A stretch of DNA of 63,526 bases, counting the filler, from Octopus bimaculoides (taxonomy: Eukaryota), in NCBI RefSeq assembly GCF_001194135.2. It is 5 parts of 5 records of this genome, joined end to end, with 100 filler letters (N's around TTAATTAATTAA, not from the genome) between each part and the next. Parts side by side here need not be neighbours in the genome. Positions count along the whole stretch, not along the records: positions 31,146 to 59,935 come from NC_068983.1; 4 more parts are not named here. One strand, 5' to 3'. The notes beneath the pieces are model-generated. The model saw only the letters and a list, made by a program, of their open reading frames with translations. It searched no databases and was not told where the DNA came from. Made by a program: the position numbers and the translations under genes. Shown in pieces: positions 1 through 63,526 of this stretch; the first letter of the stretch is position 1, and each line of letters opens with the position of its first letter.

Positions 1-23
1 TAATAATAATAATAATAATAATA

Positions 24-578
24 AATGCCTGGATGCAGTAACAGGCAGTGGCTCTCATGGCTTCTGATCTTAATTGATTGGAAGTGTTATCATGTACATT
101 GTTTTGTCTTGGTATAAAAAGATGGGCTACAGCAAATATTCTGCTTAATACCATAGCTTTGCTTGTCAGTTGTTTGACCTTAACCAGTTGAACATGTCCC
201 TTGGTGGCTGACGATATGTGCATCTCTGATCATGAGCAGAAGTAGTGGGGGAGCATCATAGCCATGTGTTGAGAGGAATTCTTTGGGGGTTTGAATAATT
301 CACCTTTGGAAACATGGGTGTTTCGTTCAACATCCTTAACTCTTATTCAAGGACTTTTCTAGTGGGATGCTAGTCGACCTGAAGAAAATTCTAACTGGGC
401 CCCACCTGCAAGGTCATGTGCTCTTTATCTTGATATGAGACCACTATGTCGCGCACATATGGTTGTGATGCATGTGCCTGGTGTACCCTTATCAGACGGG
501 TAGTCATGATGAGTATACTGGGGTTTGTATATTTGTACCCCAGTGTCACTTTGATGGCATGCCCTGCTCTCTCACTGA
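24..578 (+). mobile_element. ~555-bp non-coding interspersed repeat embedded in (AAT)n; probable SINE-like partner of R4/Dong LINE
   Basis: Flanked by (AAT)n on both sides; 3' end cactgaa(taa)n resembles the Dong 3' end tactgaac(aat)n at 4030-4050; partial copies at ~4270-4365, ~4785-4975 and ~56985-57030. Confidence 0.6.
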
Positions 579-632
579 ATAATAATAATAACAATAATAA
601 TAATAACAATAATAATAATAATAATAATAATA

Positions 633-1071
633 ATATTTGTTGACATTTTCTCTTTCTTTCTTGATAACATGTTGATCTGCTGGCACTGTCACATTGATTA
701 TTAGGAACTCTTGCTTGTTCCTCCTGAAGGCTACTATATCAGGCCTTTGGTGCTCTAGCACCTTTTCTGTCTGGGTGACCGGAAAATTGAGATCACCAAT
801 ATGTGGCAGCTGTGAGAGTCAAACATAAAGGTCGTTCTTCTTGTCATCAGAGCCGTGGGTTCAATACCACCTAACCTAAATAAACACCTGGGCACTTTAG
901 AATTACCCTACAATCTTGGTGGTGTGTTGTAAAGACCAGTTTTACTTGAAACTGCATAAAGTATTGTTTGTCTCAGGTTCTTGTTGTGACTTGACAGACA
1001 GTACAAACCTCCAGAAGACACAATATCTTCAATCTACATCATAATCTTGGATATATAGTAATATTAATAAT
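633..1071. mobile_element. R4/Dong-clade LINE 3' fragment with inverted 5' part (REL endonuclease)
   Basis: Minus strand 633-779 encodes VLEHQRPDIVAFRRNKQEFLIINVTVPADQHVIKKERENVNKY; plus strand from ~783 continues KIEITNMWQL*ESNIKVVLLVIRAVGSIPP...RPVLLETA*; degenerate taat tail near 1058-1071. Confidence 0.75.
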
Positions 1072-1419
1072 CCTTTCCGTTATAGACACATGGCCCCAAA
1101 TTTTGGTGGAAGAGGGCTACTCAATTGCCTCAATCCCTAGAACTTGATTGATATGTACTTCATTGACCCTCAAAGGGCAAAGTTGAAGGTGGGCACCTTG
1201 GCCAAGTGTCTTCTGCTATAGCCTTGCATGTATGAAAGACTGCAACTTTACTCTTTGCTTAATGCATCTTTTCAAGTACAGAAAATCGCCACATCTCCCC
1301 ATCCCTTGTCATTTCCCCAGTGAGGTCCAGTGTCCGAAGATCCTTTCTCACCACTTCATTCCCTGTCTTCTTGAGTCTACCCATATATATGTGTGTGTGT
1401 GTGTGTGTATGTATGTACA

Positions 1420-1578
1420 TGATGGGATTCTTTCAGTTTCTATCTACCAAATCCACTCGCAAAGATTTGTTCAGCCGAGAGATATAGTAGAAGAAATCTG
1501 CCCAAGGTGCCATGCAGTGGGACTGAACTCAGAACCATGTGGCTGGGAAGCAACCTTCTTACCACACAGCCATGCCTA
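1420..1578 (-). mobile_element. tRNA-head SINE (head part)
   Basis: Reverse complement shows A-box-like GGCTGTGTGG and B-box-like AGTTCAGTCCC; many copies in this window. Confidence 0.75.
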
Positions 1579-1691
1579 CACCTTTTCACAATACTTATCT
1601 TGTCATGGATATATGAATTACTTCAATGAATTTGAGAACTTAACGAAAGTTTCTTTGAAAGTATCTTATTTTTATCTCTGGAAATTGAATA

Positions 1692-1910
1692 CAGTAATCT
1701 CGCACCATAGCGTGGTTCACCTATCGCAGTTTATCGTTTAAGCTTATGTTGATTCCTCCGTGGTGTTGTTTTTCATTTATAATAAAATAAATATATACAA
1801 ATTATAAAAATAATTTTAAAAATACAGTACAGTACTGTTTCTACTTCGTGGATTTTCGTCTATTGCAGGGCTTTTGGAACGTAACACCTGCAATTGTCAA
1901 TGATTTACTG
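1692..1910. mobile_element. Tc1/mariner (Tigger/pogo-like) MITE
   Basis: TA|CAGTAATC ... GATTTACTG|TA: short TIR with TA target duplication. Confidence 0.55.
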
Positions 1911-2267
1911 TATTGTCTGAGCACATTGAGGAGTTTACAGAAGATTTATTGGCAAGCTGACAGCATGGTCAGAGCATCAGAAAATATGGTTTGTGGTATT
2001 TCATTCTTTCTCTTAATGCCCTGTATTCAAATACTGCTGAGGTCAACATTTAGCATTGATAAAATAATGTACCAGTTGAATACTAGGTACTAACGATTCT
2101 ACCAGGTCGCCAACTAGTCAATTGATAATTCTAAGAAGTGAAACAGAACCAGTGCATGTGTTTATTATTGGCATTATGACCCTCCCAAGATACAACAAAA
2201 TCTGTTTCAACACATGAGTTCACATTTAGAATTTTGCAAACCAAATACATAAGCTAAGTTCTGTTAA

Positions 2268-2488
2268 CCCTTTAGCATTTAAACTGGCCATATCAGACCC
2301 AAAGATTCGTCCTATGTTCTGTTGGAAATGATCAGATATCAGCCTATCAAGAATACCTTACAAAGTTATTCTAGAAATAAACAATCACATGATTAAAATC
2401 TCAAAATGGAAACATAGTACATAATTAATTCAAAAGAATATGAATCAATAATTATTACATTTGACTGAGTAATCTAAATGCTAAAGGG
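2268..2488. mobile_element. piggyBac-type MITE
   Basis: TTAA|CCCTTTAGCATTTA ... TAAATGCTAAAGGG|TTAA: 14-bp perfect TIR with TTAA TSD. Confidence 0.85.
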
Positions 2489-2849
2489 TTAATTGCTTTC
2501 TTGTCTTAAAAGAAACCCAACTGACTTATTTCTAGATCATGAACATTAAATGTCAAAGGGAAATATGTGGTTTGCGTGCCATTGTTTCGCCACACTCCTG
2601 ACTAACCTAGGATGAAACGCCAGAAATTACTTCTATCCAGAGTTGCCTCCCATGCTTCTCCAAAAAAACAGCAAAATGCTATTTAACACTGGCAGTGTCA
2701 TCGTTTTTGCATTTGGTTGGCAACGTTCTTGATGTGAATTCTTTGTGTTGAAACAAATCTTGTTGTGTCTTGGGAGGGTCATTATGCCAACAACAACAAC
2801 AATAATAATAATAAGAAGAAGAAGAAGAAGAAGAAGAAATCAATCTACC

Positions 2850-4246
2850 TAACAAATACGAAGAAGAAGAAGAAGAAACAACAAAAGCTATAAAACAAAT
2901 GAAATCCAAACTAAAACTAGAACAGCAACGGACCATGATAAAACGATGGCAAGAAAAGCCCCTACATGGTAAATACTGGGCTAAACTAAATGCGAAAGAA
3001 ATAGACAGAGAAAAATCCCAGCAATGGCTGAGAAGCTCAGGACTCNNNNNNNNNNNNNNNNNNNNNNNNNNNNNNNNNNNNNNNNNNNNNNNNNNNNNNN
3101 NNNNNNNNNNNNNNNNNNNNNNNNNNNNNNNNNNNNNNNNNNNNNNNNNNNNNNNNNNNNNNNNNNNNNNNNNNNNNNNNNNNNNNNNNNNNNNNNNNNN
3201 NNNNNNNNNNNNNNNNNNNNNNNNNNNNNNNNNNNNNNNNNNNNNNNNNNNNNNNNNNNNNNNNNNNNNNNNNNNNNNNNNNNNNNNNNNNNNNNNNNNN
3301 NNNNNNNNNNNNNNNNNNNNNNNNNNNNNNNNNNNNNNNNNNNNNNNNNNNNNNNNNNNNNNNNNNNNNNNNNNNNNNNNNNNNNNNNNNNNNNNNNNNN
3401 NNNNNNNNNNNNNNNNNNNNNNNNNNNNNNNNNNNNNNNNNNNNNNNNNNNNNNNNNNNNNNNNNNNNNNNNNNNNNNNNNNNNNNNNNNNNNNNNNNNN
3501 NNNNNNNNNNNNNNNNNNNNNNNNNNNNNNNNNNNNNNNNNNNNNNNNNNNNNNNNNNNNNNNNNNNNNNNNNNNNNNNNNNNNNNNNNNNNNNNNNNNN
3601 NNNNNNNNNNNNNNNNNNNNNNNNNNNNNNNNNNNNNNNNNNNNNNNNNNNNNNNNNNNNNNNNNNNNNNNNNNNNNNNNNNNNNNNNNNNNNNNNNNNN
3701 NNNNNNNNNNNNNNNNNNNNNNNNNNNNNNNNNNNNNNNNNNNNNNNNNNNNNNNNNNNNNNNNNNNNNNNNNNNNNNNNNNNNNNNNNNNNNNNNNNNN
3801 NNNNNNNNNNNNNNNNNNNNNNNNNNNNNNNNNNNNNNNNNNNNNNNNNNNNNNNNNNNNNNNNNNNNNNNNNNNNNNNNNNNNNNNNNNNNNNNNNNNN
3901 NNNNNNNNNNNNNNNNNNNNNNNNNNNNNNNNNNNNNNNNNNNNNNNNNNNNNNNNNNNNNNNNNNNNNNNNNNNNNNNNNNNNNNNNNNNNNNNNNNNN
4001 NNNNNNNNNNAAGCACGTTATAAAAATAAAACTACTGAACAATAATAATAATATATAACATACAGAAAATTGCACTACTGGGTACTGAACACATTCTACG
4101 CAAAACACTTTCAATACAGTAAACATAAGAGCTCCACAGCAAACCACAGCACATACCCAAGGCGCACAGAGCTGCGCTCGGTAGTGAAGTGAAAGCACGT
4201 TATAAAAATAAAACTACTGAACAATAATAATAATAATAATAATAAT
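2850..4246 (+). mobile_element. R4/Dong LINE 3' part spanning a gap, plus a second short 5'-truncated copy inserted in its (AAT)n tail
   Basis: KRWQEKPLHGKYWAKLNAKEIDREKSQQWLRSSGL before the gap; terminus agcacgttataaaaataaaactactgaac(aat)n at 4012-4052 and again at 4194-4246; between them IQKIALLGTEHILRKTLSIQ* (4060-4122). Confidence 0.8.
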
Positions 4247-4974
4247 GATGATGATGATGATAATAAATATCCGGATGCAGTACCAGACAGTGGCTCTCAT
4301 GGCTTCTGATCTTACTAATTGGAAGTGTTATCATGTATGTTGTTTTGTCTTGGTATAAAACAGGGATGGGCAACTTTTCGTCAACTGGGGGCTGCATCAT
4401 ACCATTTCCAAGTGAGAGAGGGCCGCCAGATAAAACACATATGCATGAAATATTACTTGCTAATTTTACACTGAATTTTTTGCAGTTCTTTTTAGTATGA
4501 AAATTTACATTAAGCTGGTATCTCTTTTATTGTTTCCTAATGATAATAATGATGATTATTAGTGTAAATAAATTACAGTTTAAAATATTGAGGTCAAAAA
4601 AGAAAAAGAAAATTCATTGATATTTTATTAAAGAACAAATTTCATTATCTGTAACAATGAGATTTTTGCACATTCACATTTTTTACCATATTTTCAATAT
4701 TAGGCAGAATTTGAGAAGTCACTACTCTTAGGTTATGCTGCAAATTAGTAACCTAGAAACTCGTCGAGGTTTGCAGGTTGCCCATGTATGGTATAAAGGA
4801 TGGGCTACAGCAAATATTATGCACAATACCACAGATATAATTGTCAGTTGAACATGTCTCTTAGTGGCTGACGATATGTGCATCTCTGATCATGAGCAGA
4901 AGTAGAGGGGGGGGCGCATCACAGCCATGTGTTGAGAGGAATTCTTTAGGGTTTGGATAATTCACCTTTGGGAA

Positions 4975-5195
<221 letters not shown>

Positions 5196-5789
5196 TACAC
5201 ACTGCACCAGTGAGTGAGTTATTATTAATGACATAATGACTCTCACAAGACACAAGAATGAGAGTTAATTTAGCTATTCAAGAAGGAACAAAAACTATAT
5301 TCATTATTTATTTCTTATTGTATTATTATGAAGTGCCAAAACGATTTGTTATCACATTTCTACAATCTAGTTGCTGATATTATTATCATCTTCCTTTAAA
5401 TTCTATATTCCATGCTGGCATTTGTTGGACAATTTGGCAGGACTCAACAGGTGTATGAAACTACAGCATGCTCCAGTGCTTGCTACAGCATGGTTTCTAC
5501 AGCTGAATGCCTTCCTAAACACCAACCATTGTACAGTTTGTTTTCGGTGAATTTTTTTTTTTTTTTTTTCATGGTACCAGAAGGACTCACAATACAAGAC
5601 TCTTTCACCTGGGAAAATATCACAGAGGAACAAGTGTCTTGCTGAAGAGAGAGAGAAAGTGGGGGGCATACTCTCAAGATACAAGATGAATATGAGAGAA
5701 TAGTGATAGAGGAACAGGAAGGATGGGTGAATAAGTGTAGTGATTGAAAAATATTTAAATAACATGCATTTTAAAGAGAGTTAGGAGGA

Positions 5790-6115
5790 AACAAAGTCTA
5801 GAGGAGCGTATTTTTTTATCTTTTACTTAACTGAATCAACCCCAGTACTTATTTTCTCTTAAGCCTATTATTCTGTCCGCCTCTTTTGTCGAACTGCTAA
5901 GTTACGCGGACGTAAACACACCAATACCAGTTGTCAAGCAGTGGTGAGGAACATACACACATATATTTGACGGGCTTTTTATAAATTTCCGTCTACCAAA
6001 CCTGCTTAAAGGTTTTGTTCGGTCCGAGGCTATAGTAGAAGACACTAGCCTAGGGTGCCACGCAGTGGGACTGAACCCGGAACCATGTAGTTAGAAAGCA
6101 AGCTTCTTACCACAC
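5790..6115 (-). mobile_element. tRNA-head SINE with internal CA/TA tract and tail
   Basis: Same head and tail modules as the 20880-21260 copy, in reverse. Confidence 0.7.
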
Positions 6116-6224
6116 GACAAAAGGGCATCGAGTCGTGCCACACACTGTTGTTTGGCTGCGAAGTGGTATCCCAGCAAAATTTCATTGAAACAATAAATTA
6201 TATCTATGTCCATATTCAATTATT

Positions 6225-6316
6225 GGCAGAGGTAAAGAATACGTACACCACCCGTTTTCGGCGTAACAAAAGACCCTAGCCCTAACCACCGGGTGTATGT
6301 ATTCTTTACTTTTGCC
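6225..6316. mobile_element. ~92-bp TIR element with telomere-like core
   Basis: GGCAGAGGTAAAGAATACGTACACC matches the reverse complement of GGTGTATGTATTCTTTACTTTTGCC (3 mismatches in 25); core contains ccctagccctaacc. Confidence 0.6.
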
Positions 6317-6829
6317 CTATTATCTACACCAAAGCCTGATTCATTAGACTAATAGTACTTTACTCTTATTCATAGAAACCTAATTTTTCTTAAATATTAC
6401 ACCTTTTCCTTTCCTATAAGGTATGGGACTTCGAAGGCGAGCGATGCCGAAAACCTGCCTTCGCCTCCCCGCACTGAGCTGTATTAAATATGAACCAAAA
6501 ATTATTACAACCGTGCATCTATTAATACCAAACATTCCTGCAGTTAGCAGGTTTTATCTGGTCTATGAATGCATCGTTCGAACCATCTAGCAGCAGTGAA
6601 AATGATTCAGAACTGCATCTCCATATGTCACAGAAACAAAGGTAAACAACATCTCACATAATTGAGGGCACATGTTGGAAGTGAACCGAAAAAATCGAAA
6701 CGGAAACAACGAAACGCATCTTCCTTTCCTTTATTATATAGCGATATACTTAAGTATGGTGTGTATATTATGGGTACTGGGTTTTAATATACTTTTCAAA
6801 ATCTTAATTGAATTTATATATATATAGGT

Positions 6830-6871
<42 letters not shown>

Positions 6872-7019
6872 GCATACCTACACGTGTGTCCACCCCGAAA
6901 GCAGTTTGCTGACGTAAAATTCACGTTTACGGAAAAACGTAACAGTCATTGATGCACAAAATGAGATTCGTGAATAGTTTTTCACGATCTCTAAATTTGT
7001 TTCGCCACACATGCTCATG

Positions 7020-7960
7020 AAATTACAATGTAAACAAATCATCGCTAGTTCCACATCGTCGCCTCAGTTTCTTCTTGGCAAGCATCTATCGCCCGTTTTG
7101 CAGTACGTGTGTAGATGCTGTCATCGTTTGGGTCAATGAAATTCAGTGAATGGTTGACAACTTGAGTATAGAAGTTGTTCAGGCTCATATAAGAAGCACG
7201 CCTGTCGGATATCAAACGTGTAATAGCAATATCCATTGCCTAATAATAAGCAGCGATCGGGGACCTCAATCAAGCAGCAATTTCCTGTACCCCTTTCTAC
7301 AGCACTAAACACCCAACGCCCTTCATACCATTCTCCTCGGTGATATTTCCCATGAATATATTTCGATTTATCTATTCCCACAGTAACTGGACATCCTGCA
7401 TCATCCAGTTGCTGTTCATGAGCTTTCAAGTGTTGCTCACATACATTTTTGAAGAAATTACACCATTCAACCATGGTGTTATTATTTGCAGCTCAACAAT
7501 CATTTCATTCCGCGGACAGCCTCTTTCCTACAAATACATTAACTGAAGTATGATTAAATAGATCCACATGGCTCTTCTTTAAAAAAAAAAGAAGGTAACT
7601 GGCTCGTATATCCTAGCGAATCCACAAGAACAACACCACCTCCTCCTCCTCCCGTCCGTTATGTATCTGCAGCACATTAATCATGCAGGACTATTAAATC
7701 GCTGCTACATAACTGTGTTGGCTATCATGCGTCGACATGCTAGCCACCGATTTGCCTCCTCGGCAGAGTTCGCTGCTGGGTATATTATATTCGAACGGTG
7801 TACCTCAGCTGTCATTTGTCAAATTCTCAAAACATCGTTAGAATTTTCACTATAGGGGTCTGTGGGGAAACTCCATGTCAATTCTAACAGCGAGGGAGTT
7901 GTTTCTGTTGTTTTTATGAAATTCTGGGACGTCAATGTCGTCACTTTCATTTCTTTTAGA
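7020..7960 (-). mobile_element. Decayed Merlin (IS1595/ISXO2-like) DDE transposase
   Basis: VTVGIDKSKYIHGKYHRGEWYEGRWVFSAVERGTGNCCLIEVPDR, then ISDRRASY and VNHSLNFIDP; frameshifted. Confidence 0.75.
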
Positions 7961-8525
7961 ACATATTTTACTTTCTGTTTCTTTTCCTTTTTCACTAATT
8001 TCATTCTGTCACTTGTTTCAATCATTTGACTGCGGCCATGCAGGAGCACCGCCTTGAATTTTGTTTTACTTTTTAATTTTCTACTAACTGAAATTTTTAT
8101 TGAGCAACATATTTTCACAAGAAGAAAAGAAAGAAAAAACTAAAAGTACAAAAGATTAAATTATCGTGACCCCCACCCACCCCATTGACTTCAACAATGA
8201 AACAAAGAAAAAAAGAGGAATAGGGAGGCGAATTAAGCTGCAAAAGATGGGGGAAGGGAGTAACAGGTTGTACACCCCAGTCCGAATGGTATGTTCTGCC
8301 GTGCCTTGCGAACATAATTACAAACACATTGCTGCAGAGAATGATGGCGTGGGACACTGGCGGCAACAGCCAACCCACTTTATGGGGGTCATTTCTCAGA
8401 TGGGCTTCTGTCATCCCCTGATTTTGTGAAAGAAATCGGCAATGGTGGGGTCTGAGAACACCTGAAGGCTCAATGGCAACCAGGACAGACAGACAGGGGC
8501 TGGTCATGCTCCTGGACTTACTTAA

Positions 8526-8748
8526 CCCCTTAGTATTCAAACTGGCTATATCTGGTAGCAAAATATTCGACCAATTTTATGGTCAATCTAACTAAATCAG
8601 GCTCCTCATTTCTACTCTATAATGTCATTCTAAAAATAATCAATCACATCATCAAAATCTCACAGCTGCAAGATAGTGTATGGTTAATTCAGAATAATGG
8701 GAATAAATGAGCATTACAGTCGACAAAAGAAATCTAAGTGGCAAAGGA
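8526..8748. mobile_element. Second, more diverged piggyBac-type MITE of the 2268-2488 family
   Basis: TTAA|CCCCTTAGTATTCAAAC ... GGCAAAGGA|TTAA; internal similarity to the first copy. Confidence 0.75.
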
Positions 8749-8754
8749 TTAACT

Positions 8755-10470
8755 TCCTCTCTTCTGCATTTTGGGTGGTGACACCTGGGTTTTCAGCCAA
8801 TGTGACAAGGATGGAGATGGAGAATGTGTCACAGCATATCACATCCCAGATTGGGGACTTACCTCCCTCATATATGAAGAGGGTTATTCCATCAAGGCAC
8901 TTACCATTGCTGTGGTGGACCTGCTGGCTCCAGTTGTGATGGGCCCTTCTGATGATGTCATTCAGAGTGGGGTGTCGAAGGAACCAGGCCATGCTATGAC
9001 TGCAGGATAATGGATGCAGGCTGAATTCATCAACTACAGCTCCACAACAACATTTGTGCAGCTCACACATTCAGAGACCAAGGCACTGGGGCACTCCAAT
9101 ACAAGTGCACACATTCAGAGACCAAGGCGCTGGGGCACTCCAATACAAGTGCACTCATTATCAAGAAGTGTACTGGTTGATGAGGAAGGCACCAGATTCA
9201 GCTACATGTTGCTGTTTCATTGCAAAGTGGAACAGAAGCAGGCAAGGTGGGGCTGGTCCAAGGAAGTGTCAGTCTGCCTGAAAGTAGATTTGCACTTGAT
9301 GTTGTCCCAGTCGCATTGGACATCTGTATTCTGGAGGAAAGTGAGGCCTTCAATGGTCCAATTGACCAGAGCTCATGCCAGTTCCCGGGCCACACTGGGT
9401 TCAGCCATCCTGCAGGGTACCTTGCTGATGAGGTTGCAGTTGGAGGAGATTGGAAAGATAGGCTGGCAGTGCCAATTCCACCAAATTTTACTGGTAGTTC
9501 CACTTGTTACCATCTGGGCCATCAAAACTAACATTGCAGATCAGCACAGCTCTGGATGGTGGTATTGATTTCACTGAAGTGATTCTGCAAGAAAAGGGGC
9601 TTAAGCAGGGCAAAGCAATTCAAGAGGAAGAGTGCTAGGTGTGCATCTATGAGGTGAAATCTCTTCATCCGCCTGGACAGGTCTGTAAGCTTGGTGTTCA
9701 GGCACTTTCTTATAGCTTCAGGAGCATTGGGAAGCCAGGAATGTATATGATATCCTTTGGCATCTGATAAGCTCCCACCAAGATGAGTGTGTATACTGAG
9801 TATAGTGTCCTGGAAATTAACCTCACTACAACTCACATTTATTAGCTCCAGCTGGGGCTGGTTGCTCTCAAGCCTGAGAAGTTTTAAAACTGGAATAACT
9901 TGCTGAAGGTCCCCAACAACAGATTCAGCCAAGCCATCCAGGGTTATGTCATCCAGGTACCAGACATTGAAGGGCTAACAGACTAATGAAGCAAAATCAG
10001 CAACAGCCAATGCCAAAAAGGAACATGTGTCCAGCAGGTCACCCTGCTAGACACATGCAGCAGAAGCAATTCTGTTCACAGCAGCCATGAGTGTGCTGGG
10101 TGTTCTGTATGAGTGGTATGCAAGTGGGTGTAATGAGGGGGCATGTCTTCAAGATGTGGTCCCGCCTAATACTGTTGAAGACATTTTTTATGTCTAGTTT
10201 CCATAAGAGGCAAGGGAGGGAGGCTTATGCTGTATGTAATGTCTGACCACATGGGCAGTAGCCTCACATCCTCACTCAACTCCCTCCCAGCCCTAGTTTA
10301 ATACCTCACTCAGGTCATCCCTTACTGATCTGTACGGAATCCTGTCCACAAGTCATCAAAAGTCATTGGAAGGAGACTGTCATCCTTCTTCTTCAGTTCA
10401 GTCAGGTTGGCTGAGAAGAGAAGATCTCAGGCGTGGTGGGGTAGATCCGCTCAAAGAAGACTGTCCCTCA
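8755..10470 (-). mobile_element. Decayed CRE-like non-LTR retrotransposon (RT + Zn knuckle + REL endonuclease)
   Basis: QGDLLD and WYLDDITL RT motifs; LPVKFGGIG; CCCGAVVDEFSLHPLSC; DGITLFIYEGGKSPIWDVICCDT. Confidence 0.7.
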
Positions 10471-10498
10471 GAGCAGTGAGAGCTTAACAGTGACCTTT

Positions 10499-11235
10499 AT
10501 GAGGCAGTGTATTGAGTGACATCACTGTGTTTACTTCACAAGTTGTGAAATTTGAGGTTTTTGTGATCACGTGTAGGCTGTAGTCTATGATTTTTGTCAT
10601 GGACAGGAAATTGGAACAAAGAGCCAACATGAAATTTTGTGTTAAACTTGCTACAGAGTCATTGAACATGCTTTGGCAAGCTTATGACAATGAGGCAATA
10701 GGTCATATGCAATGTTTCGAGTGGCTTGGGTGCTTCAAAAGCAGAAGAATGTCCCTGGAGGATGATGGGCGATCTGGAAGACCTGCAACAAGCATCACTC
10801 CTAGAAATGTAGTATTGTGCATTGGGAATTCACTCCCCACCCACCAGGTTAAACTGTCAATCGAGAGTTCGACTGTGATATTCTGAAACATTTGAGGGAG
10901 GGCAGCCGATGAAAGTGAATGGATTTGTGGAGCATGAAGAATTGTATTCTTCACAATGACAATACACTCTGTCACTGAGCTCTCCTCACTCGTAAATTTC
11001 TCATCAAAAACATGGTATTGCTTCTGTGTCTGCCCTATTTACCAGATTTAGTACCTACAGACTTCCGACTTTTCCCCAAGAAGAAAATGCAGCTCAAAGG
11101 TCCTTGTTTTAACACCATTGTCAAAATCCAGAGCAAATTGCAGAAGTTCCTCAACTCACTTACGGAAAATGACTTCCAGGCTGGATTCCAAATGTGGCGG
11201 GAACGCTGAAACCGGTGTATTGCTGCACAAGGTCA
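10499..11235 (+). mobile_element. Internally deleted mariner transposase
   Basis: MDRKLEQRANMKFCVKL...SLEDDGRSGRP (HTH) fused to PYLPDLVPTDFRLFPK...FQMWRER*NRCIAAQG. Confidence 0.85.
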
Positions 11236-11255
11236 TGATGTTAAAATTTAAGCAA

Positions 11256-12040
11256 TCATCATCATCATCGTCATTTAACATCCGTTTTACATGCTGGCAT
11301 GGGTTGGATGGTTTGACCGAGAACTGGCAAGCCAGGAGGCTGCACCAGGCTCCAATCTGATTTGGTAAGGTTTCTACAGCTGGATGCCCTTCCTAATGCC
11401 AACCACTCTGAGAATGTAGTGGGTGCTTTTACATGCCACCAGCACAGGAGCCAGTCAGGCAGTACTGGCATCGGTCACACTCAAATGGTGCTTTTTATGT
11501 GCCAGTCAGGTGGTCTGGGTGCCAGCCAAGCAACACTGTCATCAGCCACGTCTATGATTTCTCTCCATTCAACAGGTTTTCACAAGCATGGCATATTGAC
11601 ATAATTCACGAATCAGTTTATCTGAACCTTGGAATAAACTTTTAAATGGGCCAGTTATGCAACACTGGCATTGGCCACAGCTACAGTCTCACTTGGCTTG
11701 CCGGGCTTTCTCAAACACAGCATGTCTTCAAAGGTCTCAGTTGCTTGTCATTGCCTCTTTGAAGCCCAATGTTCGAAGGTCGTGCTTCAGCACCTCAATC
11801 CCATGTCTTCCTGGGTCTACCTCATCCACAGTTTCCCGCCACTGTTAGGGTGTAAGTAACACTTCTTCACACACCTGTCCTCATCCATACGCATCACATG
11901 ACCGTACCAGCGCAGTCGTCTCTCTTGCACACCACATCTGATGCTTCTTATGTCCAACTTTTCTCTCAGGGAATTTACACTCTTGTGTATGCACACTGAC
12001 ATTACACATCCAGCTGAGCATACTGGCTTCATTTCTTTCA
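11256..12040 (-). mobile_element. RTE LINE 3' end and RTE-tail/SINE module with (GAT)n tail
   Basis: LREKLDIRSIRCGVQERRLRWYGHVMRMDEDRCVKKC; 3' module ends in (gat)n at ~11256-11270. Confidence 0.8.
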
Positions 12041-12046
12041 AGCCTA

Positions 12047-12094
12047 CACAAGATGAAGATAAATATCCGTCAAATGTAAATAATGTAAATAATG
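12047..12094 (+). mobile_element. Terminal scrap of the Penelope family at 57699-59431
   Basis: acaagatgaagataaatatccgtcaaatgtaaataatgtaaataatgt is near-identical to ~59354-59401. Confidence 0.7.
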
Positions 12095-12105
12095 TGAAAT
12101 TGTGT

Positions 12106-12513
12106 GTTGAAACAGATATTGTTTTGCTTTGGAATTGTCATTTTTTCTTCCTGGCCAAATAAACACATGCATTATATATTTACTCTTCATTTGCTTATTA
12201 TTGTTCTTATTTCATGTCTATTGTCTGGAAATCTTTTGTCACACACCTGTGACCTCTTCAGTGACTCTCCATCTGATGTGTCTCCTCCTGTTCTATGGTC
12301 ACTATAGAAAGACAGAATGGACTAAACGGAACGGGGGCAGACACAGGGGATGGAGAGTCACTGAAGAGGTCACAGGACGTATGACAAGAGATTTCCAGAC
12401 AATGGACAGAGAATAACAACAGTAATAAACAAGTGAAGAACGAATATATAGTGCATGTGTTTATTTGGCAAGAAAAAACATGACCATCCCGAAATATAAC
12501 AAAAAAGTTTAAA
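12106..12513. repeat. Long imperfect palindrome (foldback/MITE-like), ~155-190-bp arms, ~35-nt spacer
   Basis: Left arm ...ccaaataaacacatgca...gtgacctcttcagtgactctccatc pairs with right arm gatggagagtcactgaagaggtcac...tgcatgtgtttatttgg. Confidence 0.85.
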
Positions 12514-13715
12514 CTAATTTCTTTTATGCCATAAACCATTTACCATTTCTGTGGTGCCTCCATTCCCCTTGGCACTTAAACATTTGCTTATTTTGCTTAA
12601 TGGTTAATCCAGTGCTGTTTTTAACCCACTCACACTCCTAGTTCTTCTACCCCTTACTACTCATCTGAAACCTTTGGGATCCACACAGACACCTCATCAT
12701 CCCTATTTTTATCTCTACCCTACTCCATACTGAGCACTTCTCACACTCATTTCTAAAATGGTAGTAACCNNNNNNNNNNNNNNNNNNNNNNNNNNNNNNN
12801 NNNNNNNNNNNNNNNNNNNNNNNNNNNNNNNNNNNNNNNNNNNNNNNNNNNNNNNNNNNNNNNNNNNNNNNNNNNNNNNNNNNNNNNNNNNNNNNNNNNN
12901 NNNNNNNNNNNNNNNNNNNNNNNNNNNNNNNNNNNNNNNNNNNNNNNNNNNNNNNNNNNNNNNNNNNNNNNNNNNNNNNNNNNNNNNNNNNNNNNNNNNN
13001 NNNNNNNNNNNNNNNNNNNNNNNNNNNNNNNNNNNNNNNNNNNNNNNNNNNNNNNNNNNNNNNNNNNNNNNNNNNNNNNNNNNNNNNNNNNNNNNNNNNN
13101 NNNNNNNNNNNNNNNNNNNNNNNNNNNNNNNNNNNNNNNNNNNNNNNNNNNNNNNNNNNNNNNNNNNNNNNNNNNNNNNNNNNNNNNNNNNNNNNNNNNN
13201 NNNNNNNNNNNNNNNNNNNNNNNNNNNNNNNNNNNNNNNNNNNNNNNNNNNNNNNNNNNNNNNNNNNNNNNNNNNNNNNNNNNNNNNNNNNNNNNNNNNN
13301 NNNNNNNNNNNNNNNNNNNNNNNNNNNNNNNNNNNNNNNNNNNNNNNNNNNNNNNNNNNNNNNNNNNNNNNNNNNNNNNNNNNNNNNNNNNNNNNNNNNN
13401 NNNNNNNNNNNNNNNNNNNNNNNNNNNNNNNNNNNNNNNNNNNNNNNNNNNNNNNNNNNNNNNNNNNNNNNNNNNNNNNNNNNNNNNNNNNNNNNNNNNN
13501 NNNNNNNNNNNNNNNNNNNNNNNNNNNTATATATATATACGTATGTTTATACATACATATATTGTCTGTGTGTGTGTGTGTGTATGTGTGCGTTTGTGTG
13601 TGTGTGTGTATGTGTGCGTTTGTGTGTGTGTGTATCTTAAGAAGCTTATGTCTTAAAGTACATGGATACCAAATAAAAATATTTTCACATTAAGCATTAC
13701 CTGCTAAGATTAGAT

Positions 13716-13717
<2 letters not shown>

Positions 13718-13780
<63 letters not shown>
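13718..13780 (+). repeat. (TAGA)n microsatellite
   Basis: Read directly from the sequence. Confidence 0.95.
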
Positions 13781-13781
<1 letters not shown>

Positions 13782-14619
13782 AGTATACGTACATGTGTGT
13801 GTATATGAACGTACGTATGCATACATATATGCACACACATATTTCTCTGTATGTTTGTGTGTGTGTGTAATGTATGTATATTATAAGTACATACGTATTC
13901 CATATACAAATATATTTATATCTAACACAATCAGTGCGTGCGCGTACGTATTATATAATAGTATATAATAATATACACACGTCTTCCTACCGCATTTCTT
14001 TCATTAAATCCATTTATTAATGTTCCATCCCAGAACCAAGAAAAAACAGTTGCCTACAACAAAGATTTAGTTTCCTCTTGTTAATTTTTTTATCTCCTCG
14101 CCCATTCATAAACGAAAGCTTTCTTGTATATCGTTTTTAATTTAAAAAAAAAAGTATTTCACAAATTGACAACAATTCTCTTCTCTATTTTCCTTTTATT
14201 TCTTAACAATAATTTTGAAAAATATGTAAAATGGTGGAGTTGGAACGTCTTGTAATTTTAGAGATAATTATTTGTATTATTTTTTTTTTACCCCCCCCCC
14301 CCCGGAAATAATTTTTGAAGCCAATTTCATTATTTACGGTAAATCTGAAAATAAAAAAAGGGGAACATATTTAACATGAAATAATTGGAGGTGGGTGTCG
14401 AAAACAATAAAATAGGCGATATTAATTCTAGATCAAATTTTGTTACATTTATTAATATACATCCACGTACAATGTACTCTTCACCAATCTATATAAATTT
14501 ATTAATTAGATACTAAGTACGTGAGTGCATACATACAATATATACTTACAGAGATACATACATACATAATACATATATATATACATATATATAGGCATTC
14601 ATATCTATCTATCTCTAAG

Positions 14620-14664
<45 letters not shown>

Positions 14665-15201
14665 GGACATACACGTACATAAATTTCTGTTGATTCACCA
14701 AGAATCGATAAATTACATAATACGTAAAATGTAGACAATTCTTTTAATAAACTGAAAACCTCTAAAAAAATTGCCTCAACTTCGACTCACGTTTCCTCTC
14801 TTTCAACTGGTAACCTAAACCTGTTAGCTCTTGAATCATACATTTATAATATAATTTAATATAATACAATATAATATAATATAATACAGATATAGATGTA
14901 ATATAGGGATTTAATTAAATGCTATATAATATATACTATATAATGTGATAATATAAATACTGTATATGATATATATTTATTGTTTCTGTATAGATTTAAT
15001 ATTTAAGAAAAAGTCACTGTTTTCACCAATTCCTAGATAGATACAGTTACAATTAAAATTGACCTCGTATAGAAACCTTTTCAGACTTCTGTGGTCTCTT
15101 TGAATCGTTGATTCAGGAATTTTCAAATAAATATAATGTTATATTTGGGAATGGGCATGCCTTTACCAATTAACCAAAGGCACTATATACTTGGTCTTCA
15201 G

Positions 15202-15254
<53 letters not shown>

Positions 15255-15577
15255 TGTGTGTGTGCATGTATAAATATATATTTGTATGTATGTATGTATG
15301 TATGTATCTATCTATCTATCTATATAGATATTTATGTAGAACAACGATATATATATTTAATTTGCTCCAAGTTCAAATTCTACCAACTTTCGCCTAAGCG
15401 CTCCATGCTGTTATAAAAGATGTCTCCTAGATTTTTCTACACCCTTAAAAGAAATTACATTTGCCTTCTTTCAATATATATATATATATATACACACGCA
15501 TACATTAACTGTATGCGTATATATAAATATACATATATTTATGCAGAGATATGATTAGAGATTTCTAAACAAGTTTA

Positions 15578-15672
<95 letters not shown>

Positions 15673-15695
15673 TCAAAGAGAGAGAGAGAGAGAGG
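15578..15695 (+). repeat. Compound (GT)n(AT)n(AG)n microsatellite
   Basis: Read directly from the sequence. Confidence 0.95.
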
Positions 15696-17179
15696 GGGGG
15701 AGTTGTGAGTGTATATTGACGTTATGTCGCATTTAATCTTGAAACAAAATTTCTTGAACGTTTTCTGTAAAGCAATTTTTTAAAAAAATAAGAAAATGGA
15801 AAACGACCGATAGAAGCGGTTTTAATAAACATTTCAAAGATTATTTTACGTCCTTCATCATTATTCAAATTTCTAATACCAATACTTGAAAAGGAATCAA
15901 ACCCATCAAATTACACATACACCGCACACACACATTTACACACATATCTATATGAACACTCACACGCACATATACATACATGTATATACATACATATATA
16001 TATATATACATATATGCTCATAAAAAGATATATAAAATGATAAATGTAATTGGTTATGTAGAGATACGCAAATATATTTATTACATTTTTTTTAGCTAGA
16101 ATGTATATAAGAATATATACGGGTGTATGAAAGATAGAATAAAGGATATATATGTATATATATATAAAATGATATACACACATTATATAGTGGGGAAAAA
16201 TATACGTATGCATAATAGAAAGAATAAGTTTTATGTCTCTATCTATATTTATATCTATCTATCTGTATATATATATGTATATACACGTGTGTACATGTGG
16301 ATATTATATACATGTGTACATGCATGTACATTTCATTCTGTAGAGTTTTAATTAGTGTTAATTTAAATGCCCATGATAGACAACTTGCTTCTCCCCCTTT
16401 GGTCAGCGGGCACCTAGCAAAAAATTAAAAAAATTAAAAACAACAAAAACTCTTATTCACTCTTAATAGATTGAATACAAGGAGAGAGAAGAAGAAAAAA
16501 AGCAAAAACATAAAAGAAAGAAAGAGAGCTAAAAGACTGTATGTAGACAGTTATTGGTGATCCAAAGGTGGAAGAGTGATATTTTAAAATATTATTAACT
16601 AACAACAATAAGACGTCTACATCTATGTAACAACATTCATATATTTATATCTTCTCTTCTCCTTTCTAACTGTCGGCACAGTTGAAAATTCCCTACAACT
16701 TTTTATTTTTATCCATTGCCTAAAAAAAACTCGACTCCGTTGAAACCAGGTAAAAAAAAAACTACCCGTAACATTTGTTAGTTGTTTAAAGAGTTTATTC
16801 TCTGATTTTGTTTGTATCTTCGCGTATTCTTGTGTTTATTGTTTTTCTAGATGTATTGTCATGTTTTTATATTTCTCTATTAATATTCTACTAAGGCTTC
16901 ATAGAAGTTTTATGAAAATTTCCATGAAAGCTAAATATAATGTTTCGTTTAACAGTTTTATTCTCTCTTTCTCCAATTTAGCATGTCTGGAGCCTTCATC
17001 TTCAGAAAGGAAGATTATGGCATTTATATGCATTTTACATACATATATATGTAATTTTCCTATTATATTTCAGTTTATATTAATTATCTCACATGTTTTC
17101 TTCAGCTTTTCTTCAAATTTATAAGCACACGCATTTGTGTAGATGTATGTTTCTACATATAATATACATGTATAAATGC

Positions 17180-17211
<32 letters not shown>

Positions 17212-17511
17212 TGCATGTCTGGTTGTATGAATGTGTGTATGCATTCATAGGTTTCGTTTTACAAACAGCAGGTATAGAACTCAATGCTTAAGATAAGGTG
17301 TATATATTATCAATTAGCGGTGAAAGCGCATTAGTGACTCACAGACCTAGAGTTTCGTTTCAAAGCAAAACATTTGTCAAATTCATCATATATGTGTCCA
17401 TGTGCATGTATGTAATTATATATATGTGTATGTGGTGTATATATGTGTTTCTGTGTTTGCATATGTATATATATATGTATAAACAAATATACAGAAATAT
17501 ATATGCGTATG

Positions 17512-17556
<45 letters not shown>

Positions 17557-17639
17557 AAGCATATAAAGTATAGGGTTGTAAGGTCCCTTCTGTCCTTCAA
17601 TCTTTCTTTGGGGCTGCTGCCATGAGTGGATGCACGCAC

Positions 17640-18430
17640 CCAGTACACACTGTAAACTGGTTGGCCATAACAATGCCATCCAGCCATATAAACCAGACCA
17701 AACGACATGCCACAGACCAGATCTGTGGCTGGAGCAGGGCACCAGCTGAATGAAAATTAACATGGTCGGGGAAGAACAGCATGGATAGAACCATAAATGA
17801 CAGGCCTAGAAAAAATGGAAGAAAGCAAGGAGGCAGCAACAAGGAATACCATGTTGCTCGAAGAGAAGCTGGATGACAAGTGTACATGATGGGGAGAGAA
17901 GCTGAAAGGAGAAGGCTTGCAGTGGGTTTGAGCTGGGATGATCAGAGGTGTGAAGTGATTGGAATTGCAATGCAGTGTGTTAAGGTGAACCAAGATGTTG
18001 TTGGGGTAAGGTGTGTTGAGAATGACAGTGATGCACTTTCCCTAATGGACGATGAGAAGAAAGCGTCTTGGAGATATCACTATGAGGGGTTGAAGGGAGG
18101 TCCCATATGCTGATGACCAAGTTCAAATAACAGAGACTGTGGAAAGTTAAGAAAGAAATTCCAGACATGGAAATGAAATCTAGAATGAAGAGGCCTTGGA
18201 GTAAAGTTTGTGAAGACTAAGGTTTTAATAAGTAGAAAAGAATACAGGACACTGATACCAACAAGGAAGTGGTCATGCTCAGTATGCATACAAGGAGTTG
18301 GTAGGAATTCCATTCCCTGTGTAATCTACAGGTGTGCAAGAGGTGCAGTGAAATCAAAGGAGGCTGACAGGTTGTTGAATGTGGAAAACATGTTGAAGGA
18401 AGAGAAACTTCCAAGAAGTTTGTCTAACTG
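17640..18430 (+). mobile_element. Internally deleted RTE LINE fragment
   Basis: ATDQICGW..., GREAERRRLAVGLSWDDQRCEVIG...SWRYHYEGL, then KTKVLISRK...CSVCIQGVGRNSI. Confidence 0.75.
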
Positions 18431-18459
18431 AAGGATCAGCTGTTGTGGTAGATTGTTCA

Positions 18460-20060
18460 TCAACATCATCATTTAGCGTCCGTTGTCCATGCTGGCATGG
18501 GTTGGACGGTTTGATCAGGGCTGGCAAGCAGGAAGCCTGCACCAGACTCCAATCTGATTTGGCATGGATTCTACAGCTGGATGCCCTTCCTAATGCCAAC
18601 CACTCCGAGAGTGTAATGAGTGCTTTTACATGCCACTGGCATGACACTAATATCTGCCATGACTACAATTTTACTTGGCGTGATGGGTCTTCTTCTCAAG
18701 TAAGAGATAATGCCAAAGATCTTGGTCATTGCCTCCGTGAGGCCCAACGCTCAAAAGGTGCTTTTTACGTGCCACTGGCATGGCTGTCAGTTACGTGACA
18801 CCAGCATCAGCCACGACTACTCAGGTACAGCATATCACCAAAGGTCTCAGTCGCTAATCATTGCCTCTGCGAGGCCTAAAATTCAAAGATCATGCTTCAC
18901 CACCTCATCCCATGTCTTCCTGGGTCTACCTCTACCACAGGTTCCCTCTACAGTTAGAGATTGGCACTTCATTGCAGAGCTGTCGATGTCCATATGCATC
19001 ACATGACCATACCAGTGCAGTCGCCTCTCTTGCACATCACATCTGATGCCTCTTATGCCCAACAATTCTCTCAAGATGCTTACATTCTGTCAATTATGCA
19101 CATCCAGCGAAGCATACTGGCTTCATTTCTTTCAAGCTTACAAATGTCCTTGACTGTCACAGCCCATGTTTCACTGCCATGTTGCATAGTTGTTTGTACA
19201 CAGGCATCATACAATCTGCCTTTCACTGTGAGGGACAGGCCCTTTGTTGCCAGCAGAGATAGGAGCTCTCTGACCTTTGCCCAGCCTAATCTTATTCTCA
19301 CAGCTACATTCTTGGAGTATCCATCTCCGCCACTGACTTGGTCACTTAGATAATGGAACCTATCTACTACCTCTAGCTTACCCCCTTGATGGCAGTTGAT
19401 GGAGTCTATTTTCTGCATATTTTTGGTGTTTATTGTATTTGTGCATCGTTTCTACCTACCCCTTTTCTGCAGATTGAGTAGGGCCATCTACCTGAATGGA
19501 TTTATGATTTGTCTGCCTTCCTATTTACTAAGACTTTGGTTTTTGCTCGGTTAACTCTAAAGCCCTTTGATTCTAGACCTTGGTTCCATACCTGGAACTT
19601 CTTCTCTAGTTCTGTTAGTGATTCAGCTATAAGAACAAGGTCATCAGTATAGAGGAGCTCTCAGGAGCAGCCTGTCTTAAATTCCCCTGTGGATTATGAA
19701 AACAATTAGGGGCTGAGGACTGATCCTTGGTGAACCCCAACTTGTACCCTGAATTCTTTGCTGTACTCATTACCACCTCTCACCTTACTGCACGTGGCTT
19801 GTACAGCTCTCACCAACCGCTCATCTATCCCTAGTTTCCACATTGACCACCAGACAAGGGATCAAGGGACCCTGTCAAAGGCTTTCTCCAAGTAAACAAA
19901 AGCCAAGTACAAAGGTTTATGTTTGGCTATTTCTTCTGTAGCTGCCATAACAGAAATATAGCATCAGTGGTGCTTCTCCCAGGAACAAAACATATGGTGA
20001 AAATGGCCAATAAGGATACTCCTTCAGTGTCTATCTCCTGACCAACAAATGCAAGTTCTT
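18460..20060 (-). mobile_element. 5'-truncated RTE LINE (RT to 3' UTR)
   Basis: FVYLEKAFDRVP, QVGVHQGSVLSP, LYTDDLVL, HGSETWAV, GRPRKTWDEVVKHDL; (gat)n tail at ~18460. Confidence 0.85.
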
Positions 20061-20879
20061 TTCAACACCTATACCAGATGGACCCAACTGGTTTCCTCAT
20101 ATCTTATGCTGAATCGCTAAGTTACAGAGATGTAAACACCAACATCAGTTGTCAAGCGATGGTGGTGGGGACAAACAGACAGAAATGCAAATACATACAT
20201 ACGCACACACATATATATATATATATACACACGCACATACAACAGGCTTCTTTCAGTTTCCTTATTTCTTTATTGCCCACAAGGGGGCTAAACATAAAAG
20301 GGACAAACAAGGACAGACAAATGGATTAAGTCGATTACATCGACCCCAGTGTGTAACTGGTACTTAGTTTATCGACCCCGAAAGGATGAATGGCAAAGTC
20401 GACCTTAGCAGAATTTGAACTCAGAACGTGCTAACGCTTCTGCCAGCTCACCGCCTTTTCAGTTTCTATCTACCAAATCCACTCACAAGGCTCTGGTCGG
20501 CCCAAGGCTATAGTAGAATACACTTACTCAAGTGAACCCAGAACCATGTGGTTGGGAAGCAAGCTTCTTGCCGCACAGCCACGCATATGTATATATTTGT
20601 TACATATATAACACATATAATCAATGCAAAAAGATACTATAATGATTTATTAATATATTAATATATATTAAACACACTATGATATAAGTGGCTCACTAGC
20701 AATTAAAAACCAAAAAAGAATTAATAAATAAAGGGTGCAAAATAGCGCCACCAATTTTAATTAATTCTAAAAGCCACAAAAAACACGTAAATATAATGAG
20801 GTTAGTGTATTTTGTGATTTTTTAGAGTTAACTTTGACTCTTATTTTTAGCAATTTTGTACCCTTTATTTATATATATA

Positions 20880-21260
20880 GGTGTAGGAGTAGCTGTGTGG
20901 TATGTAGCTTGCTTATCAATCACATGGTTCCGGGTTCAGTCCCACTGCATGGCACCTTGGGCAAGTGTCTTCTACTATAGCCTCGGGCCGACCAAACCCT
21001 TGTGAGTGGATTTGGTAGACGGAAACTGAAAGAAGCTCGTTGTATATGTATATATATGTGTATGTTTGTGTGTGTTTGTGTACCTGTGTTTGTCCCTCCA
21101 CCATCGCTTGACACCCGATGCTGGTGTGTTCAGCAAAGGAGACCAATAGAATAAATACTAGGCTTACAAAGAATAAGTCCTGGGGTCGATTTGTTCAATT
21201 AAAGGTGGTGCTCCAGCATGGCCTCAGTGAAATGACTGAAACAAGTAAAAGAATAAAAGA
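20880..21260 (+). mobile_element. Full-length tRNA-head SINE with internal (TA/TG)n tract
   Basis: Head gtaggagtagctgtgtggta...ggttcagtcccactgc, internal microsatellite, tail ...gactgaaacaagtaaaagaataaaag. Further copies near 20460-20585(-), 22555-22780(-), 27758-27920(+), 42985-43085(+), 43190-43345(+), 44780-44940(-), 52370-52480(-). Confidence 0.8.
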
Positions 21261-22039
21261 ATATATATTAGGGATACCAAAAAGTGAAGTCAAATATTTT
21301 AAGTAGTTTGATGTTATACCACAAATAGTTTAAAGCCAATAAAATATGTCCTTGCAATCAACCAATCAGCATAGAGTTAATGTGAGCACATGATGTGTGT
21401 GCTGAAAAGTTTGTGGTTTTGAGATAAAGAAATCAGTTAATTATAATTTTATCCAATATAATTCCCCTCTCACATTCACAAACTTATTGCAGCAGTCCTT
21501 CAGTTTTTCTGAGGCTCTTTAGAAGCAAAAAGCCCACCTTCTGGTTGTTTTTCCATTGGTAAAGTGTTCAAATGACCTGAATAAGTGCTACGTTTGGTGA
21601 ATAGTGGGTTGTAAGGTAAAAGCTTCCCAACCAAATGAATTTATCTTCTCTTGGATTATCTTCACTGAATGTGGCCTCGCATTCATTATAATCTTCATCA
21701 TCTTCATCGTTATTTAATATCTGTTTTCCATGCTGGCATGGGTTGGACACTTTGACAGGATCCACCTAGTCACAGGGCTGCTCCAAGCTCTAGCGTCAAC
21801 TTTGGCATGCTTTCCACAGTTTGGTTGCTCTTCCTAACCTCAATCGACTTACAGTATATACTGGATGCTTTTGTTTTTCATACTACCCACACCAGTGGGA
21901 TTGCTGAGTTTGAGAACAAATGAACAGGTAAGAGACAACTCCCCCCACCATGGCTAAGAAGATGGGGTATTAGGGAGGGGAGGTGGTTTTATGCCAGGTA
22001 CTGAGAGGTTGAACCAATGGCTCTCAGCCAATTTTTACC

Positions 22040-22420
22040 TGCTGCCTGATTGGCTCCTGTGCCAGTGGCACGTAAAAAGTACCATTCGAGCATGGGTTGT
22101 TGCCAGTGGCACGTAAAAAGCACCATTCAAGCGTGGGTCATTGCCAGTGCTACCTGATTGGCTCCCGTGCTAGTGGTACATAAAGAGCACCATTCAAGCA
22201 TGGTCGATGCCGTTACTGCCTGACTGGCTTTCGAACCAATGGAACGTAAAAAGCACCCACTACACTCTCGGAGTGGTTGGCGTTAGGAAGGGCATCCAGC
22301 TGTAGAAACCTTGCCAAATCAGATTGCAGCCTGGTGCAGCCCCTCAGCTTACCATCCCTGGTCAAACCATCCAACCCATACCAGCATGGAAAGCAGACGT
22401 TAAATGACAATGATGATGAT
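22040..22420 (+). mobile_element. RTE-tail SINE-like element with internal ~40-bp tandem units
   Basis: Repeated ccagtggcacgtaaaaagcaccatt units, then the RTE-type 3' module and a (gat)n tail. Confidence 0.65.
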
Positions 22421-23074
22421 GGACCCCTTTGATTACTAATCTTCTCAGGAGGGTGGGGCTTCTCATGGTCATTCAGGGTCTAAAAACTCCCTTTTACTTT
22501 TATGATTAAATATTATTAGGAATTGCACAAAAGATGCTGAAATATTTTGTGTATTGTACTCTTTTACTTGTTTCAGTCATTTGACTGCGGCCATGCTGGA
22601 GCATCGCCTTAAGTCGAGCAAATCGACCCCAGGACTTATTCTTTGGAAGCCTAGTACTTATTCTATCGGCCTCATTTGCCAAACCGCTAAGTTACGGGGA
22701 CGTAAACATACCAGCATCGGTTGTCAAACGATGTTGGAGAGGACAAACACAGACACACAAACATATACACACACATACATATCATCATCATCATTATCAT
22801 CGTTTAACGTCCGCTTTCCATGCTAGCATGGGTTGGACGACTTGACTGAGGACTGGTGAAACCGGATGGCAAAACCAGGCTCCAGTCTAAATTTGGCAGA
22901 GTTTCTACAGCTGGATGCCCTTCCTANNNNNNNNNNNNNNNNNNNNNNNNNNNNNNNNNNNNNNNNNNNNTTAATTAATTAANNNNNNNNNNNNNNNNNN
23001 NNNNNNNNNNNNNNNNNNNNNNNNNNTATATATATATATATATGTATATATATATAGAGAGAGATAGATAGATA

Positions 23075-23108
<34 letters not shown>

Positions 23109-23599
23109 CATGCGTGTGTGTATGCATATATCTATATGTGCACATCAGTTTTAAATCTAAAGATGGTCAGTACATATGTCTGCGAGAGTATGTATGTAGG
23201 TGTATGTTTGTGTATGTACGTGTGCGCATGCATATATTAGTATATATACTTATGTATTTTATTTATCTATTTTTATATATTTTATCATTATTTATTTATT
23301 CTTTTTACATTAACTTGTCCGTTTATGTTTCTGAGTCTGTTTATCTGGAACATAGCAAAACACTCAATTCACAATTCACAATCCAGTGTTGTTGAGTTTG
23401 TAGACTGAAAGTTGTTCAATGAGATTTTAAATTACACAAAGAATATATTTATCTTTCTGTCAGATAAAAAGAAGATTCAACTACGAAAGATGGACAGAAA
23501 GTAAAGAAAGAGAGGAGTCAGGGGGCGGGGGGCGAGATTCGCTCAGTGAATTTGAATATTCAAGACAAAACATTGCATAGATGAAGAAATGGGTTAGTG

Positions 23600-24240
23600 T
23601 GCTTCTTGAAGACAGACGGGTTCCTGTTTCATCATTTGTGTTATAGTATTTTGTCTAAGGTTAACATAAGTCCTGTGTTTAAGACGTTCGCTTTCCCACC
23701 ATGTTATCACGTCATCATGCAATGGCATGTCTCTGGATGTAACCGCAAGCTCTACTATGCAGTATACCATCGTAAAAAGAAAGCGGAAGTAAATTGTCTT
23801 AAAAATGAAAGTAAATTGTGATGGAGACCGGAAGTAACGACAGTCTTTGAGCCACACGTACATTGGTTGAATTATTGATAGAGTTAAATGGCTCTTCTGA
23901 AAAGAAGATGTGGCTCGTGTAGGCCGAATGAATCCCCAGGAAAAACACCACCGCTTCCCGTCAGGTCTTTCTTTACAGCTCTATAATTGTGAAGGATTAT
24001 TGCATTGCTTCCATGTAACTGTGTTGGTTATCATGTGTCGACTTGCGAGCCACCAAATTTTCTTCTCGGTGGTATTCGTTGCCGGATATAGTACGTTGGA
24101 ACGGTGTACCTCAGCTGCTGTTTCTGGAATATTTACAGGATCACTAGATTTCACTGTACTTCTAGGTGGACATAGCATAAGGAAGAAGTCCTATATGTTC
24201 TTTTTATGAAAATATCAGATGTCATTGCTGTCACTTCTGG
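23600..24240 (-). mobile_element. Merlin-related fragment homologous to 7560-7960
   Basis: Shared blocks atggctcttct and gaacggtgtacctcagctg; similar ttttatgaaa...gtcac. Confidence 0.6.
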
Positions 24241-24768
24241 TTAACCTCAAATAGTTGGTTGTTTCTTTGCAAAAATCTTGCTATCATCTCAATGGCTTCG
24301 CCATGGTTTATCACTTATAATAATTTTGCATTGACTTATTCATTTTATAACCTCATGTATCAGTTCATGTATCACATGTAGTCATTATAATATTTCGAGT
24401 GAAATCAAAAGGTAAATAATATATTCGAAATCGATAGTTTCTTTGAAGAAGCTGATTGGTTAAACCAGAGGTTCTCAACCATTTTTTTTTTATCTATGGA
24501 CCCCCTTTGATTACTATTTTATTCAGATGGACCCCACAGCCATTCGATGTTTAAAACTAGTCATATAATTCCTATTTCGTTATTCATTAACTTGTGTTGG
24601 TTGAACTATGTAAAGTGTGTAGAGAAAGAAACCCAGATGTTTCTTGCAATAAACACCAATACATACGTCTAAAGCAAAATATTTTCAGGAGCCCTTAAAA
24701 TACTAATGCGGATCCCCAATTTACTATTTTACTACATAGACCCCCCAAAATTCTTACAAACCACTAGT

Positions 24769-24820
<52 letters not shown>

Positions 24821-25153
24821 GGCGCATGGCTCAGTGGTTAGAGCGTCGAGCTTACGATCGTGAGGTTGTGAGTTCGAATCCCGGACCGGGCTGCGTGTTA
24901 TGTTCTTGAGCAAGACACTTTATTTCACGTTGCTCCAGTTCACTCAGCTGTAGAAATGAGTTGCGACATCACAGGTAACAAGCTGTATCGGCCCCTTTGC
25001 CTTTCCCTTGGATAACATCAGTGGCGTGGAGAGGGGAGGCTGGTATGCATGAGCGACTGCTGGTCTTCCATAAACAACCTTGTCCGGACTTATGCCTGGG
25101 AGGATAACTTTCTAGGCGCGATCCCATGGTCAGTCATGACCGAAGAGAGTCTC
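24821..25153 (+). mobile_element. tRNA-head SINE with conserved-core-like domain
   Basis: A box TGGCTCAGTGG, B box GAGTTCGAATCC; core tgttcttgagcaagacac...gttgctccagttcactcagctg. Confidence 0.85.
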
Positions 25154-25329
25154 AGCATATATATATATATATATATCCATTGATGTGGGCGTTCGATCCC
25201 AAACGTGTTCAACTTATCATTTTTCATCATTTGTTTAGATTATGTCATTCTACTTGGAGTATATAATAATAATAATAATACATAATTATAGCTGTTATTA
25301 TGTGTATATATGTGTGTGTGTGTGTGTAC

Positions 25330-25850
25330 AGCTTGCTCGTTAAATTAACGTGCATGTGGCTGAGCACTCCAGAGACACGCGTAGCCTTAACGTAGTCCAC
25401 AGGGAAATTGAGCGGGACACAGAGTGTCATAAGACTGTCCCTTTTGCAATGAAGGTACAACTCATTATTGCCAGCTGAGTGGACTGGAGCAACGTCGAAT
25501 GAAGCGTCTTGCTCAAGGATACAACGCGTGGCTGGGAATCGAACTCAAGAATATCCTAGCCACCAAGAAGCGCACCTTTACTATATATAATAAATAAATG
25601 TTTCCTTCTCGAGCCATGCCAGGCTCATGAGGGCACGGTTTCCCGGTTTCATGGCGTATCTATTCCCCTCCTGGACGGGACGCTAGTCACTCGCAGGATA
25701 ACTCATTTTTGCCGGCTGAGTGGACTGGAGCAACGTGAGATGAAATGTTTTGCTCAAGAATACAACGCGTCGCCCGTGCAGGAATTAAAACCACAACCAT
25801 ACGATCACAGGTCCAACACCCTAACCACTAAGCCACGCGCCTCCACTTCA
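25330..25850 (-). mobile_element. Two more SINEs with the same core but different tails (~25330-25580, ~25600-25850)
   Basis: Both contain gctgagtggactggagcaacgt...ttgctcaag(g/a)atacaacgcgt; the distal sequence differs. Confidence 0.75.
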
Positions 25851-26639
25851 CTATATATATATTAGAAGACACCTACTTAAGGTGTCACGTAGTGGGACTG
25901 AACTCAAAACTACATAGTAGCAAAGCAAGCTTCTTAACAACATGCTCACATCCATACCTACATTTACCCAAATAACTATAATAAATTTGTTACTCCTCCA
26001 TATTTTCTTCTTTCTTTTTTTTCAGCACAAACCTAAGTTTGTTGTTTTAGCAGTAGTTATTAGGGTTTTTTTTTCCACCAGTAACATTCGTATATGTCAA
26101 CGGGTACACCCTAATTAACTGTCTCTGACCCCACTCCTCACTGTCTATATTGCGATGAGACTTTCGTTAACACATTTTTGGATACACTTTTCTTTCTTTT
26201 TTTCATTTTGTTAATCTTGTTTCCACGCAAATCCCTTACAACAACACACACTCGCATACATACACAAACACATTCTTTGCTTTGTCCTGTACTGTCCATA
26301 ATGTTTTTCTTAATGTAAACCCTTAGAGGTAAATTTTCAAAAAAATCATTATTATTTTGGTTTGGCTCATGTTCGGTCTTATTCCTTGTAGAATTTATGT
26401 GGGTAGTGGGTTACTACCTGTAACCACAGGTATCCACAAGTTCTTGCTTTAAGGAACAGTTCTTGCTTTAAGATGCCACATATTTTATATTTCAATTTCC
26501 AGGTCCTTTTACTTACTTAATTTGTCAAATTCCTTTACAGATTTAAGGTGGTGCTCCAACATGGCCGCAGTCGAATGGCTGAAACAAGTAAAAGAATAGA
26601 TATATTTTTATCAGTGGAAACACTTACATAGATTAGTCT

Positions 26640-27040
26640 ACAAGTATTTTCTTCCTTGTCTTCAATAATTATGTCTGGTCGATTAGCCTGGATCATTCTG
26701 TCAGTGTTGACTGGAAAATCTCAGAGGATAGTAACATTTTTACCTGCAACGACTGGCTCAAGAGGATGTTTGTATCAGTAAGCAGGAGTGCCGATTTAGT
26801 AGTGGTTACATATTTTCCGATGTAAATACTGCCCTACTCTATGGTCCCGACATTTGTGCTAATTTGATGTTAGCACAGAACACCCGAAAACGAAATGATG
26901 TATTGTTTTGTCAAATGTGTCGCAGAATCAGTATTTAGCATCAGAACCGTTTTGAAGAACGTTAGTTTGGTAGCTTTTGGTAAGCAAGCTTTGATCGTGT
27001 GCCGCCAATATGAAACCTTAAGTATCTGCTTTCAGCCCTG
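26640..27040 (-). mobile_element. R4/Dong LINE fragment (Zn knuckle to REL) abutting (TAA)n
   Basis: GLKADT*GFILAAHDQSLLTKSYQ...FCDTFDKTIHHFVFGC...DFPVNTDRMIQANRPDIII; (aat)n directly 5' on the element strand. Confidence 0.8.
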
Positions 27041-27090
27041 ATTATTATTATTATTATTATTATTATTGTTGTTGTTGTTGTTGTTGTTAT

Positions 27091-27560
27091 TAGGTTGGCG
27101 ATCTGGTAGAATAGTTAGGACGCCGAGCAAAATGCTTTTCTGTATTTCGTCCCGTTTTCACGTTCTGAGTTCAAATTCCACCGAGGCCGACTTTGCCTTT
27201 CATCCTTTCAGGGTCGATGAAAAATAAGTACCAGTCAAGCACTGGGGTCAGTGTAATTGACTACACTCCTCCCCACCAATTTTCAAGCTTTGTGCCTATA
27301 ACAGAACGAATGATTATAATTATTATTAGTAGTAGTAGTAGAATTAGTATCTGTAAGGCGGCGAGCTGGAAGAATCGTTAGCACACTGGACAAATTATGT
27401 AGCGGCATTTCGTCTGTCTTCCCGTCCAGAGTTCAAATTCCGCCGAGGTCGACTCCGCCTTTCATCCTTTCGGGGTCGTTAAATTAAGTACCAGTTGCAT
27501 ACTGGGGTCGATGTAATCGACTTACACCCTCCCTCAAAATTACTGACCTTGTGCCAAAAC
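27091..27560 (+). mobile_element. Two tandem SINEs of another tRNA-derived family
   Basis: Repeated gagttcaaattcc(a/g)ccgagg(c/t)cgact...tttcatcctttc(a/g)gggtcg; further copies at ~20250-20460(-) and ~62630-62970(+). Confidence 0.75.
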
Positions 27561-28724
27561 TTGAGACCAATATATTTCGCTTTGAATATCCGCCTACAGA
27601 TTGTATTTGTGCTTTGTTTTATAATTCAGGGCGAATGTTTATTTGCGTTGTAATTTTTAGACAGGACACTTCAAAATCAATCTAAATAAATATATACATA
27701 CATACATACGTGCATACATACATACATACATACATACATACATGCATGTGTATATATAGGAGCGGTTGTGTGGCAAGAAGCTTACTTACCAACCACATGG
27801 TTCCGGGTTCAGTCCCACTGCGTGGCACCTTGGGCAAGTGTCTTCTACTATAGCCTCAGGCCGACCAAAGCCTTGTGAGTGGATTTGGTAGACGGAAACT
27901 GAAAGAAGCCCGTTGTATATTTATATGTATATAGGGTCGATGTAATCGACTTGCCCCTTATCCCGAACTTGCCGGCCTTGTGCCTATATGTATGTATGTG
28001 TGTGTATATATATATATATATATACATACATATATATATAGATACATACACACATTTATNNNNNNNNNNNNNNNNNNNNNNNNNNNNNNNNNNNNNNNNN
28101 NNNNNNNNNNNNNNNNNNNNNNNNNNNNNNNNNNNNNNNNNNNNNNNNNNNNNNNNNNNNNNNNNNNNNNNNNNNNNNNNNNNNNNNNNNNNNNNNNNNN
28201 NNNNNNNNNNNNNNNNNNNNNNNNNNNNNNNNNNNNNNNNNNNNNNNNNNNNNNNNNNNNNNNNNNNNNNNNNNNNNNNNNNNNNNNNNNNNNNNNNNNN
28301 NNNNNNNNNNNNNNNNNNNNNNNNNNNNNNNNNNNNNNNNNNNNNNNNNNNNNNNNNNNNNNNNNNNNNNNNNNNNNNNNNNNNNNNNNNNNNNNNNNNN
28401 NNNNNNNNNNNNNNNNNNNNATATCCAAAGTTAATGCAGTACGATCGTTTCATGCGACTCCATTTATTTAAGCAATGTGAACATTACATCAAATGTAAAA
28501 TGCAGAGCAATTCTCAGCTGCACAAAGATATAGAAATTTACTGAAATTTCATTTCAACAGAAGGACATATATATATATATATATACATACATATATATAT
28601 AGATACATACACACATTTATGTACATGTATACTTACACATAAATGCAAACATACATTCATACATACACACATACATACATACTAACATACATGCATAAGC
28701 GCACACACACACACACGCACACAA

Positions 28725-28757
<33 letters not shown>

Positions 28758-29027
28758 AGTGGGGAACATACATGCACGTGCGTTTTGCTGTCTTATGTTT
28801 TTTTTGTTTTTTTTTGTTTTAAAATTAGTTTTTCGGCGGGAATTGTTATTCGCAATGTTTATTGTATGTATTTATATAAACACCGGAAGATCATGTGAAG
28901 ATTGCACCTGTTCATATATACACAGCTACTTACCTATATATACCCATACCTCTCTGTCAACCCACTACTATAACCTCTCTCCCCCTCTCTCTGCATATAT
29001 AAATGTGTGTGTGTATGTATATCTATG

Positions 29028-29122
<95 letters not shown>

Positions 29123-30667
29123 NNNNNNNNNNNNNNNNNNNNNNNNNNNNNNNNNNNNNNNNNNNNNNNNNNNNNNNNNNNNNNNNNNNNNNNNNNNNNN
29201 NNNNNNNNNNNNNNNNNNNNNNNNNNNNNNNNNNNNNNNNNNNNNNNNNNNNNNNNNNNNNNNNNNNNNNNNNNNNNNNNNNNNNNNNNNNNNNNNNNNN
29301 NNNNNNNNNNNNNNNNNNNNNNNNNNNNNNNNNNNNNNNNNNNNNNNNNNNNNNNNNNNNNNNNNNNNNNNNNNNNNNNNNNNNNNNNNNNNNNNNNNNN
29401 NNNNNNNNNNNNNNNNNNNNNNNNNNNNNNNNNNNNNNNNNNNNNNNNNNNNNNNNNNNNNNNNNNNNNNNNNNNNNNNNNNNNNNNNNNNNNNNNNNNN
29501 NNNNNNNNNNNNNNNNNNNNNNNNNNNNNNNNNNNNNNNNNNNNNNNNNNNNNNNNNNNNNNNNNNNNNNNNNNNNNNNNNNNNNNNNNNNNNNNNNNNN
29601 NNNNNNNNNNNNNNNNNNNNNNNNNNNNNNNNNNNNNNNNNNNNNNNNNNNNNNNNNNNNNNNNNNNNNNNNNNNNNNNNNNNNNNNNNNNNNNNNNNNN
29701 NNNNNNNNNNNNNNNNNNNNNNNNNNNNNNNNNNNNNNNNNNNNNNNNNNNNNNNNNNNNNNNNNNNNNNNNNNNNNNNNNNNNNNNNNNNNNNNNNNNN
29801 NNNNNNNNNNNNNNNNNNNNNNNNNNNNNNNNNNNNNNNNNNNNNNNNNNNNNNNNNNNNNNNNNNNNNNNNNNNNNNNNNNNNNNNNNNNNNNNNNNNN
29901 NNNNNNNNNNNNNNNNNNNNNNNNNNNNNNNNNNNNNNNNNNNNNNNNNNNNNNNNNNNNNNNNNNNNNNNNNNNNNNNNNNNNNNNNNNNNNNNNNNNN
30001 NNNNNNNNNNCCCCAAACATCCCTTGACAACCTGTATTGGTGTGTTTACGTCCCCGTAACATAGCGGTTCGGCAAAAAAAAAGACCGATAGAATAACAAC
30101 TTACAATAACGCTTACAAAAAATAAGTCCTGGGATCGATTTTCTCGACGAAAAGCGGTGCTCCAGCATGACCTCAACCAAATGACTGAAACAAGTAAAAG
30201 AATAAAAGAATCATCGCCATCATTATCATCATCATCATCATTATTATACTATCACCCTCGTCTTCACTACAACGATCTCTACTCTTACTACTACTCCCGA
30301 TATACATCCCAATTCCAGCACACCTACACACCCACCAAATCACAACTTCCATACATCCTTCACCTTCCCAGACCCAACACATCTATCACAGTCTGGTGTT
30401 ACTTGATTGAGGTCAACAGCTGTCAGCACGAAATATTACAAATGGACGAACACTTTTGAAAGGAATGGAACCTTTTCGAGACCATCTGGTTGTTTTTCAC
30501 AAGATTCTTTGTTGCCTTCATTTGAATTCTCAGCATTTTTGCTATCATTGCTGCAAAATTACCAGCTGCATGTAGGAGATTAAATTATACTACATGTTGC
30601 TGTCTCTGTTATTGTTGTTTAGACCCAGCTAATCTGATTGGGCAGAATTATGACAGTTTATATGCTT

Positions 30668-31045
30668 AATATTGGGTCATCGCATAAATAATGCATATTT
30701 TTTATACTTTTATTTCTCAAAATTAAGATAAGCAAAATTCTTTTTAAATCTAAAACATACTCTCCTTCATTTTTTACAATGCTCTTCCATCTATCTGGTA
30801 GACTTGCAAAGCCCCACTTCGAAAATTCACTTGTCCATGACGAAAAATACTCCTCCAGCACTGTTCGGATCTCGTCTACAGAATTCATATTTTTTTGTCC
30901 AAAGGATTTTGAAGACTGCGGAATAAATGATAATCAAATGGAGCAATGGCCGGCGAATATGGTGCGTGGAGCATCGTTTCCCATTCAGCAAAATTCTTTT
31001 TAAATCTAAAACATACTCTCCTTCATTTTTTACAATGCTCTTCCA
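30668..31045 (-). mobile_element. mariner 3' fragment
   Basis: HAPYSPAIAPFDYHLFRSLQ...LPDRWKSIVKNEGEYVLD; TIR-like tattgggtcatcgcataaa. Confidence 0.8.
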
Positions 31046-31145
31046 NNNNNNNNNNNNNNNNNNNNNNNNNNNNNNNNNNNNNNNNNNNNTTAATTAATTA
31101 ANNNNNNNNNNNNNNNNNNNNNNNNNNNNNNNNNNNNNNNNNNNN

Positions 31146-31378
31146 TTTAGTGTCCAGTTAAGGATGTGGTAGCTGTAGCTTATAACTGGGACAGCTAAAG
31201 TGTTGATACCCATTATCTTGTTTTTAGCATTGAGCTCTGTTTTTAGCATTGATCTAACTCGTCTATAGTACTCTTTCTTTATTTTTTCTTTCATTTGTGT
31301 ATGTTGTATCCTACCAAGTTCATTGACTCCTAAATACTTGTATGGTTGGCTTTCGTCTAGTTCTCTTATTTCATTGGC

Positions 31379-31432
<54 letters not shown>

Positions 31433-32400
31433 ATTATTGTTATTATCATTTCTCTTTATCACATGTTTGCTTGGTATTACTGGAGTCTTGCATGCGTAGC
31501 GAGCTTACTCCCTGCAGCCTATTGTACCATGCTGTCCGTCCTTTTTAGCTATCTAATGCTTTCCTGATTATTCTGGCTGTGCCAGGGAGGCAAGGCTTTT
31601 GTAATAGTTCTACTGGAAATTCTATTCCAGTTTCTTTTATATTCCTCTTGATACCTTCTCATACTTTTCCAAGCACGCAACAATAATTACCACTATCTTC
31701 ACTCTCTTCATTTTCCTTAGCCGAGTCATTTAGTACTTAAGAGGGTTGTATTTCTCGACTATTCGTGGGTCAAAGGGGTATGTAACATCAACATACAGCA
31801 CATGTAGTGAACCTTGTCCACTACCATTAGATCTGATCTGTTATGCTCTAAGCACCTGATTTTTTTTTGGATTGGGAAATCCCACAGTATTGAGCCAGTC
31901 TCCGACTCTGTCACCCTCTGCAGTTTGTGCTCATGCCACGTCTTGCTTCTCTCTAGTACCCACTTTTCACACATTTTCCAATGTAGGACCTCCGTGATCT
32001 GATCGTGTCGCCACAACTTGCAATGGTTTTGAGGAAGTCTAGAGCATTCTTTCGTGATATGGCCAATGATTTCATTCACTGTATTGCAGATACGGCACAG
32101 TGGAGACACTTTCTCATTCCTAAGTTTGACTCTCCAGTTTGTGGCCAAAGCTTGGTCTTGTGATGCCAGTACAGTGCTCTCGGTCTCTTTTCTTAGTGTT
32201 CCTTTCATCACCCAATCCTTTTTTCCAGCAACTTCTGTTGTAGCTACATGGAATTGATTGTGTAGTCCCTTCTTGCGTAATTCTTTTTCACCTCCCTTTT
32301 TCTACTTCTTCCTTTGTCTTTCCTTTTACTCTGCTTTCAATACTCTCTCCTTCCTAACTGTCACTAACAAAGTTTCCTTACTTTAGACTCGGTATCTCAT
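31146..32400 (-). mobile_element. R4/Dong LINE fragments separated by (AAT)n
   Basis: PYKYLGVNE...INTLAVPVISYS; ETESTVLASQDQAL...CRICNTVNEIIGHITKEC...ILWDFPIQ...NRSDL. Confidence 0.8.
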
Positions 32401-32559
32401 TGACTCTCGAGTTCGATACGTACGCAGTCTTCCACCCTCATCGGTCCCCTTCTTCCTATTTGCTCTCTTCCTCTATTAGCGATCAGTGTCTGCACATGCA
32501 TCGTTAGAAGCTTTCTTGACTTCTTATCCATCTCCCTTATCTCCCCCTCTGTCCACTTC

Positions 32560-32755
32560 AGGATTTCAGCACCACAACAAACTACTGCGACTGCGTGCGA
32601 GTTTATTGCCTAAATTATGATTCTGGCATTCAGCCTTGAGGCCAATATTCTTCTCACTTGCCGCAGGAACTCTCTTTTTGTCCTTTCCTTTATATCGTGG
32701 TATTTTATTCCATATACCGCAAGTACTCTCTACCGCAGGAACTCTATTTTACCAC

Positions 32756-32787
<32 letters not shown>

Positions 32788-34530
32788 CTTCTTCTTCTTC
32801 TTCTTCTTCTTCTTCTTCTTCTTCTTCTTCTTCTTCTTCTTTCTCCTCCTCCTCCTCCTCCTCCTCTTCTTACTATTATTATTATTAAGAAAATATTGGA
32901 CATCATTAGAGTTAGCTATGTAGTTGTGTGGTGGATTTAGAGTAAGTGAAGAAATAAGAGAGGATTTTTTTGTGAAAAGACTTTGTTTCGTGTTACTATT
33001 TCCGGCTATGTTTTTCTGGTAAGGACTGCCTGTAACATTACAATTGTTTATCTTATTAGAAATATAGGTATTGGGAGAAATCTGGTTAGTAAAAGTCTTG
33101 TTATTTGGTCCATAATTGTTAAAAGTTTTGTTTCTTTTTTATGGTGGTGTTATCTTTACAAATATACTTCATACAGTTAAGTTTGTGTGCCAAGGCGTTC
33201 CAATTCATGACGGTGTTTAGAAATTGTGGTGTGCTTATTGAAATTCATATCCATATAGCTGTCATTATGATTGGAAAAATCATTGTTAAATTTGTTATAC
33301 TTAATTTGATATCTATAACCAGCATTTCTAAGGGCCAGACTGTAATAGCCTTTATGCTTATTAAAAATTTCTTCATTTGAATATAGTGAGTTAATTCTAT
33401 TTTCAATGTTATAAGGTATGTTATCAAGAATATTAGAAGGATAATTGCTCTGCGCATGTATATAAGTAATGTTGCTATTAGGTTTATGGTATGGTTGGTA
33501 AGCTGAAGTAGTGAGGTTAAAATTTGCATCTAAGAAGCTCACAGAAGTGTGATCCTGCTCGATGGTGATGGTAAGTCCATGGCTTTTCGAAAATGTGTGT
33601 AATCTCTTCTGATATATTTCGATTTTACGGTTGGGGGCATTTTGAACTACAAACAGAGCTTCATCCCTATAGAGAACACCTTCAAATTCTGGGAGATCTT
33701 AATGGAGTAGGTGTAGTAAAAAAATCTCGGCTAAGCGTGTGACTTCAACAATGTTGCGCGCCTATTGGTATGTCAAAGCAACCTGGTGTGTCCTTTCTAG
33801 TCNNNNNNNNNNGCGCGCCTATTGGTATGTCAAAGCAACCTGGTGTGTCCTTTCTAGTCCAAAATTTTCCTTGGTGATGAATTATGGTCTTCCTCGCCTC
33901 AAGTATAAATTTTATTTCCTTCATTGATAAGTTAGTCCTATTCTTTGCGAAAATAAGAGCATTATTAAGTAGAATAGCACTAATCGATGGCTAATAGCTA
34001 TCAATGTCAAATTGGATGAATTTTGATTTCTTCTTATTACTTAAGCATTGAAACCATTTTGTAGTTTCCAATTCTCTATGTTTTTTTTCTACTAGTCCAT
34101 CTGTTTCGTTATATTCTACTATACATACGTGGCCCTGTTTATTATACTTTGTCTCGACCTTCTACCATTTTTTAAAACACATCCGTTAGATTTTTATTCT
34201 TATTTTTTGTGTTATAGTTTACTGCACATATAGACAGGCATCCACATTGATATGTCTGTCATTTTTTGTCTTTCGTCTCTCTTACTATTATTACAGCTAT
34301 TTCCCCCCCTTTTACAACTTGTTTGTAAATACCCGAGTTTTCCCTGTTACAACATTTGTATTCTCCTTTATTGTATCTTATTTTAATTTACTTTATTTTA
34401 TTAAACAATTTTTGATGTCTTTACAAAAATTCCTGACACTGATGAAAATGACAACGCATAAATTTAATTACAATTACTATGGTTATAATTTTTTTCTTAC
34501 ATATTTGTAGTGTCCCTTGAAACGCGCGTA
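32560..34530 (-). mobile_element. Decayed Penelope-like element
   Basis: FDIPIGA and LYRDEAL RT motifs; FLDANFNLTTSAYQPYHKPNSNITYIHAQSNYP thumb region; interrupted by (TTC)n at ~32758-32840. Confidence 0.75.
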
Positions 34531-35195
34531 TGTATTGAATCCTATTTTGTATTAAATCTAATTTTGATTAAGCATCTTTTTCTCCTTCATTTTTCTATAA
34601 TTGTTTATGGTATATTTATACCAATAACGATATTTTTTAACTATATATATATATGTACAGACACACACACATTTCGCAGACTACGACTTCCCAAAAATAT
34701 TTTTAGCATAAAATACACACAATATAAATGTTAACATATCAATTCATATAGTTGCAAGTAGTAAATATCTATTTGATAATGAACCATGTAATCCACACTC
34801 TCGGAAACGCATTTCTTTAAAATGTTGGGGGTTGAGGTGGGGTAAAATTTCGAAGGGTTTCATCTCAAGCCCCGTTTTCCGAAACAATGTGTTGTGTAGC
34901 TTATTAGGAGGCCACCGTAATTCATTCAACGAAAAAAAGGATGGGGGGGGTTATATTTCTCACCCACCCCTTTTTTCAGAACAGAAATAAGGGGTTTGTG
35001 GCACATTAGGAAGTCAGGGTATTTGATCCCACGCAACAAATCCGAAATTAGCATTTTTCTTAGTGAAACGCGTGCGCGTGCACTTACCAAAATTTACCGA
35101 GAATTCAAGTCCCAAGGTGCAAGACTTTTCCACATAATACTCTTACTCTGATGATCAACTCTGACAGACCACAAGCTCCATTCATCGTAGAAAGG

Positions 35196-35426
35196 TACGC
35201 ATGCGCATCTCCCGCAAATCGTGGATAGACACATTCCGTAGAAAAATGAATTCTACTCTCTCTACGGGTACGTGGGCCGGTGAAAAGAAGACCAGTGACG
35301 TCACTCAGCTCGGTCCAATACGTTAGTCAGATATCAAACTGAAAGAGGTTGGGAAGAGACAGAAAGAAGGGAGAGAAGGAGGAATTTAATTTGAAAGCCA
35401 CAATAAAATTCACAATGAACCACGTG
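35196..35426 (+). promoter_or_regulatory. Candidate promoter of the decarboxylase gene
   Basis: NRF1-like TACGCATGCGCA 35196-35207; CRE palindrome AGTGACGTCACT 35294-35305; CCAAT 35315-35319; E-box CACGTG 35421-35426; locally CpG-richer, unique sequence. Confidence 0.55.
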
Positions 35427-35535
35427 ATACATCAGTTTCACGAATACAATCTGTACACAACGCCACGCTGAAAGCCCAGTTGAATAAAGATAGGAAAGAG
35501 ACGAGGATAATTATCGAGAAATACAAAACCGATCG
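35330..35535 (+). other. Probable non-coding first exon (start uncertain); intron 35536-36279
   Basis: Donor CG|GTAAGT at 35536; acceptor ...tctaattctgattCAG| at 36279, 43 nt upstream of the ATG; vertebrate DDC also has untranslated first exons. Confidence 0.55.
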
Positions 35536-36322
35536 GTAAGTGTTATTTAATAGACACATTTGAAATGCATGAATGATCGAGTTATACATATGAAAAACTG
35601 CTATTAACATTTGAGTGGAGCTAGAATAATGCTAGAATCGAAATGTTGATCACCGATATAATTAGTTTATATTTTAAATAACTGAGCTGCAAAAGTTGTG
35701 ACATCTCTGTCTGTTTGTCTGTCTGTCTGCCCCTCGTTAGTAAATTAACAAAGCAATATAATTTCCTAATCATTTTCACCAGATTTCGTAATGCTCCACT
35801 GTAACTTCGTTGCATGAGAACCTTACATGATCATCTCGTTCTGTTACTTACTATCTTGTGAATTAGTCAGGTAGAGTACTTCTTGTTTTCTATTCACTAT
35901 CTATATTGTGGACATTTACATTTTTAAAAAATTAACAAAGCGAATCAGGATATTTAAAAATTGAGCAATAAAGACTCAACAAATATATTATGCAAGTGAT
36001 TAAGGATATACTTAAAATATCTTCTTTAGGTTAATTAAATTTAGTTTAATTAAATGCATCGCACAAATAGTTTCTATATTCCATGTAGCAAACTATATAT
36101 TTGGTATTAATTAACTAGAAGTAAATAATCCATTTTACAAAACAAGAATAGTTAAATAAATAAATATATAAGGTATATTGGCTGTGTATTGAGTCGATTC
36201 ATCTTTGAGTATCTGTAACATATGCACAAAAATATTCATAGAGGCAATCACAGTATTTTCTGCTCTAATTCTGATTCAGAACGAACTATTTCATCTTTGA
36301 TCTGAAAGAAAATTTAAGACTC

Positions 36323-36526
36323 ATGGAAAAATCAGAAAATTTCGACGCTGCTACAAAGCAATTAACTAAATATATAATTGATTACTTCGGTAATATTGGA
36401 AGCAGAAATGCTTATCCTGCGGTTGAACCCGGATTCATGAAAACTTTAATACCAGCTGAAGCTCCTGAAACACCTGATAAATGGGAAAATGTGTTTAATG
36501 ATATCGAAAGAGTAATTATGCCAGGG
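36323..36526 (+). CDS. DDC-like: Decarboxylase coding exon 1 (MEKSENF...DIERVIMPG)
   Basis: YPAVEPGF motif; donor GTAAGT at 36527, phase 0. Confidence 0.95.
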
Positions 36527-39500
36527 GTAAGTTAATAATATTATATATACTTTGTCGTTAGGGAACAGGCGACTCTGATGCATGTAACGATATTTAATTT
36601 CTTCTCTCTTTATAAAATCCTGCTAACATAAAATCTATTGTCATTATTTTAAATCATTAAATATGTCCTCACGTATTTTTCCATGGCCATTTCCTTCTCA
36701 TAAAACTTTATTGTCTTTTATAAATATAATTCCTGTCTAAAAATATATTTCAAAATAGTTTGATAAGTGCCAACGCACATAATTATACACTGTTGCTTCT
36801 GCTATATATTAATAAAAAATAAACACATCCTCATAATTTGAATTTTATTTTACCTGCTGTCATAACCATACCTGCATATATTTGCTCATCGACTTGAAGC
36901 GTTACACTGCAAATTGGTATGACTCAAATATATTAAACCTTTCCTCATCTGGAGGCCCTGTTCTTTTCTCTTCTCTTCTGTTATTTTCCGTATTTTTCTT
37001 CACTCTGATGAAGCTCCATGTACCAGATCAAATATACTATAGAATATGACGAATATTATTCTCAGAATTTTCTTTGACAGTGCTGACGGGCATTGGAAGC
37101 AGAAACGGCTGTTAGAAACGATGAAGTTTTGCATTAAAAAATAATAATCGATGATAGTCAATTTGTTTGTTGTTCAAGAATTTTCTTCATTTTCTGCTTA
37201 AGTTAAATTTGATTCCTTCCTGATAAACTCTTGTTTATTTTGTTATTGCCTGTATACTATGAGCATAGTATGCATTGCATATGCATACCCAGGGTTTACA
37301 TACGTAATTTATACCGTTGTAAAAACGGATATTCTTATCCCTTAGGTGGTTATTCCAACCGCTAACTCTACTAACTTATATATATATATTTATATATAAG
37401 CAAAATAATTGAGATTCAGATGAATTAGGTACTTAAGTTGAAGCACCAAAAATGAATGCAGTATTATCCATACCACTTCAAAATAAGGTGGATAAAATCA
37501 AAATAAGCAACAGGATAACCAGTGGTGATGCACTACGACCGTTTCAAGCGGCTCCATTTAACTGAACAATGCAATCATTACATAAATTTAAATGTAGGGC
37601 TATCCTCAGCTGCATAAATGAATAAATAGAAATAGAATTGTTTTAATCAGTCGGACACATTTGTATAATTTTACTTAAATCCTCTCAATGTAAGAAAACA
37701 GATAAAATCCATGCCGTTGTGACTTCAGCTTAGAAGTTTCTAAGACATTTGGAAAAATTCTGTTTGGATTGTCACTGAATTTGGTTTATCAAATCTTTGT
37801 ATATCAGATCTAAGACTAGGGAATAGTGTCTGTTATGAAAGGGCATGGGGGAGTTGACAGAATCAGTGAGTCTAGTCATAAAACTTGTCAAGACTATTTT
37901 GAAGTAGTATAAAGTAATTGGCTATAATGAGGTTGGGTAGTGGAAGACTTCAAATCAAGTAGTAAATCCAAGCAGCATTTTGGCAATATTTTGAATGATG
38001 CTTTCATATTGAAGGAATGTATTAAGTGGTTAACTAGTATGTAAAATGTCCACGTGAGAATATAGAATAAGAAAGACAGACATCACGATAGACAGATATG
38101 GGATGTGAGGGAAGTGAATAGAAGAGACGAGAAAGCGGGGAAAGAAAGGAATGGGATAGGTGCGGGAAAAAATGAATGTGAGCTAAAGTATAATACAATA
38201 AAAAATCAAAATCAAAAATAAAAATTCAAAAAATAAAGATAAGGATAAGATGCCAGTATTATTCTTTTTTTGGTGTCGATTCGGGGTGAGAGGTCAGGCG
38301 TTAAGGTTTTGGTAGAGTGGAGGAGGAAGGCGTTTATGTCTATTAATTTAATTTAATTCTAGATTCGGTGGGGTCAGAGAGAATATTTAGTTCAGTGGTC
38401 GGTAGGGTCAGTTTCTGATCAGATCCGGTTCTGATAAGAAGTAAAATTTCATTGGTCTAGAGATAGGTTACGTCAACAACTGGTGTTTGTATGATGTTAT
38501 TGTATGATGATTTGGAGTTGCGGTTTCAAAACCCGAGAGGAAGAAGCCGATAAAGGGAATGTTGTAGTAATCATGGACTCAGAACAATACATGAACACTA
38601 CCCTAATCCTCCGTCATTTACTACGAAAATATCAATAGCTACAGTCAATCCAAAATAATGGCAAAACGTACTAATCTTATCCATCAGTTCCAACAAGATT
38701 TAACGGAAAAGGATAGAGATTAGCTAGATTTGACTGTAAAACCAACAACTTTTATAGACTTCCCAAAATCCACAAAAGTAAAGCCATAAGCGAAGCTTGC
38801 AGCAAATCAACTTCTTTAGTCATGACTATTCCACATCCCAGAGATCTCAAAATGAGACCAACTGTGGCCTGTCCGTGTTGGACACAAAACTCAGTCACTT
38901 TATTGACGTGCTTTTAAAACCTATTCTCCAACACATACCAATGTTTATAAGGAATGATCTGTACTTTTAAAATCGTTTCCCGAACAAAACCAGCAAGAAA
39001 TCCCTCCTAGTTTCATTCGATGTAATAAACCTCTACATTCCAATTCCTCACGAATACAGAATAGAAGCCATACAATTCTGGCTGCAAAATTCTCAAATGA
39101 CATTCCTGACCAAATTGGAAGAAGGGTCATCATTGAATGAATAAAATTCATCCTACAGAACAACTTCATCGAGAACACCTACAGACATTCATCAGGCACT
39201 GCGATGGGAACGAGGGTAACCCCTTCTTTTACTAACCTTGTCATGGCATAATTGGAATTCCAAATATACGAACACACAAGACTGAAATTTGGATACCACT
39301 TCCAAAAATACTTTTCCACCAACTGGAAACGCTACCTGGATGACTGTTTTATTCTGTGGTCGTATAATCTTGAGTAAGTCTTAGAATTTAAAAACTTAAT
39401 CAACAGTATTAACCATATTATCCAGTTAACGATGGAATGCAGCCACAAACAGCAACCCTTTCTGGACATCTTAATCACAAAAGAGATATTGAAATTGAAA

Positions 39501-54400: not shown

Positions 54401-57078
54401 TTGATAACATTAAAGAAATTGGTGCTGTATGTAAGTTGCTTTAATTATGTACCTAATTAATTTTCATACTAATTGGAAGCTACATCTTCCTCTTTACAGC
54501 TACTTTTTCCAGTAGTCGTAGTCATTTCCATTCGTAATATTCTAATTTCCTTGAGGACATTATTGTTATTAGCCACCCACAGCTAACATATTCCTCAGGG
54601 ATGAGCGCGTATAAATATATCTAATCTCAGATATCAAAAAACTAAAAAGAGGTTCNNNNNNNNNNNNNNNNNNNNNNNNNNNNNNNNNNNNNNNNNNNNN
54701 NNNNNNNNNNNNNNNNNNNNNNNNNNNNNNTATTGCTTGAAACGAAAGGGTAATAATGCTCAATTAGATTTTATAATCAAGTCTTTAATTCTGCTGCACC
54801 TCACTTCCAAGTACACATGGATAATATATTCTTTATAATTGAATATTTTTCTATTCAAGTACATAAGTTGATGCTATGCCAAGGTATAGTCTTAATATTT
54901 ATCAGATTCATTGAAAGTAAATACGATTGTGTCATAATTATGTGTTGTTTATTACAGGTAAAGATGAAGGTATCTGGTTGCACATAGACGCTGCATATGC
55001 AGGAAATGCATTTATATGTCCTGAATACCGTTATCTGATGAACGGTGTGGAAGTAAGTCCTAAGCAATTAATAAAACTGAAAATAACACACGGAGCTGTA
55101 GACTTCAATACTTTATTATGATGATAGATATTTTAAAGGTCTCATACATTAGAACATCTGCTATTTGTATTATTATTATTATTACTGAGATGCAACTAGT
55201 TATCTGACATAAAACGAAACTTTATTTGAGTAAAAGAGATAGAAAAGGTCAATGCAGATTAGCGACGGTTTCAGTTTAGTTTACAAATGAATAAAAAATT
55301 ATTCCAATTTCCCCCTCAATTTTAAACATCCTCAGTCCACATTAAACCGCAATATATGTACCACGTGGAGTGTACTTTTTGAGTTCAGTACCATCGTCTG
55401 AGTTCAGATCTTTGGGTTAATATATCACGTTAAATTTGATATTTTCAAATAAATTTAGAAGAAATATGTTTCATATTCAGTTTTTGGTTCCTATTTTATA
55501 GTATGCAGATTCCATTTGTATGAGTCCCCACAAATGGTTACAAGTACCTATAGGTTGTTCGGTATTATGGTAAGTAAATTTCCATTTAGTCTTCTTAAAA
55601 ACGTAAATTATTTTCTACGTTGATTAATGAATAAACATAAACAGAAATGTGTTATCAAGTCATGTGTATTTAATATATTTATTAAGAATAAACATTACCA
55701 TCAGCTTTTAGACTTGTAAACATTCAAGAGCAAAGAGTCTAGAGTCTAGAGTATGTATTTTCTATTCATGCATTATGCTTGTGGTTTAATTGTATTTACA
55801 AATACAGTAATGATTAAAAAAGTATTATAGAACCCTAAATAGTCAATCAGAAATAGGTTATCAAGATAGCACATAGTATTCCGATTTCTGAAATAGACGC
55901 ATAATATAGAATATTTTAAAAGTAGAATATTTTTATTCACCGAAATTCTGTTTTGTCTTTTAGGTTACAAAATAGCAATAAACTTGTCGATTCTATTCCC
56001 GAGCCTGGTGAATATTTGCAATGTACAGAGAATTCAGAAATGCCAAATTTTATGGTAAGATAATTTAACATTTTTCTATCTAATTTAATGTCTTCGACCA
56101 TACTGCACCAGTTGTTGTTACATTGGTTGAATCCCTGCTAAATATAGAAAGACGTTTGGAAGGTGATTATTGGTGAAGTATTGTTGCTTTAGGAAATTAT
56201 TTAAGAAGCTAGAATACTGAATATTGTGGAATGCTGAGGATCAAACGGGAAGATCACATCTATAGCTGTAAAAGATGTTGAAATGAGAGAATGAGAAAGA
56301 AAAGCAGCAGTAAACAGAGAAAATGAAGAATAATGAAAGATAACGATAAAAAGTAAGAAATGATTTCAAATTTCTGTGGCTTTGACTTTGAAGCTATAAC
56401 TTAAAATAAACCACACAGGTAATACTTGAAGACGGAGGTCATTATCAAAGAGCAAAGGGTAGGTAATGATTTTTCAAAAAGCGTATAGTGATATAAAAAG
56501 GTTTTGTTTGAACGTATAGGTATTGCAGTGCGAAGCAGTTTTCCTCTATACAATAAGTTTCATATTTCACAGTAAACTATCGAGTTAACTTTTATAAAGT
56601 CTACTCCAAATGCCAGAAAATATGATTGCTGATGCACCTGCCATATTTCCTAAACAACCTGATAAGATTTCCAGAAGCCGATGCTATGTATGATAATGAG
56701 AAAATAGCATAAAGTGGCTTTAACCAAAACAAAGTAAGTTTCTACAGAATGTCCTGACTTCTACAAATCCTTTTTCTTAAAATGTTTCAATGAGGCACAT
56801 GAAAATCATCCAAAGATTAAATGAAAAAGATTATTAAGTATTTCAAATAAAATAGGAAAAGGGGTTGTTCCTTGTGTATGAATATCTCTTTTAGATAAAA
56901 TTACCAACTCTACTAATCTATACAACGGCATTGATTTCAGATATAAAATTATTTCAAGATATATTCAATTATGTCAATAATGTGCCTGGTGTACCCTTAT
57001 TAGACGGGTAATCATGATAGGGATATTGAGCCACTTATTTTTAACCAGCGATAATTCATAAATAAATCTTGTTTTGCT

Positions 57079-57147
<69 letters not shown>

Positions 57148-57491
57148 CTTGTTTGGGAATGAGTATCATGTATGATTCTCAGATGCCAGGGAAATAAACC
57201 CTCTGTATTACATGTGATACATAGGACAGGCTAAGTTTTGAAAAGTCTAATTGTTCATTTATTTGAAGTGTCTACATGGATCTGTACAATTATATGCTGC
57301 TACAAAAACGAACACAGAAAATCATACTCACACATGTCAAGTAATCGTGTGTACTTTATAGTAAATGTTGTACATCGCAATCTTTATTTTAAACTTGGCA
57401 AATTCCTTGTGGACGTCCGTTTCGATCTCTGAAACTTTGGTTTGTTTTACGAATCTTTGGGATACACAGACTTCAGGAACTCATCAGAAAG
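36323..57491 (+). CDS. DDC-like: Aromatic-L-amino-acid decarboxylase family paralog (group II PLP-dependent); 10 coding exons, 379 aa, 3'-partial
   Basis: Spliced protein aligns to DDC with only two small indels (+1 aa in exon 1, -2 aa in exon 9); [19 protein letters not shown] (PLP lysine) and FRSLKLW motifs; exon lengths 204/114/120/135/144/67/95/68/91/99; orthology to DDC, TDC or HDC not established. Confidence 0.93.
38427..40760 (+). mobile_element. Decayed Penelope-like element (RT + GIY-YIG) with inverted 5' terminal repeat, in coding intron 1
   Basis: [52 protein letters not shown]; 38427-38545 is an inverted copy of 40431-40555. Confidence 0.85.
40880..41840 (-). mobile_element. Tc1/mariner (maT-like) transposase fragments
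   Basis: [20 protein letters not shown] scrap; WPPNSPDLN...[11 protein letters not shown]; TIR-like tacacagggtgc at ~41198. Confidence 0.7.
42625..42738 (+). CDS. DDC-like: Decarboxylase coding exon 2 ([38 protein letters not shown])
   Basis: CAG acceptor, GTAAGT donor, 114 nt as in DDC. Confidence 0.92.
44190..44760 (-). mobile_element. CR1-group LINE RT C-terminal fragment
   Basis: [19 protein letters not shown]...[16 protein letters not shown]. Confidence 0.8.
44947..46334 (-). mobile_element. Tc1-like transposon with DD37E spacing and ~110-140-bp TIRs
   Basis: FMHDN...SPDLNLIEN with 37 residues between D and E; TIR CACCCAGAA(T/C)CAC at both ends; TA on the left, TG on the right. Confidence 0.85.
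46945..47130 (+). mobile_element. Short RTE LINE 3' fragment
   Basis: [41 protein letters not shown]. Confidence 0.6.
47502..47621 (+). CDS. DDC-like: Decarboxylase coding exon 3 ([10 protein letters not shown]...GGGVIQ)
   Basis: CAG acceptor, GTAAGT donor, 120 nt. Confidence 0.95.
47773..47907 (+). CDS. DDC-like: Decarboxylase coding exon 4 ([16 protein letters not shown]...LIAYKSEE)
   Basis: TAG acceptor, GTAAGT donor, 135 nt. Confidence 0.92.
48523..48759. mobile_element. mariner-derived foldback MITE
   Basis: TA|TTTGGTTGGACATAAT ... ATTATGCACCAACCTAA|TA; ~100-bp inverted arms; TIR resembles TTAGGTTGGTGCA mariner ends. Confidence 0.8.
49380..49740 (-). mobile_element. Penelope-like RT fragment
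   Basis: [21 protein letters not shown] motif. Confidence 0.7.
50703..50846 (+). CDS. DDC-like: Decarboxylase coding exon 5 (THSSFAKAC...GLVPFY)
   Basis: CAG acceptor, GTAAGT donor, 144 nt; His192 equivalent present. Confidence 0.95.
51930..52360 (-). mobile_element. CR1-group LINE AP-endonuclease fragment
   Basis: [15 protein letters not shown]...TYRPP...DNILDLCF. Confidence 0.75.
52984..53080 (+). repeat. ~31-bp AT-rich minisatellite, 3 copies
   Basis: atattatattatattcatagtatattatgt repeated. Confidence 0.85.
53690..54290 (+). mobile_element. Decayed RTE (BovB-like) RT fragment
   Basis: [12 protein letters not shown]...IVQSFEYL...[13 protein letters not shown]; ends ~70 nt before exon 6. 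Confidence 0.65.
54364..54430 (+). CDS. DDC-like: Decarboxylase coding exon 6 ([22 protein letters not shown])
   Basis: CAG acceptor, GTAAGT donor, 67 nt, ends in phase 1. Confidence 0.95.
54958..55052 (+). CDS. DDC-like: Decarboxylase coding exon 7 ([16 protein letters not shown]...NGVE)
   Basis: CAG acceptor, GTAAGT donor, 95 nt. Confidence 0.96.
55502..55569 (+). CDS. DDC-like: Decarboxylase coding exon 8 ([23 protein letters not shown]), PLP lysine
   Basis: TAG acceptor, GTAAGT donor, 68 nt. Confidence 0.95.
55964..56054 (+). CDS. DDC-like: Decarboxylase coding exon 9 ([20 protein letters not shown]...MPNFM), catalytic loop
   Basis: TAG acceptor, GTAAGA donor, 91 nt; Tyr falls exactly on DDC Tyr332. 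Confidence 0.88.
57393..57491 (+). CDS. DDC-like: Decarboxylase coding exon 10 ([16 protein letters not shown]...ELIRK) with non-canonical AA acceptor
   Basis: 99 nt as in DDC; donor GTGAGT at 57492; acceptor dinucleotide 57391-57392 reads AA. Confidence 0.88.
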
Positions 57492-59156
57492 GTGAGTTTA
57501 CTGTCTTATTGTACAAGCTGTGGCTATCGTTCTTACTATAACATCAAACTTATCTCTGCTCATAAGATGTATAATTGCCATGACATTGGAGAAATGCTAA
57601 GAATATATAGCGAATAGCTATATTATACTAATTTACTTAAACATCCAGGAAATGAATTAACAAGGAGGCATAGCGTTTTCTAATTATATAACTCTGAACA
57701 TTATTTACATTTGACGGATATTTGTCCACAACGTTTCGGCTGATATACCCTCCAGGAAATGGGGAAAATTTTGAACCTGTATATTTTTTTATGCTTGTCA
57801 GGTATTTTTTGTTATTATTATTATTATTATTATTAAGGTCACTGCCTGGAATCGAACTCGGAATCTTGAGGTTAGTAGCCCGCGCTCTTAACCACTACGC
57901 TATATGCCCGTGGCCAATTATGGAGTGAATTTTAGGGTTTATAAATCTAATATTTTCTTATCCTTCCTTAATATGCTATTCATATCTACACTTGGTCTGC
58001 TTAGGAGGTTGTTGTGTCCTAGCATATGTGCTGCTTCTTTTAGTTTTCGTATTTTCCAGTGGTTTTCTCTGTCTATCATTTTAACTTCATCCCACAGGGG
58101 AGGTGTTCTCCATTTTTCCATACGTGATCAGCTATACCCTATTTATTAATATCTCCTCGTGTCACAGCTTTGCGATGTTCCTCTATCTTTATTTTGGATT
58201 GGGCGGCATGTTTCGCCTTTGTATAGCCTACCACAGCTGCATGGGATGGAGTACACGCAGTTTCTGGTGATATTCTCTTCTATTCGTGGTTTTACTCGAA
58301 GGAGATATTTGAGATGTGTTGTATTACTTTTGAATACTGTCCTGATGTCATATGGGCCGCATATCTTTTGTATCTTTTCAGAGAGGCCTTCAACATAGGG
58401 TACACAGACTGAGGACAGTTTATCAGTTTCATCCTCTTTTCTTCATAATTGGAGTGGAGTGTATGCTTTTGGGGTAGTTGTTGCATAATAGATTGTTAGT
58501 GAGCTTGATCATTTCTTCGTGGTGGGTATCACGATCGCTACTCATATTCATTGCTCGATGTTTTAGGCACTGAGCAATCCTTTTCTTTACACTGTATGGA
58601 TGGTGGGAATTGGAGTTGAGGTATCGTCCAGTGAAGGTTGTCTTGCGATATACGGATGTCCTGAATCCCTACTTGGTGTGTGTTATTAATACATCCAGGA
58701 ATGTTTGCTGATTGTCTTTTTCCTTTTCCATTGTAAACTGTATGGATGGCTTTATTGAGTTCACATGATCTAACAGCACTTGAACATCTTCCTGGTGGGG
58801 CCAGAGTATGACGGTGTCATCAGCATATCGCAGCCATAGGGTTGGTTTTAGTGGTGTTGAGTCTAAAGCAAAATTCTTAAAGTAGTCCGTGTATATATTG
58901 CCTATTATCGGTAATAATGGCGAACTCATAGCTAAACCCTCTTCTTGTCGATATATATCAGTGTCCATACTGAAGTAGGTAGTTTCTACACTACTGATAT
59001 ATATCTACACACGAAAACTAAAAAACATATGCTAGGACACAACAACCTCCTAAGTCGACCAAGTGCGGATATGAACAGTATATGGGAACCAGTGTTAAGG
59101 AAGTATAGGAGAATATTAGATTTATAAGATCTAAAATTCACTCCATAATTGCTCAC

Positions 59157-59229
59157 GGGCATATGGCGTAGTGATTAAGATCGCGGGCTACTAACTTAAG
59201 ATTCCGTGTTCGATTCCAGGCAGTAACCT
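59157..59229 (+). ncRNA. tRNA-like Pol III module inside the Penelope terminal repeat (mirror copy at 57836-57909, minus strand)
   Basis: A box TGGCGTAGTG(G/A), B box GTTCGATTCC; tRNA-derived rather than a true tRNA gene. Confidence 0.65.
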
Positions 59230-59304
59230 AAATAATAATATTAATAACAACATCAAAAAATACCTTAGGAATGAGAACCCAGGTTCAAAATTTCCCCAAG
59301 ACAC

Positions 59305-59345
59305 CTAATGAAGGCTGGTGGGTATATCAGCCAAAACGTTGCGTT
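59305..59345 (+). ncRNA. Degenerate hammerhead-ribozyme core in the Penelope terminal repeat
   Basis: CTAATGA-a-GGCTG...CAGCC-AAAAC; the mirror arm keeps CAGCC-GAAAC, implying a CTGATGA...GAAAC consensus. Confidence 0.55.
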
Positions 59346-59689
59346 ATCAACAAACAAGATGAGGACAAATATCCGTCAAATATAAATAATGTAAATAATG
59401 TACATAATTCCTCATCTCTTAAATATAGAACTATATAACTCTGAAGTTGAAAAGCTACAAAATAATGAACGTTCGACTAGGAAAACTCTGCAAACCGATT
59501 CATAATTAACAGAGAATTCCAGTGAAAATTAGGAAAAAATTATAAATCAATGAAAAATACCAACTATCCAATGAATACATCTAATTTTTATGGTTTCACG
59601 ATTTTAATCAAATATGATATTATTGGTACAATCTTAACTTAACTATCTCATATATATATATATATATATATAGGAAAATGTAAAAAATC

Positions 59690-59935
59690 TAAGAGACTTA
59701 CAACAGGACAAAAGCCTTACTATCAAAGAAGCTGACAAAGGTAGTACTGTAGTCCTAATGAACACAGATTTTTACAAACACCTAGCACTCTCCTTACTAA
59801 ACGATAACTCCTTCTATGAAACTATCACCAACTATAAACAACAAAAAACTCTCAAAAACCTCACCACCCTTATACTCCAGCAAGGTCAAGGACTCACGGA
59901 CAAAGAAAAAGATTACATCACTAATTTCAAATGCA
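59690..59935 (+). mobile_element. Penelope-like RT N-terminal fragment before a gap
   Basis: IKEADKGSTVVLMNTDFYKHLALSLLND...KEKDYITNF. Confidence 0.7.
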
Positions 59936-61282
59936 NNNNNNNNNNNNNNNNNNNNNNNNNNNNNNNNNNNNNNNNNNNNTTAATTAATTAANNNNNNNNN
60001 NNNNNNNNNNNNNNNNNNNNNNNNNNNNNNNNNNNCTAACTGGATCCTAATCCACCAAGGAAGGTATGTCGGAAGAAAGTAATTCAACAACGCGGGTTGA
60101 TGAACCGTAAGACGTGTGGCCAGAACCTCCTGGAAAATAACCATAGCGAGGGACATCCCACAGTTGAATTAGAACAGTCACAAACAGTGAAAGAAGACAT
60201 GCACCCAACACCAGAGTTGAAGACACCTCTGAAAGGGGGTGGCCCCGCCACGTCAAAACGGTAGAGGTGTAGGGGCCGAAACCGGACGTGGTTCCTCCTG
60301 ATGATGTTTTGAGCTAACTGGGTCCTATAAAGGAGCTGTTGTGGTAGCAGACCACGAAACATGGTTGAAATTCCTCAGCAATCAAACACAATTCATTTAA
60401 GTGGTGGTGGTGGTGGTGTTGCTGCTGCTTCTGGTGCTGGTGGAAATCTAACATTTCAGGTATATTAAAACAGAGAGACAAATCAATGGACTTGAAATAT
60501 TTAAAATAAAAATATAATTAATTCTATGCCTTTTTGGTTAATGTTTGAGCCATAAAGATATTTATAACTGCTCTCATCAAAGGTAGACTTCAGGGGAATT
60601 AGGAGCAATAAATAATATGAGAGAAAGTCAAGCCTTACCTTATCGACATAGTTTTAATCAAGAAACCTTTCTCTACTAAAATTGTTTCTCTAATTTCGTT
60701 ATCATTTATATTCCAAAATCACTGCAACTCATATAAAAACCATTGTACTTCCTGTGTGAGTAGCAACAAAATGATTTTTGTCTTTCATTTTGCTAACAAA
60801 TTTTATTAAAATTATTGCCTTCTGTTCACATGACAGTCAAAAAAAAATTATAGATGGAATAACATAAGTACATTTGGTGCACGTGTTTAAGTTGCAGTGA
60901 CAGCATTTTATATGAAATTTACTGGAGGAGAAATAACTAAAAACCCAATGAAACCATTAGTTCAAAAGATTGTCTTTTATGAAATAATATCCTGCAGGTA
61001 GGTTGCTTATGTGCAGCTCCTTTTCTTTCTTTCTTTGTATTTCCTAAATTCCCTGGGAGAATGTTGTGTACCCTTCACAATCTATACTTCTCTAAATGTC
61101 ACATAATTCCTTCATAAACAGCAATTGCCTTTTACATAAATAAAATCCATTTTCTTTTTTATTTTATTGTTATCTCATAATGATATACAACAGGAATGGA
61201 TTTGGAAACAAAAACTCTTTAGAAGTCATTTTTAAATGAATTCTTCAATTCAAATCATCTATCTCTATATATATAAATGAGA

Positions 61283-61348
<66 letters not shown>

Positions 61349-61733
61349 NNNNNNNNNNNNNNNNNNNNNNNNNNNNNNNNNNNNNNNNNNNNTTAATTAA
61401 TTAANNNNNNNNNNNNNNNNNNNNNNNNNNNNNNNNNNNNNNNNNNNNGATTTACACTGGGTTTCATGCGAAAAAAAATCGTCTATTTATGATCAGTTCC
61501 AACGAAAACCCCGAGTGACATCTCGTGACGTCCGGGAAACTCTGGGTGGGAAACACTTCTTTACACTCTAAATTTGAATCGCCTTGGGGTGGTTCGATAA
61601 AATAATTGTAATTTTGTGTATCTAGCTGAATGCAATAATGACAGAATATAGTGAAAGTCGCTTATTGTGATCACTTTATGGCGGAGTTTTTTTTACATTG
61701 TATTAATTACCGACTGGTAATCATCTTAAGCAG

Positions 61734-61955
61734 AAGATATGCAAAAGTCTCCTGTGTTTACGACCTTCTAATTTTGATAAGAATAAGCGTTTGATGACAT
61801 TATCTGTGATTATAATAAGCGGCTTTCACTGTACTAAGAAGTTTCAAGCGAAAGATATGACAATATCCTGAGGGTGGTTAAGACTCTCTAATTTTGATAC
61901 GAATAAGCGTTTGATGACATTATCTGTGATTATAATAAGCGACTTGCACTGTTGT
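61734..61955 (+). repeat. Tandem duplication with 120-bp period
   Basis: tctaattttgata(a/c)gaataagcgtttgatgacattatctgtgattataataagcg at 61767 and 61887. Confidence 0.85.
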
Positions 61956-63479
61956 AAGGCATTGCATACCACACGTTTACCAACATTCATAGCTCATGTA
62001 GGAAGTGAGAGAGAAGAAACTAAAAGGACACACAGATAGACACACTTAGGTCAACAGAGAGAAACCGAACCAACGAGGGAGTCTGTATATGGTTACTTAA
62101 TCTGCAAGAGACAACAGCCAAATCTCCTCCATATCACACCCTGCCGTCTTAATAAATAAAAAATCTGATTCTGGATTTCTTCCACCTTGAAAAGACAGAG
62201 TGGATGGTCACGGCTGGAATGCCCTCAATCATAAGTCTACTTGATCAGAGCTGACTTGAGGGCTGATCAGCAACAACAACAACACATAAAATGGCCTGGT
62301 TAGCGTTTTTATTGGTCCAACGACAACATATCNNNNNNNNNNNNNNNNNNNNNNNNNNNNNNNNNNNNNNNNNNNNNNNNNNNNNNNNNNNNNNNNNNNN
62401 NNNNNNNNNNNNNNNNNNNNNNNNNNNNNNNNNNNNNNNNNNNNNNNNNNNNNNNNNNNNNNNNNNNNNNNNNNNNNNNNNNNNNNNNNNNNNNNNNNNN
62501 NNNNNNNNNNNNNNNNNNNNNNNNNNNNNNNNNNNNNNNNNNNNNNNNNNNNNNNNNNNNNNNNNNNNNNNNNNNNNNNNNNNNNNNNNNNNNNNNNNNN
62601 NNNNNNNNNNNNNNNNNNNNNNNNNNNNNACTCCTTTCATCCGTTCAGGGGTCGGATAAAAATAAGCACCATTTGAGCCCTGGGGGACGACGTAATCGAC
62701 TGACCCTTCTTCCCCCCACCCTACCCCGCAATATTGCTGGCCTTGAGCTAAACTTAGAAATAATTATAATAATTAATATTATTGGTAAGACAAAAAGGCG
62801 GCGAGCTGGCAGAGTCGTTAGCACGCCGGGCGAAATGCTAAGCGGTATTTCGTTCTGAGTGCAAATTCCGTCGGGGTCGACTTTGCCTTTCATCCTTTCG
62901 GGGTTGATTAAGTAAGTACCAGTTGAGCCACTAGGGTTCGATGTAAATTTCAGGTCTTGTGCTTATAAATTATTATAATTATTGCCAGTTCAACTTGGTC
63001 CCTAAATTATGCTTAGTTTAGCTTGAACTCTGATTTAACTAACCCAACCCGGTCCCTAAATTACGCCTGTCGTACCTGGACCCTCAATCTCTCAACAACC
63101 AGTTACACTTTACAGACAAGGAGCCTTCATATGGTCGTCCGACATGTTAGAAATACCAGCTAAATCTCCCTCAAACTACATCGTACCGTCTCCAAAGAAA
63201 GAGAGACTCATTGAATAATTTAATCTCTTATATAGAAAACAGTCGAAGTGGTTATGGCAGGAACGCTTTCAACCGTAGATTTAAACAATTAGTGGCTAGT
63301 TTGGGACCAAACAACAACAATAATTATATGCCAATAAGGTGTGTCAAGGAAAGTTAATCTAGCGGAACAGATTAGGGAACTCTCCAGGGTATTTAGGTTG
63401 GGACAACCTTTATTTATTTTATATATGTGTGTGTGTGTATGTATGTGTGTGTATGTGTGTGCGTGTGTGTGCGTGTGTA

Positions 63480-63526
<47 letters not shown>

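What the first reader, a model, noticed from the sequence alone, without database searches (positions are those of the whole stretch)
57380..57400. Intact decarboxylase exon with an AA acceptor: candidate A-to-I editing-created 3' splice site
Seen: the sequence reads ...tctttattttAA|ACT TGG CAA ATT CCT. The exon is exactly 99 nt like its DDC homolog, has no stop and has a good donor. Every other acceptor in the gene is AG. The codon before ACT is an in-frame TAA, so no upstream AG can rescue this frame. The nearest upstream AG is 31 nt away and out of frame. The first downstream AG removes the WQIPxGRxFRSLKLW motif. Established: coleoids edit RNA heavily with ADAR, and mammalian ADAR2 pre-mRNA shows that AA-to-AI editing can create an acceptor. 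Inference: editing of A57392 could gate production of the enzyme. A recent null allele, a non-canonical GT-AA intron or an assembly error are equally possible.
Basis: partly seen in the sequence, partly recalled or inferred. Interest (0 to 1): 0.82.

Follow-up and report, generated by a model that had tools for sequence, protein, structure and literature searches.

The report
Octopus decarboxylase exon lacking AG acceptor
One of three neighbouring dopa-decarboxylase-like genes of Octopus bimaculoides has an intact, essential 99-base exon whose upstream splice signal reads AA instead of the universal AG; this is most likely a recent splice-site lesion in a spare gene copy, and RNA editing as the repair mechanism is possible but has no positive support.

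Summary
The piece is Octopus bimaculoides chromosome CM046603.1 and holds exons 1-10 of a 12-exon aromatic-L-amino-acid-decarboxylase-like gene ("A"). Exon 10 (57393-57491) follows tttattttAA. The other 10 acceptors are AG. An in-frame TAA and a 107-nt AG-free zone rule out any alternative acceptor. The homologous acceptor is AG in paralogues B and C, O. sinensis B and O. vulgaris C, so AA is derived. RefSeq XP_014775469.1 uses this GT..AA intron; UniProt A0A0L8H5W6 skips the exon. Gene A is otherwise no more degenerate than B or C.

The editing idea gained nothing. No long-range duplex covers the site. A 15-bp AU-rich local hairpin pairs A57392 but is no better than 23 of 200 shuffles. A published O. 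bimaculoides screen found no editing-made splice sites, though its sensitivity was low.

My estimates:
- Young null or hypomorphic lesion in a redundant paralogue: about 0.5.
- Reference error or polymorphism: about 0.2.
- Unedited GT-AA splicing: about 0.15.
- A-to-I-created acceptor: about 0.09.

No reads or transcripts could be examined, and no orthologue of A was retrieved. Allele counts at CM046603.1:1,177,005 and junction reads would decide.

The parts
36323..56054 (+). Exons 1-9 of AADC-like gene A: 36323-36526, 42625-42738, 47502-47621, 47773-47907, 50703-50846, 54364-54430, 54958-55052, 55502-55569, 55964-56054. All junctions are GT..AG.
   Evidence: tblastn with human DDC. Splice-site inspection and translation identical to RefSeq XP_014775469.1.
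54283..56086 (+). Tract 92-97% identical to paralogue B, introns included (gene conversion or recent duplication). It ends 32 nt into intron 9.
   Evidence: blastn of L001 against L002. Lineage-specific substitution counts.
56055..57392 (+). Intron 9, 1338 nt, GT..AA. The donor GTAAGA is U2-type. There are no assembly gaps in it.
57354..57359 (+). Best branch-point-like motif, cttTAt, with A57358 lying 34 nt upstream of the acceptor. This is inferred from the yUnAy consensus only.
   Evidence: Read from the sequence; not tested.
57360..57361 (+). Nearest upstream AG. Using it would add 31 nt that begin with TAA directly after exon 9, giving a premature stop.
57355..57393 (+). Predicted local hairpin with arms 57355-57371 and 57377-57393. 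About 15 bp, AU-rich, with two G-U pairs and two mismatches. A57392 pairs with U57356 (p = 0.77).
   Evidence: Base-pair probabilities. -6.5 kcal/mol, z = -1.24, 23 of 200 shuffles fold as well; absent at the paralogue acceptors.
57374..57385 (+). 12-nt insertion (ATCGCAATCTTT; placement uncertain by a few nt) relative to paralogue C. It forms much of the polypyrimidine tract.
   Evidence: Pairwise alignments of A against C of O. bimaculoides and O. vulgaris.
57390..57392 (+). TAA in frame with exon 10. Its last two bases, 57391-57392, are the AA 'acceptor'. A57392 is CM046603.1:1,177,005.
57393..57491 (+). Exon 10, 99 nt, phase 0 at both ends. It encodes the conserved [17 protein letters not shown] segment (human AADC residues about 348-380).
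57492..57497 (+). Donor of intron 10, GTGAGT.
57698..58029 (+). Left arm of a long inverted repeat (transposon-derived) in intron 10. It starts 207 nt after exon 10 and would form long dsRNA with the right arm, but it does not include the acceptor.
   Evidence: the repeat finder pairs I1-I4 and I13, 83-93% complementary (window coordinate = L001 + 33322).
59025..59392 (+). Right arm of the same inverted repeat.

Best explanation
The window carries gene A, one of three tandem aromatic-L-amino-acid-decarboxylase-like paralogues (A, B, C) of Octopus bimaculoides. These exist in addition to a canonical DDC.

In the lineage of A, the last base of intron 9 changed from the ancestral G to A, next to a 12-nt insertion in the polypyrimidine tract. 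That destroyed the only usable acceptor of exon 10.

I infer that the lesion is a genuine germline variant and that it strongly impairs inclusion of exon 10. Transcripts of this copy would then mostly skip the exon. The skip is in frame and removes 33 residues that include the invariant WQIPxGRxFRSLK segment, so the product is presumably inactive. Other transcripts would use the AG 31 nt upstream and terminate at once.

On this reading gene A is a young null or hypomorphic copy, tolerated because B, C and DDC remain. The exon is still intact because the lesion is recent.

Shown: the anatomy, the derived state of AA, and the integrity of the rest of the gene. Inferred: that the base is real, and what it does to splicing.
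For: - The window is identical to GCA_001194135.2 CM046603.1 over 26,613 bases.
- The homologous exon-10 acceptor is AG in O. bimaculoides B (ttttAG|AAATGG) and C (ttgtAG|TCCTGG), in O. sinensis B and in O. vulgaris C. A has ttttAA|ACTTGG.
- All other resolved introns in the five genes are GT..AG.
- There is no alternative acceptor and no second copy of exon 10 in the sequenced part of the gene.
- Redundancy: three paralogues within about 100 kb plus a canonical DDC (P0010).
- The UniProt/2015 model A0A0L8H5W6 skips exactly this exon.
- In the recently converted tract, A-specific coding changes are 3 nonsynonymous to 1 synonymous, at a rate close to the intron rate (4/321 against 30/1349). That fits relaxed constraint, but the numbers are tiny.
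- Exon 10 aligns to human AADC residues about 348-380 inside the Pfam Pyridoxal_deC core, so skipping it should inactivate the enzyme.
Against: - All four RefSeq isoforms of the gene include exon 10 through this GT..AA intron, and none skips it, in proteins from two generations of accession numbers (XP_014775469/70 and XP_0528219xx). If RNA-seq junction reads rather than protein alignment support that intron, the exon is spliced in after all.
- Gene A deviates from 153 highly conserved AADC columns no more than B or C do (31 against 38 and 34). It keeps the PLP lysine motif, the histidine, aspartate and loop tyrosine that align with human H192, D271 and Y332, and a full-length Pfam match. There is no independent sign of decay.
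- No read-level or transcript evidence could be examined.
Confidence: 0.5

Rival explanations
1. The A is not the functional state of the gene. It is either a base error in the Illumina-only reference, or the reference carries a rare or heterozygous allele while G is the common allele. On this reading gene A is an ordinary GT-AG gene.
For: - RefSeq models include the exon in every isoform. That is expected if RNA-seq animals carry G.
- The gene is otherwise fully intact.
- The assembly is fragmentary, with ten N runs in the piece.
Against: - The site lies in a gap-free 5.2-kb contig, 2.5 kb from either gap.
- The flanks are unique and not confusable with B or C.
- Per-base error in a deep short-read assembly is low (general knowledge).
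- The site sits beside other A-specific changes: the 12-nt insertion and a changed first codon. The region has really diverged.
Confidence: 0.2
2. This is a genuine non-canonical U2-type GT-AA intron. The spliceosome uses AA directly, probably inefficiently. A good polypyrimidine tract helps, and so does the lack of any competing AG for 107 nt.
For: - RefSeq uses exactly this intron.
- The pyrimidine fraction at -20..-3 is 0.72, within the 0.61-0.83 range of the gene's other acceptors, and T is at -3.
- The AG-free zone runs 57362-57467.
- The only upstream AG is 2 nt after the best branch-point motif, too close to be used (inference).
- Human GT-AA junctions without any editing signal exist (PMC4176328).
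Against: - Non-AG ends in U2 introns are extremely rare, and AG-to-AA mutations normally abolish step 2 of splicing (general knowledge; PMC4176328 makes the same point).
- All four homologous acceptors retain AG.
- The intron is not U12-type, the class that tolerates odd ends: the donor is GTAAGA and there is no TCCTTAAC-like branch site.
Confidence: 0.15
3. ADAR deaminates A57392 in the pre-mRNA, AI is read as AG, and exon 10 is included only in edited transcripts. Editing would then gate production of active enzyme.

A possible path is the short local hairpin, which presents the site as an A-U pair, while the long inverted-repeat dsRNA 300 nt downstream recruits ADAR. That would work like the 'editing inducer elements' described in mammals (my recollection, not checked here).
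For: - Genomic AA sits at a position that must act as the acceptor if the conserved exon is used.
- A57392 is predicted to pair with U57356 (p = 0.77) in a hairpin that the paralogue acceptors lack.
- The 5' neighbour is A, not the disfavoured G.
- Arms of about 330 nt, 83-93% complementary, lie in the next intron.
- There is precedent: human ADARB1, NRK, HOOK3 and COG8 GT-AA sites are edited to GT-AI (PMC4176328).
- Coleoids edit very heavily (PMC9699675).
Against: - The hairpin is weak (-6.5 kcal/mol) and matched by 23 of 200 shuffles. The site is 2 bp from the 3' end of the helix, where ADARs edit poorly (general knowledge).
- No long-range complement exists: the best duplex is -22.1 kcal/mol, and 82% of 40 control sites do as well or better.
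- The 300-nt fold has z = +0.32.
- The long inverted repeat does not include the site, and such repeats are common in octopus introns.
- A screen of O. bimaculoides RNA-seq for AT/AA splice sites found none and concluded that editing very rarely alters splice sites (PMC9699675). Its 50-nt reads and default STAR filters probably could not have reported such a junction (my inference).
- AA is a derived state in a redundant paralogue, not a conserved feature.
Confidence: 0.09

Closest known systems
ADARB1 (ADAR2) self-editing at the -1 site, and the edited human GT-AA junctions in NRK, HOOK3, COG8 and the NARF Alu exon
   Same: A genomic AA sits where a 3' splice site is needed. Editing to AI would make it a functional AG mimic and would decide whether the exon is included (PMC4176328).
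   Different: - The known cases lie inside extended duplexes: an editing-complementary sequence or inverted Alus (my recollection, not checked here). Here only a chance-level 15-bp hairpin covers the site.
- The known cases are alternative or cryptic sites that add sequence. Here the site would be the sole acceptor of a constitutive, catalytically essential exon.
- No RNA evidence exists here.
Splice-acceptor loss in a recently duplicated gene (young pseudogene or null allele)
   Same: The ancestral AG is retained in every relative and lost in one tandem copy. Redundant paralogues are present. One published gene model skips the exon.
   Different: There is no second lesion, and no excess of changes at conserved residues. 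RefSeq still models the exon as included.
Non-canonical U2-type GT-AA introns without editing (human survey, PMC4176328)
   Same: GT donor, AA end, normal polypyrimidine tract, U2-like donor consensus.
   Different: Use of the junction has not been shown here. In humans such sites are mostly alternative and weakly used.
Human and pig aromatic-L-amino-acid decarboxylase (DDC; PDB 3RBF, 1JS3)
   Same: Full-length alignment, E = 2e-145. The PLP-lysine motif, the residues that align with human H192, D271 and Y332, and the WQIPxGRxFRSLK segment are kept.
   Different: Gene A and its paralogues B and C differ from 31-38 of 153 positions that are at least 95% conserved in other animal AADCs. They are a divergent, Octopus-restricted subfamily separate from the canonical octopus DDC (P0010, 57% identity). 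The substrate is unknown.

Membership tests
A-to-I editing-created 3' splice site (ADARB1 -1 site type) | Genomic AA at the position used as acceptor | tested here: met
   AA at 57391-57392. It is the only split that yields the conserved exon in frame.
A-to-I editing-created 3' splice site (ADARB1 -1 site type) | The adenosine lies in a double-stranded RNA structure beyond chance expectation | tested here: not met
   - Local hairpin -6.5 kcal/mol, z = -1.24, 23 of 200 shuffles as good.
- No long-range partner: 82% of controls do as well or better.
- 300-nt fold z = +0.32.
- Prediction only, so this does not exclude editing.
A-to-I editing-created 3' splice site (ADARB1 -1 site type) | A>G mismatch at the site in unspliced RNA, but A in genomic reads | not testable with these tools
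   No read data are available. No transcript-derived protein fragments of the gene's C-terminal 169 residues were found in the protein collection, which includes Logan assemblies of public sequencing runs.
A-to-I editing-created 3' splice site (ADARB1 -1 site type) | Junction use that depends on ADAR | not testable with these tools
   This needs an experiment.
U12-type (minor spliceosome) intron with a non-AG end | Donor /RTATCCTT and a TCCTTAAC-like branch site 10-20 nt before the 3' end | tested here: not met
   The donor is GTAAGATAAT. The last 40 nt hold no match closer than 3 mismatches in 8 (by eye).
Group II PLP-dependent decarboxylase (Pfam PF00282; AADC/DDC family) | Full-length Pyridoxal_deC domain | tested here: met
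   P0121 residues 36-413 match profile positions 1-375 of 375, 447 bits. Human AADC 3RBF, E = 2e-145.
Group II PLP-dependent decarboxylase (Pfam PF00282; AADC/DDC family) | PLP-binding lysine, plus the catalytic histidine, aspartate and loop tyrosine (human K303, H192, D271, Y332) | tested here: met
   [18 protein letters not shown] and GEYLQ align with the human motifs NPHKW, QAHSS, HVDAAYAG and PTYLK.
Group II PLP-dependent decarboxylase (Pfam PF00282; AADC/DDC family) | Decarboxylase activity and substrate | not testable with these tools
31 of 153 conserved columns differ.
Young pseudogene or null allele caused by a splice-site lesion | The lesion is derived: relatives keep the canonical site | tested here: met
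   AG in B and C (O. bimaculoides), B (O. sinensis) and C (O. vulgaris).
Young pseudogene or null allele caused by a splice-site lesion | Relaxed constraint or further disabling changes | tested here: inconclusive
   3 nonsynonymous to 1 synonymous A-specific changes in the converted tract. There are no frameshifts or stops, and no excess loss of conserved residues.
Young pseudogene or null allele caused by a splice-site lesion | Transcripts lack the exon or are mis-spliced | not testable with these tools
   Gene models disagree: UniProt A0A0L8H5W6 skips the exon and RefSeq includes it. I could not see the evidence behind either model.

The most novel reading that the evidence does not exclude
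A57392 is edited to inosine in the pre-mRNA, and only edited transcripts include exon 10. An Octopus-specific monoamine-synthesis-type enzyme would then be switched on by ADAR activity, for example by tissue or temperature. This would be the first editing-made constitutive splice acceptor in a cephalopod. It would also be a case where a germline G-to-A loss is compensated at the RNA level.
Probability: 0.09. Interest if true: 0.72.

Novelty: new member of a known kind. Interest (0 to 1): 0.33.

Why it matters
If the ordinary reading holds, this is one more splice-site lesion in a redundant tandem duplicate. It is useful mainly as an annotation warning. RefSeq XP_014775469.1 and its isoforms rest on a GT..AA intron, while UniProt A0A0L8H5W6 lacks 33 essential residues.

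If the exon is really spliced in from a genomic AA, the locus becomes a clean test case for two questions. The first is whether the very high ADAR activity of coleoids ever creates splice sites; the one published screen (PMC9699675) answered no, with a method of low sensitivity. The second is whether editing can mask a deleterious G-to-A substitution.

Either way, the three-gene AADC-like cluster is restricted to Octopus among the hits and divergent at many conserved positions. Its enzymology has not been studied.

Tried and rejected
1. U12-type intron: rejected. The donor and branch site do not fit.
2. Another acceptor or a shifted exon boundary: rejected. There is an in-frame TAA, upstream AGs lie only at 57360 and further back, and the next AG is at 57468. 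Exact protein-to-genome splitting allows only GT..AA.
3. A second copy of exon 10 in gene A: none in the sequenced DNA. Intron 10 does contain a 2.2-kb N gap.
4. Long-range editing-complementary sequence: none.
5. Known structured RNA around the site: only a sub-threshold SCARNA7 hit in intron 9, 22.9 bits against a gathering score of 65. I treat it as chance.
6. Transcript evidence from Logan assemblies: a search with the C-terminal 169 residues returned no fragment above 47% identity. That search appears to return only proteins of similar length to the query, since it did not even list the gene's own full-length products.
7. An orthologue of gene A in other octopuses:
   - There is no annotated protein above 77% identity outside O. 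bimaculoides.
   - Nothing A-like lies within 10 kb 3' of O. sinensis B.
   - The O. vulgaris locus shows a 900-residue fused two-domain AADC model starting after gene C. A search with B and A concatenated did not return it, so its DNA could not be fetched.
8. Template-switch origin of the hairpin and insertion: the arms match the reverse complement at only 12 of 17 positions (by eye). Not supported.
9. Literature on this gene cluster: nothing found.
Full report
**What is there.** The piece (window 31146-59935) is identical, with 0 mismatches over 26,613 compared bases, to Octopus bimaculoides assembly GCA_001194135.2, chromosome CM046603.1. On the + strand it carries exons 1-10 of a 12-exon gene. 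Its full product is RefSeq XP_014775469.1 (P0121, 485 aa). This is a full-length group II PLP-dependent decarboxylase:
- Pfam Pyridoxal_deC positions 1-375 of 375, 447 bits.
- Human AADC structure 3RBF, E = 2e-145.
- The PLP lysine motif (SPHKW) and the residues that align with human H192, D271 and Y332 are present.

I call this gene A.

**The observation.** Exon 10 is 57393-57491, 99 nt, open, and encodes [33 protein letters not shown]. Its donor is AAG|GTGAGT and it is preceded by tctttattttAA. Exon 9 ends at 56054 in phase 0 with ATG|GTAAGA.
- All ten other acceptors of the gene are AG and all donors are GT.
- A script that enumerates every exon 9/10 split reproducing the RefSeq protein finds exactly one, intron 56055-57392, GT..AA. 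The 29 other introns it could resolve in this gene and four relatives are all GT..AG.
- TAA at 57390-57392 is in frame with the exon, so no upstream acceptor can serve.
- AG dinucleotides occur at 57316, 57340 and 57360, and then not until 57468 inside the exon.
- The polypyrimidine content (0.72) and the T at -3 are normal for this gene.
- The donor is U2-type and there is no U12 branch-site motif, so the minor spliceosome is not an explanation.
- The site lies in a gap-free 5.2-kb contig.

**Family context.** Gene A is one of three AADC-like genes within about 100 kb:
- A lies at 1.156-1.191 Mb.
- B (XP_014775473.1) is convergent with A in the assembly.
- C (XP_014775474.1) lies upstream of B.

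A 652-N gap separates the 3' ends of A and B, so that orientation is not secure. A canonical DDC also exists in Octopus, 57% identical (P0010, O. sinensis).

A is a mosaic. Window 54283-56086 (exons 6-9 with their introns) is 92-97% identical to B, and the similarity stops 32 nt into intron 9. Exons 4 and 5 are also closer to B than to C, at 88-91%. Exon 10 is closest to C (92%), with barely alignable introns.

A, B and C all depart from many positions that are at least 95% conserved in 102 other animal AADCs: 31, 38 and 34 of 153 columns respectively. They are a divergent subfamily, and A is not the most degenerate member.

**AA is derived.** The homologous exon is 99 nt and preceded by AG in four relatives:
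- O. bimaculoides B: ttttAG|AAATGGCAA
- O. bimaculoides C: ttgtAG|TCCTGGCAA
- O. sinensis B: gttAG|AAATGGCAA
- O. vulgaris C: ttgtAG|TCCTGGCAA

Pairwise alignment of A with C shows a 12-nt insertion (ATCGCAATCTTT) seven bases upstream, then ATTTTAA|ACT against ATTGTAG|TCC. So the last intron base is a G-to-A difference within a small patch of A-specific change.

I could not retrieve an orthologue of A from another species:
- No annotated protein above 77% identity exists outside O. bimaculoides.
- Nothing A-like lies within 10 kb beyond O. sinensis B.
- A 900-residue two-domain model that follows gene C in O. vulgaris was not returned by the last protein search.

**Gene models disagree.** UniProt A0A0L8H5W6, from the 2015 genome paper's annotation, joins exon 9 directly to exon 11 (...PNFM|DIQLAH...). 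All four RefSeq isoforms contain exon 10, and the isoforms differ only by skipping exon 2 and/or exon 4. RefSeq thus relies on the GT..AA intron. I cannot see whether that rests on RNA-seq junctions or on protein alignment. This is the main reason my confidence in the null-allele reading is not higher.

**Testing the editing idea.** ADAR needs double-stranded RNA.
- A 300-nt fold around the site is unremarkable: z = +0.32, and 121 of 200 shuffles fold as well.
- I scanned intron 9, exon 10 and intron 10 for the best duplex partner of the 41 nt centred on the site. The best is -22.1 kcal/mol. 82% of 40 control intronic sites find an equal or better partner.
- There is a local hairpin with arms 57355-57371 and 57377-57393, in which A57392 pairs with U57356 (p = 0.77). 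The paralogue acceptors lack it.
- That hairpin is only about 15 bp, AU-rich and -6.5 kcal/mol, with z = -1.24; 23 of 200 shuffles are as good. The site is two pairs from the helix end, which is an unfavourable position for ADARs according to earlier in-vitro work (my recollection, not checked here).
- A long inverted repeat in intron 10 has arms of roughly 330 nt at 57698-58029 and 59025-59392, 83-93% complementary, and flanks a reverse-transcriptase fragment. It would make a strong ADAR substrate 207 nt beyond the exon and could in principle recruit the enzyme. It does not contain the site, and such repeats are commonplace.

**Literature.**
- Editing-made acceptors are established in humans. 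ADARB1, NRK, HOOK3 and COG8 have GT-AA junctions with A>G in poly(A)-minus RNA. Other GT-AA junctions show no editing (PMC4176328).
- For O. bimaculoides itself, Zolotarov et al. 2022 mapped PRJNA285380 reads specifically to look for AT/AA splice sites. They reported none and concluded that editing very rarely alters splice sites (PMC9699675).
- Their reads were trimmed to 50 nt and only three STAR parameters are listed. With STAR's default 30-nt overhang requirement for non-canonical junctions, such a junction could probably not have been reported. That is my inference, so I weight this negative result lightly.

**Constraint.** Inside the A/B conversion tract, with O. sinensis B as outgroup:
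- A-specific changes are 4 of 321 exonic sites (3 nonsynonymous, 1 synonymous) and 30 of 1349 intronic sites.
- B-specific changes are 1 of 321 and 16 of 1349.

This fits relaxed constraint on A, but it is statistically empty. Exon 10 keeps every invariant residue of the [17 protein letters not shown] segment. The lesion is therefore recent relative to the A/C split. No more precise dating is possible.

**Verdict.** The anatomy is real and unusual. These are my subjective weights:
- About 0.5: a young loss-of-acceptor lesion in a redundant paralogue.
- About 0.2: the reference base is wrong or a minor allele.
- About 0.15: direct GT-AA splicing.
- About 0.09: an A-to-I-made acceptor.

Three simple look-ups that these tools cannot do would settle it: allele counts at CM046603.1:1,177,005, junction counts for 56054 to 57393 against 56054 to exon 11, and A>G in unspliced reads. 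Until then this is a good, cheap candidate to check rather than a discovery. I score interest at 0.33.

Noticed in passing
window 54283-56086 (L001 20961-22764) vs L002 15954-18051: Exons 6-9 of gene A and their introns are 92-97% identical to paralogue B. Exons 1-3 and 10-12 are only about 70-88% identical (exons 4 and 5 are intermediate, 88-91%), and the introns there are unalignable. This looks like a gene-conversion or recent-duplication tract whose 3' edge lies 32 nt into intron 9.
   Followed up: partly
window 57698-59392 (arms 57698-58029 and 59025-59392; ORF 58669-58968, minus strand): A transposon-derived unit in intron 10 has inverted arms of about 330 nt (83-93% complementary) around a reverse-transcriptase fragment (YADD motif; weak RVT_1 hit, E = 3e-4, below Pfam's cut-off). 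The arms contain a tRNA-like stretch by eye, but ARAGORN finds no tRNA. A further retroelement-like ORF starts at 59758 and runs off the piece.
   Followed up: partly
window 42625-42738 (exon 2) and 47773-47907 (exon 4): RefSeq isoforms of gene A skip exon 2 (447 aa), exon 4 (440 aa) or both (402 aa). Both skips are in frame and remove conserved core segments, so these isoforms are probably inactive. Paralogues B and C also have several truncated isoforms.
   Followed up: no
L003/L005 (O. sinensis CM016861.1) and L006 69816-72499 (O. vulgaris OX597816.1): O. sinensis isoforms X1 and X2 of one 'gene' have different 5' halves (B-like and C-like) joined to the same 3' exons. In O. vulgaris the gene after C is modelled as a 900-residue protein with two decarboxylase domains. 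Either there is read-through splicing between tandem paralogues, or these are annotation chimeras.
   Followed up: no
P0121, P0123, P0125 (genes A, B, C): All three cluster members differ from 31-38 of 153 positions that are at least 95% conserved in 102 other animal AADCs. Examples are CIGFSW to VNVVISW, NFNPHKW to CMSPHKW, VNFDCS to VPIGCS, and GRRFR to GRPFR. Hits to this subfamily came only from the genus Octopus. It may be an enzyme family with a changed substrate.
   Followed up: partly
L001 40379-40833 / L002 31899-32550 (chromosome 1,193,314-1,193,965): A 652-N gap lies between the 3' ends of genes A and B, so their tail-to-tail arrangement in the assembly may be a scaffolding choice. 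Intron 10 and intron 11 of gene A also contain N gaps of 2.2 kb and 4.8 kb.
   Followed up: no
window 31094-32211, minus strand: ORFs upstream of gene A look like the C-terminal part of a non-LTR retrotransposon protein. This region also has a strong T-over-A skew (AT skew -0.29 to -0.37).
   Followed up: no
window 57006-57202, + strand (intron 9): Weak Rfam hit to SCARNA7: 22.9 bits against a gathering score of 65, E = 0.012. Probably chance.
   Followed up: no
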